A stretch of 64,000 bases of DNA from a bacterium UBP13_UBA5359 (GTDB lineage: Bacteria; UBP13; UBA5359). Shown here piece by piece: positions 1 to 64,000 of this stretch. The stretch's first letter is position 1; each line of letters opens with the position of its first letter. Location: the NCBI GenBank assembly GCA_002410925.1, contig DHPR01000004.1:1-64000 (forward strand), given 5' to 3'. Under the pieces are notes generated by a model. That model had not been told where the DNA came from and ran no database searches. It worked only from the letters and a program-made list of their open reading frames with translations. A program made the position numbers and the translations under genes.

Positions 1-1
1 G

Positions 2-58
2 GCGCTGGAGAGCATAGAGAAGGAAATAAATACCATAGTTATCAAGGGTGCGGATTAA
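2..58 (+). CDS. Possible 3' end of an upstream gene (partial, ALESIEKEINTIVIKGAD*)
   Basis: Open frame from the window edge to TAA at 56-58, just before the amidohydrolase. Confidence 0.35.
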   Translation, partial: ALESIEKEINTIVIKGAD

Positions 59-90
59 ATGTTGAATATATTGAAGGGAAAAGAACCACA

Positions 91-960
91 ATGCTGATAG
101 ATATTCATGGTCATATCGGCCGTATTCTATCCGACCGGCAGGAGTTTGTAGATGTTACCAATTTGATTGCCAAAATGGATGCCTGGGGAATCGATAAGAG
201 TTGTGTAATGCCTCTGAGTGAACATCCGGAAGGCGCTTATCTGGAATGCAATACAGAAGATGTAATTAATGCATGTTCACGTTATCCGGATAGACTTATT
301 CCCTTCTGTCTGATCGATCCACGGCAGGGTAATCATCCGGATATGGATTTCACTCGCCTCTTGGAGGAATACAAAGCACGTGGCTGCAAAGGGATAGGCG
401 AGATGCTGCCCAAACTGAATTTCGACGATCCCCGTGCTCTTAACCTTTACCGTCAGGCAGGTAAGTTTGACCTGCCGATATTATTCGATATGAAAGATGG
501 GCCATACAGCTATGGGCTATGCGATGATTACGGTTTGCCCCGGCTTGAGCATGCCTTGCAAGAGTGTCCGGAAACAATTTTCATCGGTCATGGCCCGACC
601 TTCTGGGCGGAGATATCGTCGGATGTACCTGCCGATCAGCGTGCTGGTTATCCTGGTGGTCCCGTACGGGATGGTGGCGCTGTGCCGCGCTTGATGCGTC
701 AATATCCCAATTTATGGGCTGATACCTCCGCCGGCAGCGGCTATAACGGACTTACGCGTGATCCGGCTTTCGGCTTGGAGTTTCTTGATGAATTTCAGGA
801 TAAACTTCTCTTTGGAACCGATTCATGCCGTAGAAGTGATATTAGCCAGACTGCGCCAATCGTGGCCTTTTTTCAGGACCTGCGCCAAACACGGCAGTTG
901 CCGGAGGAAGCTATTGAGAAAATAGCCTGGAAAAATAGTGTGCGTTTGCTTGGAATATAA
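91..960 (+). CDS. Amidohydrolase family protein (Amidohydro_2-type TIM barrel)
   Basis: N-terminal DIHGH metal motif, GIGE, IGHG and LLFGTD motifs. Confidence 0.85.
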   Translation: MLIDIHGHIGRILSDRQEFVDVTNLIAKMDAWGIDKSCVMPLSEHPEGAYLECNTEDVINACSRYPDRLIPFCLIDPRQGNHPDMDFTRLLEEYKARGCKGIGEMLPKLNFDDPRALNLYRQAGKFDLPILFDMKDGPYSYGLCDDYGLPRLEHALQECPETIFIGHGPTFWAEISSDVPADQRAGYPGGPVRDGGAVPRLMRQYPNLWADTSAGSGYNGLTRDPAFGLEFLDEFQDKLLFGTDSCRRSDISQTAPIVAFFQDLRQTRQLPEEAIEKIAWKNSVRLLGI

Positions 961-1033
961 AAAACATACAATAATATATGCGAATTATTGATGTTCATAT
1001 TCACACCTATTAAAACTTGAGAGGTAGGATTTA

Positions 1034-1900
1034 ATGATATCTTTAAAGTTTTCTGTATGCAGCATAGGCTTGAGACATAAGAGAGCGGATGAAGCCTTCA
1101 AGATTATAGCGAAGAGCAGTTTCAATTACGTGGATATCCTTACTTATAGTCCTGATGCTCATCTATCGATAGATATGGCGTTGTGTCAAAGGCAGGAAGT
1201 ATTGCAAGCCGCTCGCAAATGTGGTGTAAGTATATGTTCCCTGGCTGGATCGGGAGGGTATAACTTTAATAGTCCGGATGAAAATATACGAAAGCAGGAG
1301 ATAGAGAAGGTTAAAAGAGAGATAGACCTCGCTTCTGAAGTAGGTGCGGCAGTAATCAGGGTCTGCCCCGGACATGGAGAGGATTTACAGGAGATCAGAG
1401 ACGTTATCCTGCCGTGCCTTAAGGAAGTGACCGCCTATGCAGAAAAGAGAAATATCCGGTTGGGAATGGAGAACCATGGCGGCAGTATAGCCTGTAAACC
1501 TAAGCAGGCGGTATCCGTATGCCGGGAGGTAGGTTCACCGTATCTGGGGATTATCTATGAACCCGGGAATCTCTTTGGTGCATTGGAGGATTATAAGAGC
1601 GGTCTTACAGAGCAAAAAGAGCATATTGTCCATGTGCATCTGAAAGATGGCTATCCGCATTATTTTGGTGAGGACGGCTTTGCGCCGCAGAGATTATCCT
1701 GCACCATTCTGGGAGAGGGAGAACTGGATATTCTCTGGGTATTGGAAAGCTTGAAGGAGATGGATTACGAGGGTTATGTATCGGTGGAGTATGAATCTTG
1801 GCATAAGGAGTACGGATTGCCGGAAGTGGAAGAAGGGCTGTGCCGGTGCAAGGATTACCTTCTGAGAGAAGATAAAGAGACCGCCAGAAGCGAGCAGTGA
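1034..1900 (+). CDS. Sugar phosphate isomerase/epimerase (xylose isomerase-like TIM barrel)
   Basis: MENHG, HVHLKD and SVEYE metal-binding motifs. Confidence 0.85.
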   Translation: MISLKFSVCSIGLRHKRADEAFKIIAKSSFNYVDILTYSPDAHLSIDMALCQRQEVLQAARKCGVSICSLAGSGGYNFNSPDENIRKQEIEKVKREIDLASEVGAAVIRVCPGHGEDLQEIRDVILPCLKEVTAYAEKRNIRLGMENHGGSIACKPKQAVSVCREVGSPYLGIIYEPGNLFGALEDYKSGLTEQKEHIVHVHLKDGYPHYFGEDGFAPQRLSCTILGEGELDILWVLESLKEMDYEGYVSVEYESWHKEYGLPEVEEGLCRCKDYLLREDKETARSEQ

Positions 1901-2050
1901 AACGGTTCCATCTTTAATATACCACGCTGTATCGCATATGCCCCACATTCTTTAAGCAGATTTTGAAGAAAGTTGGCAGGAGATAGAGTTTTTACAGCGA
2001 ACAAGAACATTTATGTATAACGACAGCATGCCCGAAGGGAGATAATATCA

Positions 2051-2692
2051 ATGGGGGGCTTGAAAATCAAGGACGGTCAAAAATTTCTCTTTATCGGTGA
2101 CAGCATTACGGATTGTGGGCGCCGGGGGGAGAGCTATCCTCTGGGGAACGGCTATGTCAAAAGCTTTACCGATAAGGTTATGGCCCGTTTCCCGGAGCTT
2201 AAGGTGGAATATATCAACAAGGGCATTAGCGGCCATACCATCAAGGATTTACAGAACCGCTGGTATGACGACGCTGTTGCTCTCCAGCCTGATTGGCTTT
2301 CCATTCTGGTAGGCATTAACGATTTGCATCGCGTACTGCAGGGAGGCCCGGAAGCGGTGACTCCTGAGCAATACCGAAAGATATATGATGCGCTACTCTC
2401 TGCAATAGTCCCCTCGCTGATAGGCGGGGTTATTCTTATGGAGCCGTTCTATATCAGCCGTGACGATACCGGCATAGGCCTGCGCAGCCAGGTGCTGGAG
2501 ATGCTGCCGGAGTATATCGATGTTGTCCATGAGATGCATCGCAAGTACGATACTCTGCTGATACGGACTCACGAAATATTTCAGCGGCACTTGCGGTATC
2601 GCCATCCGGATATCTTCTGTCCCGAGCCGGTGCACCCCAATCAGGCCGGATATACGGTAATCGCCGAAGCGCTGCTTGACATTCTGTCTTAG
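2051..2692 (+). CDS. SGNH/GDSL hydrolase family protein
   Basis: FIGDSITD, NKGISG, GIND blocks and C-terminal VHPN. Confidence 0.9.
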   Translation: MGGLKIKDGQKFLFIGDSITDCGRRGESYPLGNGYVKSFTDKVMARFPELKVEYINKGISGHTIKDLQNRWYDDAVALQPDWLSILVGINDLHRVLQGGPEAVTPEQYRKIYDALLSAIVPSLIGGVILMEPFYISRDDTGIGLRSQVLEMLPEYIDVVHEMHRKYDTLLIRTHEIFQRHLRYRHPDIFCPEPVHPNQAGYTVIAEALLDILS

Positions 2693-3535
2693 CTACTTCT
2701 TCCTTTTGAGGATGGTCGCTTTGATATCCATATCGGTGCTGGTAGCTCCGCCTGATTGCAGGTCGTCGATTTTGGTTACTACCTTGGTGGAGCTGTCTAT
2801 TCTTACCGGCATCATGGTGGTCGTTTCATAAAGGGTGGAGGTCTTTACAACGTATTTCTCTCCGGCGCCGGCTTTGGCCGATGTAATACTTGAAGACGAT
2901 GCCATATCCAGCGGGATATCGATAACGCTCTCTATTTTGTAGTACTCTGTACCGTCAACGTTTAGCTGCCCCTTGAAGGTGTAAGCGATGGCGGCATTTA
3001 TGCTGCCGCCCTGGGGCAGCGGCACGCGCCTGATTGTTTCCCATTTCTGCCCCGGCTGGATATCCGCTGTCGGCAGGCTGGGTAAAACGTTTTCCAGCAG
3101 ACTGTCTGCGTTCATGAAGATATCCGGCACCTGAAAAGCGGGCGTTTCCAGTTTGGTCAGTTTGCCGCGACGGTCCATCTCCACGACCATCTTTTTGCCC
3201 TTCAAACCGGCCGATGACGGCAGGTATGTCGATTGCCCCAGAGCAGAAATCTTCATGCTGAAAGCATCAAAGAGAGTTTCCAGCAGGAATGTATCTCTGG
3301 CAGTCAGCTCCTTGACCGTCATCACCATACCGATTTTGCCGTCGGTCCTGGTGGTCATGTTCCGGGTCTGCCCGCCTATATTCAGTCCGGTAATTCCCTC
3401 TTCCGCGATGGTGCAATCGTAGGCGTAGCTCTGGCCGACTGCTAGGTTGTAGCGCAGTTGAACTGCCTGAGATGAAGCGGAGGATAATAATACTATGAAT
3501 ACCTGAATAATAAATAGATGAATAAATCTTTGCAT
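2693..3535 (-). CDS. Secreted hypothetical protein, beta-rich (DUF6263-like)
   Basis: Signal-peptide-like N-terminus ending SSSQA, LRYNLAVGQ start and LPTADIQPGQKW motif; AGGAG RBS upstream on minus strand. Confidence 0.6.
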   Translation of the reverse strand: MQRFIHLFIIQVFIVLLSSASSQAVQLRYNLAVGQSYAYDCTIAEEGITGLNIGGQTRNMTTRTDGKIGMVMTVKELTARDTFLLETLFDAFSMKISALGQSTYLPSSAGLKGKKMVVEMDRRGKLTKLETPAFQVPDIFMNADSLLENVLPSLPTADIQPGQKWETIRRVPLPQGGSINAAIAYTFKGQLNVDGTEYYKIESVIDIPLDMASSSSITSAKAGAGEKYVVKTSTLYETTTMMPVRIDSSTKVVTKIDDLQSGGATSTDMDIKATILKRKK

Positions 3536-3677
3536 AAGACCTCTCTCCTTTTAAAGTAGCTTCTTTCGGGGATCTGGTGTTGGCCTTTCCTCTTTCTAAA
3601 CAGCTAAACTCTTCAATTAAATAATTCTATATTTAAAATTGTTTCCCTTTAATTTTTCATGGGCTATAATACAGTTC

Positions 3678-5600
3678 ATGGAGTTCAACGATGCTTTGCA
3701 AAGAGCTTTACCGGGAGCCGAGTTCCGGCCGCAGCAGGAGGAGCTGGCTGCTGCTATAGCGATAGCCATGGATGGCGGGCGACATTGTCTGGCTGAAGCA
3801 GGTACAGGTGTAGGTAAAACTCTGGCGTATCTTATTCCTTTACTTGATAGAATAGCAGATGGAGAAAGAGCGATTGTTTCCACTTTTACGCTCAACCTGC
3901 AAAGCCAGTTGACCGAGCGCGATTTGCCTGCAGCTATAAGAGCTGCGGGGTGTAATGAATTGAAATGGGCGCTTTTAAAGGGGCGGGCCAATTATCTTTG
4001 CCTCCGGCGTCTCAGGAGTGAATTGGACCTCTGGGGTGAGACAGACTCATCTCTTATGCGGCTCTGGGACTGGGCTGCAGTTACTTGTAATGGAGAGCGG
4101 TCTGAACTGGATTTTGAGACATCTTCCTGGACGTCCGTAGCTTCGGAGCGTGAAAGTTGCCGCGGCTCGAGCTGTCCTTACCATCGTAAGTGCTTCTTTT
4201 TCCGGGCCAAACGCCGTGCTGCCGGTGCCGATCTGATCATAGTCAACCATGCGCTCTTTTTTACCGATCTGGCCTGCCGCATATGGGAAGGCGAGAGCGA
4301 TGTCATTCCGGATTACAGCCTGGTGGTCTTCGATGAGGCTCATCATCTGGAAGAAGTAGCGGTTAAGGCTATGAGCCTTGAGGCTTCGCTGCTGGAGGGT
4401 AGACGGCTTCTGGGACGCCTGAGACGCCTGTCCGGAGGACGCTCTCTGGAGGAATTGGCGCAGGCCGGGGAGCTGCTTTTGTCCAGGGTCTATGCTCCTT
4501 TCATGGAGTTCACGGCCAGGGAGAGTTTCTTCTTTGATGATCTGGGCTATGGCAACGGAGAGGCGGGCTCTCCTGAGTCGCTGGCGGACCTGGAGCTGCA
4601 GATTGATGAGCTAAGACGAATCTGTGCCGCTTCCGGGAGTGCTGTTATGAGAGAACAGGGTGAAACGGTGACGGTATCTTTGCGCAACTATCTTGATCGT
4701 TTAACGGAAATTCTATCCGGGTGCGGAGAGGACCGGTTCCGCTGGGGGGAAAAGGGGCGGCGTTACGGTAATCCTGACTGTGCGCTCTATTTGTCACCGA
4801 TACGGGTCGGCCCCATGCTTAGGGAACATCTCTTCAGCGATGTCCGAAGCGCTGTGCTGACTTCAGCCACTCTGTCGGCATTGGGATCGTTTGCTTATAT
4901 ACGGGAAGCTCTTGGCTTATCCGATAGGGTGGATGAGATCATCGTCGGCTCTCCATTTAATTATGAGGAGCAGACTATTCTCTATCTGAGTTCCAGGCTC
5001 GACCCTGCCGGCGGCATGCCGGACTATCATCAGCGCCTGGCCGAAGAGATTGCCTCCGTTCTGGAGATCAGCTGCGGCCGGGCATTTGTTCTCTTTACTT
5101 CCTATCGGTCACTGAATGCCGTCTACGATGCGCTTGCCGGCAAGCTGTCATGGCCTCTTTTGCGCCAGGGAGAGATGTCCAATGAGCGGCTGTTGGAAGC
5201 CTTTATAAATACTCCGGGATCCTGCTTGTTCGGTACATACAGCTTCTGGGAGGGTGTGGATATTCCAGGAGAGGCCCTTGCCTGTGTCATTATAGATCGC
5301 TTGCCGTTCAGCTCTCCGGACGATCCGTTGCATCGGGCCAGGGTGGAAGAGATCAAGGTCGCCGGGGGCAACTGGTTTATGGATTATGCTCTTCCTCAGG
5401 CGCAGATAAAACTCAAGCAGGGGCTGGGCAGGCTTATTCGCAGCCATTCCGACAGAGGCATTATGGCTATATTGGATAACCGCATCCTGCAGCGTTCCTA
5501 TGGGAAATATATGCTGGAGGATCTGCCCGGCTGTCGAAAGGTAATGGCCATCGAGGATTTGCATCAGGCCGGGCTACTCTACGGCTTGCCGCTTAAATAA
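3678..5600 (+). CDS. DinG/YoaA-family ATP-dependent DNA helicase
   Basis: Q motif RPQQ, Walker A AGTGVGKT, KGRANYLC plus Fe-S cysteines, DEAHH, SATL, EGVD and QGLGRLIRS; start moved to ATG 3678. Confidence 0.92.
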   Translation: MEFNDALQRALPGAEFRPQQEELAAAIAIAMDGGRHCLAEAGTGVGKTLAYLIPLLDRIADGERAIVSTFTLNLQSQLTERDLPAAIRAAGCNELKWALLKGRANYLCLRRLRSELDLWGETDSSLMRLWDWAAVTCNGERSELDFETSSWTSVASERESCRGSSCPYHRKCFFFRAKRRAAGADLIIVNHALFFTDLACRIWEGESDVIPDYSLVVFDEAHHLEEVAVKAMSLEASLLEGRRLLGRLRRLSGGRSLEELAQAGELLLSRVYAPFMEFTARESFFFDDLGYGNGEAGSPESLADLELQIDELRRICAASGSAVMREQGETVTVSLRNYLDRLTEILSGCGEDRFRWGEKGRRYGNPDCALYLSPIRVGPMLREHLFSDVRSAVLTSATLSALGSFAYIREALGLSDRVDEIIVGSPFNYEEQTILYLSSRLDPAGGMPDYHQRLAEEIASVLEISCGRAFVLFTSYRSLNAVYDALAGKLSWPLLRQGEMSNERLLEAFINTPGSCLFGTYSFWEGVDIPGEALACVIIDRLPFSSPDDPLHRARVEEIKVAGGNWFMDYALPQAQIKLKQGLGRLIRSHSDRGIMAILDNRILQRSYGKYMLEDLPGCRKVMAIEDLHQAGLLYGLPLK

Positions 5601-5777
5601 AACAAGAGCGCTGCTCAGGAGATGTTACAATCCGTATGCCTGCTGTCAAGACATAGCAAATTCGGGCTTATAGGCACGGAATGCAGATATTGCCTTATAT
5701 AGGGTATAATAAAGCCGTTTGAAAGCCATAACACTGTTTTTTGAGCCGCTTTACATTAGTTCGACAAGGAGATTGCT

Positions 5778-7649
5778 GTGCAGGATAAATTGAACCGTAT
5801 TCTTCCTCGTGTACAGAAGCCGGGGCGCTATACCGATGCCGAGTGGAATGCCGGCCGTAAAGATTGGGAGGCGGTACAAATCCGCCTGGCGCTGATCTAT
5901 CCCGATATCTATGAAGTGGGGGAATCCCATCTGGGGTTGAAAATACTCTATAACATCGTAAACTCCCGACCGGATGCACTGGCTGACAGGGCATATGCTC
6001 CCTGGCCGGATATGGAAGCGGAGATGAGGGCTGAAGGAGTGCCGTTATTTGCTTTAGAAAGCAGGCGTCCTTTGGCTGATTTTGATCTGTTGGGTATAAC
6101 CATTCAACATGAACTGACCTATTCTAATGTTTTGACAGTGCTGGATCTGGCCGGAATGCCGCTGCGCTCTGTCGAGCGTGGACCGGAATATCCACTGGTG
6201 CTGGGTGGCGGACCATCCACCTATAACCCGGAGCCATTGGCTGATTTCTTCGATCTCTTTCTGATAGGTGAGGGCGAGGAGGCCATTGGAGAGATAATGG
6301 ATGCCTTAACCGAAGGACGGCGCCAGGGTTTGGATAGGTTGGCTCTGTTGCGCTATCTGGCTGGAGTGCCCGGCGTTTATATTCCTTCTCTTTATCGGGT
6401 AAAGTATACTTCGGAGGGCACTGTGTCCGCTGTTACGCCTGAAGAGGGAGCTCCGGCCAGGGTGCTGAAGCGTATTATTCTGGATCTGGACAAGGTGTCT
6501 TTCCCTACGACGCCGGTGGTGCCTTACATAGAAGCGGTGCATGACCGCATCACTCTGGAGATCATGCGCGGTTGCAGCCGAGGCTGTCGTTTTTGCCATG
6601 CCGGCATGGTTTATCGTCCGGTGCGCGAGCGTAGTCTGGATACGCTGGTAAAATTAGCCGGGCAGCTGGTGCACAGCACAGGCTATGATGAGATATCCCT
6701 GGTCTCTCTTTCCAGCGCAGATTACAGCTGTATCGGGCCGCTGATTGAAGAGCTGAGGGAGCGGTTTGAGGCTAAAGGCATCAATATCTCTCTGCCGTCG
6801 CTGCGAATAGACAGCTTCTCTGTAGACCTGGCCCAGAGCCTGAAAGCGGTACGCAAGGCTGGACTGACCTTTGCGCCGGAGGCCGGCACGCAACGCCTGC
6901 GCAATGTCATCAACAAGAACGTCGCTCATGAGGATATGCTGACTGCCGCCGGGGCAGCCTTTTCGGCAGGCTGGGATCTCATCAAGCTTTATTTCATGAT
7001 CGGCCTGCCTACTGAAACCGAGGAGGATGTGTGCGGCATAGCCGATGTCACGCGCGAACTGCTGCAGTTAGGTCGCCGGATAACCGGCAAGGCTGTCCGG
7101 ATCAACGTCAGCGTTTCCTCCTTTGTTCCCAAGCCAGGCACGCCTTTTCAATGGCATCCGCAGATAGATGAGGCTACGCTGCTGGCTCGTCAGAGTTTGC
7201 TGAAGGATTTTTTCTTCCGTGACAGGACGTTGCGCGGTGCCAAATTGAGCTGGCACGATCCTCTGACCAGCATGCTGGAGGGTATTCTGTCGCGTGGCGA
7301 CAGGCGTCTGGCAGCGGTAATAGAAAAGGCCTGGCACCTGGGCTGTCGCTTTGACGCCTGGTCTGAACTCTTCCACTGGAATCTCTGGCAACAGGCCATG
7401 GTGGAATGCGACCTGGAGGCCGATTTTTACCGCAGCCGGCCACGCTCTTATGATGAAGTTTTGCCCTGGGACCATATCAGCTCCGGCGTGGATAAGCCTT
7501 TTTTGATACGTGAGGACGAGGCGGCCCGGCAAGGCCGGGTAACGGAGGACTGCCGCCGGGGACGCTGCACTACCTGTGGCGTCTGTCCGGCGCTGAGAGG
7601 AAGAGCGAAGCTGGCCGGAGGTGATGCCAATGTACCGTCTAAGAGCTGA
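5778..7649 (+). CDS. TIGR03960-family B12-binding radical SAM protein
   Basis: KPGRY and YPDIYEVG N-terminus, CSRGCRFC radical SAM motif, FAPEAGTQRLR, C-terminal DCRRGRCTTCGVC. Confidence 0.9.
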   Translation: MQDKLNRILPRVQKPGRYTDAEWNAGRKDWEAVQIRLALIYPDIYEVGESHLGLKILYNIVNSRPDALADRAYAPWPDMEAEMRAEGVPLFALESRRPLADFDLLGITIQHELTYSNVLTVLDLAGMPLRSVERGPEYPLVLGGGPSTYNPEPLADFFDLFLIGEGEEAIGEIMDALTEGRRQGLDRLALLRYLAGVPGVYIPSLYRVKYTSEGTVSAVTPEEGAPARVLKRIILDLDKVSFPTTPVVPYIEAVHDRITLEIMRGCSRGCRFCHAGMVYRPVRERSLDTLVKLAGQLVHSTGYDEISLVSLSSADYSCIGPLIEELRERFEAKGINISLPSLRIDSFSVDLAQSLKAVRKAGLTFAPEAGTQRLRNVINKNVAHEDMLTAAGAAFSAGWDLIKLYFMIGLPTETEEDVCGIADVTRELLQLGRRITGKAVRINVSVSSFVPKPGTPFQWHPQIDEATLLARQSLLKDFFFRDRTLRGAKLSWHDPLTSMLEGILSRGDRRLAAVIEKAWHLGCRFDAWSELFHWNLWQQAMVECDLEADFYRSRPRSYDEVLPWDHISSGVDKPFLIREDEAARQGRVTEDCRRGRCTTCGVCPALRGRAKLAGGDANVPSKS

Positions 7650-8289
7650 ATTCTGTAAAGGAGAGGAAATACGCTATATCGGCCATCTGGATATCCTGCG
7701 GACCTTGGAGCGGGCATTGCGTCGGGCAGAGTTGCCGGTGGCGCGGACGCAGGGTTTCAATCCCCGGCAGAAGATAGCCTTTGCCTCACCGTTATCTGTT
7801 GGCATTACCGGTGAGCGGGAGCTGGTGGATATTGAGTTTGATAGTGAGATATCTCCTGATAATTTTCTGCAGCATATCAACTCTGTGTTGCCTGCAGGCA
7901 TGCGCTTTAGCACTGCTTGCGGCATAGCCATTGGTGGGCCGTCTCTGATGGCCGACCTGGATCAGGCCGAGTATCTGGCCCGATGGCATGAAACTCTGAT
8001 CGATGGATTGAAGCCGATCCTGGAACTCTTTTTGCAGCAAGATGAGATATTCATTCTTCGGCACAGCAAAAAAGGAGAGCGTCGGCTGAATATCCGCCCG
8101 GCCGTGCTGCAGCTGAAGGATGGTGGTAGCCGGGATGGCAATATCAGATTGCTTATGCGGTTGAAGCTGTCCGGAGAGCTCACAGCCAAGCCGAATGAGG
8201 TAATGGAGGCTTTACGGGAGATATCCGGGCTGAAAATAGAAGCGCCATTGTTGACAAGGCTTGAAGTGAAGTTGTCTCACAGAAAGTGA
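7630..8289 (+). CDS. TIGR03936-family radical SAM-associated protein (DUF2344)
   Basis: YIGHLD..R..RRA and QGFNPR motifs; overlaps the end of its usual partner gene. Confidence 0.88.
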   Translation: MYRLRAEFCKGEEIRYIGHLDILRTLERALRRAELPVARTQGFNPRQKIAFASPLSVGITGERELVDIEFDSEISPDNFLQHINSVLPAGMRFSTACGIAIGGPSLMADLDQAEYLARWHETLIDGLKPILELFLQQDEIFILRHSKKGERRLNIRPAVLQLKDGGSRDGNIRLLMRLKLSGELTAKPNEVMEALREISGLKIEAPLLTRLEVKLSHRK

Positions 8290-8337
8290 AAGGGGTCAGA
8301 TCTTTGCCTCATGAATACGCTTAAGGAGGTGGTTCCG

Positions 8338-9357
8338 GTGAGATTGTCGGAATTAGGGGAGTTTGATCTTATCAGTACTCTGGCAGCCAGGGTTAGCGAT
8401 CATGATCCCAGAGTGGTGCTGGGTATAGGCGACGATGCGGCGGCAGTGCGCAGTGATTCCAGCCGTTTGTTGCTGGCCACATCGGATGCTCTGGTTGAGG
8501 GCATCCATTTTACACGGCAGACTACCAATGCCTTTCGTTTGGGATGGAAGACGCTGGCCGTCAGTGTCAGTGATATCGCTGCCATGGGAGGCATGCCTGC
8601 CTTTGCCTTGGTAGATCTGGGCCTGCCGGAGGATACGGATATAGAGTATGCTGATGAAATTTACAGTGGCCTGCAGGCCTGTGCCGATGAATTCAACGCC
8701 CGTATTATTGGCGGAGATACCGTTTCATCTCCCCGAGAGATATTCATTGCTCTTACTCTGCTGGGTGAAGTAGAGCCGGGCATGATGGTTTCTCGACAGG
8801 GAGCCAAACCGGGAGATCGGATATTAGTTACCGGCACGCTAGGCGATTCAGCGGCAGGGTTGGCGTTGTTGACCGGCCGAAATTGCGAAATACCGGCTGC
8901 TGATAAGCGCTTTCTGGAAGATGCTCATATGGAGCCCATACCTCGGCTGAACGAGGGGCGGATAATAGCTTCTCGCAATTGGGCTACCTCAATGATAGAT
9001 ATCAGCGATGGGCTGGCTGGCGATCTTACCAGAATATCCCACGCCAGCGGCGTGGGAGCGGTAATCTATGCCGATAAATTGCCTTATTCCGATGCTTACA
9101 GGCATTTTGTAGAAGCCTGCGGAGTAGATCCGCTGGCGCTGTCGCTGCATGGCGGTGAAGATTATCAACTGGCTTTTACCGTTCCCAATGCTCTGGCAGA
9201 GCAGATAATAGCCCAGGCCAATGAACTCGATATTCGGCTGACAGAGGTTGGTCGTATCAAGGCAGAGCCGGGTATAAGCATACGCTATCCGAATGGAGAA
9301 ATAAAGGAATTGTTGGCCGGCGGTTATGAGCATTTTACCGGTACGGAGAAGATATGA
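8338..9357 (+). CDS. thiL: Thiamine-monophosphate kinase
   Basis: GEFDLI, GIGDDAA, SDIAAMGG, GGDT, DISDGL and GGEDYQL motifs; GTG start after GGAGG. Confidence 0.95.
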   Translation: MRLSELGEFDLISTLAARVSDHDPRVVLGIGDDAAAVRSDSSRLLLATSDALVEGIHFTRQTTNAFRLGWKTLAVSVSDIAAMGGMPAFALVDLGLPEDTDIEYADEIYSGLQACADEFNARIIGGDTVSSPREIFIALTLLGEVEPGMMVSRQGAKPGDRILVTGTLGDSAAGLALLTGRNCEIPAADKRFLEDAHMEPIPRLNEGRIIASRNWATSMIDISDGLAGDLTRISHASGVGAVIYADKLPYSDAYRHFVEACGVDPLALSLHGGEDYQLAFTVPNALAEQIIAQANELDIRLTEVGRIKAEPGISIRYPNGEIKELLAGGYEHFTGTEKI

Positions 9358-9614
9358 AGAGGCTCTTAAGACACAGAGGGTTCAAGAACGTTTGTAATGC
9401 TGCTTATCTTTGTGGCGATATCATAGACGCCGGGGGCGGGTTTGTGGTAACTTAAGGAGCAAGGGCTAAAGACTGAAGCAGAATGCTTAAGCTGAAGCTG
9501 CAAACCTTATGGGTGAAGAGCTTTGAATAAAAGGCTAAAACAGTTGGCCTGAGTGCAAGCCGACAGGCTTGAGGCTTCAGCTTAAAAAGCTAATACAAGA
9601 AGAGTGAGCTTATA

Positions 9615-10091
9615 TTGAACAGTTACAAATGGTATAGTCCCGACGAGGATGCCACTCTTCGTCTGGGATGGATAATAGGTGAGCTGGCTGAGCCGGGCGA
9701 TACCATAGCCCTGATAGGTCAGCTGGGTAGCGGCAAGACGGTTCTGGCCAGAGGTGTGGCCGCAGGCCTTGGTATAGAAGGGCGTATAACCAGCCCTACT
9801 TTTACCTTGATAAGAGAGTATCGAGGGCGCCTGCCTCTCTATCATTTTGATCTTTATCGTCTGGAGGATCCCCGTGAGGTAGAGGCTCTTGGATGCGAAG
9901 AGTATTTCTACGGTCGGGGTATAACTCTGGTAGAGTGGGCAGACAGAGCCATATCCTCTCTGCCTGAAGAGAGACTGGAGATACGATTTACTTACATCGA
10001 TGATGGGCGTTGTCTGGAATTCAGGGCTATAGGTAGCCGTTACAGACAGCTTCTGGAAGAGATTGTAAGAATAATGGATATTGCAAGGTAG
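9615..10091 (+). CDS. tsaE: tRNA t6A biosynthesis ATPase TsaE
   Basis: GQLGSGKT, SPTFTL, HFDLYRL and VEW motifs. Confidence 0.95.
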   Translation: MNSYKWYSPDEDATLRLGWIIGELAEPGDTIALIGQLGSGKTVLARGVAAGLGIEGRITSPTFTLIREYRGRLPLYHFDLYRLEDPREVEALGCEEYFYGRGITLVEWADRAISSLPEERLEIRFTYIDDGRCLEFRAIGSRYRQLLEEIVRIMDIAR

Positions 10092-10097
10092 GATGGC

Positions 10098-10826
10098 ATG
10101 ATAACGCTGGCAATAGATACAGCCACCAGAATTGCCGGTATAGCTCTGATGGATGATCAGGGCCTGCTGGCGGAGGTGAGCTTGCAGGGATATATGACAC
10201 AGTTGCGTGATCTGGTGCCTAACATTGCCTGGATGCTGGAACGATCCGGCATCGGTATCAGGGATGTGGGCCTGGTGGCTATCGGTCGCGGTCCGGGATC
10301 TTTCACCGGTCTGCGCATAGGGATGGCTACCGGCAAGGGTCTGGCTCAGGTTCTGGGTTGCCCGGCCGTGGGGGTTCCTACCCTTGATGCTCTGGCTTTG
10401 GCGGCTGTGCCGGATGAAGGGCTTGTCTGTTCCATGATAGATGCTCGGCACAACAGGGTATATGCCGCTCTTTATTCTGCCGCTCAATCACCGGCGGCAA
10501 CGGAGATAATGCCCGGACGCCTTTACCGCTTGGGAGGTTACGAGGCTCCGGAATTAGAAACACTGGCAGAGAGATTGAGCGAAACGGGAGAACGCATAGT
10601 CCTGGCCGGAGATGGAGCAGCAGCCTGCGGCCATATATTGCAAGAGCTTTTAGGAAATAGAATCAAGCCGGTTTTGCCGGAGAATATCTGGCCTCGGGCA
10701 TCACAGATTGCTCGTATCGGGGCAGCTTCCGGAGAGCGCCCGATAGGCCGCAATATCCAGCCCCTGGCGCCTCTCTATATCAGGCAATCATCCGCTGAAA
10801 GGGAGCTCCGTTGCAATGGTCGATAA
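10098..10826 (+). CDS. tsaB: tRNA t6A biosynthesis protein TsaB
   Basis: LAIDTAT, GPGSFTGLRIG, IDAR and PLYIR motifs. Confidence 0.95.
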   Translation: MITLAIDTATRIAGIALMDDQGLLAEVSLQGYMTQLRDLVPNIAWMLERSGIGIRDVGLVAIGRGPGSFTGLRIGMATGKGLAQVLGCPAVGVPTLDALALAAVPDEGLVCSMIDARHNRVYAALYSAAQSPAATEIMPGRLYRLGGYEAPELETLAERLSETGERIVLAGDGAAACGHILQELLGNRIKPVLPENIWPRASQIARIGAASGERPIGRNIQPLAPLYIRQSSAERELRCNGR

Positions 10827-11325
10827 ACCGATTTGCATACGTCCCCTGACGGAGGACGATCTTGAAGCGGTATGCAGTATTGAAGCCCTCTCCTTTCCTA
10901 CACCATGGCCTGTACAATCATTTATCAATGACCTGAAAAGGCCGGCGCTGGCTACTTATCTGGCGGCTGAACAAGATAAAAAGTTGATAGGCTATACAGG
11001 CTTCTGGCTGATAGTGGATGAGGCGCATATAACCACTTTAGCAGTTCATCCTGATTATCGCCGCCGCCATGTGGCCGAGCATCTGCTGTTACAGTTGATT
11101 GATGCAGCTCGAAAGCGAGGAGCCGTATGGATGACACTTGAAGTCAGAGTGAGCAATAATGCAGCGCATAGTCTTTACAGGAAATTCGGCTTCCAGGATA
11201 TAGCCATGCGCAAGGGCTATTACTCCGATAATGGAGAGGATGCTATAGTTATGTGGACAGGTCCGATACATGAAGCTCATTTCGAGGAAGGACTGGAAAG
11301 GCTTAAAGCCGGTTTCCAGAAGTAA
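10816..11325 (+). CDS. rimI: Ribosomal-protein-alanine N-acetyltransferase
   Basis: GNAT fold with LEVRVSN..A..LY.KFGF and GYYSDNGEDA; located in tsa operon. Confidence 0.92.
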   Translation: MVDKPICIRPLTEDDLEAVCSIEALSFPTPWPVQSFINDLKRPALATYLAAEQDKKLIGYTGFWLIVDEAHITTLAVHPDYRRRHVAEHLLLQLIDAARKRGAVWMTLEVRVSNNAAHSLYRKFGFQDIAMRKGYYSDNGEDAIVMWTGPIHEAHFEEGLERLKAGFQK

Positions 11326-11336
11326 AAATCGAAGAT

Positions 11337-12389
11337 ATGAATGTGAAAGCCAACAAGCAACAAACGACAGCTAACAGCCGCCGAATGCCGGCAGGACATT
11401 CTTTATGGCTGGGCATAGAAACATCGTGTGATGAAACTTCCGCCGCCATAGTCCGTGATGGAAACGAGATGCTCTCTAATATTATTGCCTCTCAGGCGGA
11501 TATTCATCGGCGTTTCGGTGGCGTAGTGCCGGAGATAGCCTCTCGGCAGCACTTGGAGCTGGTGAACGGTGTTGTAACGGAGGCACTGCAGGCAGCCGCT
11601 ATAAAACTGGATGATCTAACCGGCATAGCCGTTGTCAACGGGCCGGGGCTGGTGGGAGCTTTGGTAGTGGGTATCGCCACCGCCAAAGCCATGGCTTTGG
11701 CCTCCGGCCTGCCTCTCCTGGGAATAAACCACATGGCCGGGCATATATATGCTAATTTTCTGCAATCGCCACAGCCGGAATTTCCCTTTGTCTGCTTGGT
11801 GGTTTCAGGCGGGCATACGGATATCATCCGTATGCCGGAGCATCTTAAATTTGAAGTGTTGGGACGGACACGTGATGATGCCGCCGGAGAGGTATTTGAT
11901 AAGACTGCCCGAGCTATGGGCCTGGGATATCCCGGAGGCCCTGCCATAGATCGGTTGGCCGGCAAGGGTGATTCCGAAGCTATCAATTTCCCCAAAGCCT
12001 GGCTGGAAGAGAGGAGTTACGATTTCAGCTTCAGCGGGCTTAAGACCGCCGTGCTGCGGTATTTTCAATCCCATCCCGATGTTCCGCCTGAGGATATAGC
12101 GGCCTCTTTTCAGCGAGCCGTTGTCGATGTTCTGGCAGAGCGGGCCTTTCGGGCCTGTGATGATAAAGGAGTGAAGCGGCTGCTGCTGGCCGGCGGCGTG
12201 GCTGTAAATAGCGAATTACGTCAGCGTTTTGCAGCAGAGGCTGAGCAAAGAGGCATAGAGTTGCATATACCAGCTCCAATTCTATGTACCGACAACGCAG
12301 CTATGATTGCTTCTGTGGCTCATTTTCGCTATCTGCGCGGCGACAGCGATTCCCTTTTTCTGGATGCTGATGCCAATCTGCCTCTTTAG
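11337..12389 (+). CDS. tsaD: tRNA N6-threonylcarbamoyladenosine synthase TsaD
   Basis: GIETSCDET, GGVVPEIASR, HMAGH, SGGHT, DDAAGE and CTDNAAMIA. Confidence 0.96.
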   Translation: MNVKANKQQTTANSRRMPAGHSLWLGIETSCDETSAAIVRDGNEMLSNIIASQADIHRRFGGVVPEIASRQHLELVNGVVTEALQAAAIKLDDLTGIAVVNGPGLVGALVVGIATAKAMALASGLPLLGINHMAGHIYANFLQSPQPEFPFVCLVVSGGHTDIIRMPEHLKFEVLGRTRDDAAGEVFDKTARAMGLGYPGGPAIDRLAGKGDSEAINFPKAWLEERSYDFSFSGLKTAVLRYFQSHPDVPPEDIAASFQRAVVDVLAERAFRACDDKGVKRLLLAGGVAVNSELRQRFAAEAEQRGIELHIPAPILCTDNAAMIASVAHFRYLRGDSDSLFLDADANLPL

Positions 12390-12504
12390 ATTTTATTTGC
12401 TTGCTGAATGTGCTATCTGATGCTATCATTTGATTATATCAACTGATAAGTTGTTTTGCGGTATGCAAAATTCACATAATTCATATAAAGCGAGGAGGTC
12501 GTGG

Positions 12505-13182
12505 ATGAGCATGAAAAAATCTTTGCTCGGACTTGCTTTGGGCTTGACAGTTCTATTCTTGACAGTGTGCGGTGTATCGAACTTTGGACATACGATATGG
12601 CAGACTGCTTCTGTTCAAGCCAAAGGAACATCTTTGGAAACACGATTGGAGGAGGCCACGCCCCTTCTCGGACGTACTGATCTGGCATCCATACGAAAAG
12701 CAGCTGCCGTTGCAGAGGAGATTCTCAAAGAGAAGCCACCTCTTGATCTGGCCGTTGATGCTACTACTATTTTGGTAGAGGCGCAGCTGATGACAGCTAA
12801 TTTTAACGATGCTTTAGCTGCAGCCAATGCCTGCAAGGAGAGGCTGGCTAAGGAGGCGCCCGGCAGTACTGATATAGCCGATATTAATGCCCTGATTGAA
12901 AAGGCCAAGCAGAGAGCTGAATATTATAAGTCCAAAGAGGAGGCATTGCAGAAAACCGAAGGAGTCGAAGGTAAGCGCAGGCAGGCTCAGCTTTATTGGA
13001 ATTTCGGTCAGCTGGAAAAAGCCATAGCGCTGTTCAACAAGGTCATAGCTGAAGCTCCCGGCAGCCTAGAGGCATATAAAGCGGCGTTGGGGCTGAGATG
13101 GATATATAGTTACGAGGGCAAGCCGGATGAAGTCGCCAAAGCAGCAGCCCTGGCAGCCAGTATCAAAGCGGGGCTGAAGTAA
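12505..13182 (+). CDS. Membrane-anchored or secreted TPR-repeat protein
   Basis: Hydrophobic N-terminus followed by helical TPR-like repeats (GQLEKAIALFNKVIAEAPGS); GGAGG RBS before ATG 12505. Confidence 0.7.
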   Translation: MSMKKSLLGLALGLTVLFLTVCGVSNFGHTIWQTASVQAKGTSLETRLEEATPLLGRTDLASIRKAAAVAEEILKEKPPLDLAVDATTILVEAQLMTANFNDALAAANACKERLAKEAPGSTDIADINALIEKAKQRAEYYKSKEEALQKTEGVEGKRRQAQLYWNFGQLEKAIALFNKVIAEAPGSLEAYKAALGLRWIYSYEGKPDEVAKAAALAASIKAGLK

Positions 13183-13230
13183 GAGCGATCAATCAATATT
13201 CAATTTGCTGATTTTCAAAGCAGAGCTTCT

Positions 13231-13283
13231 GATGCGGCTGAATGGCTGGTTATAGCCAGCCATTCAGCCGCATCCTGTTTTTT
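13231..13283 (+). terminator. Rho-independent terminator with a 19-bp perfect stem
   Basis: gatgcggctgaatggctgg / ccagccattcagccgcatc with 6-nt loop, followed by ctgtttttt. Confidence 0.8.
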
Positions 13284-13476
13284 AGCAGAACTTTGGCCAT
13301 TCTTCTACACGAGCCAAAGCATTTCAATAATTCATTTCAGCACCCATATTATCGCTGATAAAATCTTAATTATTCCCAATATATGGCGGTAAAAAATTTA
13401 GCATGAGAGTCAAAAATTAACGTCCGTAACTTCAAGCACCATAAATTGTGGTAGATGCAAGCACCTCTTAAATAAT

Positions 13477-13506
13477 TTGACTTAGCGCTTGGTTGGTTGC
13501 TAAGAT
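13477..13506 (+). promoter_or_regulatory. Putative sigma70-type promoter for the cas operon
   Basis: TTGACT - 18 nt - extended -10 TGcTAAGAT in an AT-rich region. Confidence 0.5.
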
Positions 13507-13782
13507 TGAATATAGGAGTTTTATTTATCATTAGCTTTACCGTATTCTTTTATGAGTAAGCAGAAGGAAAGCGGAGAAGTGTAAACGATGCTTTGTATCC
13601 AGCGAAAAAGCTGGGTGCAGGGATTACCGTTAAGAAGGTTAAGCGATACTTGATGGCATAGAAATGCTGCTGATCTTAGCGATACCAGCTTGGAAATTAT
13701 ACATTCTCGGCAAAAGTATCGTTACTGGACAGCTCGGTTATAGTAATGCGATAAAATTGAACCTTTAAAAGAGGTGTTACGG

Positions 13783-14997
13783 ATGATTAAGCAACAAAGG
13801 CCCTGCGATCGTCTTTTTCTGCTTGTAGGCTCCAACTCTTTTCCTAATTATCTAACCTCTCTTATTCTTAAACCCCGATCGATTATACTTTTTTATAGCC
13901 CGGAAACCGAAAAAATAAAGGACAACCTTAAAGATGGGCTGAAAGAAAAGCTGGCAGATTCATCCATAGATGAAATATGTGTGCGGAAAGCGACCGTTGC
14001 GACGGAAACATACAAAGTTTTTCATGAGGCTTTTCGTAAGACTTTTCATGAGACTTCTCGCGCGGCAAATATTCATCTGAATTACACCGGCGGTACGAAA
14101 ATTATGGCGGCCAATGCCCGAATGGCCTTTAAAGACGCCGGTGGTGAGGATAAACAAGCTTCGTATCTGGATGAGCGAAAGGGTATATTACGCTTCGATG
14201 ATGATTATGAAATCAAATTATCGACGGAGAGCTTTGAGCTAAAGTTGGATGATATTCTTAAATTGCATGGTATTAAAAAAAGAGCAAAGGAGAAGACCCC
14301 CTTCTCTTCGATTTTTAAGGATGCCGGCAGAATTTCAGAGTTGGAGTTAGCCGACAAAATTTTGAAGCTGGTTTGCAATGAACCGAAGTATGCAAAGGAG
14401 CTCTATGATAATTGCCAAGAAGCAAGCGCCATAAATCTCGGAAAGGAGCTGAAGAAGCTGCTGGATACTGATTTGAGCACTGTCTGTTTCACGGAAGACG
14501 GCTGGAGTAAAGATATTCGCAAAAAGGTAGCTGCCTTTTTCAAGGGGGGTTGGCTTGAAATTTGGTGTAGCGAATTATTGCGAGGCATGCTGAAAGGAAA
14601 TGAAGTATCGGTTAGCGTTAACTGTATACGTGCAAATGATCGCTCTTTTGAGATAGACCTGGCGGTTATTTATGAGCATCGCCTTTATGTGATTTCCTGC
14701 ACTACAGCCAGTGATTTGAAGTTGTGTAAGTCCAAGCTCTTTGAAGTGGCCATACGTGCCCGTCAGCTGGGCGGAGATCTCGCTCGTTCTGCTCTGGTTT
14801 GCCTATGTCATGGCAGTGATTCTAACGGCTCGTATGCGGGGCAGCTGCGCAAAGATATAGAAGATATTTGGGATGCTTCCAACACACCGCAAGTCTTTAA
14901 CCTGGATGATTTGAAAGATTGGGAAGGGTACAGCGGCAAGCGGAACACGAAACTTCTTAAGGATTGGATTGCATCGGATTCGGTCATCACTCGATAG
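13783..14997 (+). CDS. Can2/Card1-like (DUF1887) CARF + PD-(D/E)XK-fold nuclease, type III ancillary effector
   Basis: CARF strand LFLLVGSN.FPN, LNYTGGTKIM, GGWLE and FEIDLAVIYEHRLYVISCTT; first gene of the cas operon. Confidence 0.85.
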   Translation: MIKQQRPCDRLFLLVGSNSFPNYLTSLILKPRSIILFYSPETEKIKDNLKDGLKEKLADSSIDEICVRKATVATETYKVFHEAFRKTFHETSRAANIHLNYTGGTKIMAANARMAFKDAGGEDKQASYLDERKGILRFDDDYEIKLSTESFELKLDDILKLHGIKKRAKEKTPFSSIFKDAGRISELELADKILKLVCNEPKYAKELYDNCQEASAINLGKELKKLLDTDLSTVCFTEDGWSKDIRKKVAAFFKGGWLEIWCSELLRGMLKGNEVSVSVNCIRANDRSFEIDLAVIYEHRLYVISCTTASDLKLCKSKLFEVAIRARQLGGDLARSALVCLCHGSDSNGSYAGQLRKDIEDIWDASNTPQVFNLDDLKDWEGYSGKRNTKLLKDWIASDSVITR

Positions 14998-15007
14998 GAG
15001 GGAGAAT

Positions 15008-16585
15008 ATGCCTGTTTTGACTGCTCTTGATGTAATGGGAGTACAGCGTTTTGTCTTTTCTACCAATCGTTTGCAGGATGTAGTGGCCGGTTCATGGTTG
15101 GTGTATTGGAGCACTTCCAGCGATGGCGCACTACAAGATCTTATCCCAAAGGAGGATATATTTCTGGCTGGAGGCGGCAATGTTATTGCGAAATTCGAAT
15201 CTATTGAAGAGGCTCGCCAATTTACAGCAATTTATACTCGCCGTCTGTACGACAGAGTGCCCGGTTTGGAAGTTGCTGTAGTACATAAGCCTTTTGAAGA
15301 TGCCAAATTAGCAGAGGTACTCCAGGAAGTTCAAATTGAATTGGCACAAGCTAAAACCGAATATCTTCCAGGCGTGCCTCTTTTAGGCCTATCTGTAAAT
15401 GCGGCTTGCTGTGAAACCGGTTTGCCTGCAACAGGGTTTGACAGAAATGACCTGACGGCTCCGCTTTCTGCAGGAGTATTAAAGCGTCGAGAAGAGAGCA
15501 GCAATGCCTGTGAAAGGTGGATGCCATTTTTATATGCACATTCAGGATTTAATTTTCCTCTGGAATTGGATCACCTTGGCCGCACCTATGGTGAAACGAG
15601 CCAAATCGGCATAGTACATATTGATGGAAATGGAGTGGGTCAGAAGATCGCTGGGTGGTTGTCGAAAAAGGTTGAAGAGGGAGCAGAAGATAAGGATGTT
15701 CAACGAGAATACCGAGAATGGTCGCAAGCTATTGACGGCTTGGGCTTGAAAGCCTTTCAAGATATAGTGAACCGAGTTTGTCAAGCAACGGAAAAAAAGG
15801 ATGAAGAAATATGGATGATCGGAAAACCTACCGAATTAAGCTTTCGGCTGGCTAAAGTTAATGGCGGTTGGATGCTTCCCTTGCGCCCTATTCTGCTCGG
15901 AGGCGATGATTTGACCTTTGTCTGTGACGGTCGTATTGCTTTGGCTCTGGCGGAAACAGCACTTTCAGTATTTGACAAAAGCAATATTCCTCATCTGGGA
16001 AGGATATCTGCTTGTGCAGGGATTGCTATTGTTCGTGCTCATGCACCATTTATCCGGACTTATAAATTAGCTGAGAGCCTGTGCACATCTGCCAAGCGCA
16101 TGTTAAAAGAAGAAAAAGATTCCGGATGTGCTCTGGATTGGCACATTGGAAGTAGCCGTCCGGGTGAAAGTATATCCAGCATCCGTGAAAAGCAATACCA
16201 AATAAATGGATATAAGCTTACTTGCCGACCGTACCGATTGAATGCTAACAAAGACAAAGAGAGCGTAGAATCTTGGAGATGGTTATCAGAGACGCTTTTG
16301 GATGATTCTCAATGCGGCTTACGGGGCACGCGATGGTCCAAACGACGAAACAAAGTAAAGTCGTTCTGCAAGCTGATAAGAGGGGGGCCGGAAGTTATCC
16401 AAAAAGTGCTTAAAACATGGCAGGTGATAGATAACAAGCTCCAACTGCCGCAGGAAATCGAGAACGGTTTTTGGGCTGAATCTCGCACGCCTCTTTTAGA
16501 CGCACTGGAGTTGCTGGATTTACATCTTAATCTTGCTTTGAAATCGAATGATAATAATCTAAGAAATGGAGAGGAGAAGCGATGA
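15008..16585 (+). CDS. cas10: Cas10 of type III-D (no HD domain, intact palm-2 cyclase motif)
   Basis: DVMGVQRFVF start, AGGGN, HIDGNGVG, LRPILLGGDDLTFVC, SACAGIA and LAESLC..AK. Confidence 0.93.
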   Translation: MPVLTALDVMGVQRFVFSTNRLQDVVAGSWLVYWSTSSDGALQDLIPKEDIFLAGGGNVIAKFESIEEARQFTAIYTRRLYDRVPGLEVAVVHKPFEDAKLAEVLQEVQIELAQAKTEYLPGVPLLGLSVNAACCETGLPATGFDRNDLTAPLSAGVLKRREESSNACERWMPFLYAHSGFNFPLELDHLGRTYGETSQIGIVHIDGNGVGQKIAGWLSKKVEEGAEDKDVQREYREWSQAIDGLGLKAFQDIVNRVCQATEKKDEEIWMIGKPTELSFRLAKVNGGWMLPLRPILLGGDDLTFVCDGRIALALAETALSVFDKSNIPHLGRISACAGIAIVRAHAPFIRTYKLAESLCTSAKRMLKEEKDSGCALDWHIGSSRPGESISSIREKQYQINGYKLTCRPYRLNANKDKESVESWRWLSETLLDDSQCGLRGTRWSKRRNKVKSFCKLIRGGPEVIQKVLKTWQVIDNKLQLPQEIENGFWAESRTPLLDALELLDLHLNLALKSNDNNLRNGEEKR

Positions 16586-17220
16586 GGCAGAAGCAATTCA
16601 TACAGGTAGAGCTCCTTTCTGATTCCACTTTCAGCAAGGGTGAAGGTACGGCAGGGGCAGTAGATATAGAAATAGAACATGATAACCTTGGCCTTCCTTT
16701 TTTAGGCGGCAAAACACTTCAGGGTCTTCTGCGTGATTCCTGGCTCTCCATGCAGGGTTGCTTTTTAGAATTGGCCGAGGCATCAGAACGGGTATTTGGT
16801 CTGAAAGCAGATATGAAGAAAGGCTCAATTCTATGGATCGGCAATGCGATAGTGGCTGAAGATGATACGCGAATATGGGTTGAAGCAGCGGAAAGGCGGG
16901 GCAGCCATCCTCTTTCCTGGCAGGCTATATTAGAAGCACTTACCGATATTCGTCAGCAGACCTCTGAGGAGCGTAAAACCGGTGCTCCGGCTAAAACGAC
17001 TCTTCGCTCTATTCGTGTAGCTATTCGAGGCTTGAGACTTCAAGCTCCTCTGTTTTGGACAGCTGCCCCCGGCTCTGATGATCTTCGCTGTTTATCCTTG
17101 GCTTTGCTGGCAACACGCCATGCTGGATTATCTCGCAACCGTGGCCGCGGCCATATTCTTCTATCGCTAAACGGCGATTTAGAAAAAACCAGGCAGTTAG
17201 CAAGAGGAGGAGCAAAGTGA
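16582..17220 (+). CDS. cas7: Cas7 (Csm3-group RAMP), stand-alone
   Basis: ELLSD..F..GEG.AG.VD, GLPFLGGKTLQGLLR and C-terminal G-rich loop GLSRNRGRG. Confidence 0.88.
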   Translation: MRQKQFIQVELLSDSTFSKGEGTAGAVDIEIEHDNLGLPFLGGKTLQGLLRDSWLSMQGCFLELAEASERVFGLKADMKKGSILWIGNAIVAEDDTRIWVEAAERRGSHPLSWQAILEALTDIRQQTSEERKTGAPAKTTLRSIRVAIRGLRLQAPLFWTAAPGSDDLRCLSLALLATRHAGLSRNRGRGHILLSLNGDLEKTRQLARGGAK

Positions 17221-18893
17221 GCTGTTATCGATACTTGCCCTATACTTTGACATTAGGTGCTCCGGCCGTTATTACGGCTTTAGGAGGTGATCCAAACAGT
17301 TCTCTATGTTTGCCGTTCATTCCGGGTGCCGCTATACGGGGTGCAATGGCTGGCCGTCTTGGTAATTCGGGTACGGATAATGTTAAAGAAGAGGAATTTT
17401 ACGAGCTGGTTTTAGGTGGTAAAGTTCGATATCTGCATGCCTACCCAGCTCAGAATGATCGGCGTGCCTTACCGATACCGGTCTCTGTGCGGCTGAAAAA
17501 GGAGGCACAAAAAAGGCTTGAAAACATTGCTGCCGGAGATCTCGCTGCATATCCCTCGCTAGAAGGGAATGCGGTTGTAAATTGGCCGAAAGAGCAATTG
17601 GTGGCACCTGCAGAGAATTTTCTTACCATTGGGTCTTCTCGCCTAACTCTGGTTCAACCCGAAAGGAGTACTCGTATTCATCATCAACGAGATAGCAAAG
17701 GGGATTATTTGGGGCAAGATAAGCAGATACGTAATCACGGAGCAATCTTTTTCTTTGAATCTCTTGATGCCGGTCAATCTTTCAAAGGTTTGCTTCAGAT
17801 ACGCGGAGAGTCCGAAGAGGAATGCGAGCAACTTGCTAAGCGAGTTCAGACGTTATTAAAAGAAGAGATATTCGTAGGGCGATCCAAACGTGCAGGCTAT
17901 GGAGGCATGGCTAAAATTGAATGGGACGAAAGTCGAAAAAATGAGGTTGAAGGAGCTGGAACTGACGGTTTTCAGCCTATAACTTGTGATATTGAACCGG
18001 ATATGAAATTTCGCTTGCTTTTGACCTCAGCCTGCATCGTGCGTAATCCGGATACGGGACAGATTGACCCCGGTGCTTTAAAGGTATTGATCAGCCGGTA
18101 TCTGGAAGATAAAGTGGAATGGGTTTGCAGCAGATGGGCATTTGCAACCGTTGGCGGATTTAACCGTAAGTGGCGGCTGGAAACACCCCAGGCTCTAGCT
18201 GTAGCAGCCGGTTCAGTTGTTGTGCTTAAGGCAAAACAGCCGATTTTAATTGATGAGCTATACCGTGTGGAGCATGAAGGCTTGGGGGAGCGCAGAGAGG
18301 AAGGATACGGCCGTGTGCTTTTTCTTAAAGAAGGACTTTCGCCGCAGGTCTTTCTACATCAGGAGAAGAAAGCTTTATCAAGCTTTCTGTTAGGCAAAAA
18401 TCCGCCGCAACTTGTTTCTATTATCGAAAAACGTATTATCGATGTGCAGATCATTAAGCAGATCGAAGAAAAGGCATTATCAATTGCAAAAAGTGCGAAA
18501 AATCTTCCCAGCTCCAGTCTCTTGGGACGGTTACGAACTCCCTTGCGAAATGACCCTGAAAAAGCGCTGAAAACCATTAAGGACTGGTTGCAAGAAGGGG
18601 ATAAGGACAAATGCTTAAAACGAGCTGCCATGGATCAATTGAATGGGTGCTTTATAGAATGGAAAAACAGAAAACACAGTTTACTTGAATGGCTGATGGA
18701 AGCGATTGATGAAAATAAAATTCTTGATTGGCTGCAGACATCGGTGATAGCGCAACGAGGCCATCTCATTTCAGAAAAATCCGCAATGAATTTTCTTCAC
18801 GCAAAATCAGAAGAGCTATCTGTTCGCCTCATTGATGCTCTGTTTTCTGCTATGGCCCTGAGGAACAAGAAAAAGGAGGCCGATGATGAGTAA
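17217..18893 (+). CDS. csx10: Csx10-type Cas5 RAMP with a helical C-terminal region (probable fused Cas11 small subunit)
   Basis: FIPGAAIRGA, G-loops GRSKRAGYG and GLGERREEGYG, GGFNRKWRL, AGSV; helical tail with PSSSLLGRLR. Confidence 0.82.
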   Translation: MSCYRYLPYTLTLGAPAVITALGGDPNSSLCLPFIPGAAIRGAMAGRLGNSGTDNVKEEEFYELVLGGKVRYLHAYPAQNDRRALPIPVSVRLKKEAQKRLENIAAGDLAAYPSLEGNAVVNWPKEQLVAPAENFLTIGSSRLTLVQPERSTRIHHQRDSKGDYLGQDKQIRNHGAIFFFESLDAGQSFKGLLQIRGESEEECEQLAKRVQTLLKEEIFVGRSKRAGYGGMAKIEWDESRKNEVEGAGTDGFQPITCDIEPDMKFRLLLTSACIVRNPDTGQIDPGALKVLISRYLEDKVEWVCSRWAFATVGGFNRKWRLETPQALAVAAGSVVVLKAKQPILIDELYRVEHEGLGERREEGYGRVLFLKEGLSPQVFLHQEKKALSSFLLGKNPPQLVSIIEKRIIDVQIIKQIEEKALSIAKSAKNLPSSSLLGRLRTPLRNDPEKALKTIKDWLQEGDKDKCLKRAAMDQLNGCFIEWKNRKHSLLEWLMEAIDENKILDWLQTSVIAQRGHLISEKSAMNFLHAKSEELSVRLIDALFSAMALRNKKKEADDE

Positions 18894-20337
18894 TCAAGCA
18901 TCGATATCAGGGTGTAACAATAATATACGAATTATGATTGCTCGCTGGGTTGTCACTGGCGAGATTATGCTTAAAACGGCTACTCATTTGGGAGGCTCTG
19001 CGGATGTTGCCATTGATATGCCCCTGCTAAGAGATTCTAAAGATGGCGTGCCTCTGCTTCCGGGAACATCTTTGGCCGGTGCATTGCGCAGCCATCTGGC
19101 TGATATTCTTGGTGGATACCGATCAGAAGAGGTTGCGGACGTAGCTGCTTTGTTCGGTGCAGCCATGTGTGATCATGAAGGGATAGAAAGCCCTTTGATT
19201 GTTTTTGATTCCCTGGGGCGATTGCCGGACGGTATGGCTGTGGAAATCCGTGATGGCGTTGCTCTTGAACCGGCAAGTGGTACAGCCCAGATGCATAAGA
19301 AATTTGATATGGAGGTACTCCCGGCAGGGACGGTTTTTCCTATTCGGGTGGAATTGATAATCTCGAATATCGGCAGGGAATCTAAATTAATCAATCTTTT
19401 AGCAGAAACGTTAAATGGCTTAGCGGAAGGAGAGGTCTCTCTTGGAATGAGGCGCTCCAGGGGATTAGGGGCGATTGCTGCCCAAAATTGGCGTGCTATT
19501 CGGTATGATCTGGCTTCACAAGAGGGTTGGCTCAATTATCTGACTGCAGATGCTCTGACCCCTATAAGCGACGATGTCGAGGCTCATTCTTCTCCATGGA
19601 AGGCTTGCTGTAATGCTTACGCATCTATTAACCAGGAAGAGCTCCCTGATAAGCGGCAGCGGATAATTATTGAGGCGAAACTATCTTTCTCTGGAGGGAT
19701 CTTGGTGCGTAGTCCGGCAGTCACAGCTGATGCTCCGGATGCGGTACATCTTATTTCCGGCGGACGGTCTATTTTACCGGGCACAAGTTTGGCCGGCGTG
19801 CTGAGGAATAGAGCGCTGAGAATTGCTCGTATTGTTCGCAATAAAAAGAATGATGCGGAGGGCTGGATTGAGAGAATTTTCGGATCGCGATTGGAAGAAA
19901 ATATCAAGGTTGAATCCTCCGCTTCTCGCCTGAAAATCTCTGAGAACGTGATCACGGATGGAGTGCGAATTAGGCCTTCCCGTACTCGTATTGATCGGTT
20001 TACGCAAGGGGTAACCAAAGGTGCACTCTTTGATGAAGAACCGCATTATGATGGAAAAACAACGGTACGCCTGGAGCTGCGAAAACCATTATCCGGGGAG
20101 GCCGGATTGCTTCTGTTATTGTTAAAAGATCTGCTTTCCGGTGATCTGAATGTGGGTGGCGCAGGTTCCATAGGCCGTGGAGTAATTAAAGGCACAGCTA
20201 AAATTCGTTTTGGTGATAGGGCAGAAAGAGAGGTAAGGGTTACTGGAGAGGACCTTAAGGTTGCAGCTGATGATAGGGATTTTTTGAATAAAGAAATAGA
20301 GAAGTTTTATACGGAGGTGCTTTGTGAACCGGCTTGA
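18883..20337 (+). CDS. cas7: Tandem Cas7-Cas7 RAMP fusion
   Basis: Two LPGTSLAG.LR repeats and two G-loops (GMRRSRGLG, GGAGSIGRG). Confidence 0.9.
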   Translation: MMSNQASISGCNNNIRIMIARWVVTGEIMLKTATHLGGSADVAIDMPLLRDSKDGVPLLPGTSLAGALRSHLADILGGYRSEEVADVAALFGAAMCDHEGIESPLIVFDSLGRLPDGMAVEIRDGVALEPASGTAQMHKKFDMEVLPAGTVFPIRVELIISNIGRESKLINLLAETLNGLAEGEVSLGMRRSRGLGAIAAQNWRAIRYDLASQEGWLNYLTADALTPISDDVEAHSSPWKACCNAYASINQEELPDKRQRIIIEAKLSFSGGILVRSPAVTADAPDAVHLISGGRSILPGTSLAGVLRNRALRIARIVRNKKNDAEGWIERIFGSRLEENIKVESSASRLKISENVITDGVRIRPSRTRIDRFTQGVTKGALFDEEPHYDGKTTVRLELRKPLSGEAGLLLLLLKDLLSGDLNVGGAGSIGRGVIKGTAKIRFGDRAEREVRVTGEDLKVAADDRDFLNKEIEKFYTEVLCEPA

Positions 20338-20935
20338 AGGATGCAGGATAGAGAGGCTGGATAATCAAGCGTGTCAGATTGTTCTAAGACAAGTGCTCGA
20401 AAGAGAAGAAATGGAAGATGGCGTTAATACTCTTTCTTGGCTCTTGGCATATTGTCATGATGGTGTGACATGGGGAAGATATGAAAGCTCCAGGCGATGT
20501 TGGCAGCTATCCACCAATGCATTTCCAGATTTATGTCCCCAGATTTCCTGCTCCAATCTTTTGGAACTTCGTCTGTTTGGTTCTGAAAGTGAAATAATGC
20601 TTTGGAAAGCAGATGGCAGCTTATCCGGCCGGCTGATGTGCAATCAGCCGGCTGAAAAGAAGGCTTCTTCTGTTCAGCCGGGAAGTGAGACGCGTATTCT
20701 ATTAGGAGATCGCATCATAGGAGAGCCTAGAGAGGGTTTTACTAGAGTAGGAACAGCCAGCGGAATGGAGCAGGCCGTTCCTTTGGAATGCAAGAAAAAG
20801 GACTTCGATGATGGGCGTTGGCCGCTTCGCTTGAAAGTGCGACATTACTTTGAACAGGACAGGAAGACTGGTGCAGTTCGCGTGGCTGCAACGCGTCTTG
20901 TAGAAGTTTTTAAGGAGGCTGTTAATGCATACTAA
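20324..20935 (+). CDS. csx19: CRISPR-associated Csx19 (type III-D signature subunit)
   Basis: WLLAYCHDGVTWG, LELRLF...EIMLW and C-terminal L.VRHYF...RLV; position between Cas7-Cas7 and Cas7-insertion. Confidence 0.85.
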   Translation: MNRLEGCRIERLDNQACQIVLRQVLEREEMEDGVNTLSWLLAYCHDGVTWGRYESSRRCWQLSTNAFPDLCPQISCSNLLELRLFGSESEIMLWKADGSLSGRLMCNQPAEKKASSVQPGSETRILLGDRIIGEPREGFTRVGTASGMEQAVPLECKKKDFDDGRWPLRLKVRHYFEQDRKTGAVRVAATRLVEVFKEAVNAY

Positions 20936-22892
20936 TCCGACAAATGAAAAAACTGCCACTGCCCCTTACAATTTTGTTCCTTTACCCAATTCTGTTTACA
21001 CTCTGGATAATGGTATTGAAGTCAATGGCCAAAGGATTGAGCATGATCACTTTGTACCGGAAACGCACAGTGGGTGGCTTGATCTTGCGATTGAAACTCT
21101 AACGCCGTTATTTATTCGTGGGCCGATAACCAAAAGCGATGAGGATTGGAACAAGCGAGAGCTGCGTTTGCAATCGGAGCCTTTCACTACGCCGGATGGC
21201 AGGCCTTTAATCCCTGGCTCCGGCCTGCGAGGTATGATTCGAACCTTGATAGAAATTCTTTCCTTTAGCAAGATCGTACCGGTGACGAAGGAGAAAGCCT
21301 TCTTCAGAAATATGGGGAAGGATCGAGTCAGCAAGCTTTATCGCAAAAAAATGATATGTGAAAATAAAAAGCCGAGCGGAGGGTACGTCAAAGAAGATAA
21401 TGGCCAATGGGTTATTGTTCCCGCAAAGGAAGTGTTAAGAATTAGTAAAAAAGGGTTGAATACACTAGGGCTAAATATTCTTGAAAAGCGAGAGGGAAGA
21501 GATTATCCTAATTGGAAAGCCCAGCATAAACAATGTTGGTTTAAGCGTGACGATCGGATAAATTATCGAGTAAAAAAGATTTATCTTAGCCTTCAAAGGG
21601 GTTTGGAAGAGGGCACTCTGGTTCTTTCCGGCAATGTGCCAAATAAGGTGTATGATTTTGTATTCGTGGGGCAGGACGAAGAGCATCAGGTTGTTATTCC
21701 CAATAAGATCTGGCAGCGATTTCACGGTGAAAGCCAGATTACTCAATGGCAAGAGATTGCTTTTCCGCAAAACGAACCCGAGAAGGGTTGCCGTAGGGGT
21801 AAAGGCCACTTATGTAATGGCGAACCGGTATTTTTTTTAACGAATGATTCTGCCAAATCTGATGAAAATCCGGAAGGACTGATATTTTTTGGCCGAGCCC
21901 AGATGTTCCGTTTTCCTTATGATCATAGTCCAAATGATTTGATTCCTCAAAAAATCAAAAATGCCGGTCTGGATTTGGCCGAAGCTATGTTCGGAATGGT
22001 TGATAAGAAGAAGGATCTGGCCATTAAAGGGCGAGTTTTTTTCGAAGATGCTGTAGTTAACGGCGGCAGACAGGCATGGCTAGAGAAAATCATAGTGCCG
22101 CGTATACTTTCCTCACCCAAGATAACCTGCTTTCAGCATTATCTGGTTCAGAACGGAAGCTCCCCAAAAGAGCTGCTTACATATCTATCGGAAGACCAAG
22201 CAGTTATCCGTGGTCATAAGCTATATTGGCACCGCTGGGACATAAACCGGGGACTTGATGCCGTTAAAGAATCTGATAAATATGATGAGCTATTGAATGA
22301 ATTGCAATCCGGCAAACCTAAAGAAGACTCTCAACATACGCTTATTCAGCCTGTTAAAGCAGGTGTGACCTTTAATGGACGTATCCGCTTTGAAAATTTA
22401 ACAGATATTGAATTGGGAGCCTTGCTCTGTGCATTGCAACTTCCAAAGGGCTGTGCTCACAAGCTGGGAATGGGAAAACCCCTTGGCCTGGGAACTGTGC
22501 AAATAGAATCAAAACTTAACCTCATTGATAGAGTTAAGAGATATGCATGTTGGGAGAATAACGGTAGTTTTCAAAATGATGGAAGCGATTTTATTAAGAA
22601 ATTTGAAGAAGCGATGCTTGTTCATGCCCGAAAGAGCCAGGAAAAGATGAATGAGAGCAAGACCGGCCTGCAGAAAATCGCTCGATTAGAAGTGCTGTTT
22701 CACCTTTTAAATTGGGAGAAAAGGCCGCAACTTTCCAGCACCGATTACATGAGGGTAGATGATTTTCGTTCCAGGTCGATTCTTCCAACGCCGTGTGAAG
22801 TGTTTGAAAAGGGAGAACCTGCCCGAGCATCTGATTTGCTAAAATCAAAAGAGCAGGCTTGGGCAAAGCAAGGCAAAGCACACAAGAGATAG
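20925..22892 (+). CDS. cas7: Cas7 with large insertion (TIGR03986-family RAMP)
   Basis: APYNFVPL, TLTPLFIRG, IPGSGLRGMIR, GRVFFEDA, RGHKLYWH, FENL...ELGALL and KLGMGKPLGLG. Confidence 0.9.
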   Translation: MHTNPTNEKTATAPYNFVPLPNSVYTLDNGIEVNGQRIEHDHFVPETHSGWLDLAIETLTPLFIRGPITKSDEDWNKRELRLQSEPFTTPDGRPLIPGSGLRGMIRTLIEILSFSKIVPVTKEKAFFRNMGKDRVSKLYRKKMICENKKPSGGYVKEDNGQWVIVPAKEVLRISKKGLNTLGLNILEKREGRDYPNWKAQHKQCWFKRDDRINYRVKKIYLSLQRGLEEGTLVLSGNVPNKVYDFVFVGQDEEHQVVIPNKIWQRFHGESQITQWQEIAFPQNEPEKGCRRGKGHLCNGEPVFFLTNDSAKSDENPEGLIFFGRAQMFRFPYDHSPNDLIPQKIKNAGLDLAEAMFGMVDKKKDLAIKGRVFFEDAVVNGGRQAWLEKIIVPRILSSPKITCFQHYLVQNGSSPKELLTYLSEDQAVIRGHKLYWHRWDINRGLDAVKESDKYDELLNELQSGKPKEDSQHTLIQPVKAGVTFNGRIRFENLTDIELGALLCALQLPKGCAHKLGMGKPLGLGTVQIESKLNLIDRVKRYACWENNGSFQNDGSDFIKKFEEAMLVHARKSQEKMNESKTGLQKIARLEVLFHLLNWEKRPQLSSTDYMRVDDFRSRSILPTPCEVFEKGEPARASDLLKSKEQAWAKQGKAHKR

Positions 22893-23138
22893 CGCAACAG
22901 ATGTTGTCAAAACGGTAATACCTTCCTCTTCGGAGCGAATCAAACCTATTGAGCAAGGGCAAACACGTAGAGGTTTGTTGAAGCGAGACCGCGACCAATG
23001 GAGCGCCCGATTTGAAGGCGATGATCTGTAACGAAGGTGAAATTCCTGAAGGGCAACCGAAGATTGCAGTGCGAATTTTTTATTGTCAAACAAAATAAAA
23101 AAGTTGGAATTAGGGTTCGTTTTGAAAAGCTTCTCTAA
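22893..23138 (+). pseudogene. Frameshifted remnant of the Cas7-insertion C-terminal extension
   Basis: Removing one copy of the 10-nt duplication at 22862-22880 reads through into DSATDVVKTVIPSSSERIKPIEQGQTRRGLLKRDRDQWSARFEGDDL; a later frame gives EFFIVKQNKKVGIRVRFEKLL*. Confidence 0.55.
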
Positions 23139-23183
23139 ATAGCAGAGCGATAAAATTTATCTTTAGCAAAGAGGGAGTGCAAA

Positions 23184-24449
23184 ATGAAGTGGCTGATAAT
23201 TACTGTGGGGTGGTCTTCCCAGCCGATAGTAACATCTATAAAGACATGGCACCCAGACCGAGTGGCCTTTGTTTGTTCTGATAACAGCAATGAAAATAAA
23301 AGCTCATGTCGGCAGATAATGGGAGAGGGTTTAGTTTGTTCATCCAAGGATGATGGAAAGGAACAGAATTTGCCTAATATACCGACTCAGGCTGGGTTAA
23401 ATGAAGAACAGTATAAGGATTACTTGATTACTGTGCCGGCGGATGATATTGAGAGTGCTTATGACAGAATAGTTAAACGTATTGCCGACATAAGGGCAGA
23501 GGATAAGAATGCAACCATTACCGCCGATTATACCGGCGGCACCAAATCCATGTCTATTGCGCTTGCTATGGCAGCAATTGATGATGGCAATATAATAGAT
23601 ATAAAATTTGTTACCGGACCCAGGCAGGATCTGCCGAAGGTGACTTTGGGTGAATCTTTGAGGCCGGCCAAGGTTACTGGAATACGCATAAGACACATTT
23701 CGAAAGAGATCAATTTGCTGATGAAAGAGCTTCAATATGCAGCGGCTGCCAATCTGTTGGCCGAGTTTATCGCTGAAATAGATGTGGATTCAAGCTGGCA
23801 AAAGGCGGTGAATTGTTTGCAGGCATTTGATGCCTGGAACAGATTTGATTATCAATATGCTCTCGAGCTTTTCAGGGCTGTGGGAGGAGAGAAGAATGAA
23901 AAATTTTTAAAGGTGTTGGGGTGTTTAGCTTCATCTGATAGACCTGCTTGGGAGAGCCGAAGTGGCTATCTTCTGGCAAGAGATCTTCTGAGTAATGCTG
24001 CAAGGCAGGCGGCACAGTGCAGATATGAGGATGCTGCAGCCAGGCATTATCGTGCTGTAGAATTAGTGGCTCAAACACAGCTTTTTATGCGCCATAAGAT
24101 AACGACAGCCTCTGTTATGTATGACCAAATACCATCAGATATTTTCTGGAAACCTGAAATAGATAACGGCCCTTTGGAAATAGGTCTGTTCAGAGCATGG
24201 GAGCTGGCGGCAGCTCTGGACAGCAAGGTTGGAGATCTCTTTAATGAATGGCGCGCCCGGCTAAAAGAAGCGATAAAGATTAGAAATATGAGCTTGTGTG
24301 CACATGGAACCGCTGTTATTACGCGTAGTGATTATGATAATGACAGCTCTAACGGCATGCGTGCTTTTGCATCTGCTGCCATCAAGCTTCTGGATAGCGG
24401 CGGACCGAAGATTCCGGAATTTCCGAGAAACCTGGAAGCTTTAACGTAA
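23184..24449 (+). CDS. TIGR02710-type CRISPR-associated CARF protein with C-terminal HEPN-like RNase motif (Csm6-like)
   Basis: ITVGWSSQP, DYTGGTKSMS, AFDAWNRFDY..A, YEDAAAR.YRAVE..AQ and RNMSLCAHG. Confidence 0.85.
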   Translation: MKWLIITVGWSSQPIVTSIKTWHPDRVAFVCSDNSNENKSSCRQIMGEGLVCSSKDDGKEQNLPNIPTQAGLNEEQYKDYLITVPADDIESAYDRIVKRIADIRAEDKNATITADYTGGTKSMSIALAMAAIDDGNIIDIKFVTGPRQDLPKVTLGESLRPAKVTGIRIRHISKEINLLMKELQYAAAANLLAEFIAEIDVDSSWQKAVNCLQAFDAWNRFDYQYALELFRAVGGEKNEKFLKVLGCLASSDRPAWESRSGYLLARDLLSNAARQAAQCRYEDAAARHYRAVELVAQTQLFMRHKITTASVMYDQIPSDIFWKPEIDNGPLEIGLFRAWELAAALDSKVGDLFNEWRARLKEAIKIRNMSLCAHGTAVITRSDYDNDSSNGMRAFASAAIKLLDSGGPKIPEFPRNLEALT

Positions 24450-24599
24450 AAGCGCTTGCCTTAACGTTGTGTAAGATAAAGCCGTGTATTTAATTACCCG
24501 ATTATCCGGAGAGGAAAAACAGGAATGAATAGAGAATGGCCGTCTTGCTAAATTACCTTGGAAAGGAGAGACGGCCCTCTGTATAGCTGAGAATAATTG

Positions 24600-24628
24600 T
24601 TTGCGTCCTGATTTAATAAGCGTATAAT
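24600..24628 (+). promoter_or_regulatory. Putative sigma70-type promoter for the L,D-transpeptidase gene
   Basis: TTGCGT at 24601 and TATAAT at 24623 (16-17 nt spacing). Confidence 0.5.
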
Positions 24629-24638
24629 TACATAAGAA

Positions 24639-25877
24639 GTGATAATAGCCGCAATGCATCATGAGCGAGGAGGCCTGAGAAGCATTAAACGCTGCATATT
24701 AACTATTCTATCACTCTTCTTAATTTTACAACCTCTGGCTGCCCAGCCTCTGAATCGCCTTACCGGCAGGGCTCTTCTCTATGAAGTCAAAGAAGGCGAG
24801 AGCTTCTACAGCATTGCTCGCTCCCATGGATTGGGGAGCTGGCATTTGCGCCGTGCCAACCCGGGTATGTATGAGTGCCGGCCGGGAGTGCGGCTGCTGT
24901 TGCCGCTGCAGCGAATTGTGCCGAAATATCAGGGCAGTGGAGTGGTGGTGAATTTGCCGGAGAGAATGCTCTACGTCTTTACGAACGGTTCTCTCGAAAC
25001 TTTTTATCCTATAGCCATCGGCCGGCCTGAATTGCGCTGGCAGACTCCCGTCGGCAATTATCACGTCGCCTTCAAAGCCATCAACCCTACCTGGTATCCT
25101 CCCAGGTGGGCTGGACTGGAAAAGCCGGTGCCTCCCGGGCAGAATAATCCTCTTGGCGACAGGTGGATCGGCCTGTCAAAATCAGGTTACGGATTTCACG
25201 GTACGCCATCGTTGTACAGCATAGGTCTATCCGCTTCCCATGGGTGCATGCGTATGTACCCTGAACATGTTCAAAGCCTTTATCGTTCGTTGAAACGTGG
25301 TTCCAGGGTAGAAGTGATCTATCGTCCGGTGCTGTTGTCGCTGGATAAAGAGGCTGGAGAGTGCCGTCTTTCCGTCTTTCCCGATGTTTATGGCCGTACA
25401 GGCAGCTTATATGCTTGCGCCGTCAAGCTTCTTGAGGAAGCCGGATTGGCCCGAGCGACGGACAAGAGCCTGTTAGCGGGTATAATCAAGCGGGCGGCCG
25501 GTCTTTCGGAGCCTTTGCTTTCCACGACAAAGATTTACTTCTGTGGACGACAGCTGCCTGCAAAGCATATGGTTATTCATGAAGAAGGGGAGATATATCT
25601 GGAGAAGGGAGATCTAGCTCTTTGCCGGGCGTTTGTCGGTTTTCCTGATAGCTATGCTCCGACCGGCATAACCGGCAGCTCGCGGTCTCTTCAGGCCTTG
25701 TCATATCTAGAGAACCCTGCTACTCTGATTTTTAGTAAAACCGGCAAAGCTTACAGGCAGATACTAGGCGGTGATTATTTGCCCTTTCTTCCGTTTGCCA
25801 AATCTATCGGTCTTATCTGTATCATGGAGGGTAATAGACTCTTTTTGGTTACCGTGAGGCCGGAAGCTGGAAATTAA
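24639..25877 (+). CDS. L,D-transpeptidase (YkuD family) with N-terminal LysM domain; start uncertain
   Basis: YEVKEGESFYSIA LysM, YPIAIG, NPLGDRW and YGFHGT....IG..ASHGCMRM catalytic motif. Confidence 0.88.
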   Translation: MIIAAMHHERGGLRSIKRCILTILSLFLILQPLAAQPLNRLTGRALLYEVKEGESFYSIARSHGLGSWHLRRANPGMYECRPGVRLLLPLQRIVPKYQGSGVVVNLPERMLYVFTNGSLETFYPIAIGRPELRWQTPVGNYHVAFKAINPTWYPPRWAGLEKPVPPGQNNPLGDRWIGLSKSGYGFHGTPSLYSIGLSASHGCMRMYPEHVQSLYRSLKRGSRVEVIYRPVLLSLDKEAGECRLSVFPDVYGRTGSLYACAVKLLEEAGLARATDKSLLAGIIKRAAGLSEPLLSTTKIYFCGRQLPAKHMVIHEEGEIYLEKGDLALCRAFVGFPDSYAPTGITGSSRSLQALSYLENPATLIFSKTGKAYRQILGGDYLPFLPFAKSIGLICIMEGNRLFLVTVRPEAGN

Positions 25878-25999
25878 TCTCACATGGCGCCGTTGACGCC
25901 GCCACTGGCAGGGAATATCCAGCCAGAGGGGCCGGCCAGGTAATGAATTTCTACCAGCACGGTATTATTAGATCATGAAAGAAACAGAGCAAAAAACGT

Positions 26000-26066
26000 G
26001 ATGCCTCATTGAAAAATCTATTCAAGAGAGGGTACGATGCCTCACGTAAAAATCTACTCGAAGGGA
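26000..26066. repeat. Two imperfect tandem repeats, 36-nt period, upstream of the hisI-trp promoter
   Basis: gatgcctcattgaaaaatctattc (26000) vs gatgcctcacgtaaaaatctactc (26036). Confidence 0.7.
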
Positions 26067-26071
26067 AAAAC

Positions 26072-26100
26072 TTGCGTATATGGTTGGCTGCCGTTATAAT
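26072..26100 (+). promoter_or_regulatory. Sigma70-type promoter of the hisI-trp operon
   Basis: TTGCGT - 17 nt - TATAAT, ending 9 nt before the hisI ATG. Confidence 0.7.
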
Positions 26101-26109
26101 AGGTAAGTC

Positions 26110-26484
26110 ATGAGTATTGCAGATCAGTTAAAGTTCGATAAGGATGGCCTCATTCCTGCCATTGCTCAGGATCACCAGACCGGTGAGCTGCTGATGGTTG
26201 CGTATATGAATAAAGAGGCTGTCGAGCGTAGTTTGAGCGACGGACGCGCCTGGTATTGGTCCCGCTCTCGCCGTCAATACTGGTTGAAAGGCGAGAGCTC
26301 AGGCCATTTCCAGCATATAAAGGGCGTTTACGTCGATTGTGATGCCGACGCCCTGCTTCTCAAGGTGGAACAGATTGGAGGCGCCTGCCATACCGGCTTC
26401 CGCTCCTGCTTTTTCCGCCGAGTTGAGGGCGATGAGCTGCGCGAAGTCGGAGATAAGGTCTTCGATCCCCACGAAAAATACTAA
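26110..26484 (+). CDS. hisI: Phosphoribosyl-AMP cyclohydrolase
   Basis: GLIPAIAQD, YWSRSR, WLKGESSGH, DCDAD and ACHTG..SCF. Confidence 0.95.
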   Translation: MSIADQLKFDKDGLIPAIAQDHQTGELLMVAYMNKEAVERSLSDGRAWYWSRSRRQYWLKGESSGHFQHIKGVYVDCDADALLLKVEQIGGACHTGFRSCFFRRVEGDELREVGDKVFDPHEKY

Positions 26485-26518
26485 GCGATAGATCATCCCC
26501 TCAGAAAGGGGATGAATT

Positions 26519-28027
26519 ATGTACACACCCGATTTAGCAACCTTTATCAAATTATCCGACCGGGGCAATCTGGTGCCGGTCTGTCATGAAATTCTAGCCG
26601 ATCTGGAAACGCCCGTTTCAGCCTATATGAAGATTGCCGGTGGAGAGGAGCACTCCTTTCTACTGGAGAGTGTTGAGAGAGGGGAGAAGCTGGCCCGGTA
26701 CTCTTTTCTGGGTGCTTCTCCCTTTCTGGTTTTTCGTAGCAGTGGCCAAGAGATAACAATAACCGACCGAGGAAAGCAAACTCAGCGCCGGCTTAAAAAT
26801 GATGAAGAGCCTTTGTCGGTGCTACGGGAGATTCTGGATCGCTACAGCTTTGCAGCACATGAAGCTTTGCCGCCATTTTGCGGCGGGGCAGTGGGCTATA
26901 TCGGCTACGATGCCGTTCGGCATTTTGAATGCCTGTCGCAATCTCCCATAGACGACTTGGGGTTGCCGGAAATCTACTTTATTCTAGCGGATACCATCCT
27001 GATATTTGATCATCTCAGGCATCGAATCAAAATTATTTCCAATGCTTTGATCGAGGGTGATCCCCGGGCTGCTTATACGGCAGCCTGCGCCAGGATAGAA
27101 GCAACTGCAGATAAGCTGCGGCATTCACTGCCGGAGAGGGTGGTTGCTCCTGTTGAAGAAGCTCCTGTTATCTCGGCCTTCGGGCGCGAGGATTTCTGCC
27201 GGGCGGTGGAAAATATCAAAGAGCAGATCGCCGCTGGAGAGGTCTTTCAGGCGGTATTGTCACATCGCATGACAACATCATCACAAGCCGATCCCTTAGA
27301 TGTTTATCGTGCATTGCGCTCTCTGAATCCTTCTCCATATATGTATTACCTTTCTTTTAACGACTTGAAGCTCATAGGATCATCGCCGGAGATACTGGTG
27401 ACGGAAGCAGCCGGAGAGGTAACAACACGGCCCATAGCCGGCACGCGGCGGCGTGGGGCTGATGCTGCGGAGGATGAGCGGCTGTCAAAGGAGCTGCTGG
27501 CCGATGCAAAGGAGAGGGCTGAGCATATTATGCTGGTGGAGCTGGGATGTGACGATCTGAAAGGTATTTGTCGGCCGGGTACGGTGGAGATATCGGAGTT
27601 CATGACCGTTGAGAAATATTCCCATGTAATCCACATTGTTTCCAACGTTCAAGGGAAATTACGGATCGGACTGGATCGTTTTGATGTTTTGCGAGCCTGC
27701 TTTCCAGCCGGAACGGTCAGCGGCGCGCCAAGGGTCAGGGCCATGGAGATAATCAACCGGCTGGAGCCGCATGCCCGTGGCCCGTATGCCGGGGCTATAG
27801 GCTATTTTAGTTTCTCCGGAGCTATGGATACCTGTATCACTATCAGGACTATCATTCGGGAGAACGGCCGATATCATATCCAGGCCGGAGCCGGTATTGT
27901 GGCCGATTCCCGGCCGGAGCATGAATATCAGGAGACGTTGAACAAGGCTATGGCTTTGCTGGAAGCCGTTAGGATGGCTGAAAGAGGAGTAAAAAACCTT
28001 CTGAAGATAGGGGGCTCGGAGCAATGA
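26519..28027 (+). CDS. trpE: Anthranilate synthase component I
   Basis: LLES, NPSPYM, SSPE, PIAGTR, FPAGTVSGAP, QAGAGIVADS; precedes trpD. Confidence 0.9.
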   Translation: MYTPDLATFIKLSDRGNLVPVCHEILADLETPVSAYMKIAGGEEHSFLLESVERGEKLARYSFLGASPFLVFRSSGQEITITDRGKQTQRRLKNDEEPLSVLREILDRYSFAAHEALPPFCGGAVGYIGYDAVRHFECLSQSPIDDLGLPEIYFILADTILIFDHLRHRIKIISNALIEGDPRAAYTAACARIEATADKLRHSLPERVVAPVEEAPVISAFGREDFCRAVENIKEQIAAGEVFQAVLSHRMTTSSQADPLDVYRALRSLNPSPYMYYLSFNDLKLIGSSPEILVTEAAGEVTTRPIAGTRRRGADAAEDERLSKELLADAKERAEHIMLVELGCDDLKGICRPGTVEISEFMTVEKYSHVIHIVSNVQGKLRIGLDRFDVLRACFPAGTVSGAPRVRAMEIINRLEPHARGPYAGAIGYFSFSGAMDTCITIRTIIRENGRYHIQAGAGIVADSRPEHEYQETLNKAMALLEAVRMAERGVKNLLKIGGSEQ

Positions 28028-29037
28028 TCAGGAAGGCTATCAGGGATATAACAGAGGGCAGGCAGCTTTCTGAAAGCGATGCAGAGTTAGTTATGACAGA
28101 GATCATGGCGGGAGAGGCCACGCCGGCGCAGATCGGCAGTTTATTGACGGGGCTGCGTCTGAGAGGTGAAACGGTAAAGGAAGTTACCGGTTTTGTACGG
28201 GCAATGCGGCGTTGTGCCGTGCCCTTCTTCACTTCTCGTTCCGTTATCGATACTTGCGGCACAGGCGGAGATATGTCCGGCACCTTCAACGTTTCCACTG
28301 TGGCTGCCTTTGTAGCGTCCGGAGCGGGGCTGGCGGTAGCCAAACATGGTAATCGCTCTGTTAGCAGCCAGTGCGGCAGCGCCGATGTTCTGGAAGCTAT
28401 GGGTGTTGACATTGCTCTTCTTCCAGAGAGAGCTTCGGTCTGTCTGGAGCAGACAGGGTTTACCTTTCTCTTTGCACAGCGTTACCATCCGGCTATGAAA
28501 CATGCTGCCGCTCCTCGGCGTGAATTGGGCATTCGTACGGCTTTCAATATTATGGGACCGCTGGCCAATCCAGCCGGAGCTGTAGCTCAGGTGGTGGGTG
28601 TTTATGCGCCGGAGCTGACCGAATTTGCCGCCAGTATACTGGCTAATCTGGGGACAGAGCGTGCTTTGGTGGTACATGGTGAGCCCAGGCTGGATGAGAT
28701 ATCCATCTGTGGTTCTACCAGAGTAACGGAACTGTGCGGCGGGAGGATCAGAACCTACATGATAACCCCGGAGGATTTCGGTTTGAAACGGCTGAAGCCG
28801 AAAGATATAAGAGGTGGAAACGCCGCCGTCAATGCCGCCATCGCTCTCTCTGTTTTGGCGGGGGAGACAGGACCGGCTCGTGATTTGACACTGCTCAATG
28901 CCGGAGCCGCTCTCTACGTGGGAGGAACGGTCGGTGATCTGCGTGAGGGAGTCAAGCTGGCTGCGGAGATCATAGACCGGGGATTGGCTATGGCCTGTCT
29001 GGAGAAGGTAAGGAGGGTGTCGAATGAATTGCCTTAA
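28024..29037 (+). CDS. trpD: Anthranilate phosphoribosyltransferase
   Basis: DTCGTGGD, FNVST, KHGNRSVSS..GSADVLE and GPLANP. Confidence 0.96.
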   Translation: MIRKAIRDITEGRQLSESDAELVMTEIMAGEATPAQIGSLLTGLRLRGETVKEVTGFVRAMRRCAVPFFTSRSVIDTCGTGGDMSGTFNVSTVAAFVASGAGLAVAKHGNRSVSSQCGSADVLEAMGVDIALLPERASVCLEQTGFTFLFAQRYHPAMKHAAAPRRELGIRTAFNIMGPLANPAGAVAQVVGVYAPELTEFAASILANLGTERALVVHGEPRLDEISICGSTRVTELCGGRIRTYMITPEDFGLKRLKPKDIRGGNAAVNAAIALSVLAGETGPARDLTLLNAGAALYVGGTVGDLREGVKLAAEIIDRGLAMACLEKVRRVSNELP

Positions 29038-29944
29038 CGAAGACACATGTCTACGTTTACAAGCTACGGCACGGCAAGCCCGCCTGCGCTCTACGAGCTA
29101 CGATGCGGCAAGCAAAAAGGGAACTGCCTTTGAGGGGGGGTTTCTGAATACTATGCGCAAATTGAAAGAGAGTGAAATCGCCGAACGCTGTCGGCGATAT
29201 TCACTGGCTGAACTCAGAGCTGCCTGTAGAGATCTGGCGCCCAGCCGCGACTTTGCCGGTGCCTTGAGCTGTCCGGGCATCTCCGTAATCGCTGAGCTCA
29301 AGTATGCCTCACCCTCGAAGGGCAGAATAAGCAGCAAGCCGGTCCCGGAAGAGGTGGCTAAAAGTTATGAGCTAGGCGGAGCGGCGGCCATCTCTATCCT
29401 GACAGAGGAGAAGTATTTTTGCGGCAATACGGCTTATTTGGGCAGGGTTCGTGCCGTTGTGAATCTGCCCCTGCTGCGCAAGGATTTCATTATAGATCCT
29501 TATCAGGTTTACGAGAGCCGGCTGGCCGGGGCCGATGCCTTGCTGCTTATCAAGGCCATGCTGAGTGTCGGGCAACTCTCTGATTTGGTCGGGTTGGCAG
29601 CAGAATTGGGGCTGGCAGCCCTGACGGAGGTGCACGATGAGGCTGAGATGGAAGAGGCGCTATCGGCCGATGCCCGGCTGATCGGTATCAACAACCGAGA
29701 TTTATCTACTCTGTCAGTGGATACCGGCAAGGCGATAAAGCTGGCCGGGCATTACCGGGAGAAGAAAGATGACAAGGGCCTGCTTCTGGTAGCTGAGAGC
29801 GGCTATTTCAGGCATGAAGATATAGCCCCTCTGCCACAGCAGGGCATTGATGCCGTGCTGGTAGGAGAGGCCCTGATGCGAGCTGAAGATCAAAGAGCTG
29901 CTGTTAAAAATTTGCTGAGAGGCAAACTGAATGACCAGAGTTAA
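29024..29944 (+). CDS. trpC: Indole-3-glycerol phosphate synthase (repeat-derived N-terminal extension; start uncertain)
   Basis: IAELKYASPSKG, LRKDFI, GINNRDL, AESG and LVGEALM. Confidence 0.94.
   Translation: MNCLNEDTCLRLQATARQARLRSTSYDAASKKGTAFEGGFLNTMRKLKESEIAERCRRYSLAELRAACRDLAPSRDFAGALSCPGISVIAELKYASPSKGRISSKPVPEEVAKSYELGGAAAISILTEEKYFCGNTAYLGRVRAVVNLPLLRKDFIIDPYQVYESRLAGADALLLIKAMLSVGQLSDLVGLAAELGLAALTEVHDEAEMEEALSADARLIGINNRDLSTLSVDTGKAIKLAGHYREKKDDKGLLLVAESGYFRHEDIAPLPQQGIDAVLVGEALMRAEDQRAAVKNLLRGKLNDQS
29048..29113. repeat. Tandem ~33-nt REP-like repeat pair in the 5' part of trpC
   Basis: tgtctacgtttacaagctacggcacggcaagcc followed by cgcctgcgctctacgagctacgatgcggcaagc. Confidence 0.65.
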
Positions 29945-30557
29945 AATCTGTGGCATAACCAATATCGACGATGCTCTGTCAGCCGTCACGGCCGGCGCCG
30001 ATGCTTTGGGATTTGTTTTTGCTGCAAGCTCCAGGCAGGTAAGCGTGAAAAAAGCAGTGGGGATAATATCCGCTCTGCCGCCGTTGGTGACGGCGGTGGG
30101 AGTCTTTGTGGATGCCTCGGCAGGGGAGATCAGGCGCACCGCCTCTGCTTGCGGTTTGAGCGCCGTACAGCTGCACGGCAATGAAAGTCCGGCCCTTTGC
30201 CGGGAGCTGTCTCCGCTACGGGTGATCAAGGCCTTCCGGATAGCTATGGAAGAGGATCTACGGCCGTTGGCCGAATATACAGAATGCGCTCATCTGTTGG
30301 ACAGCCGGGTAGCCGGCCTGGCCGGCGGCAGTGGAGAGAGATTCGACTGGAGTCTGGCCGCAAGTGCCGCCGCTATAAGCCCTTGCCTTATCCTGGCCGG
30401 AGGGCTTACCCCGGATAATGTATCCGGGGCTGTAGCCGTCGTCAATCCCTGGGGTGTGGATGTCAGCAGCGGAGTGGAGAGCAGCCCCGGAGTTAAGGAT
30501 GTGGAATTGATGATAAAGTTTGTTGCAGAGGTTAAGAATATAGCTGCTAACAAGTAA
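29931..30557 (+). CDS. trpF: Phosphoribosylanthranilate isomerase
   Basis: VKICGIT, VQLHGNE, GGSG..FDW, LAGGL and DVSSGVE. Confidence 0.96.
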   Translation: MTRVKICGITNIDDALSAVTAGADALGFVFAASSRQVSVKKAVGIISALPPLVTAVGVFVDASAGEIRRTASACGLSAVQLHGNESPALCRELSPLRVIKAFRIAMEEDLRPLAEYTECAHLLDSRVAGLAGGSGERFDWSLAASAAAISPCLILAGGLTPDNVSGAVAVVNPWGVDVSSGVESSPGVKDVELMIKFVAEVKNIAANK

Positions 30558-30579
30558 ATAACAAGGAGGAAAAATAAAG

Positions 30580-31764
30580 GTGTCTACCCGACAAGAATGG
30601 CATTTTGGAGAATTCGGCGGACGCTATGTGCCTGAGACATTGATGCCGGCCCTGGAAGAGCTGGCTGAAGAGTATACCCGGGCTCAGGCTGATCCCGCCT
30701 TTATAGAGGAACTGGACTACTACCTGCGTCAATACGTCGGCCGGCCTACCCCACTTTATCAGGCCAAGCGCCTGACGGAGATGCTGGGCGGGGCCCGTAT
30801 ATATCTGAAGCGGGAGGACCTCTGTCATACCGGATCGCATAAGCTAAACAATACTATGGGGCAGGTGCTGCTGGCCAGGCGTATGGGTAAGCCCAGAGTG
30901 ATAGCTGAGACAGGTGCAGGGCAGCATGGCGTAGCTGCGGCTACCGTGGCCGCTCTCTTCGGCCTGGAATGCCATGTCTATATGGGAGCCGAGGATATGA
31001 GACGCCAGGCTCTTAATGTCTATCGCATGCGCCTGCTGGGCGCCAGAGTCATAGGCGTGGAATCCGGCAGCCGCACCTTGAAAGAGGCCACCAGCGAAGC
31101 TATGCGGGATTGGGCTGCTACGGTGGAGCATACTCATTATATTATCGGCTCTGTGGTCGGCCCTCATCCCTATCCGACTATGGTCAGGGATTTTCAGGCT
31201 GTTATCGGTCGTGAGGTGGAGCGTGATATGCTGCAGCAAGAGGGACGCCTGCCTGATTATCTGGTAGCCTGTGTTGGTGGCGGCAGCAATGCCATGGGCC
31301 TTTTTCATCAGTTTGTGAATAAAGGGCCCCGGCTGATAGGCGTGGAAGCCGGAGGCCTGGGTCTGAGCGGCGATAAACACTCTGCTTCTATCAACGCCGG
31401 CAGCCCCGGCATCCTGCATGGCGCACGTAGCTTTATCATTCAGGATGATCAGGGACAGGTACTGCCGACACACTCTGTTTCGGCCGGCCTGGATTATCCT
31501 GGAGTGGGGCCGGAGCATGCCTGGCTTAAAGATACCGGGCGGGCAGAGTATATCACTGCCACCGATGCCGAAGCGTTGGAGGCCTTTCATCTGTTGGCCG
31601 AATATGAAGGTATAATTCCCGCCCTGGAGAGTTCGCATGCCGTGGCTGGTGCCGTACGACTGGCACCCTGCCTGGAACGTGATACGCTGATGGTTGTGAA
31701 TATCTCCGGCCGTGGCGATAAGGATGTCAATGAAATTGCTGAAGCGGAGGGAGTAGCTTTATGA
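30580..31764 (+). CDS. trpB: Tryptophan synthase beta chain
   Basis: [17 protein letters not shown] (PLP lysine), [13 protein letters not shown] and [11 protein letters not shown]. Confidence 0.97.
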
Positions 31765-32558
31765 GCCGGATAGCAGAGAGTTTTAAAGAGCTTAAGGAGC
31801 GTAATGAAGCGGCTTTGATACCCTTTGTTACCGCCGGGTACCCCGATTTGCAGCAGAGCCTCAGGGTAATCCTGGCTCTGGCAGAAGCTGGAGCCGATAT
31901 CATTGAGCTGGGGATACCGTATTCCGATCCCGTGGCTGACGGACCGGTCATCCAGAGAGCCTCGCAGCAGGCCCGAGCCGCCGGCATGGATCTGGAGACC
32001 TTCTTCAGCCTGGTAGCGGGAGTCAGGCAGAAGACCCGCGTGCCCCTGGTGGCTATGACTTATTACAATCCCGTCTTCGTTTACGGGCAGAAGCGTTTTG
32101 CCGATAACTGCCGGCAGAACGGCATAGATGGCGTTATTATTTCCGATCTGCCGCCGGAAGAGGGGAGGGATTGGCTGAAGATTGCCGTCGCTGCCGGCCT
32201 TGACACTATTCTGCTGGCCGCTCCTACCAGCACGGAAGAGAGGATCAGAAGGGTTATTGACAGTACCTCAGGCTTCATCTATTGTGTCTCCCGGCCGGGT
32301 GTGACCGGTGCTGATCAGGCTCTCTCCACCTCACTGCGCCCTCGGCTGGAGCGGATGCGGGCTATAACCGATAAACCGCTCTGCGTAGGCTTCGGCCTCT
32401 CCACGCCCGAGCATATTCGTCAGGTGGCCGTGCTGGCCGACGGCGCCGTGATAGGCAGTGCTCTGGTACGTCTGATAGCAGATAATGCCGTTGCGCCCGA
32501 TCTGCTTGACAGGGTAAGAGACTTTACGGCGATGCTGAAGCAGGCAACGATACGGTAG
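31761..32558 (+). CDS. trpA: Tryptophan synthase alpha chain
   Basis: [26 protein letters not shown] and VGFG. Confidence 0.97.
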
Positions 32559-32648
32559 GATTCACCCTTTTGTCGGCGACATGGCCATCTTGGCTCACTG
32601 CCGGAGGCGCTGTGGCTCTCTGGTATAACCCGCTGCCGGAGAGGATCC

Positions 32649-32722
32649 ATCATACCTAGCCCTATGGAGGCTGGTATACTGGTATAGATGTACTGCAGTT
32701 CGATCAACCTGATCTGCACGGA
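32649..32722 (+). pseudogene. Small fragment of a uroporphyrinogen decarboxylase (URO-D/MtaA-like) family gene
   Basis: Removing one copy of the 8-nt duplication ctggtata (32671-32686) gives IIPSPMEAGIDVLQFDQPDLHG. Confidence 0.5.
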
Positions 32723-32856
32723 AGATGCTTACGGCGGCATAATGAGGGGTCTGAGGGCGATGAATCCTTCCTTGCAGGCGGCCTCAAGCTACTTGTAAAG
32801 ATAGGAATTAAAGACTCTCATTATTTTTCAAGGCGCTTCAAAAGGCAGGAAGGTAT

Positions 32857-32885
32857 CTCTCCTGACCAGTACAGGAGGCTTTTTT
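32857..32885 (+). terminator. Probable Rho-independent terminator downstream of the trp operon
   Basis: ctcctg-accagta-caggag hairpin followed by a T6 tract. Confidence 0.55.
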
Positions 32886-32928
32886 ATCGCACTTATGAAA
32901 ATAGTATCTGAGGGAAGTAAAACCTGGC

Positions 32929-32978
32929 CCGCTGATTCCTGATCTTTCTTATTTCTTGAGTAATGGGTTGCCGGATTC
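32929..32978. repeat. Direct repeat copy A (43/50 identical to 34685-34734, the nagB 3' end)
   Basis: Manual alignment: ccgctgattcctgatctttcttatttcttgagtaatgggttgccggattc. Confidence 0.85.
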
Positions 32979-33057
32979 CTCTGCTGTTCTGCTGACAGAA
33001 CAGCCTGAAGGAGGAAGCGGCTTGCCGGGAGGCAATGAGACGGGTATAAGGAAGATT

Positions 33058-33879
33058 TTACGTTGCTACTCTTGGATAAAGCTTAATCCCTATGGCGGTC
33101 AGGAGAATGGTTATGCCTGCAAGCACGACTATATCCATACCTAAACCGTAATGGCTTACTCCCTGGGACAGCATCAGGCTGCGTAAAGCATCTACTTCGT
33201 AGGTTAGCGGATTACCTTTGGCGATAATCTGCAACCAGCGCGGCATCAGGGAGATAGGATAGATGGCATTGCTGGCAAAGAAGAGGGGCATGGTCATGAT
33301 CTGGCCGATGCCCATAAAGCGCTCTCGCGTTTTGACAATGCAGGCGATGATCAGGGAGAAGGTGGCAAAGCAGGCAGCTCCCAACATCACTACCGCCACC
33401 ACGCCCAGCAAAGCCGGCAGATGCCAGTTGATATTAACGCCGATAATGGTTGCCAGAATGTAAATAATGATCACCTGTGACAAGGCACGTATACCGGCAG
33501 AGAGCGCTTTGCCCAGCACCAGGGCTGAGCGCGGCGCCGGACTGACCAGAAACTTATGCACGATGCCGAGGTCCCGCTCCCAGATGACGGCGATGCCGTA
33601 GAAGATGGCGATGAAGAGCACACTCTGTGCCAGTATCCCTGGAGCGATGAAATCCCGGTAATGCGAGATGCCGGTGCCGCTCATTCTGCCGAAGACCTGG
33701 CCGAAGATCAGCAGCCAGAGCGCTGGTTGCACGGCTCGGAAGAAGAGCTCGGTGGGATCGTGCCGGAGCTTCCGTAACTCCAGTTCGGCGATAGCCAGTG
33801 TTTTATAGAGAACGCTTGTCAAAGTTGCCAGCGGATTATCCCAGCCGGCGGGTGATGCGGCGCATTCTCGATGCTTCAC
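33058..33879 (-). CDS. ABC-2 type exporter permease (DrrB-like)
   Basis: Hydrophobic ABC-2 pattern, VQP.LWL.IFG, WERD.G, F.SNA.YP and NPLTY.VDALR. Confidence 0.88.
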   Translation of the reverse strand: MKHRECAASPAGWDNPLATLTSVLYKTLAIAELELRKLRHDPTELFFRAVQPALWLLIFGQVFGRMSGTGISHYRDFIAPGILAQSVLFIAIFYGIAVIWERDLGIVHKFLVSPAPRSALVLGKALSAGIRALSQVIIIYILATIIGVNINWHLPALLGVVAVVMLGAACFATFSLIIACIVKTRERFMGIGQIMTMPLFFASNAIYPISLMPRWLQIIAKGNPLTYEVDALRSLMLSQGVSHYGLGMDIVVLAGITILLTAIGIKLYPRVAT

Positions 33880-34633
33880 GGAAGCCTCCTTCCTTCTCCA
33901 AGGGGCCCCCTGCGTAGTAGACAAAGACATCATCCAGAGTAGCTTCGGCAAGAGGCAACGAAAGTTTCAATTCATCGGGGGAGCCCACGGCCCGGACGGT
34001 GCCGCGATGCAAGATGGCTATGCGGTCACAGAGGCTGTCGGCCTCTTCCATAGAATGCGTGGTCAGAAAGATAGTGGTGTCGTATTCGCAGCATAACTGC
34101 GTGATATGATTCCAGACCAGATGTCGTGCCACCGGATCCAGGCCGACGGTAGGCTCATCCAAAAAGAGCACTCGTGGCCGGTGCAACAGCGACTGGGCTA
34201 TCTCCAAGCGGCGGATCATGCCGCCGGAGTAGGTGCTTACCAGTTGATCGGCGGCATCGGCCAACCCCATAAACGCCAGGGCGGATTTGATACGCTCTTG
34301 ACGCTGGCGGCGGGGAATATCGTAAAGCTTGGCAAAGATCAGCAGGTTTTCGTAGCCGGTCAGCATACCATCGGCAGAGAGAAGCTGCGGCACATAGCCG
34401 ATTAGGCGGCGCACCGCTCCGGACTGGCGAACGATATCACAGTTCGCAATCCTGGCTGTCCCCGATGTCGGCGGCAGCAGGGTGGTCAGCATTTTGATGA
34501 CCGTACTTTTGCCGGCTCCGTTAGGACCCAGCAGGCCGAATATCTCGCCGCCGGCCACGGTAACGGAGAAGCTGTCCACGGCGGTAAAGTGGCCGAACCG
34601 TTTGGTAAGATTCTGTGCTTCCAGAATATCCAT
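33836..34633 (-). CDS. ABC exporter ATP-binding subunit (DrrA-like)
   Basis: [39 protein letters not shown] and TLDDVF. Confidence 0.92.
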
Positions 34634-34684
34634 GACATTCCTTTCCCAGTTGCTATGAAGTTTAACATAGGGAAAAGGGGGCGG

Positions 34685-34734
34685 CCGATAATCCCTAATC
34701 TTTCTTATTTCTTGGGTAATAGGCTGCCGGATTC
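34685..34734. repeat. Direct repeat copy B (nagB last codons, stop and flank)
   Basis: ccgataatccctaatctttcttatttcttgggtaataggctgccggattc. Confidence 0.85.
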
Positions 34735-35445
34735 TGCATCTAAGAATACATAACAGCTTGGGTGTTGTTTGAGAATTGACGCAGGATGAAGATTGGACAC
34801 CTTATCATCTCCAAAGCAATCCCGGACAGCCTCTGCTTTCCGCGCATCCGGTACTGTACAAATAATATGCTTGGCTTTCATGATTTGTTTGATGCCCATA
34901 GAGATAGCCTTTTCAGGCACCTCATCGAAAGACTTAAACCAGCCCTCGCCCAGTTGCTGGTTGCGGCATTTTTCATCTAACTCCACCACGATGAACGCAT
35001 CTTCTGTTTCAAAATCAGCCGGTGGATCATTGAAAGCCAGGTGGCCGTTCTCGCCAATACCAACAAAGGCAACATCAATAGGCTCTCTGGAGATCAATTT
35101 CTGGAGCCGTTTGCACTCAGCTTCTGAATCAGCTTCGCCATTTACCAGATTAACTTCACCGGGGTGCACCTTACTGATAAACCGCTCCTTAAGATATTTG
35201 CGGAAGCTGGCAGGATGGCTCTCTGGAAGACCGATATACTCATCGAGATGAAACATCCTGGTTTTGCTCCAATCAATCTGAGAATCTGCTATCAGGGCCT
35301 GCAAAAAATGGAACTGGGATGCGCCTGTAGCTGCAATAAAAGTGGCGGTACCATTTTTTGCAATTGCCTCTTTAAGAATCTGTGCTGCCTTCTTGCCTGC
35401 CTCCTGACCGCACTCAAGACAGGTTTTGTAAATCCCAATTTCCAT
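34705..35445 (-). CDS. nagB: Glucosamine-6-phosphate deaminase
   Basis: ATGASQ, FHLDEY, HPASF..YL, GIGENGHLAFNDP and PASIL..HP. Confidence 0.9.
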   Translation of the reverse strand: MEIGIYKTCLECGQEAGKKAAQILKEAIAKNGTATFIAATGASQFHFLQALIADSQIDWSKTRMFHLDEYIGLPESHPASFRKYLKERFISKVHPGEVNLVNGEADSEAECKRLQKLISREPIDVAFVGIGENGHLAFNDPPADFETEDAFIVVELDEKCRNQQLGEGWFKSFDEVPEKAISMGIKQIMKAKHIICTVPDARKAEAVRDCFGDDKVSNLHPASILKQHPSCYVFLDAESGSLLPKK

Positions 35446-35934
35446 TAAATTCCCTCCTGATTTTTAATACATTTTAAAACGCATTTAAAAAGTGCTTAAA
35501 CAACAGCCACTTTAAGTATTTCGCTCTTCTCTGCAGTTTTCCTGCTTTTGCCAAAAAGATTATCGCCTGGTCACCCTCCCGGCTCCGTTTTCTGCCTTCA
35601 TTGTACAGCTCTTACATGCAATATAACTACGGTCACTTGAAAAAGTGCGAGTTCAATAGCGTATGAGCTGGAGAATTCAGAACCGTTATCGCCCAATAGA
35701 ACAGGGAATTATCGCTGAAACAGCTTCTTGCCTGGGAGAGAATAAAGGCTTTCAAATATATCCAGAACCGATGAGCGGCTCGCTCTTGCTGAGCACGAAT
35801 TCAATTCGGCTCCGGTCATCAAGGGTTAAAGGGTTAAATGTGACCTCTTCAAAGCAGTTCAATATGGCCGCCCTGGCTTTTTATTCCGCCACGTCGCCTT
35901 TATTGTGGTATAATACAATACTATAGTTTATGTT

Positions 35935-37599
35935 TTGTCTGCACACGCAGGCTTTGTAAAGGGGTTATTTTCTTTGCCTGTGCTGGATAAAGTCGGCGGT
36001 GATATTTTACGCCGTTCGATTGTCGCCGGCGCCGTCTGGGTGGGGCGGGAGCGACAAAAGATAGATGCTCTTAATGTTTTTCCGGTTCCGGATGGTGATA
36101 CGGGAACCAATATGTATCTAACTTTGCTGGGAGCTGCCAGAACGGTGGCCAGAAGGCGGGGCGCCTCTGTGGAAAAGGTGGCGTCGGATGCGGCTATGGG
36201 CGCTCTTTTAGGGGCCAGGGGCAATTCCGGTGTTATCTTGTCTCAATTTTTTCATGGTTTTAGTGAAGCATTGAAAGGATGCTCCATGCTGGGTGTGCGG
36301 GAATTGGCTACAGCTATGGCAGAGGGATATCGCTGTGCCCATGCTGCTGTGGGGCGGCCGGTAGAGGGAACTATTCTGACGGTTATGCGGCGAGCGGCTG
36401 CAGCTGCCAGACTGGCCGTAAATCGTGGTGACGACATGGAAACAGTTCTTTCCATAATACTGGCGGAAACCCGGCTGGCTGTTTCGGAGACGCCTGAACA
36501 GCTGCCGGTGCTTCGTGATGCCGGCGTAGTAGATGCGGGCGGGCAGGGCTTTCTATCCTTTCTGGAGGGCGTATGGAGCTTTATTATGCAGAAAAAACTT
36601 GGTCGCGGTCTGCTGTCCGCGATAAGGACAGGTCGTTCAACAACAGAAACCCTGCCGGCTTCTGTTGAGCATCGTTATTGTACAGAGTTCGTGATGATAA
36701 ATTCTGCTGTAGATGCAGAGGAAGCCAGAACGGCCTTGGAACCGCTGGGCTCATCTCTGCTGGCAGTGGGGGAGGAAAGCCTGTTAAAGGTTCATATTCA
36801 TACCGATGATCCGGGTGCAGTGCTGGCCTGGGCTACGTCCGAGGGTGAATTGGAAGGGATCAAGATAGATAACATGCTCAACCAGACTTTAAAGAGGTTG
36901 TCCAATGAAAAGGAGAGGACACCGGATAGCCCTGAAAAGCAGGTATTGGGAAGCGGTGTGGTGGCTGTGGCATCAGGTCATGGCCTTGAAGAGCTGTTAT
37001 CCGCTCTGGGGGCCGGGATAGTGATTTGTGGCGGGCAGACTATGAATCCCAGCGTAGAGGAGCTTCTTCAGGCAGTGGAAGAGCTACCGCAGACGGAGAT
37101 AATAATTCTTCCCAACAATGGCAATATTGTTATGGCTGCCCGAAGGTTGTCAGCGTTGACGCAGAAAAGGGTGCGTGTGGTGCCGTCAAAGGATCCCGCT
37201 CAGGGAATAGCCGCCATGCTGCACTTTGATTCTTCGCTGGATGTGGAGAAGAACCTGGAGGCCATGTCGGAAGTGCTGGAACATATTGCCTCCGGTGAGA
37301 TCACCAAGGCGGTTCGCGGAGTTACTCTCGATGGTATTAAAATACGCAAAGGTGATTATATAGGTTTGATCTCCGGCAAAATAGTAGTTGCCGGGCGATC
37401 TCCCGATAATGTTCTTCCAAGGCTGTTGGAGAATATGGCCGCCGGTTGGGGACTGGCTACAATCTATTATGGGGAGGATATTGATGCTACCCGCGCGGAA
37501 AAGACGGCTCAGGCTGTCAGGGAGAGATTCCCGGAGGCGGAAGTAGAAGTAGTGGAAGGCGGACAGCCTCACTACCATTATTTGATAGCGGTGGAATAA
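35935..37599 (+). CDS. fakA: DAK2-domain fatty acid kinase catalytic subunit (YloV-like); start may be ~35980
   Basis: LNVFPVPDGDTGTNM, GARGNSG, VVDAGG, YCTEF, KVHIHT, GGQTMNPS and GGQPHY. Confidence 0.93.
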   Translation: MSAHAGFVKGLFSLPVLDKVGGDILRRSIVAGAVWVGRERQKIDALNVFPVPDGDTGTNMYLTLLGAARTVARRRGASVEKVASDAAMGALLGARGNSGVILSQFFHGFSEALKGCSMLGVRELATAMAEGYRCAHAAVGRPVEGTILTVMRRAAAAARLAVNRGDDMETVLSIILAETRLAVSETPEQLPVLRDAGVVDAGGQGFLSFLEGVWSFIMQKKLGRGLLSAIRTGRSTTETLPASVEHRYCTEFVMINSAVDAEEARTALEPLGSSLLAVGEESLLKVHIHTDDPGAVLAWATSEGELEGIKIDNMLNQTLKRLSNEKERTPDSPEKQVLGSGVVAVASGHGLEELLSALGAGIVICGGQTMNPSVEELLQAVEELPQTEIIILPNNGNIVMAARRLSALTQKRVRVVPSKDPAQGIAAMLHFDSSLDVEKNLEAMSEVLEHIASGEITKAVRGVTLDGIKIRKGDYIGLISGKIVVAGRSPDNVLPRLLENMAAGWGLATIYYGEDIDATRAEKTAQAVRERFPEAEVEVVEGGQPHYHYLIAVE

Positions 37600-37627
37600 G
37601 AAAAGGGCTTCCCGAAAGGAGAAAACA

Positions 37628-38467
37628 ATGGCTTCTTTTAACGTGGTTACCGATAGCACAGCAGATTTAAATACGGAAGAGCGGCAACGATACGGTATAA
37701 GTGTAATTCCACTTAAGATTCAGTTTGGGCTGGAAGGTTTCAAGGATATGAAAAATCTGAATCAGGAAGGCTGGCAGCAACGCTTCTTGCAGGGCGCTTG
37801 GCCTACTACTTCGCAGCCTTCCATTGGTGATTTTATGACCTGCTATGATCGACTGGAAGGCCCAGTTATGTCTATACATTTGTCTGCCGGTCTCAGCGGA
37901 ACAGCTAGAACCGCTAATGCAGCAGCTACAGCGCCTTTGTTGCGTGAAACCAGGGTGATTGATTCCGCTATGGCTTCAGCCGGATTGGCATATCAGGTCC
38001 TGGCGGCAGCGGAGATTGCCAGGGCTGGAGGAACTTTGGACCAGGCTGTAAAAGCGGTGGCTGATTTGCGTTGTCGTACCCAGGCTAATTTCATGGTCGA
38101 TTCATTGGATTACTTGCAAAAGGGCGGACGCATAGGACGGCTTCAGACCTGGGCAGGTATAAAGCTGCAGATAAAACCCATCCTTTATCTGGAGAACGGC
38201 ATTATTCAGGTGAAAGAGCGTGTGCGTACGCGCAAGCAGGCGTTGATGAGGCTGGTGAAGCTATCTCTGGCCGGCGGGATGCCCGAGAAAGCCAGTGTGG
38301 TACACTTCCTAGGTACAGAGGCAGCTGAGGAAGTGGCAGCTATGTTCAAGAGTGAAACGGGTCTGGAGCCGGAGATACGCCATATAAGTTGTGTTTTGGG
38401 AACGCATATTGGTCCTGGAGCCGTAGGGTTGATCTTTCTTGCGCCGAACAACTTGCATGGGGCATGA
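37628..38467 (+). CDS. fakB: DegV-family fatty acid binding protein
   Basis: VTDSTADL, TTSQPS, S.GLSGT, L.KGGRIG and THIGPG; follows fakA. Confidence 0.9.
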   Translation: MASFNVVTDSTADLNTEERQRYGISVIPLKIQFGLEGFKDMKNLNQEGWQQRFLQGAWPTTSQPSIGDFMTCYDRLEGPVMSIHLSAGLSGTARTANAAATAPLLRETRVIDSAMASAGLAYQVLAAAEIARAGGTLDQAVKAVADLRCRTQANFMVDSLDYLQKGGRIGRLQTWAGIKLQIKPILYLENGIIQVKERVRTRKQALMRLVKLSLAGGMPEKASVVHFLGTEAAEEVAAMFKSETGLEPEIRHISCVLGTHIGPGAVGLIFLAPNNLHGA

Positions 38468-38482
38468 CGATAGGAGAGAATT

Positions 38483-39265
38483 TTGGAAGGCGAATTAGGG
38501 CTGGCCGGAGTGGCCACCTGGCATAATCATACCGGGGATGAAGATTTTTCATATTGCGCTGATAAGAACCTGGCGTTAGATGAATATGCACGGCTATTGA
38601 ATGAATCACCATGGGAACGTATGGCAGTCACCGATCATGCCTTTGCCCTGGCTTTACCTAAAGAAGTGGCCTGGGCCTGGGAATGGTACTGGGAGCCCGC
38701 CATTTATGATGATTACCGTGATTATCGGCTAAAAAAAACGGAGCGCTATCTTAAGAAGCTGGATAATATCTCTGATGGACGTATGCTTAAGGGTATAGAA
38801 GCCGAAGTTATGAGGGATGGACGTCTTAGTTGTGATCCGGAGTTCAGAGAGGACTTTCAGGTATTGATAGGAGCTGTTCATTATCTTCCGCTCGTTGAAG
38901 CAGGAGAGGATAAAATTCTGCAAGAATTCATTTTTCAGACGGAGAGACTATGGCAGCATAAGGTTCATATACTGGCGCATCCCACCAGAATTCTGGAAGC
39001 CCGGAAGCTCCCTGTTCCCGAAGATCTGCTGGATTTTATTGTGCAAGGGTGCAGGGCTTCCGGCGTTGCTCTGGAGATCAATTCACATGTCCCGTCCAAG
39101 CATGACGGTATGTTATTACAGAAGTGCCTGGCATCATCCACGGCGGTGGCTCTGGGAACGGATACACATCATATAGATGAATTTTTTGACGGCGGCCTAT
39201 ACTTTGCCGGGTTGCTTAAAGATGTGAACCATCAGGCGCTGGAGAGGATACTATTCCAGGCCTGA
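38483..39265 (+). CDS. PHP-domain metal-dependent phosphoesterase
   Basis: HNHT, TDHA, GIEAE, GAVH, AHP, LEINS and GTDTHH motifs. Confidence 0.8.
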   Translation: MEGELGLAGVATWHNHTGDEDFSYCADKNLALDEYARLLNESPWERMAVTDHAFALALPKEVAWAWEWYWEPAIYDDYRDYRLKKTERYLKKLDNISDGRMLKGIEAEVMRDGRLSCDPEFREDFQVLIGAVHYLPLVEAGEDKILQEFIFQTERLWQHKVHILAHPTRILEARKLPVPEDLLDFIVQGCRASGVALEINSHVPSKHDGMLLQKCLASSTAVALGTDTHHIDEFFDGGLYFAGLLKDVNHQALERILFQA

Positions 39266-39295
39266 GGGTTCTGTTTACAGAAAGAGTGGTGAAGG

Positions 39296-40447
39296 ATGTT
39301 GCGTAAGGGAGATATTAGGGAAATACTATCTCCGATAGCTTTAGGCAGTATGCGTTTTCCTCATAAAGAGAGTGCAATAGAAACGGTGGCAGCCTGCTTG
39401 AAGGCCGGAGTCAATTATGTGGATTGTTCTCCGGTTTATGGCTATTTATCGGAAGAGGAAAACTCCGAGTCTTGGGTAGGCGAAGCTCTTGCAGGCTGTC
39501 GGGAGGCTATCTTTCTTTCGACCAAGTGCAGCCCGGGAAACGGCGGCCTGGAGATAGGCGAAGAGTTTCAGCCTTGTAAGGGTTTTGGCGTGCGCAGTGC
39601 CGAGCAGTTACGTCAGGTGATGGAACAATCCAGGCGGAGGCTGAAAACAGACCATTTTGACGGCTATCATCTCTGGACAGTTCATAATATAACCCAGATG
39701 AAAGAGGCTTATAAGCCCGGGGGATGGATGGAAGAGGCCCGTAGGGCCAAGGCTGCCGGTATGTTCGACTATCTGGGCGTAACCACTCATGCCGATTCAG
39801 CTACGATCGTAGAGTTTTTAAAGACAGGTGATTTTGAGATGGTCACACTGCCTTATCATTTATTGGATAGTACCCGAGAGGAGGCAGTGCGCTGGGCTGG
39901 AGCGCATGGCATCGCTGTGCTGGCCATGAATCCTCTGGCCGGAGGGCTTTTGGTTGGAAATGCGGAAACCGTGACGGCGGTTTTTGGCGATATGGGTATA
40001 GCGGGTCCTGTTGAGCTGGCATTGAATTTTATTCTCTCCACGCCAGGCATGACTTCGGCCCTTTGCGGCATGACCTTAGCCTCTCAGGTGACGGATAATA
40101 CTGCTGCTGTTGCGCGATCGCGATGGGGAAAGGCTGAACGGAAAGAGATAGTGCGCCGTTTCAAGAGCATGGGCGCCGATGCCGGTATCGGTATTTGCAC
40201 GGGATGCGGCTATTGTAGCCCATGCCCTCAGGGGCTGAACATTCCTCGCATTCTAAGGGCTCATAATGCTTATTATGTGCTGCGGTTGGGAGAGATGGCT
40301 GTTCAGAGTTACCGGAAAACAGCGGCTCGGGAAGAGGCATACAATGCTTCAAATTGCCTGGCCTGCGGTGTTTGTGAGACGAGATGCCCCAATTCTTTGC
40401 CGGTAAGCCGCATGATGTCTCGGTTAAGTCGGTCAGATAAAGAGTAA
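39296..40447 (+). CDS. Aldo/keto reductase with C-terminal 4Fe-4S dicluster
   Basis: LGSMRF, D...VYG, STK, MNPLAGG; CTGCGYCSPCP and CLACGVCETRCP. Confidence 0.9.
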   Translation: MLRKGDIREILSPIALGSMRFPHKESAIETVAACLKAGVNYVDCSPVYGYLSEEENSESWVGEALAGCREAIFLSTKCSPGNGGLEIGEEFQPCKGFGVRSAEQLRQVMEQSRRRLKTDHFDGYHLWTVHNITQMKEAYKPGGWMEEARRAKAAGMFDYLGVTTHADSATIVEFLKTGDFEMVTLPYHLLDSTREEAVRWAGAHGIAVLAMNPLAGGLLVGNAETVTAVFGDMGIAGPVELALNFILSTPGMTSALCGMTLASQVTDNTAAVARSRWGKAERKEIVRRFKSMGADAGIGICTGCGYCSPCPQGLNIPRILRAHNAYYVLRLGEMAVQSYRKTAAREEAYNASNCLACGVCETRCPNSLPVSRMMSRLSRSDKE

Positions 40448-40537
40448 GAGCAGGCAATCAAGCATAATCGACTTTTAATTCATTCAGATAACCCTGCGTA
40501 AAGGGGATATGACCGGGTGTTAAAGAGGTAACACTCA

Positions 40538-40566
40538 TTGACATGAGAAAACACCGGGGATATACT
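40538..40566 (+). promoter_or_regulatory. Near-consensus sigma70 promoter
   Basis: TTGACA - 17 nt - TATACT. Confidence 0.8.
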
Positions 40567-40693
40567 TTGCTTGCCGAGAGCATGATTCGGCATGAAGCTT
40601 TCTCCTGCTTTTCTTTTCATAGCAGGAGAGCTGCCTTTGCGAAGCAGCATGCAACGGCGATTATGAAATATTGCTGCATTATGAGGTGTTTTT

Positions 40694-42529
40694 TTGTCTG
40701 CCGGACAGAGATTTCTCAATGAGATAGAAGAAAGGATACTTGTTGGGGACGGCGCCATCGGTACGGAGCTCTTTGCCCGCGGCGCTGTACATGACAGGGG
40801 GATAGAGCGTTTGAACCTGCTCTCTCCTGACACGGTTCTGGCTCTGCATGCCGATTACGTGGCTGCCGGAAGTAGGGTTATTGAAACCAATACCTTTGCC
40901 GCTAACAGGCTGCAGCTATCAATTTACGGGGCGGAATGTGAACAGAGGGAGATTATCCTGGCCGGTGTTCGTTTGGCTCGGGAAGCTGCTGGGGATAAGG
41001 CCTACGTAGCCGGCTCTGTCGGCCCTCTGCCTACCGTAGAGGGTGAGCCTGTCAGCACGCAAGATCGGCAGGAAATCTTCCAGGAGCAGATCGCTCTCCT
41101 GATTGAGGGCGGCGTGGACATACTTATACTGGAAAGCTTTTCAGATTTAACGGAGATGCTGGCAGCTTTGAATACGGCAGGCAATATATCAAAAATTCCT
41201 GTGGTGGCTCAGATGGCCTTTGAAGCCGGCGGCCGGTTGGTCGGTGGTGAAGAACCGGAGGAAGTTTTGAAGCATTGCCGTGCAGCCGGAGCGAATATCG
41301 TGGGGGCAAATTGCGGCTATGGCATACCATCCATTGCAGCAGCCATCAGAGGTATGTCCGGCCACGGAGTTCCACTCAGTGCCTATATAAATGCCGGTTT
41401 CCCCGAGCAGGTAGAGGGAAGGCAGCTGTATCCGGCTGATCCTAGATATCTGGCTCGCCGGGCGGTAGATCTGACCGGCCGAGGCGTCCATCTTATAGGA
41501 GGGTGCTGCGGCACGGGGCCGGATACTATACAGGCCATAGCTGCTGCTGTCGCCGGCGGCCAACCAGGCGTTACCCGGCTATCCTTCGTTTCCAAGCCGG
41601 GAAAGCACAAAGATGTAAAGAGGCAAAGGCCTGAGGAGCCGAAGGAATTTTTCATTGAGAGGGCTGTATTCCCTCTGTTAGTAGAATTGGATCCGCCGGC
41701 CGATCTGGATATGGATGCTTACACTGCCAATGTAGAAGCTCTTAAAAAAGAAGGAGCTACCGCTGTTACTGTAGCAGACAATCCTATGGCCTCCGTGCAA
41801 CCCGATTCCATCAGCATAGCCGGGTTGTTGCAGCAACGGACAGGGCTGCCTGTGTTGCCGCATCTTTGCGGCCGTGATCGTAACCGCCTGGCATTGCAAT
41901 CGGCGGTAATGGGTGCCCATCTGCTGGGTATAAGGGCATTGCTCTGTGTTACCGGCGATCCTGTTCGCATGTGTAATGAACCTAATACTTCCGGCGTTTT
42001 TGATCTCAATTCCATCAGCCTGGTTCGTTTGATAGCTGAATTCAATGCCGGTCGCCTTAAAAGCGATGTCAGGACTGCTTTCTCCATCGGCGTAGCGCTT
42101 AATCCCAATATCCACAGCCTGAACGGACAGATACGTAAGCTGCAGCGCAAAGTGGAGGCCGGAGCGCAGTTTGCCCTGACACAACCTCTTTTTGAGGAAA
42201 GCGTGCTTGATGCATTGCAACAGGCCATGGCTGCCTCTGAACTGAAAATTCCCGTTTATATAGGCATATTACCTCTGGTCTCTGCCAGAAACGCTGATTT
42301 CCTGCATAATGAAGTTCCGGGCATATCTGTGCCGGATGAAGTACGACAGCGTATGTCCGCTTATGATAAAACCTCAGATCAATGTGCAGCCGGTATGGAG
42401 ATGATGTCCGATTTGATCGTAAAGCTTTCTTCTCGGGTTGACGGCTTTTACTTTATCACTCCCCGCAAGCGTATTGAACTAATTTTACCGCTTATGAGAG
42501 CGGCCATGTCTGCCCGCTCTCATAGCTGA
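40694..42529 (+). CDS. yitJ: Bifunctional homocysteine S-methyltransferase / methylenetetrahydrofolate reductase (YitJ-like)
   Basis: DGAIGT, ETNTF, GANC, GGCCGTGP; C-terminal ELDPP, RDRN...LQS, TGDP and TQP. Confidence 0.9.
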   Translation: MSAGQRFLNEIEERILVGDGAIGTELFARGAVHDRGIERLNLLSPDTVLALHADYVAAGSRVIETNTFAANRLQLSIYGAECEQREIILAGVRLAREAAGDKAYVAGSVGPLPTVEGEPVSTQDRQEIFQEQIALLIEGGVDILILESFSDLTEMLAALNTAGNISKIPVVAQMAFEAGGRLVGGEEPEEVLKHCRAAGANIVGANCGYGIPSIAAAIRGMSGHGVPLSAYINAGFPEQVEGRQLYPADPRYLARRAVDLTGRGVHLIGGCCGTGPDTIQAIAAAVAGGQPGVTRLSFVSKPGKHKDVKRQRPEEPKEFFIERAVFPLLVELDPPADLDMDAYTANVEALKKEGATAVTVADNPMASVQPDSISIAGLLQQRTGLPVLPHLCGRDRNRLALQSAVMGAHLLGIRALLCVTGDPVRMCNEPNTSGVFDLNSISLVRLIAEFNAGRLKSDVRTAFSIGVALNPNIHSLNGQIRKLQRKVEAGAQFALTQPLFEESVLDALQQAMAASELKIPVYIGILPLVSARNADFLHNEVPGISVPDEVRQRMSAYDKTSDQCAAGMEMMSDLIVKLSSRVDGFYFITPRKRIELILPLMRAAMSARSHS

Positions 42530-42627
42530 TAACCGTCTGGCGCTTTGTATAATTTATTGCCGGTTTTTCATTTCTTGACCTTTCCCACAGCTTGCTTCCA
42601 GATGCGAGCTGTGAGCTTTCCTGCCGC

Positions 42628-42698
42628 TTGACAACATAGCCTGAGGATGTCAAAATAGCATAAATGGAAATGCTTTCCATTTATGCTATTTTGGCATC
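42628..42698 (+). promoter_or_regulatory. Promoter overlapped by a 25-3-25 bp inverted repeat containing a Zur/Fur-type box (42661-42683)
   Basis: TTGACA (42628) - 17 nt - TGtCAAAAT; palindrome core TAAATGGAAATGCTTTCCATTTA directly upstream of a Fur-family gene and znuACB. Confidence 0.8.
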
Positions 42699-42711
42699 TG
42701 GAGAGAATAGA

Positions 42712-43155
42712 TTGCAAAGATATATACGTATGCTTAGAGAGGGTAAATTCAAAATCACTCCCAGGAGAGAGGCTATTCTGGCCTATTTTATGAAAGAGGG
42801 TAAATATGCTACGCCTGAACAGGTCTGGAAGAAATTGCGTATCTCTCTGGGGCGCCTTGGGTTGCCTACCGTCTATCGTAATATGGAAGAGATGCACCAG
42901 CTCGGCATTTTGGTCAAGGTGGAAGGGGCTGAGAATCGCTTCTATTACGGACTGTGCCGAGCGGAAGATCCGCAGGTTCATCATCATCATATAATCTGTC
43001 AGGGATGTCGTAAGGTGCAGGAGGTTGAAGGGTGTTTGGTGGGGAGCTTATCCAAACAGATAGAAGCTAAGACGGGTTTCAAACTTACCGGCCATACGAT
43101 TTATCTTCAGGGTCTTTGCCAAAGCTGCATCACTGTCGATGGAGGAGGATTATGA
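42712..43155 (+). CDS. zur: Fur-family regulator, probably zinc uptake regulator
   Basis: TPRR.AIL, TVYRN, HHHIICQGC and C-terminal GLCQSC; heads znuACB; TTG start after GGAGAG. Confidence 0.85.
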   Translation: MQRYIRMLREGKFKITPRREAILAYFMKEGKYATPEQVWKKLRISLGRLGLPTVYRNMEEMHQLGILVKVEGAENRFYYGLCRAEDPQVHHHHIICQGCRKVQEVEGCLVGSLSKQIEAKTGFKLTGHTIYLQGLCQSCITVDGGGL

Positions 43156-44111
43156 AAAGATTTGTCTTGCCGTTCTTTGCAATTCTAATAGCAGTAGCCA
43201 TCTGGTATCCGGGAGCCTTTAGGCAATTGCCGGACAGGAAGAGATCATCCGGAATAAAGGTGGTCGCCAGCATATTCCCTCTGGCCGATATCGTTCGCCA
43301 GGTGGCGGGTGATCGAGCGGAGGTGGTTCTGTTGCTGCCGGCTGGAGCCAGCCCGCATACTTTTGAACCTACTCCCGGCCAGGTGAGTGAATTGGGCAAG
43401 GCATCTCTCTTTGTTCAGGTAGGGGCAGGGCTGGAGCTGTGGGCCGATAAGCTTATCAATGCTGTCGGCAATTCCGGCCTGAAGAGAGTAACGGCGGCAC
43501 AGGGCATCGCTTTGATAACCGGAGAGGAAGAGCATTCCGGTAGCGATGAGCATGAAGAGGAGACGGAACATGGCCATGATCACGGCAAATTCGGCAACCC
43601 GCATATCTGGCTGGATCCGGCCATAGTGTTGGGCATTGTTACCAAAATAGAGGAAGCACTGATAGAGGCGGATCCGGCCGGAGAGGATTATTATCGGAAT
43701 CGGGCAGAGCGCTATCGTCGGGAGGTAGAGTTGCTGGATAAAGAGATAGAGAGAAAAACGGCGAAGTTCGTTATTCGGGAGTTCGTTTCCTTCCACTCTT
43801 CCTGGCCGTATTTTGCCCGCCGTTACAATCTAAAGCAGGCAGGGGTTATAGAGGAAACGCCGGGACGCGAACCTACTCCGCGAGAAATAAAAGAGATCAT
43901 ATCTGTTGTGCGCAGCAGCGGCATAAAGGCCGTCTTTGCCGAGCCGCAGTTTTCCGCCTCAGCTGCCCGGGCTATCGCAGAGAATGCTGGAGCAAAGGTT
44001 CTCTTTTTGGATCCTCTGGGGGGAGACGGCATTCCCGGTTGCGACAGCTATATCAATCTCATGAGGCATAATCTTAAGATAATGAATGATGCTATGGGGC
44101 CCGGAAAGTGA
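43152..44111 (+). CDS. znuA: Zinc ABC transporter substrate-binding protein
   Basis: SPHTFEP, His/Glu-rich loop, NPHIWLDP, FHSSW.YFA and LDPLG. Confidence 0.88.
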   Translation: MKRFVLPFFAILIAVAIWYPGAFRQLPDRKRSSGIKVVASIFPLADIVRQVAGDRAEVVLLLPAGASPHTFEPTPGQVSELGKASLFVQVGAGLELWADKLINAVGNSGLKRVTAAQGIALITGEEEHSGSDEHEEETEHGHDHGKFGNPHIWLDPAIVLGIVTKIEEALIEADPAGEDYYRNRAERYRREVELLDKEIERKTAKFVIREFVSFHSSWPYFARRYNLKQAGVIEETPGREPTPREIKEIISVVRSSGIKAVFAEPQFSASAARAIAENAGAKVLFLDPLGGDGIPGCDSYINLMRHNLKIMNDAMGPGK

Positions 44112-44893
44112 AAGTTCTGGAAATAAATAATCTGACGGTTGTTCGTGACGGCACAGTGATTCTGGACAATATCAATTTGGAGCTGGAAGAGGGGCAGTCT
44201 CTGGCTGTCATTGGCCCCAACGGTGGCGGCAAGACCACTCTGGTCAAAACCATCCTGGGGTTGCTGCAGCCCCAGGCCGGGTCCATCAGGATTATGGGAC
44301 TGCCTCCCGAAAGCGTTATCCGAAAGAGACCTGGAACGATAGGCTATGTAGCTCAAAGAGCCTTTTACGATCCTGATTTTCCCGTCTCCGCTCTGGATGT
44401 GGTGATGATGGGCAAATATGGCAAGATAGGTCTTCTGCGTCCCGTCGGCAGAAAGGATAGGGAAGAGGCTCTCTCCTGTCTGGAAACGGTAGGCATGGCT
44501 AATTTTGCCTTCAGGCCCATCGGTCAGCTTTCCGGCGGACAGCAGCAGCGGATCATGATCGCCCGTAGTTTGATAATCCATCCCAGAATGCTTATACTGG
44601 ACGAGCCTACCAGTGGAGTGGATGCCGGCTCTCAGGAGAATTTCTATCGCCTGTTGCGTAATCTACAGTCCGCTCTGTCGCTCTCTATTATTCAAGTTTC
44701 TCACGATATAGCCCTGGTACCCTCTTACAGCGATCAGGTGGCCTGCCTCAACAAGCAACTCTTTCTGCACGGCAAGCCGGATGATGTTATGCACAGCGAC
44801 ATCCTGAAGCAAGCTTACGGCTGTCAGGTAGAGTTTCTCTTTCACGGCACCATGCCGCATCGAACGGTTGAGGAGCATAGGGAGACATCATGA
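44108..44893 (+). CDS. znuC: Zinc ABC transporter ATP-binding protein
   Basis: GPNGGGKTT, LSGGQQQR, LDEPT, VSHD and CLN. Confidence 0.88.
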   Translation: MKVLEINNLTVVRDGTVILDNINLELEEGQSLAVIGPNGGGKTTLVKTILGLLQPQAGSIRIMGLPPESVIRKRPGTIGYVAQRAFYDPDFPVSALDVVMMGKYGKIGLLRPVGRKDREEALSCLETVGMANFAFRPIGQLSGGQQQRIMIARSLIIHPRMLILDEPTSGVDAGSQENFYRLLRNLQSALSLSIIQVSHDIALVPSYSDQVACLNKQLFLHGKPDDVMHSDILKQAYGCQVEFLFHGTMPHRTVEEHRETS

Positions 44894-45705
44894 TAGAGTT
44901 GTTATCTTATCAATTTATGCAGCGAGCGCTGGCGGCCGGAATAATTATCAGTCTGGTCTGTGGAATACTCTCCTTCTTTGTAGTGCTGCGGCGGCTCTCT
45001 TTTATAGGCGTCGGGCTCTCCCATGCTGCTTTCGGAGGAGTTGCCCTGGGGTTCTTTTTAGGCGTGGAGCCAACCTGGACGGCTATAGGATTCTGCGTGG
45101 CTATCGCTCTGCTGATAGGAATGATCAAGCATAAGGGTAAAATACAAGAGGATACCGCCATCGGTATCTTCTTTGCCGCCAATATGGCCTTCGGCATTAT
45201 GCTTATAGGGCTTAGTCATCGCTATAATGTCGATCTCTTCGGCTACCTTTTCGGCAACATACTGGCTATAACCGCCTATGATTTAAAAATGATAACCGTG
45301 GTCGGTTCTCTGGTGCTGGTGATAACGGCTCTCTTCTTTAAAGAGCTGCTTTTCTGCAGCTTTGATGAAGAAATGGCCGGCATTTGCAGTATTCCAGCCG
45401 TTCCGCTTAACTACCTCTTTATGGTTCTGCTCTCTCTGGTGATTGTGGTATCGATCAAGGTGGTAGGTATAGTCCTGGTCTCCGCTCTGCTGGTTATTCC
45501 TGCTGCTGCCGGTCGGCAGTTCAGCTCCAATTACCGCGGCATGCTGCTGGCCTCTGTATTGGTAGGGTTGTTGTCGGCTTTAGGCGGACTTTTCCTTTCC
45601 TACCGCTTCGATCTGCCGTCCGGCTCCACCATAGTCCTGCTAGCCACGTTTATCTTTGGATTATCTTTTTTGTGGCGGTTGTGGGGGCCAACTCTTTACA
45701 CTTGA
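44890..45705 (+). CDS. znuB: Zinc ABC transporter permease
   Basis: ABC-3 pattern: LSHAAFGG, YLFGNIL, SFDEE and VG.VLVSALL.IP. Confidence 0.88.
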   Translation: MIELLSYQFMQRALAAGIIISLVCGILSFFVVLRRLSFIGVGLSHAAFGGVALGFFLGVEPTWTAIGFCVAIALLIGMIKHKGKIQEDTAIGIFFAANMAFGIMLIGLSHRYNVDLFGYLFGNILAITAYDLKMITVVGSLVLVITALFFKELLFCSFDEEMAGICSIPAVPLNYLFMVLLSLVIVVSIKVVGIVLVSALLVIPAAAGRQFSSNYRGMLLASVLVGLLSALGGLFLSYRFDLPSGSTIVLLATFIFGLSFLWRLWGPTLYT

Positions 45706-45739
45706 CAGAGGGTATGCTCGATGATACCCTGCGCGTGTT

Positions 45740-45919
45740 ATGGCAAGGCCGATAAGAGAGGAATACCCCAATGCAGGTTATCATGTAACAGCCAGAGGCA
45801 ACGAGAAGAGAGCCATCTATCGTGATGATATTAAGTTCTGTTCGGAGTTTCTAACCCTGCCGCTGTTTGGATACAAAATTCTGGCGGCAGAGAGAGCTCT
45901 GAATACTACGTTGCCATGA
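45740..45919 (+). mobile_element. Truncated REP-associated tyrosine transposase (RAYT, IS200/Y1 family) N-terminal remnant, 59 aa
   Basis: MARPIREEYPNAGYHVTARGNEKRAIYRDD...EFL resembles the RAYT N-terminus; no HUH motif or catalytic Tyr follows; below the ORF-track cutoff. Confidence 0.75.
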
Positions 45920-46658
45920 TGACGGAGATACCCGCTGCTTCCAGATTCGCCCTGTCCTCTGCAGAAAGGCCGTTGTCCGTAACAACGGCATACACCTGAT
46001 TCAGCGTGGCATATCGCGAGAAAGCACGCCTCCCAAACTTGCTGCTCTCCGTTACCACAACCACCTGGTTGGCTATACCCACCATTGCCTTCTCCAGGTT
46101 GGCCACGTGCATATCTGCCGTATAGAATCCATCATTGCTTACGGCGCCGTCACAGCCTATGAACAGCATATCAACATGGAACTGCTTAAGTATCTGCTCT
46201 GTGATGGGGCCGTAAGTGCCGGGAAAATTTTTGCGCAAAAAACCTCCAAGCAAGAGCACATTTATATCCGACCCGTAGAGCGCCTGCGCCACGCATAGAG
46301 AGGTTGTCGCCACCGTTATCCCGGCCCCTTGCGACAGGTGCATGGCGGTAGACAGTGCAGTAGTGCCGCTGTCTACCGCAATAGTCTGCCCGCCCGATAC
46401 CAGGGCTGCCGCCGCCGCACCTATAGCAGATTTTGATGGTGAGACGGAATAATCCGGAAAACCCTCCTGCAAAAACCGGAGCTTGCCTGCAGAAATACCG
46501 CCGCCGTGCGTGCGGATGATAAGGCCTTTATTCTGAAGGCGGTCCAGATCACGGCGGATAGTCATCTGAGAGACGCCAAACAGCCCGGCCAAATCTTTAA
46601 CGTTTATACCGTTATTGTTTTTAACCAATTCTATGATTTTAGCCTGCCGTTCGTTCAT
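45906..46658 (-). CDS. DeoR/GlpR-family transcriptional regulator
   Basis: VSQMTIRRDL HTH, RTHGG, DSGTT and SSKFG. Confidence 0.93.
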   Translation of the reverse strand: MNERQAKIIELVKNNNGINVKDLAGLFGVSQMTIRRDLDRLQNKGLIIRTHGGGISAGKLRFLQEGFPDYSVSPSKSAIGAAAAALVSGGQTIAVDSGTTALSTAMHLSQGAGITVATTSLCVAQALYGSDINVLLLGGFLRKNFPGTYGPITEQILKQFHVDMLFIGCDGAVSNDGFYTADMHVANLEKAMVGIANQVVVVTESSKFGRRAFSRYATLNQVYAVVTDNGLSAEDRANLEAAGISVIMAT

Positions 46659-46713
46659 GCATATACCTCTTTACTGTGTGCGAACTATCAGTTAATGTGC
46701 AAATCGCACAATA

Positions 46714-46742
46714 AGAGTAACAGCTCTTAAACAATATGTCAA
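46714..46742 (-). promoter_or_regulatory. Promoter of the deoR gene
   Basis: Minus strand TTGACA - 17 nt - TGtTACTCT. Confidence 0.6.
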
Positions 46743-46804
46743 GTCCAAAAATCCGAATGTTAGCCTAGTTATAAGAAAATTTAACATTTGGCTGATAGTA
46801 CCTA

Positions 46805-46833
46805 TTGACAACAACAGCTGTTAGTGATAGCAT
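46805..46833 (+). promoter_or_regulatory. Promoter of the catabolic operon with palindrome AACAGCTGTT in the spacer
   Basis: TTGACA - 17 nt - TGaTAGCAT. Confidence 0.65.
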
Positions 46834-46885
46834 TAGGACACCAATTAGCACATAATCGAACATCGGCAGAATGGAGTTGTGTATC

Positions 46886-48250
46886 ATGGCAAATAATAAT
46901 TACTGGGCGTATGTAGCGCCATCAAGCATCCCCAACATTGTCACAGATGTTCCGGGCCCTAAATCCCGAGAATACAACGCAAGAGGGATGAAATACATGA
47001 TCGGCTACTCCAGCCAGGTCACGCTCTGCCCAGTAGTATTTGACAGGGGACACGGAGTAACGCTTACAGATGTGGATGGCAACACATACATAGATTTTTC
47101 CAGCGGCATATACGTTACCACGCTGGGGCACTGCCACCCCAAGATAAGCGAGGCCGTGGCGCGCCATGCCAAAAATCTTATGAACTGCCATGATTTCAAC
47201 ACGCCGGTAAAGGTGGAGCTGTTAGAGAAGCTGGCGCAGGTTCAGCCCTGGGATCTCACCGGCATGCAGCTTTATGATAGCGGCACTACTGCCGTAGAGG
47301 CCGGGATAAGGGTATGCCGTGCGGCCACTGGAAAGTCCGAGTTTATCTCCTGCTTCATGGATTTCCACGGCAAGAGCGGCCATTCTGTGAGCTGCGGCAA
47401 AATGAACGCCACCAACGGAGGCGGCCGCAGTCAAGGGTTCTACATGGTTCCCCGTCCGTACCCCTACAGGCCCATGTTTACAAAGGCAAATGGTGATATA
47501 GACACGGACGCATACATCAACTTCTTCGGCGAGTTTATAGAATACGCCACCACGGGGAACATTGCGGCCTTCGTTCTGGAGCCGGTGCAGGGATGGGCGG
47601 GTTCCGTCTTCCCGCCGGACGATTTCTTCCCCAAGCTGCGCAAATTCTGCGATGAGAGGGGCATCCTTCTAATGGCGGACGAGGTGCTCACCGGCATGGG
47701 GCGTACCGGAAAATATTTCTGCATGGAACACTGGGATGCCCGCCCGGATGTAGTAACGGTGGGGAAGGGGTTCGGCAACGGATTCCCCGTCACCGGAATG
47801 CTGGTCTCGGAGCGGTACAAAGAGAGCATCAACAAAATATCTGCCTCCACCAGCTATGGCGGCAACCCAATGGCCTGCGCTGCCGCACTTGCAAGCATAG
47901 AGGTCATAGAAGAAGAGAACCTGCTTGATAACGCGCTTATGCTGGGCGAATACTTTGACAGGCGCATGGCAGAGATCAAAAACAATCATCCCATAGTGGG
48001 GGATGTTCGTGGAAAGGGTTGCCTGCAGGGGATAGAACTTGTAAAAGACCGCGCCACGAAGGAACCGTTCCCAGACGCGGGGAAGTTAGTATATCAGAAG
48101 GCATTTGCAAAGGGACTTGCCTGGGTACCGGCCGGACACATCCTTCGCATGTCGCCGCCCATTATAATGGATATAGATGTTGCCGCAAAAGGCATGGATA
48201 TAATAGAAGAATCCATAGCTGAGACCGAGAAGGAACTGGGATACTGCTAG
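46886..48250 (+). CDS. Class III PLP-dependent aminotransferase
   Basis: DVDGN.YIDF, FHG, EPVQG, DEVLTGMGRTG, GKG (PLP lysine) and STSYGGNP. Confidence 0.92.
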   Translation: MANNNYWAYVAPSSIPNIVTDVPGPKSREYNARGMKYMIGYSSQVTLCPVVFDRGHGVTLTDVDGNTYIDFSSGIYVTTLGHCHPKISEAVARHAKNLMNCHDFNTPVKVELLEKLAQVQPWDLTGMQLYDSGTTAVEAGIRVCRAATGKSEFISCFMDFHGKSGHSVSCGKMNATNGGGRSQGFYMVPRPYPYRPMFTKANGDIDTDAYINFFGEFIEYATTGNIAAFVLEPVQGWAGSVFPPDDFFPKLRKFCDERGILLMADEVLTGMGRTGKYFCMEHWDARPDVVTVGKGFGNGFPVTGMLVSERYKESINKISASTSYGGNPMACAAALASIEVIEEENLLDNALMLGEYFDRRMAEIKNNHPIVGDVRGKGCLQGIELVKDRATKEPFPDAGKLVYQKAFAKGLAWVPAGHILRMSPPIIMDIDVAAKGMDIIEESIAETEKELGYC

Positions 48251-48280
48251 TTGCATTAAAGCATTTGCACGGAGAAAGAG

Positions 48281-49405
48281 ATGAGCGATAGAAAACAACT
48301 TGCGCTTGAAACCATTATGCAGAGGCATACAAAAAGGATACCAAGTTGGACATTTCACCCCATGGAACACTCTGTCATTGAAAGATTTGCCGGCGCAAAT
48401 TCGGGGGATTACCGCAAGAACCCGAAGGAGGTATATCTTGCCATGCAGAGGGCTGTCGGCACCTGCATGATAGATCAATATATTCCATTAAATCCATTAA
48501 CAATGGGCAACAAAGGCTATGATGAGGAAACAGAACGAGGGGTAACTACCGGAGCAGCACAAATACTTCTGGACGACATGGAAATTGATTCCCCGGAAGC
48601 TATGATAGAACACATGGAAAGATATATTTTCCCCCGGATGCAGAAAGAGTTATTGGAGTTTAATGAAGATATAAGAGTAAAAGAGATAATTGAGTCAGAG
48701 AGAGCTGTTCAACGTGAGTTAGGTCAGGATATTTTAAAAGCGCCTTACGGGTTTACAGCTTTTCCTTGCTTTGCTTACAATACCTATGGATATGCAAATT
48801 ACTTTATGGCCTGCGCGCTATATCCGGAGGTAATAGAGAAGCATTTCTCTTTGGCTGCAGATGTATCCATACTAAACAACCGTGCGGTTGCCAGGGCCTT
48901 TACGGAAGCAGGACTGCCTTTATACCTCAGGCTGGATCATGATATGGCAGACTCCAGAGGCACGTTGGTAAACATCAAATGGCTTGATAAACACTGGTTT
49001 CCGCACTTTGCCCGCAGCCTGGAACCCTTGTTAAAAACAGATATTCGAATGATTTGGCACTGTGACGGCAACCTGATGGAAATGGTACCCCGGCTGCTGG
49101 ATGTTGGTTTGCAAGGGTTCCAGGGGTTCCAGTATGAAGACGGAATGGATTACAAAAAAATCTGCCAAATGAAGGCCAAAGATGGGAACAGCCTGTTGAT
49201 AATTGCGGGGGTATCGGTAACGCGTACACTGCCCCACGGTACACCTGATGATATAAACAAAGAGATAGCATGGCTTGTTGAGAACGGGCCTGCAACAGGT
49301 TTATTCCTTGGCTGTTCAAGTTCCATCACACCAGGGGTTCCATGGGAAAATTTAAAAACATTGGTGGATGGTCTGCAATACTATAGAACCCACGGCAGGG
49401 GTTAA
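48281..49405 (+). CDS. Uroporphyrinogen decarboxylase (URO-D/MtaA-like) family protein
   Basis: DHDMAD, WHCDGN, LP.GTPDDI and C-terminal P.VPWENL pattern. Confidence 0.75.
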   Translation: MSDRKQLALETIMQRHTKRIPSWTFHPMEHSVIERFAGANSGDYRKNPKEVYLAMQRAVGTCMIDQYIPLNPLTMGNKGYDEETERGVTTGAAQILLDDMEIDSPEAMIEHMERYIFPRMQKELLEFNEDIRVKEIIESERAVQRELGQDILKAPYGFTAFPCFAYNTYGYANYFMACALYPEVIEKHFSLAADVSILNNRAVARAFTEAGLPLYLRLDHDMADSRGTLVNIKWLDKHWFPHFARSLEPLLKTDIRMIWHCDGNLMEMVPRLLDVGLQGFQGFQYEDGMDYKKICQMKAKDGNSLLIIAGVSVTRTLPHGTPDDINKEIAWLVENGPATGLFLGCSSSITPGVPWENLKTLVDGLQYYRTHGRG

Positions 49406-49463
49406 TAACCAGCATTTTACATACCTAATGCAGAGGGTTTGAATTTACAAGGAGTCTTAAACT

Positions 49464-50588
49464 ATGCAAACTTTTGGTGTTGGGGTTATAGGGTTCGGGT
49501 TTATAGGCAGGATGCATACCTATGGCTACAGAACCATGCCGCTCTACTATGATCCCGTGCCTGCGCGAACAAGACTTGTCGGGGTGGCAACATCCTCTCC
49601 GAAGACGGCGGAGAGAGCGGCGGCAAACGGCGGTTTTGAGCTTGGCACAGCGGACTGGAGGGAGCTCGTTGAGCGGGATGATATACAGATTATCAACATC
49701 TGCTCTCCAAACAGCCTGCACGCAGACCAGATTATTGCCGCCATGAAGGCCGGGAAGCACATCTATTGCGACAAACCCCTTGTGGTGGGCGAATCAGGTA
49801 TAGCTCGCGTGGAGAAGGCGCTCGCATCTTACAAAGGCACTGGGCAGGTGACTCTTCAGTACCGGTTCTACCCCCCCACGCTTCGGGCAAAACAGCTGAT
49901 AGACGAAGGATTCCTTGGTGAGGTAATAAGTTTCAGGGCGGCCTACCTGCATTCCGGCAGTGTAGACGCCTCAAAACCCATGGGCTGGAAGCAGCTTAAA
50001 TCAGAGGGAGGGGGAGTGCTTCAGGATTTAGGCTCGCACATCTTTGACCTTATGGATCATCTGATAGGCCCGTTTGAGAGCGTATTGGCGGAGACTCGGA
50101 TACTCTATCCCATGCGCCCGGGTACTAATGGGAAGATGGTTAAGGTAGAGGCAGACGACCAGGTAGTAATGCTTGTAAGACTTAAAAACGGCGCTGACGG
50201 AACCATAGAGGCCTCCAAAATTGCCACCGGCACGGAGGATGAACTCCGGTTTGAGATACACGGAGACAGGGGCGCTCTCCGCTTCAACCTTATGGAGCCA
50301 AACCACCTGGAGGCGTACGATATGCGCTGCTCGGAATCTCCGCTTGGTGGGGGCAGAGGCTGGCAGAGGATATCGACCGTCCAGCGGTATGAACTGCCGG
50401 CGGTCTTTCCAAGTCCCAAATCCGGGATAGGCTGGACGCGCGGACACGTCCACTGCCTGTACAGCTTCCTTAAAGCCGTTGCGGATGGGTCTCCTGCAGA
50501 ACCGTCGCTCTTGAATGGCTTGGAGTTGCAGAAGAAGCTTGCCGTGATAGAGGAAGCAGCAAAGACCGGAAGCCGGAGGAAGCTATAA
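49464..50588 (+). CDS. Gfo/Idh/MocA-family oxidoreductase
   Basis: GFGFIG, ICSPN..H, GKHIYCDKP and GGGVLQDLGSH. Confidence 0.92.
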   Translation: MQTFGVGVIGFGFIGRMHTYGYRTMPLYYDPVPARTRLVGVATSSPKTAERAAANGGFELGTADWRELVERDDIQIINICSPNSLHADQIIAAMKAGKHIYCDKPLVVGESGIARVEKALASYKGTGQVTLQYRFYPPTLRAKQLIDEGFLGEVISFRAAYLHSGSVDASKPMGWKQLKSEGGGVLQDLGSHIFDLMDHLIGPFESVLAETRILYPMRPGTNGKMVKVEADDQVVMLVRLKNGADGTIEASKIATGTEDELRFEIHGDRGALRFNLMEPNHLEAYDMRCSESPLGGGRGWQRISTVQRYELPAVFPSPKSGIGWTRGHVHCLYSFLKAVADGSPAEPSLLNGLELQKKLAVIEEAAKTGSRRKL

Positions 50589-50606
50589 TTTAGCTCCAGG
50601 GAGGTT

Positions 50607-51155
50607 ATGTTGGAACAGCTATCCATGATACTTGAAGACCTTAATAACCTGCCGGAAGTTGATCTTCCGCCGGAATACCATCTCCGCTGCTGCAGAGACG
50701 GCGATGGAGAACGCTGGATTAAGTTAATAAGCAATGTTTTCGGCTATGCAAGCGAAGCCGTCGGGAGCAGCTGGCAGGAGATCATTCAAAGTCCTTACTT
50801 TCAACCCGAAGATGTGATTTTCATATGCTGCGGCAGCCATGTGGTTGCCACCGCCACCGCCAGACTTAGAGAGACTGCTCCTGCGGGGACGGGATACCTG
50901 CACATGGTGGCGGCAGACCCTGCTCACAAGGGGACGAAGCTGGGTGCGGCGGTTGTTGCAGCGGTGTGTCGGCGTCTTAAATACAGGGGGATGTTACAGG
51001 TGCTCCTTCATACAGATGACTTCCGAGTACCTGCCCTATTAACCTACCTTAAGCTTGGTTTCAGGCCGGTTATTAAAGATATAGAGATGAAAAACAGGTG
51101 GGTAGAATTGGCCAAAACCCTCGATATGCCGCTACCTGATTTGGCAATAGAATAA
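50607..51155 (+). CDS. GNAT-family acetyltransferase
   Basis: HMVAADPAHKGTKLG and LHTDDFRVPA...YLKLGF. Confidence 0.85.
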   Translation: MLEQLSMILEDLNNLPEVDLPPEYHLRCCRDGDGERWIKLISNVFGYASEAVGSSWQEIIQSPYFQPEDVIFICCGSHVVATATARLRETAPAGTGYLHMVAADPAHKGTKLGAAVVAAVCRRLKYRGMLQVLLHTDDFRVPALLTYLKLGFRPVIKDIEMKNRWVELAKTLDMPLPDLAIE

Positions 51156-51176
51156 ATAGTATGCTGAGGTGACAGA

Positions 51177-52184
51177 ATGGTTCAGCCAAACAGTAACGAC
51201 CGGAGAATATACAAAGAAGAGATACTTCCGTGGTTGCCGAAGAAAATTATAGATTGCCATGTACATATTGGTTTGGAAGATCATAGCGATCCAATTTCGC
51301 CAGAGCGAATTGCGGAGAGTTGGACGTTGGAAATTAAAAGCGATATGTCGTGGGAAGACCTGCAAGCTACGTACAGAGAACTTCTGCCGGAGCAGAAAGT
51401 TTCTATCCTGGTGTTTGGGCATCCTCGCCGAGAGGTTGACCAGATACAGAGCAACCGGTATGTAATGGATAAAGCTCTCCAAAACAAAAGCGCAGCCCAT
51501 GCGCTCGTTGTAACCAAGCCGGAGTGGGATGCCTCAGTTATTGAGAGCGCCATGTTCTGCGGGTTTGCCGGCATAAAGCCCTACCCGGATTTTGCCCCCC
51601 AGAATCTTGAATGCAGCATCTATGATTTTCTCCCCAAGAGCCACCTTGCCATGCTTAACAGGCTGGGCGGCGTACTTATGCTGCACCTTCCCCGGCGGGG
51701 GCGTATTGCAGACCCGGAGAATATACGGGAACTGACAGAGATATACAATGATTACCCCAACATCAAGATGGTGGTGGCGCATATTGGACGGGCATACTGC
51801 CTCCCAACGGCAGAGGAGGGCCTGCCGCCGTTTGCGGATTGCACCCGTATGTATTTTGACACCGCCGCAAACCTGAATACAGATGTCTTTCAATTTGCCC
51901 TTGAAACGCTGGGCCCGGATAGAGTTCTCTTTGGTACGGACCTTCCCATCACTCTTATGCGCGGTGTCCGCGAGCATGTGGGCGATAAATACATAAACTT
52001 TACGGACGGTGATTACTCCTGGAACAAAAACCGCAAGAGCGCAGAGGAAGAGTCTGAGTACACGTACTACCTGTATGAAGAGCTGCTGGCAATAATCCGC
52101 GCAGTAAAGAGCGCAGGCATGGGCCATGAAGAGATGGAAAAGATCGTGTACCGGAACTGCGCGCGTATCTTAGGAGAGAGTTGA
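51177..52184 (+). CDS. Amidohydrolase family protein
   Basis: IDCHVH, GIKPY, LHLP, AHIGR and LFGTDLP. Confidence 0.85.
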   Translation: MVQPNSNDRRIYKEEILPWLPKKIIDCHVHIGLEDHSDPISPERIAESWTLEIKSDMSWEDLQATYRELLPEQKVSILVFGHPRREVDQIQSNRYVMDKALQNKSAAHALVVTKPEWDASVIESAMFCGFAGIKPYPDFAPQNLECSIYDFLPKSHLAMLNRLGGVLMLHLPRRGRIADPENIRELTEIYNDYPNIKMVVAHIGRAYCLPTAEEGLPPFADCTRMYFDTAANLNTDVFQFALETLGPDRVLFGTDLPITLMRGVREHVGDKYINFTDGDYSWNKNRKSAEEESEYTYYLYEELLAIIRAVKSAGMGHEEMEKIVYRNCARILGES

Positions 52185-52219
52185 AGGCTACAGGTATTAT
52201 TTATGGAAGGGGCATGCAT

Positions 52220-53344
52220 ATGGGAACCTTGAAAGTAGGCATAGTAGGATCGGCAGGAAGAGGAGGGGGATTCTTTGGTCCCTTTATCCATAATCCGCTC
52301 ACGGAGATATCGGCGCTCTGTGATATAAATGTCGAAGGGTTGAAGAAGACCGCCGAAGCAGCAGGCGTATCATCAATCTACAGTGATTATGAAGAAATGC
52401 TGGAAAAAGCCGAGCTGGATATAGTGGTGATTGGGACTCCCATGCACCTGCATGTAACGCAGTCTGTAATGGCGCTTCAAAGGAATATCCATGTGATCAG
52501 CGAGGTGCCGGCCGCAGTATCCATTAAAGAGGCTAAGCAGCTTGAGGAGGCATGCCGGAAGAGCAATGCACGGTATATGCTGTCGGAAAACTATTGCTAT
52601 ATGCGTCCCAATGTGCTGGTTAAAGCAATAGCAAAAGCAGGTTTGTTTGGAGAGATGTACTTCGGCGAAGGCGAGTATATCCATGAGCTTAAGGAGCTGA
52701 ATGAGGTTACCAAATGGCGCAGGCACTGGCAGACGGGCATAAACGGCTGTACCTATCCTACGCACAGCTTGGGTCCTGTCTATCAGTGGATGGGTGAGAG
52801 GGTTGTATCTGTCTCCTGTGTCGGTTCCGGCCATCACTATACAGATCAGCATGGAGATATATATGAAAACGAGGACAGCACGCTCATGCTCTGCCGCATG
52901 GCAAAGAGCGGTCTGGTTAAAATACGGTTGGATATGCTGTCCAACCGCCCGCACAATATGACATACTACGCCCTCCAGGGAACGGAAGGCTGCTACGAAT
53001 CGGACCGTGGCTTGGGTGATGAGCCGAAAATATGGCTTAAGAGCCGTTCCAAAGAGATGAAATGGATGCCGCTTAAGGAGCTTGAAGAAGAATTTCTGGA
53101 GGAGCGATGGCTTCATCCGTCTAAAGAAGCCCTTGAATCTGGCCACGGAGGCGGGGATTACATGGTGATAGAAGATTTTGTGGATGCAGTATTAAACGAT
53201 AAACCTATGCCTATAGGTATCCACGAAGCTCTGGATATGACCCTACCCGGTCTTATAAGCCAGGAATCCATAAAAAACGGCTCTGCCTGGATGGATGTTC
53301 CCAACTCTCGTGATTGGCAATCATGCGGCGGAGAAAGACAATGA
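52220..53344 (+). CDS. Gfo/Idh/MocA-family oxidoreductase
   Basis: Rossmann VGIVG, SEVPA, ENYCY, EGEY.H, YPTHSLGP and GHGGGD. Confidence 0.9.
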   Translation: MGTLKVGIVGSAGRGGGFFGPFIHNPLTEISALCDINVEGLKKTAEAAGVSSIYSDYEEMLEKAELDIVVIGTPMHLHVTQSVMALQRNIHVISEVPAAVSIKEAKQLEEACRKSNARYMLSENYCYMRPNVLVKAIAKAGLFGEMYFGEGEYIHELKELNEVTKWRRHWQTGINGCTYPTHSLGPVYQWMGERVVSVSCVGSGHHYTDQHGDIYENEDSTLMLCRMAKSGLVKIRLDMLSNRPHNMTYYALQGTEGCYESDRGLGDEPKIWLKSRSKEMKWMPLKELEEEFLEERWLHPSKEALESGHGGGDYMVIEDFVDAVLNDKPMPIGIHEALDMTLPGLISQESIKNGSAWMDVPNSRDWQSCGGERQ

Positions 53345-54738
53345 CCAAACCTAAAATAGGCCTGCTTCCGCTCTACCTTGAGCTTTATGACAAAGGCATG
53401 CCCGGCCTGCGCAACCGAATGGAAGGCTTCTACAACACCATAGCCCGTGAGCTTGAGTGCAGAGGACTTGAAGTTTCAACCGTGCCTGTCTGTCGCCTTG
53501 CAGGGGAGTTTAGATCGGCGATTAAAAGCATAGAAGATTCAGGCGCATCTTGTATTGTAACTCTGCATCTGGCCTACTCGCCATCATTAGAATCGGCGCA
53601 AGCACTTGCATCAACCGACCTGCCGATAATTGTTTTGGATACCACCCCCGCCTTTGATTTTGGCCCCGGCCAGGTTCCGGAAGAGATAATGTTCAACCAT
53701 GGAATTCATGGCGTTCAGGATATGTGCAACCTCTTGATCAGAAACGGTAAACGGTTTGGAATAGAAGCCGGCCACTGGAGGGAATCTGATGTGCTTGACC
53801 GGGTTACATCCCGAGCACGCGCATCACGGGTGGCAGGACGACTCCAAAATTCCCGCATAGGGCTGATAGGAGAACCCTTTGCCGGCATGGGTGACTTTGC
53901 AGTGCCGCCGGAAACATTAAAGGATTCGCTAGGCATTGAGACCGTACGCTGCAACATGGCAAAACTCCGCTTGCTAGCCCCAGGCCCCAGCGAACCGTGT
54001 GTGAATAAAGAGTTAGCCGAAGACAAGGGTAGATTCCTGCTACACAACATAAGCCGTGAATCTCATATAAGAAGCATAAGGGCCGGGATAGCCGTGAGGC
54101 GCTGGATGGATAAAGAAGCCCTTGATGGGTTCACGGTAAACTTTCTGGCGATAGATAGTGCCTTCGGACTCCCGACGGTGCCATTCCTTGAAGCGGGGAA
54201 AGCCATGTCGCGCGGGCAGGGGTATGCAGGCGAGGGGGATGTTCTAACATCGGCGCTTACGGGCGCCCTGGCTGGTACCTATCGCGAGACAACATTTACA
54301 GAGATGTTTTGCCCGGATTGGAAGAATAATGCCATATTCCTAAGCCACATGGGTGAGATGAACCCGGATATTGCCAGCGAAAAGGCAGAACTAAAAGAGC
54401 TGCCCTTTCCCTGGACGAATGTAAAAAAACCTGTTGCCGCGGTTGGCAGGTTTAAGGCGGGGGATGCTGTGCTGGTGAACCTGGCTCCGGGGCCGGATGG
54501 CTGCTTCTCACTGATAGTATCTGCCGTAGAGATGCTGGAGGCAACCGGTGAAGATTATATGAGCGGCAGCATCCATGGCTGGTTCCGTCCGCCTGTACCG
54601 GTAAGCAACTTCCTTGAAGCCTACAGCCGGGCAGGCGGCACGCATCACCTGGTGCTGGTATACAAAGCGCAAGTACAGGATATACTTCACTTCGGTTCCA
54701 TAATGGGCTGGAGTGTAATTAATTTGAGCACACGATAA
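53341..54738 (+). CDS. L-arabinose/L-fucose isomerase-like protein
   Basis: LAYSPS, NHGIHG, GYAGEGD, FTE, SHMGE and GGTHH motifs of the AraA/FucI fold. Confidence 0.8.
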   Translation: MTKPKIGLLPLYLELYDKGMPGLRNRMEGFYNTIARELECRGLEVSTVPVCRLAGEFRSAIKSIEDSGASCIVTLHLAYSPSLESAQALASTDLPIIVLDTTPAFDFGPGQVPEEIMFNHGIHGVQDMCNLLIRNGKRFGIEAGHWRESDVLDRVTSRARASRVAGRLQNSRIGLIGEPFAGMGDFAVPPETLKDSLGIETVRCNMAKLRLLAPGPSEPCVNKELAEDKGRFLLHNISRESHIRSIRAGIAVRRWMDKEALDGFTVNFLAIDSAFGLPTVPFLEAGKAMSRGQGYAGEGDVLTSALTGALAGTYRETTFTEMFCPDWKNNAIFLSHMGEMNPDIASEKAELKELPFPWTNVKKPVAAVGRFKAGDAVLVNLAPGPDGCFSLIVSAVEMLEATGEDYMSGSIHGWFRPPVPVSNFLEAYSRAGGTHHLVLVYKAQVQDILHFGSIMGWSVINLSTR

Positions 54739-54747
54739 AGGAGGCTA

Positions 54748-55992
54748 ATGATGGTCGGTAGAAAAATTAAAGTTGGTGTTGTTGGAGCAAGAAGAGGCTC
54801 AAACTTTGCGAGCATGGCAGAAAAGGTGGGGATGAAGCTGGTAGCCCTCTGCGACACATGGGAAGAGCGACTAAATGAGGTCGGAAGCAGGCTTGGGGTT
54901 TCCACCTATACAGATTTTGATAAGTTCCTGGAACACGATATGGATGCCGTGGTGCTGGCAAATTACTTCCATCAGCACGCGCCGCTTGCAATAAAAGCAC
55001 TGGAATCCGGCAGGCACGTGATGAGCGAGACCAGCGCGTGTAAAACACTGGGAGAGGGTGTACGGCTTGCACGCGCCGTAGAGAAGAGCGGCAAGATTTA
55101 CATGTTTGCGGAGAACTACCCATATTTTGCTTATAACCAGGAGATGCGCCGCCTCTACAAGGCCGGAGAGATAGGCGAGGTTCAGTATTCGGAAGGTGAG
55201 TATGTTCATCCTACCAGTTCATATATCTTTAACCAACTGGCCCCCGGCATGAAGCATTGGCGCAATCATATTCCGAGCACGTATTACTGCACTCATGCAA
55301 TGGGTCCACTTATGTACATTACTGATACTCGTCCGGTAAGCGTAAACGCGCAGAGCATTCCAAGATCGGAAAAAGACTTGCAGAATCAGCATGTACGGGT
55401 GACGGATATTGGATCTGTGATAATCGCAAAAATGAGCAACGGTTCCGTATCCAGAATTATCGGGATTAATTTGCGCGGACATGGCAACTGGTATAGGTTC
55501 CACGGCACAAGAGGACTCATGGAAAACCTGCGTACCGGCAACAAAGAGATGCTACGCATTGTGCATGAGGAGTGGGATCGCAAAAAGGGTGATGTTGCAG
55601 AGAAGATATACCAGCCGGATTTCCCAATACACCTCAATATGGCGAAGAAAGCAGGGCACGGCGGCGGAGATTTCTTCACCAGCTATGATTTTGCGCAGGC
55701 CATAAGAAGAAACGAGCAGCCGTATTTTAATGTTTACCGGGGGCTGGATATGACCCTTGTGGGCATTCAGGGATGGCGCTCCTGCCTGGCTAACGGCGCT
55801 CCGTTTGAGGTGCCGGACTTTCGTGATGAATCCGTGCGCAAAAATTACCAGGATGATGACTGGTCGCCATTCCCGGAGGATAAGAAACCCGGCCAGCCGT
55901 GGCCCAGTATCAAGGGGGAGATAAAGCCCTCTGTCGAGGGGATTGCTTATGCCCGCAAAGTATGGGCGGAGATGGGATACAAGGGTGAATAG
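54748..55992 (+). CDS. Gfo/Idh/MocA-family oxidoreductase
   Basis: VGVVGA, HVMSE, ENYPY, EGEY.H, YCTHAMGP and GHGGGD. Confidence 0.9.
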   Translation: MMVGRKIKVGVVGARRGSNFASMAEKVGMKLVALCDTWEERLNEVGSRLGVSTYTDFDKFLEHDMDAVVLANYFHQHAPLAIKALESGRHVMSETSACKTLGEGVRLARAVEKSGKIYMFAENYPYFAYNQEMRRLYKAGEIGEVQYSEGEYVHPTSSYIFNQLAPGMKHWRNHIPSTYYCTHAMGPLMYITDTRPVSVNAQSIPRSEKDLQNQHVRVTDIGSVIIAKMSNGSVSRIIGINLRGHGNWYRFHGTRGLMENLRTGNKEMLRIVHEEWDRKKGDVAEKIYQPDFPIHLNMAKKAGHGGGDFFTSYDFAQAIRRNEQPYFNVYRGLDMTLVGIQGWRSCLANGAPFEVPDFRDESVRKNYQDDDWSPFPEDKKPGQPWPSIKGEIKPSVEGIAYARKVWAEMGYKGE

Positions 55993-55997
55993 CCGCT

Positions 55998-57389
55998 ATG
56001 AAAGCTGATGCATTCCTTGGGCTGGATATAGGCGGAACGGGCGCAAAGGCAGGGGTGTTTGATCAGTGTGGAAGGCTGCTGGGGTTCGGCCGCGCAAAAC
56101 TTGCCGTAGACAATCAATCTGAAAGCTCCATTGAGGAGATATATACCGCCGTACGTGATGCTGCCCGCGCGGCAGTAAGCCGGGCAGGCGTGTGCGTACG
56201 TGCGATGTCTGTATCCTCCCAGGGACAGACCTTTGCGCCGCTGGATAAAGACGGCCGCCCTCTGCATCCGGCCATTATGTGGTACGATGCCCGGGCGTTC
56301 AGGGAGGCGGAAGAGCTAAAATCGCAGGTATCTGCGCCTATCATAAACGATATATCCACAATTGCAAAGATAGTCTGGCTGAAGAAGCATGCGTCGGATG
56401 CAATCCTTCATGTACAAAAGTACCTTCTGCTGCCGGATTATATCTCTTTTCGCCTAACGGGCAGAGCGGTAACAGACCCCAACACTGCATCATCAACAGG
56501 GTTCTATGCTGCTGATGCATTCGGTTATTCAAAGGAAGCGCTTAATGCATCCGGGGTGGAGGAGAGGCAGCTTGCCGGCATACAGCCCCACGGCAGCATA
56601 ATAGGGCGCCTTGATGCAGATATCGCCGCAGAATGGGGTCTTACTGCAGATACCTTGCTTGTTACAGGTTCCAATGACCAGTATTGCGGTGCCCTGGGCG
56701 CCGGAGTATGCCGCCCCGGAACGGCATCTGAAACCAGTGGAACCTGCCTTGCAATTGTAACGCTGGCGGAGCAGATTTTAAGCAATCTTCCGGATGGGCT
56801 AACCAGCGGCAGATTTCCTATTGAGGGCTATTCATTTGTGCTGGCTTATGAAAGAACAGCTGGGCTGATGCTTGATTCTTTTCGTGAAGAGCTATGTCCC
56901 GGCAAAGACTTTGAAGAGTTAGACAAAGAGGCATCATCCGTGCCGCCTGGGAGCAGAGGGATAGTTCTGCCGTCCAACTTTGACGGCGCCAGCAAATTCA
57001 CCAGTAACCTATCCCTTAAAAATGCTCCGGCAGAGATATACAGAGCCATACTGGAATCCCTTGCATTCAGCATGAAAGAGAAGGTGGAGTTAATGAAAGC
57101 GCAGGGGCTTTCTTTTGATTCCATACGCTCCATAGGCGGCGGTGCAAAGAGCAACCTATGGCTGCAAATAAAGGCAGATATCCTTGGCATGCCCATAGAA
57201 CGTCCGCAGGTTACCGAAGCCGCATCTCTTGGAGCGGCAATGATTGCAGCATCCGGCGCAGGTGCTTACGCCTCTATAGCAGAGGCATCAAAATCTATGT
57301 GGCGCGGAGAGGATATATTTAAGCCGAATAAATTCAATAAGGTTGTTTATGACGAAGCTTACAGGCGCTACCTGCAGCTAAGTCATTAA
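55998..57389 (+). CDS. FGGY-family carbohydrate kinase (xylulokinase-like)
   Basis: GLDIGGT, WYDAR, GSNDQ, SGT, GGGAKS.LW.QIKAD and GAAMIA. Confidence 0.9.
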   Translation: MKADAFLGLDIGGTGAKAGVFDQCGRLLGFGRAKLAVDNQSESSIEEIYTAVRDAARAAVSRAGVCVRAMSVSSQGQTFAPLDKDGRPLHPAIMWYDARAFREAEELKSQVSAPIINDISTIAKIVWLKKHASDAILHVQKYLLLPDYISFRLTGRAVTDPNTASSTGFYAADAFGYSKEALNASGVEERQLAGIQPHGSIIGRLDADIAAEWGLTADTLLVTGSNDQYCGALGAGVCRPGTASETSGTCLAIVTLAEQILSNLPDGLTSGRFPIEGYSFVLAYERTAGLMLDSFREELCPGKDFEELDKEASSVPPGSRGIVLPSNFDGASKFTSNLSLKNAPAEIYRAILESLAFSMKEKVELMKAQGLSFDSIRSIGGGAKSNLWLQIKADILGMPIERPQVTEAASLGAAMIAASGAGAYASIAEASKSMWRGEDIFKPNKFNKVVYDEAYRRYLQLSH

Positions 57390-57419
57390 TTTAAACACAA
57401 CAACAGAAAGGCATGAGAG

Positions 57420-58235
57420 ATGAACGGATTAGATATCAGAATGAGCAGGCTGTTTCCCAGCGGAGAGAACGCCGTTGTGGTTGCAGTAGATCATGGAGAG
57501 TTTGACGGGCCTATCCCCGGCATGGTAGACTTGCCTCAAACGGTAAAAAGTATAGACCCGGGCGTATCTGCCGTACTAATATCGCCAGGGATGATAAAGC
57601 ATTGCACCTCTGTATTTTGCGGCAAAGGGGCGCCTGCTGCCATGGTACGCATAAACTGGAGCACCGTGTATGCCTTCCACTGGAGCTATAACAATGCAAA
57701 CACCGTGCAGGCCGTGAACGTGCCGGATGCCGTGGCGGCGGGCGCAGATACCGTGCTAATCTCGCTCACGCTCAAGACAGGGAGCGAAGAAAGGGATGCT
57801 GCAAACACAGAACTCTTCTGCAAACTGGCCGGTGAGGCGCACCGCCTGGGGATACCGGTTGTGGGCGAAATATTCCCGGCATATTCCGGCGAACTTTCAC
57901 CGGAAGAGATGCATGATCAGGTTTTGCGCGGCTGCCGCATAGTGGCAGAATTGGGCGCAGATCTTGTAAAGACCTTCTACACTCACAAGTTTAAGGAAGT
58001 TACGGACGGCTGCCCTATTTCCGTACTTGGGCTTGGTGCAGAAAAGACCCCCAGGCAGATACAGGCCCTGGAGCTGGCGGAGAGGATAGTTCAGGATGGC
58101 GGCAGAGGGGTGGTCTTTGGAAGAAACGTCATACAGGCGCCAAATCCCCAGGCCTTTCAGCGGGCACTTTGTGATGTAGTAAGACGCGGTGCCTCTGCTG
58201 CTTCTGCCGCCAAGCAATACGGATTGGAAGATTAA
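57420..58235 (+). CDS. Class I aldolase (FbaB/LsrF/DhnA family)
   Basis: AVDHG, ELGADLVKT (Schiff-base lysine) and VFGRNV.Q. Confidence 0.85.
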   Translation: MNGLDIRMSRLFPSGENAVVVAVDHGEFDGPIPGMVDLPQTVKSIDPGVSAVLISPGMIKHCTSVFCGKGAPAAMVRINWSTVYAFHWSYNNANTVQAVNVPDAVAAGADTVLISLTLKTGSEERDAANTELFCKLAGEAHRLGIPVVGEIFPAYSGELSPEEMHDQVLRGCRIVAELGADLVKTFYTHKFKEVTDGCPISVLGLGAEKTPRQIQALELAERIVQDGGRGVVFGRNVIQAPNPQAFQRALCDVVRRGASAASAAKQYGLED

Positions 58236-58385
58236 ACGGTTTAGAGCAGGTTTTACCAAGCCTTCTCTAACGTATGATAACGCTCTCAATCTGAAGCGCA
58301 TCTGCAATATACCGCAGAGATTCGGCAATAGTTGACCCTATTTCCACATTCCGCCTTGACACTTCCCGAAGCATGTGTTCCAATG

Positions 58386-58404
58386 TAGATGTAAATTACA
58401 CCTA
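58386..58404. promoter_or_regulatory. Imperfect palindrome, candidate PadR operator
   Basis: TAGATGTAA-A-TTACACCTA, downstream of TTGACA (58356) and upstream of DUF5320-padR. Confidence 0.5.
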
Positions 58405-58456
58405 TAAGTTATTAACATTGACTTGTTGTAAGGGTGTAAGCAAGGAGGGTAAAGCA

Positions 58457-58765
58457 ATGCCTGGTGGAGATGGAACGGGACCGCTGGGAATAGGGCCTAT
58501 GACAGGCTGTAGAAGCGGTTACTGTGCCGGCTATGATGTTTCGGGGTATGCCGGTATGAGAAGGTTCCCTGGAAGAGGTCCGAGATGTGGCGCAGGTTTG
58601 GGCCGGTTAGGCATATTTGCAGCCGGCGGGTTGCTTGCCCGCAATTTCTTCAGCACAATGTCAAGGGTGGATGAAAAAGCGCTGCTGCTTGAAGAAAGCA
58701 AGGTTATGGAAGATAGGCTGAATGATATCAAGCAGCGTTTGAGTCGCCTCGAACAGGATGAATAG
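58457..58765 (+). CDS. DUF5320-like small protein
   Basis: MPGGDGTGPLGIGPMTG..GYC start, Gly/Arg-rich middle, coiled-coil tail; GGAGG RBS. Confidence 0.8.
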   Translation: MPGGDGTGPLGIGPMTGCRSGYCAGYDVSGYAGMRRFPGRGPRCGAGLGRLGIFAAGGLLARNFFSTMSRVDEKALLLEESKVMEDRLNDIKQRLSRLEQDE

Positions 58766-58948
58766 TTGTGTTACGTTGTTGTTGACCCCATTTCTTTGAA
58801 GGGATAATTAAACTTAATGAAAAATGATAAATGTGGCGACAAAGAGTGTGGCAGCAGCAGGATAGAGGATTATGGCGACGGTCTTCCCCTGAGCCTTGCT
58901 CAGTATCTCATCGGTGAAGATTTATGAAAAGAACAGGAGTGATGCGAC

Positions 58949-59353
58949 TTGTCTAGAGAAAGACATTGCCGCCGGCATAGAGGCGGAGCCTGTTCCTGCG
59001 AAATGGGCAACCTTTACCGCTTTGTAGAACCGATTGTTCTTCTATCTGTAGCCAGGCTTGAGGAGGCTTACGGTTATCAAATATCTCAGGCGGCGGAGGA
59101 AATGGCTGTAACTCATGCCGAGCTGGATATGGGCGGTATATACAGAGCTTTGAGGCGTTTGGAGAATAACGGGCATCTTTTTTCAAATTGGGATACCGAA
59201 AGTGGCGGACCTGCCCGAAGGATATATCGATTGACAGAAAGAGGGCGGAAGCATTTGGCTGAATGGGCTGAAGTGTTGGAGGAAATGCTCGTTCCGTTGA
59301 CCAGGCTCCAAAAAGCATGTAGCGAAGCGGCAGTTTCAGGGGATGCTTCCTGA
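58949..59353 (+). CDS. PadR-family transcriptional regulator with Cys/His-rich N-terminus
   Basis: YGYQI, G.IYRALRRLE, W...SGGPARRIY.LTERG. Confidence 0.9.
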   Translation: MSRERHCRRHRGGACSCEMGNLYRFVEPIVLLSVARLEEAYGYQISQAAEEMAVTHAELDMGGIYRALRRLENNGHLFSNWDTESGGPARRIYRLTERGRKHLAEWAEVLEEMLVPLTRLQKACSEAAVSGDAS

Positions 59354-59478
59354 CAAGGCGAAAGCTCTTTTTAAGTTGCAAAATGCAAGCTGCATTTCAT
59401 TTAATGTGTAATGCATGTGCATATACCAGGGAAGAAGGCAATATTATCAAAGATATCAACGAATGGAGGGTAAAGAGA

Positions 59479-59841
59479 GTGAGAGTTGCAATCACTTCTC
59501 AGGGGCAGAGCTTGGAAAGCAGACTCGACAGGCGTTTCGGGCGGGCGGCTTTCTTTGTGGTGGCGAATACAAAGACCGATGAGTTTACTGTCCATGATAA
59601 CACTCAAAATCTCAATGCAGCTCAGGGAGCCGGTATTCAGGCTGGAAGCAATGTTGCCGGTCTGAATGTAGAAGCGCTTATAACAGGCAATGTCGGTCCC
59701 AAGGCATATGCCGTCCTTAAGGCGGCCGGCATCAGAATTTATCTGGCGCCTGGCGGCACGGTGGCTGAAAGCCTGCAGAGGTTCAAGGATGGCCTTTTAG
59801 AGGAGCGTTTGTCGGCCAATGTCGATGGACATTGGATATAA
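59479..59841 (+). CDS. NifB/NifX-family (Nitro_FeMo-Co domain) protein
   Basis: RFGRA..F, GAGIQA, ITGNVGPKA and ANVDGHW; GTG start after GGAGG. Confidence 0.88.
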   Translation: MRVAITSQGQSLESRLDRRFGRAAFFVVANTKTDEFTVHDNTQNLNAAQGAGIQAGSNVAGLNVEALITGNVGPKAYAVLKAAGIRIYLAPGGTVAESLQRFKDGLLEERLSANVDGHWI

Positions 59842-59868
59842 GATAGAGGATAGCTGGAGGATGATCAG

Positions 59869-60726
59869 ATGAAGATTGCCGTAGCCAGTGGCAAAGGCGG
59901 TACAGGCAAGACGACTGTAGCTGTAAACCTATCTCTCTTTCTGGTTGATGCCGGTCTGAAGGTAACTTATGCAGATTGTGATGTTGAGGAGCCTGATGGG
60001 CATCTCTTTCTTAAGCCGAAGAGCGGCTTGAAGCGCAGAGTTGCCGTACTCGTGCCGCAGGTGAACCCAGAGGCTTGCAATCTATGTGGAAAGTGCGGTG
60101 CTTTTTGCCGCTACAGCGCCATCGTCGTTCTCAAAGAGAAGGTTGTGACCTTCCCGGAGCTCTGTCATAATTGTGGCGTTTGCGCCTATGTCTGTTCCGC
60201 TCAGGCCATAACCGAGGTGAATAGATATATTGGGAGCGTGGAGAGAGGGTCAGCCGGCAAGCTGAACTTTATCAGCGGCTGCCTGGATATCGGCCAGGCC
60301 ATAAGTCCGCCCCTGATAAAGGATGTTTTAAAGGAGACACCGGATAGCGGTGTAACAATTGTGGATGCGCCTCCGGGAACCTCTTGCCCGGCCATGACCG
60401 CCGTTAGCGATTGCGATTATTTGCTGCTGGTAACCGAACCTACCCCTTTCGGGCGGCATGATCTGGAGCTGATGCTGCAGGCCGTGTGCTCTCTGTCCAT
60501 ACCGAAAGGAGTAGTGCTGAACAGAGTAAGCAGCCCTGATACGGCAACAGAAAAGCTATGTAGCAGGTATGGCGTGTCTATTCTGTCTCGGATACCGGAG
60601 GATAGGCTGATAGCTGAAGCTTATTCAAAGGGGCTTACGGTTTGGGAAGCGGTGCCTGGCTATAGGACTCTCTTTGCTGATCTTTGGTCCAGGATAGAAC
60701 CGATTGCCGGGGGGTATATGGCGTGA
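59869..60726 (+). CDS. MinD-superfamily P-loop ATPase with inserted ferredoxin domain (COG1149-like)
   Basis: SGKGGTGKTT, DCDVEEP, two CxxCxxC clusters, DAPPGTSCP and TEPTPFG. Confidence 0.9.
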   Translation: MKIAVASGKGGTGKTTVAVNLSLFLVDAGLKVTYADCDVEEPDGHLFLKPKSGLKRRVAVLVPQVNPEACNLCGKCGAFCRYSAIVVLKEKVVTFPELCHNCGVCAYVCSAQAITEVNRYIGSVERGSAGKLNFISGCLDIGQAISPPLIKDVLKETPDSGVTIVDAPPGTSCPAMTAVSDCDYLLLVTEPTPFGRHDLELMLQAVCSLSIPKGVVLNRVSSPDTATEKLCSRYGVSILSRIPEDRLIAEAYSKGLTVWEAVPGYRTLFADLWSRIEPIAGGYMA

Positions 60727-61610
60727 AGGAAATAGTGGTTATAAGCGGCAAGGGAGGTACGGGCAAAACCAGCCTGACGGCTGCCTTTGCCGGCCTGGCA
60801 GGAAAATGTGTACTGGCGGATTGTGATGTGGATGCCGCTGATCTGCATCTGCTGCTGCAGCCTCAGGTAAGGGAGAGATATGAATTCAGCGGCGGCGGCC
60901 GGGCAGAGATCAAGGCGGAAAAGTGTTCGAAATGCGGTCTCTGCCGGCAAATCTGCCGTTTTGATGCGGTGCGATATTCGGCCGATAAAAAGAGCTTTCC
61001 GACGGTGGATCCTCTGGCCTGCGAAGGATGCGGTTTCTGTGCCATTGTCTGTCCGGCGGACGCAATAGAAATCAGACCCGCAGCTAACGGAGAGTGGTAT
61101 GTTTCGGATACTCGGCTGGGTTCCATGGTTCATGCCTGTCTTCGTCCGGGTGAGGGTAACTCCGGCAAGCTGGTGGCGCTGGTGCGGAGCCGGGCCAGGA
61201 AAATTGCGGCTGAGGACGGTAGCGCATACATATTGATAGATGGTTCACCGGGGTTGGGTTGCCCGGTGATAGCCTCGGTAGCCGGCAGTGATATGGCCGT
61301 TATTGTGACGGAGCCTACAATCTCCGGGGAACACGACCTGTTGCGCATTTCTGCTCTGACAAAGCACTTCAGGGTACCCACTGTAGTTTGTATCAACAGG
61401 AGCGATATCAATCCGGCGATTGCTGATCGTATAGCCGCCGTTTCTGAGGCGCAAGGGCTTGAGGTTGTCGGCCGCATACGTTACGATAAGATCGTAACAG
61501 AGGCTCAAATGGCAGCGAAAACCGTTAATGAATATACGGATGGACTTGTTGCCGAAGAAATAATGACGGCCTGGCGGCGTATAATAACTTTAAATAAAGG
61601 AAGGGAATAA
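60723..61610 (+). CDS. Second MinD-superfamily P-loop ATPase with ferredoxin domain
   Basis: SGKGGTGKTS, DCDVDAADL, CSKCGLC, CEGCGFC, NSGKLV and DGSPGLGCP. Confidence 0.9.
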   Translation: MKEIVVISGKGGTGKTSLTAAFAGLAGKCVLADCDVDAADLHLLLQPQVRERYEFSGGGRAEIKAEKCSKCGLCRQICRFDAVRYSADKKSFPTVDPLACEGCGFCAIVCPADAIEIRPAANGEWYVSDTRLGSMVHACLRPGEGNSGKLVALVRSRARKIAAEDGSAYILIDGSPGLGCPVIASVAGSDMAVIVTEPTISGEHDLLRISALTKHFRVPTVVCINRSDINPAIADRIAAVSEAQGLEVVGRIRYDKIVTEAQMAAKTVNEYTDGLVAEEIMTAWRRIITLNKGRE

Positions 61611-61613
61611 GAG

Positions 61614-61952
61614 ATGAAAATTGCAATTCCGGTAGCTGATGGAAAGCTTTGCCCGCATTTCGGGCATTGCGAAGAGTTCTACATCTTTGATATTGATAAG
61701 AGAGGCTGTAAGGTTACTGCTTGTGACAGGCAGGTGCCGCCGCCACATGAACCGGGTCTGCTGCCGCGCTGGTTGCACGGTATGGAGGTTACGCATGTTA
61801 TTGTCGGCGGCATGGGTGCCCGGGCGCAGAGACTATTTCAGGCCGCAGGTGTTAAAGTTGTGGTGGGAGCTCCTGCTGTTGACGCTGAAACAGTGATCAA
61901 GGCATATTTGGAGAATACTCTGGTAACCGGAGATAACGCCTGCGATCATTAG
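61614..61952 (+). CDS. NifB/NifX-family protein
   Basis: HFGHC, PPHEPG.LP.WL, GGMG.RA and NACDH. Confidence 0.88.
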   Translation: MKIAIPVADGKLCPHFGHCEEFYIFDIDKRGCKVTACDRQVPPPHEPGLLPRWLHGMEVTHVIVGGMGARAQRLFQAAGVKVVVGAPAVDAETVIKAYLENTLVTGDNACDH

Positions 61953-62020
61953 GCAGCCCGCGATCTGGTGAAGTCTAAAAACTGTCAGGCTAAGAGAGCT
62001 CTGGCGGATTTTACGGGAGA

Positions 62021-63148
62021 TTGAATATGGCAAATGGCAATCGATCCATCCTTCACAGTGGACAGGCTGCTGTTGCTGAGGGAAAGAAATCAAAGGCCAC
62101 TGTCACGGGGGGTATAAAAGGGGGCCTTAGCCAGGCGGATTGGGATGTCAAGCTAAGGGGTCTCTTCATCTGTATGCTCTTCATGCTGGCAACAGTCGGC
62201 TTGCTGTTGGGTCTGCTGATTCCGATTCTACGCCTGAGCGGGGGGATAGAGGCTTTTCCTACTTTTCAGGTGGTCTTTATCAGCATCGTTCTGGAGGCCG
62301 TACCCTTTATTTTGCTCGGTTCGCTCATTTCCGGCCTGATTCATGTTCTGGTGCCGGAGGATACTTTGAAGCGCTTTATTCCAACAGGTAGATTTCCATC
62401 TGTGCTGGCCGGAGCTTTTCTCGGTTTCTTCTTTCCTGTTTGTGAATGCGGTGTTATTCCGGTGGCCAGAGGTCTGATGAGAAAGGGAGTTCCTCTTCAT
62501 GCGGCTGTGGCCTTTATTTTGGCTGCCCCGGTGGCTAATCCTGTAGTTATTCTGTCCACAGCGGTAGCTTTTAATTATGATTTTAAAGTGGTGGCTGTCA
62601 GGGTAGGACTGGTATTATTGATCGCTATAACCATTGGCCTGTTGATGGCCTGGTTGCCTGTTGGAAAAAAATTCATGCGGCAGGAGGATGAAACAGCCGA
62701 AGGATGCGGCTGCTGCTCCGGGACATCTTCCGGCACTTTGGTCGAAAAGGCCTCCGGGGTGGCGGAGCATGCTACACGGGAATTCTTCGATGTAGGTAAA
62801 TTCCTTATTCTAGGTTCCTTCTTAGCGGCTTTCATACAGACATTTATCTCTCGACCGCACCTGCTGGCTGTAGCCAAAGGACCGGTTCTATCCGTCCTGA
62901 GCATGAATGCCCTGGCAGTTCTTACCTGTCTCTGTTCCGAAGTTGATGCCTTTGTGGCCAGGTCATTCTCTCTCTCTTTTTCCATGGGCTCAGTGCTCTC
63001 CTTTATGATACTTGGTCCTATGTTTGATATTAAGAGCGGTATGATGCTGCTGGGCACTTTTAAGAAGCGCCCGGCGTTTATACTAATAGCTTTGATGCTT
63101 TCGCTAACGACGATTATCGGCATAGTGCTCAATTTTACATATAAATAA
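62021..63148 (+). CDS. DUF318/YcgR-like permease
   Basis: LEAVPF, FPVCECG..P, AP.ANP, CSEVDAFVA and GPMFDIK. Confidence 0.85.
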   Translation: MNMANGNRSILHSGQAAVAEGKKSKATVTGGIKGGLSQADWDVKLRGLFICMLFMLATVGLLLGLLIPILRLSGGIEAFPTFQVVFISIVLEAVPFILLGSLISGLIHVLVPEDTLKRFIPTGRFPSVLAGAFLGFFFPVCECGVIPVARGLMRKGVPLHAAVAFILAAPVANPVVILSTAVAFNYDFKVVAVRVGLVLLIAITIGLLMAWLPVGKKFMRQEDETAEGCGCCSGTSSGTLVEKASGVAEHATREFFDVGKFLILGSFLAAFIQTFISRPHLLAVAKGPVLSVLSMNALAVLTCLCSEVDAFVARSFSLSFSMGSVLSFMILGPMFDIKSGMMLLGTFKKRPAFILIALMLSLTTIIGIVLNFTYK

Positions 63149-63163
63149 GAGGTGATCCTTTTG

Positions 63164-64000
63164 ATGGATAAAGAGGTCTTCGGCGGATACAGCCATAATG
63201 CGCATGAATGTGCGGGCTGTAAGGATACACATCAGCACAATCATAGCCATAACCATGAACACCGCCATGCTCATAACCATGAGCATGGCGGGTTAAGCCT
63301 TGATATCTTGCTGCTTCGCACGGGTGTTCTGCTTATCTATGCCGTTTTATTGGCCAAAGTATTTCTGCACCATGAAATTACGCTTTATATAAAAAAGGAT
63401 CTAATCTGGCTGACGGCAGCCGCAGGTTTTTTCGTTATGCTGATGTTGATCTCTACTCTGATGACGGTTTATAAGGTCTCCTTACGGATGCCTGATGATA
63501 ATGGCTACGGCGGCATAGCCTTTTACGGTCTCAGAATTCCGACCAAGGAGTTTCTCGGCTGCATAATTATCCTGATGCCTGCTCTGCTGGGACTTCTCTT
63601 TACGCCTCAATCGCTGGATTCTTTTGCAGCAGGCAGGCGAGGTATTTCCGGAAAAGCTCCTGTGGCCGTCAATAAGATGGAACCGATCAAATCCAGAGAG
63701 ATATCGTTGTTGCGTCTGGCCGGCGGGCTGGAGCAGGAGCCGGAAAAGTTTATCGGTCGCGATTTTGCCTTTGTGGGCTTTGTAGGCCATGATGAAAAGC
63801 TGGGGGCGGAGCGCTTCTATCTTGTGCGTTTTGTCATCTCCTGCTGTGCGGCCGACGCCACGCCGCTGGGCTTTGAGGTTGATTATCCCGAGGCGGAAGA
63901 GCTGAAGGATAACCAGTGGGTAAAGGTGGAAGGTCATGTTATAAAGAGAGATGATAAGAGCGATTGGCCGTATGCCATCAAGGCTTCTCGAGTTCAGCCA
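63164..64000 (+). CDS. TIGR03943/YcgQ-like membrane protein with His-rich N-terminus (partial, runs off window)
   Basis: Manual translation: MDKEVFGGYSHNAHECAGCKDTHQHNHSHNHEHRHAHNHEHGG, hydrophobic segments, RFVISCCAADA; absent from the ORF track because no stop codon is in the window. Confidence 0.85.
   Translation, partial: MDKEVFGGYSHNAHECAGCKDTHQHNHSHNHEHRHAHNHEHGGLSLDILLLRTGVLLIYAVLLAKVFLHHEITLYIKKDLIWLTAAAGFFVMLMLISTLMTVYKVSLRMPDDNGYGGIAFYGLRIPTKEFLGCIIILMPALLGLLFTPQSLDSFAAGRRGISGKAPVAVNKMEPIKSREISLLRLAGGLEQEPEKFIGRDFAFVGFVGHDEKLGAERFYLVRFVISCCAADATPLGFEVDYPEAEELKDNQWVKVEGHVIKRDDKSDWPYAIKASRVQP

What the first reader, a model, noticed from the sequence alone, without database searches (positions are those of the whole stretch)
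13783..24449. Type III-Dv-like CRISPR effector with unfused Cas7 and two different cOA-activated effectors
Seen: order CARF nuclease - cas10 (no HD, GGDD intact) - cas7 - cas5(+helical tail) - cas7-cas7 - csx19 - cas7-insertion - CARF-HEPN, with overlapping start/stop codons in the core. Established: Synechocystis III-Dv has cas10, Cas7-Cas5-Cas11, Cas7-Cas7, Csx19 and Cas7-insertion, and III-D variants are viewed as intermediates toward single-protein III-E. Here the first Cas7 is a separate ORF (GTGA overlap, own GGAGG RBS), so this may be a less-fused stage. Candidate catalytic Asp residues are visible in three Cas7 domains (AGAVD, DVAID, ADAPD). Inference: with no HD domain, immunity would rely on target RNA cleavage plus cyclic oligoadenylate signalling.
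Basis: partly seen in the sequence, partly recalled or inferred. Interest (0 to 1): 0.8.

Follow-up and report, generated by a model that had tools for sequence, protein, structure and literature searches.

The report
Ordinary type III-D CRISPR effector module

Summary
Window 13783-24449 (+) encodes a Can2-like CARF nuclease, an HD-less Cas10 with GGDD, a stand-alone Cas7, Cas5/Csx10 with a C-terminal helical domain, Cas7-2x, Csx19, Cas7-insertion and a CARF-HEPN RNase. Core genes have overlapping start and stop codons. Folded alone, the helical tail matches the Cas11 domain of Synechocystis Cas7-Cas5-Cas11 (Z 12.4), then Csm2/Cmr5, so it is a Cas5-Cas11 fusion.

The interpretation that the layout is notable does not hold. 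Of 80 related loci, all 71 that hold both genes keep cas7 and cas5 in separate frames. All 55 with all six core genes share the window's order, and 56 of 70 with cas10 have the Can2-like gene just upstream. PADLOC already has separate models for the stand-alone Cas7 and for Cas5 plus tail. Fused Cas7-Cas5 forms are rare: 5 clusters.

The window has no array or cas6. The genome carries I-B and I-C systems with arrays elsewhere, and a same-genus genome has the I-B operon directly after III-D. Likely mechanism (inferred): Cas6b-made crRNAs, three-site RNA cleavage, cA4 signalling.

Verdict: new member of a known kind, low interest.

The parts
13231..13274 (+). Strong terminator-like hairpin (20-bp stem, T run) that closes the upstream tsaE-tsaB-rimI-tsaD-TPR operon. 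An AT-rich, roughly 500-nt spacer follows before the CRISPR module.
   Evidence: pattern scan only; sequence; upstream genes
13783..14997 (+). Can2/Card1-like ancillary nuclease: CARF sensor plus PD-(D/E)xK nuclease domain. The ExD, SxTT and K positions align with TbrCan2.
   Evidence: PADLOC Csx1 1e-73 and CARF_PDDEXK 4e-54. Pfam Card1_endonuc above cut-off. PDB sequence hits 8q44/8q3y (TbrCan2) 1.4e-22 and 7bdv Can2 1e-05. Motif named in PMC10783487.
15008..16585 (+). cas10 (525 aa from ATG 15008): no HD domain, cyclase palm domains with GGDD intact.
   Evidence: PADLOC Cas10d 1.2e-117, full model. 8s9t_C Synechocystis III-Dv Cas10 2.2e-29 with GGDD aligned. GGDD kept in 63-64 of 64 relatives. 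Start and RBS.
16582..17220 (+). Stand-alone cas7 (212 aa), counterpart of the N-terminal Cas7 domain of Synechocystis Cas7-Cas5-Cas11. D28 is the candidate catalytic Asp.
   Evidence: PADLOC Cas7_IIId 207-position model 4.8e-54. Profile A4 hits 8s9t_A residues 5-216, 6.6e-17, with D28 opposite Syn D26. D28 invariant in 44 of 44 sequences.
17217..18893 (+). cas5 (csx10) fused to a C-terminal Cas11-like helical domain (residues about 395-558).
   Evidence: PADLOC Cas5_IIId 499-position model 3.8e-106. AF2 model pLDDT 86.9. Foldseek top hit 8s9t_A, E 2.8e-26. Tail alone: pLDDT 90, VIA Z 12.4 to 8s9u_A residues 621-781, then Csm2/Cmr5 at Z 4.7-6.3.
18883..20337 (+). cas7-2x, a fusion of two Cas7 domains. 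D45 and D286 are the candidate catalytic Asp residues.
   Evidence: PADLOC Cas7_IIId 417-position model 1.8e-116. 8s9t_D Cas7-2x 1.2e-23, D45 opposite Syn D33. D45 kept in 60 of 65 and D286 in 64 of 65 relatives.
20324..20935 (+). csx19, a small beta-rich core subunit specific to III-D.
   Evidence: TIGR03984 6.6e-26, 91 bits against a cut-off of 35. PADLOC Csx19 1.6e-19.
20925..22892 (+). cas7 with a large insertion domain (Cas7-insertion).
   Evidence: TIGR03986 3.1e-118, above cut-off. Partial hits to the C-terminal Cas7 of the III-E gRAMP. PADLOC Cas7_IIId 8.3e-148.
23184..24449 (+). CARF-HEPN (Csm6/Csx1-class) ancillary RNase. An R-x6-H stretch (RNMSLCAH) lies in the HEPN part.
   Evidence: TIGR02710 2.3e-44, above cut-off. 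Pfam Csm6 HEPN 8.9e-21. PADLOC CARF_HEPN 6.6e-111. Sequence. No solved relative by sequence.

Best explanation
This is a complete, apparently functional type III-D CRISPR-Cas interference module of the III-Dv kind. One copy each of Cas10 (no HD), Cas7, Cas5-Cas11, Cas7-2x, Csx19 and Cas7-insertion would assemble on a crRNA. That crRNA would be made in trans, most likely from the genome's type I-B array by Cas6b, with the 8-nt tag AUUGAAAC. Binding of a complementary foreign transcript would lead to RNA cleavage at up to three sites. The catalytic aspartates would be D28 of Cas7 and D45 and D286 of Cas7-2x. Binding would also switch on the Cas10 palm domains to make cyclic oligoadenylate, most likely cA4. 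The signal would activate the Can2-like single-strand DNase/RNase encoded upstream and the CARF-HEPN RNase encoded downstream. Shown here: gene content, domain identities, conserved residues, the Cas11-like fold of the tail, how widespread the layout is, and the presence of I-B and I-C systems with arrays elsewhere in the genome. Inferred: stoichiometry, cleavage sites, the cOA species and the crRNA source.
For: Family hits for all eight genes. Sequence homology to the solved Synechocystis III-Dv subunits: Cas10 2.2e-29, Cas7-2x 1.2e-23, Cas5 6.4e-04, Cas7 by profile 6.6e-17. Fold: full Cas5-tail model hits 8s9t_A at E 2.8e-26. The tail alone gives Z 12.4 and rmsd 2.7 A over 149 residues to residues 621-781 of 8s9u_A, followed by Csm2 and Cmr5 chains. 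Conserved residues: GGDD in 63-64 of 64, palm-1 D206 in 64 of 64, D45 in 60 of 65, D286 in 64 of 65, D28 in 44 of 44. D28 and D45 align with D26 and D33, which PMC11026444 names as active-site residues. The closest solved relative of the upstream nuclease, TbrCan2, is activated by cA4 and not by cA3 or cA6 (PMC10783487, passages; hit). crRNA source: no repeats in the window. The only Cas6 found (one Pfam Cas6 family searched) lies in a I-B operon on contig C7. The I-B array (26 repeats on the end of C23, continuing onto the start of C7) and the I-C array both end in ATTGAAAC when read in the leader-to-array direction. In the same-genus genome G002 the III-D operon is followed directly by a I-B operon 73-91% identical to this genome's. 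One related III-D locus (L056) sits next to an array whose repeat shares the 3' 18 nt with the I-B repeat here.
Against: Nothing has been measured. No cas6, array or adaptation genes lie within 13 kb upstream or 40 kb downstream, so crRNA supply is only inferred. The tail has no detectable sequence similarity to any solved Cas11 (profile search), and Foldseek E-values for the tail alone are 0.13-0.34. Helical bundles can reach Z of about 13 by chance (tool note). The Can2-like protein has A where TbrCan2 has the last S of SxTTS, and S360A reduced activity in TbrCan2. A III-D2 Cas10 makes SAM-AMP rather than cOA (PMC13294483), so GGDD alone does not fix the product. The ligand of the CARF-HEPN protein is unknown, with no solved relative by sequence. 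Locus GC is 0.45 against 0.51 in the flanks. A same-genus genome has lost the module, so it is dispensable.
Confidence: 0.85

Rival explanations
1. The module signals with a non-cOA nucleotide, such as the SAM-AMP made by type III-D2 and some III-B systems, and the CARF proteins are not its main effectors.
For: A III-D2 Cas10 makes SAM-AMP and SAM-AMP2 (PMC13294483, abstract and sections 4 and 15). The product of this Cas10 clade has not been measured; PMC11026444 says cOA production in III-Dv needs future study.
Against: Both flanking accessory genes carry CARF sensor domains. A Can2-like gene lies directly upstream of cas10 in 56 of 70 related loci that have cas10. No CorA-type hit appeared among the nine proteins scanned, which span 13774-25877. 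The motif is GGDD here, whereas the III-D2 catalytic pair is D347/E348. TbrCan2, from a III-D locus, responds to cA4.
Confidence: 0.05
2. The module is an orphan, non-functional remnant. It has been cut off from array, cas6 and adaptation genes and is on its way to loss.
For: No array or cas6 in the 64-kb window. In same-genus genome G001 the Cas5 query found no match; an IS200-like element sits on both contig ends and only a 3' remnant of the CARF-HEPN gene is left. Locus GC is lower than the flanks.
Against: All eight frames are open with ribosome-binding sites and coupled junctions. Every catalytic or conserved residue checked is intact. The genome holds a Cas6b and two arrays whose repeats end in the usual 8-nt tag. 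Only 12 of 80 related loci show an array within the fetched stretch, so distance from an array is common for this module.
Confidence: 0.08
3. The cas7/cas5 split is an assembly or frameshift artefact of a fused cas7-cas5-cas11 gene like that of Synechocystis.
For: Fused forms exist among relatives: 5 clusters of 759-828 aa.
Against: The two genes lie in separate frames in 71 of 71 related loci that hold both. The start and stop overlap as NTGA in 52 of 57 loci. There is a good RBS before the GTG. No linker is present: Cas7 ends at 212 aa and Cas5 homology starts at residue 6, whereas fused forms carry linkers of roughly 20-65 aa by blastp coordinates.
Confidence: 0.01

Closest known systems
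Synechocystis sp. PCC 6803 type III-Dv effector (PDB 8S9T/U/V/X; PMC11026444)
   Same: HD-less Cas10 with GGDD, Cas7-2x, Csx19, Cas7-insertion and a Cas11-like domain attached to Cas5, in the same domain order. The Cas7 aspartates D28 and D45 align with its D26 and D33; D286 is conserved near its D246. It also has two CARF accessory proteins nearby.
   Different: The first Cas7 is a separate gene here, with a GTGA overlap, instead of being linked to Cas5 by a roughly 20-residue linker. There is no cas6, adaptation genes or array beside the operon. The accessory pair is Can2-like plus CARF-HEPN rather than Csm6 plus Csx1. Sequence identity is low: 15-18% in the structural alignments.
The widespread six-gene III-D layout found in 55 of the 80 related genome loci examined (for example Desulfacinum infernum DSM 9756, Nitrosovibrio sp. 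Nv17, Nostoc sp. NIES-4103, Chloroflexus sp. MS-G)
   Same: Identical order cas10 - cas7 - cas5+tail - cas7-2x - csx19 - cas7-insertion in 55 of 55 loci that hold all six genes. A Can2-like gene lies upstream in 56 of 70 loci with cas10. The NTGA cas7/cas5 junction is present in 52 of 57 loci.
   Different: A homologue of the downstream CARF-HEPN gene was found in only 3 of 80 fetched loci (L028, L040, L041). Cas5 identity is 26-65%.
Type III-D1 as described in print (four separate cas7 genes, separate cas11, csx10, csx19; bioRxiv 10.1101/2022.06.13.496011 passages, PMC13294483 introduction)
   Same: csx10-type Cas5, Csx19 and Cas10, with the same domain order.
   Different: Here two Cas7 domains are fused (Cas7-2x), Cas11 is fused to Cas5, and the last Cas7 carries the large insertion.
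TbrCan2 (Thermoanaerobacter brockii Can2, PDB 8Q3Y-8Q44; PMC10783487)
   Same: CARF plus PD-(D/E)xK architecture. The ExD, SxTT and K positions align. It comes from a type III-D locus.
   Different: Low overall identity, with phmmer E 1.4e-22 in two stretches. The last S of SxTTS is A here. Activation by cA4 is inferred, not tested.

Membership tests
Type III-D CRISPR-Cas | csx10-type Cas5 | tested here: met
   PADLOC Cas5_IIId 3.8e-106. TIGR02674 Csx10 2.5e-26 but below its curated cut-off (92.8 against 177.3 bits). Homologues are named Csx10 by their sources.
Type III-D CRISPR-Cas | Csx19 subunit | tested here: met
   TIGR03984 at 91 bits, cut-off 35.
Type III-D CRISPR-Cas | Cas10 of the III-D clade | tested here: met
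   PADLOC Cas10d 1.2e-117. Best solved relative is III-Dv Cas10, 2.2e-29. No phylogeny was built.
Type III-Dv (Synechocystis variant) | Cas7-2x (two fused Cas7 domains) | tested here: met
   Two RAMP stretches. PADLOC 417-position model 1.8e-116. 8s9t_D 1.2e-23.
Type III-Dv (Synechocystis variant) | Cas7 with a large insertion | tested here: met
   TIGR03986 3.1e-118.
Type III-Dv (Synechocystis variant) | Cas11 domain fused to Cas5 | tested here: met
   Tail model Z 12.4 to residues 621-781 of 8s9u_A, followed by Csm2/Cmr5 chains. No sequence-level support.
Type III-Dv (Synechocystis variant) | First Cas7 fused to Cas5 (Cas7-Cas5-Cas11 in one chain) | tested here: not met
   Separate ORFs with a GTGA overlap. 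The same holds in 71 of 71 related loci.
Type III-D1 (as described in print) | Four separate cas7 genes and a separate cas11 | tested here: not met
   Cas7-2x and Cas5-Cas11 fusions are present. Definition taken passages.
Type III-D2 | Cas7x3 and Cas7-5 fusions, no Csx19 or Cas11, CorA effector | tested here: not met
   Gene content. Definition from PMC13294483 introduction.
Type III-E | Single gRAMP/Cas7-11 protein, no Cas10 or Cas5 | tested here: not met
   Only partial, below-cut-off hits to the gRAMP models. Cas10 and Cas5 are present.
Can2/Card1 ancillary nucleases | CARF domain plus PD-(D/E)xK nuclease with the E-ExD-SxTTS-K motif | tested here: met
   Motif from PMC10783487. The ExD, S-x-T-T and K positions are present, and the fifth position is A instead of S.
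Can2/Card1 ancillary nucleases | Activation by cA4 | not testable with these tools
   Needs biochemistry. Inferred from TbrCan2.
Csm6/Csx1-class CARF-HEPN RNases | N-terminal CARF, C-terminal HEPN with an R-x4-6-H motif | tested here: met
   TIGR02710 above cut-off. Pfam Csm6 HEPN 8.9e-21. RNMSLCAH is seen in the sequence. The motif definition is recalled, not from a call.

The most novel reading that the evidence does not exclude
The layout cas7 | cas5-cas11 | cas7-2x | csx19 | cas7-insertion, often preceded by can2, is the main natural form of this III-D branch across many phyla. It is a widespread intermediate that the printed III-D1 -> III-Dv -> III-D2 -> III-E scheme does not name. The Cas7-Cas5 fusion of Synechocystis would then be a rare, repeatedly arising derivative. 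A further speculation is that the two CARF effectors here read different cOA species from one Cas10.
Probability: 0.35. Interest if true: 0.3.

Novelty: new member of a known kind. Interest (0 to 1): 0.15.

Why it matters
It matters little beyond annotation. The locus adds one more intact III-D module, from a poorly sampled small-genome lineage. It shows a type III effector living apart from the type I-B system that probably feeds it. One modest point for specialists: in the 80 related loci examined, the unfused Cas7 next to a Cas5-Cas11 fusion is the rule. Papers that present Synechocystis III-Dv as 'the' intermediate between III-D1 and III-E therefore describe the rarer fused state. I found no paper in the searchable library that names the Cas7 | Cas5-Cas11 layout. 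Supplements of those papers and of classification papers could not be read and may show it.

Tried and rejected
1. A second type III system on contig C13: the weak Cas10-palm hit is an 812-aa frame, and that protein had no PADLOC hit at 1e-05. Of its nine neighbours only one hit, a dGTPase model. Rejected.

2. A CRISPR array in the window: TRF and direct-repeat scans found none, and Rfam found no family in the window.

3. Sequence-level proof that the tail is Cas11: the profile of 20 tails against PDB sequences gave only chance hits. The question was settled by fold instead.

4. Cas7 alone against PDB sequences gave nothing. The 44-sequence profile was needed.

5. CARF-HEPN against PDB sequences gave nothing, so its ligand is left open.

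6. Earlier notes of this scan: three look-ups, nothing found.

7. Not done: Cas10 phylogeny, a tree to test whether Cas7-Cas5 fusions arose independently, a complex prediction, and a read-mapping or expression check. None was needed for the verdict.

8. Bias to note: the 80 loci are the best 80 of 475 relatives found with an alignment of unfused Cas5 proteins. Distant fused forms such as Synechocystis are under-sampled, so '71 of 71' describes this branch and not all III-D systems.

Full report
**What is there**

On the + strand between 13783 and 24449 lie eight intact genes.

- **13783-14997:** CARF plus PD-(D/E)xK nuclease. PADLOC Csx1 scores 1e-73, and Pfam Card1_endonuc is above its cut-off.
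- **cas10:** the longest frame starts at TTG 14969. The likely start is ATG 15008, behind GGAGGG and right after the CARF stop codon.
- **16582-17220:** a 212-aa Cas7.
- **17217-18893:** a 558-aa Cas5/Csx10 with a long C-terminal extension.
- **18883-20337:** a two-domain Cas7 (Cas7-2x).
- **20324-20935:** Csx19.
- **20925-22892:** a Cas7 with a large insertion.
- **23184-24449:** after a 292-nt gap, a CARF-HEPN protein of the TIGR02710 family.

All assignments rest on HMM hits with E-values from 1e-19 to 1e-148. NCBIfam models for Csx19, Cas7-insertion and the CARF-HEPN protein are passed above their curated cut-offs.

The core genes are coupled. The cas10/cas7 junction is ATGA and the cas7/cas5 junction is GTGA behind AGAGGAGG. 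Taking each ORF's first in-frame start, the next three junctions overlap by 11, 14 and 11 nt.

Cas10 begins directly with its palm domain. The Cas10d model is covered end to end, and no HD family is hit at E<=0.01. GGDD is present.

**Surroundings**

- **Upstream:** a housekeeping operon (radical SAM, AIR-synthase-like, tsaE, tsaB, rimI, tsaD, a TPR protein). It ends in a strong terminator-like hairpin at 13231-13274.
- **Downstream:** an L,D-transpeptidase with LysM, then hisI and trpE.
- **Composition:** the module has 0.45 GC against 0.51 on both sides.
- **Arrays and RNA families:** no CRISPR array lies in the 64-kb window, and Rfam finds no family there.

**The Cas5 tail is Cas11-like**

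The full 558-aa protein, folded with 62 homologues, gave pLDDT 86.9. Its best Foldseek match is chain A of the Synechocystis III-Dv complex (Cas7-Cas5-Cas11), at E 2.8e-26 over 600 alignment columns. Cmr3 and Csm4 chains follow.

The tail alone (residues 385-558, 20-sequence alignment) folded at pLDDT 90 as a helical bundle. Against 350,542 PDB chains, its four best Foldseek rows are the four III-Dv chain A entries. Their TM-scores are 0.54-0.61 and probabilities 0.96-0.99, but the E-values are only 0.13-0.34.

VIA-align places the tail on residues 621-781 of 8s9u_A with Z 12.4 and rmsd 2.7 A over 149 residues. That stretch lies beyond the K602-T624 linker that the preprint places before the Cas11 domain. 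The next rows are Csm2 chains (Z 5.8-6.3) and Cmr5 chains (Z 4.7-5.1).

Two cautions apply. Helical bundles can score this high by chance (tool note), and a sequence profile of the tail finds no solved relative. Even so, the Cas11 family dominates the list, and the match covers the right part of the right protein. I accept the tail as a Cas11-like domain.

**Catalytic residues**

- **D28 of the stand-alone Cas7:** a 44-sequence profile hits residues 5-216 of 8s9t_A at 6.6e-17. D28 is invariant in 44 of 44 sequences and sits opposite Synechocystis D26.
- **D45 of Cas7-2x:** it aligns with Synechocystis D33 and is kept in 60 of 65 relatives.
- **D286 of Cas7-2x:** it is kept in 64 of 65 relatives. 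It lies close to the position of Synechocystis D246, but the pairwise alignment does not reach that residue.

PMC11026444 names D26, D33 and D246 as the metal-binding residues of its three cleavage sites (passages). GGDD is kept in 63-64 of 64 Cas10 relatives, and the palm-1 Asp in 64 of 64.

**How common the layout is**

The Cas5-plus-tail protein has 334 database relatives at E<=1e-05. Of the 120 listed, 115 are 530-590 aa and cover the query end to end at 42-65% identity. Sources name them Csx10, in organisms from Desulfatirhabdium to Nitrosovibrio.

A scan of one genome per prokaryotic species found 475 encoding stretches, and the best 80 were fetched. I blasted the window's eight proteins against all stop-to-stop frames of these loci.

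| Feature | Loci with it | Loci examined |
|---|---|---|
| cas7 and cas5 in separate frames | 71 | 71 that hold both genes |
| Same order and strand as the window | 55 | 55 with all six core genes |
| Can2-like gene directly upstream of cas10 | 56 | 70 with cas10 |
| NTGA overlap at the cas7/cas5 junction | 52 | 57 |
| Homologue of the CARF-HEPN gene | 3 | 80 |
| Array within the fetched stretch | 12 | 80 |

The host organisms span Desulfobacterota, Chloroflexota, Cyanobacteria, Acidobacteriota, Planctomycetota, Bacillota and others (record titles).

Fused Cas7-Cas5-tail proteins exist but are few. A search for longer relatives of the stand-alone Cas7 found 5 clusters of 759-828 aa. They carry linkers between the domains.

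PADLOC's library already separates three states:
- plain Csx10 models of 338-402 positions;
- a Cas5-plus-tail model of 499 positions, matched here over its full length;
- Cas7-fused models of 679 and 709 positions.

It also has a 207-position stand-alone Cas7_IIId model.

One limit applies. The 80 loci were chosen by likeness to unfused Cas5 proteins, so the counts describe this branch and not every III-D system.

**Where the crRNA would come from**

The genome is 2.25 Mb in 40 contigs and 98% complete. It holds two other CRISPR systems.

- **Type I-B:** the operon cas6b-cas8b-cas7b-cas5b-cas3-cas4-cas1 lies on contig C7. Its array of 26 repeats sits on the end of C23, and the first bases of C7 are the tail of that repeat.
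- **Type I-C:** this operon lies on C40. Its array is split between the end of C7 and the start of C40, with 8 and 33 repeats.

Read from the leader side, both repeats end in ATTGAAAC. From my own knowledge, not from a call, that is the usual 8-nt 5' tag of Cas6-processed type III crRNAs.

Only one Cas6 was found (one Pfam Cas6 family searched). The only credible Cas10 is the one in the window: the weak second hit on C13 has no defence-model hit.

In the same-genus genome G002, the III-D operon sits at the same place after tsaD and is 72-76% identical in DNA. There it is followed by cas6b-cas8b-cas7b-cas5b-cas3, which are 73-91% identical to this genome's I-B proteins. One related III-D locus (L056) lies beside an array whose repeat shares its last 18 nt with the I-B repeat here.

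I infer that this III-D complex is loaded with I-B array crRNAs cut by Cas6b. This is inference, not observation.

**Signal and effectors**

The upstream nuclease's best solved relatives are the TbrCan2 entries 8Q3Y-8Q44 (1.4e-22) and Can2 7BDV. PMC10783487 (abstract and passages) calls TbrCan2 a 'type III-D ancillary nuclease'. The paper reports that it:
- is activated by cA4 and not by cA3 or cA6;
- cuts single-stranded DNA and RNA;
- carries an E-ExD-SxTTS-K motif.

The window protein has the ExD, S-x-T-T and K positions, with A in place of the last S.

The downstream protein has a CARF domain and a Csm6-type HEPN domain with RNMSLCAH. It has no solved relative by sequence, so its ligand is open.

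A III-D2 Cas10 makes SAM-AMP (PMC13294483). That system uses CorA, however, and has a D/E catalytic pair. Here both effectors are CARF proteins and the motif is GGDD, so cOA, most likely cA4, is the better-supported signal.

**Comparison with known kinds**

PMC13294483 (introduction) and the 2022 preprint (passages) define the subtypes as follows:
- **III-D1:** separate cas7 genes and a separate cas11.
- **III-Dv:** Cas7-2x, Cas7-Cas5-Cas11, Csx19 and Cas7-insertion.
- **III-D2:** Cas7x3 plus Cas7-5 with CorA.

This locus meets every III-Dv feature except the Cas7-Cas5 link. It fails the III-D1, III-D2 and III-E definitions.

That state is the common one, though. Two full-text searches found no paper that names a Cas7 | Cas5-Cas11 layout. 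Supplements were closed and may show it.

**Verdict**

The locus is a real, intact and well-conserved type III-D module, and an ordinary one. It is a new member of a known kind, and interest is low. The only mildly new point is that the unfused layout is the widespread one and the fused Synechocystis form is the exception.

Noticed in passing
L095:1-494 and L098:1-433 (same-genus genome G001, contigs C13 and C53): The Cas5 query found no match in G001. The tsaD-TPR side and the ykuD side each end at a contig break. Both breaks carry the same element, which encodes an IS200-like Y1 transposase fragment (Pfam 5.3e-06). A 90%-identical 3' remnant of the CARF-HEPN gene (window 24183 onward) is left next to ykuD. 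This looks like a deletion of the module linked to the insertion element.
   Followed up: partly
L011:15343-20345 (same-genus genome G002): Directly after cas7-insertion comes a type I-B operon (cas6b, cas8b, cas7b, cas5b, start of cas3). It is 73-91% identical to the I-B proteins on contig C7 of this genome. No CARF-HEPN homologue was found in that locus.
   Followed up: yes
G000 contigs C23 (end), C7 (both ends), C40 (start): Contig ends fall inside CRISPR arrays. The C23 end joins the C7 start (I-B array, leader, cas2-side). The C7 end joins the C40 start (I-C array). The assembly could be scaffolded C23-C7-C40.
   Followed up: partly
G000:C13:358623-361061 (- strand): An 812-aa protein gives a weak, below-cut-off hit to the Cas10 palm-2 model (21 bits). 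It has no defence-model hit. Of its nine neighbours scanned, one matched a dGTPase model. It is probably an unrelated cyclase or polymerase-palm protein.
   Followed up: partly
window 14019-14056: A 12-nt tandem repeat (3.2 copies, 80% matches) lies inside the Can2-like gene. It encodes a short repeated peptide stretch in the CARF part. Probably of no consequence.
   Followed up: no
window 13276-24449: The module has 0.45 GC against 0.51 in both flanks. Its proteins are 65% identical to those of the same-genus genome, while flanking TsaD is 87% identical. This fits faster turnover or exchange of the defence module at a fixed site.
   Followed up: partly
window 20925-22892 versus L011:12381-14810: Cas7-insertion is 655 aa here but 809 aa in the same-genus genome. 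The DNA alignment breaks inside the insertion domain (window 21297-21711), so that domain varies in size even between close relatives.
   Followed up: no
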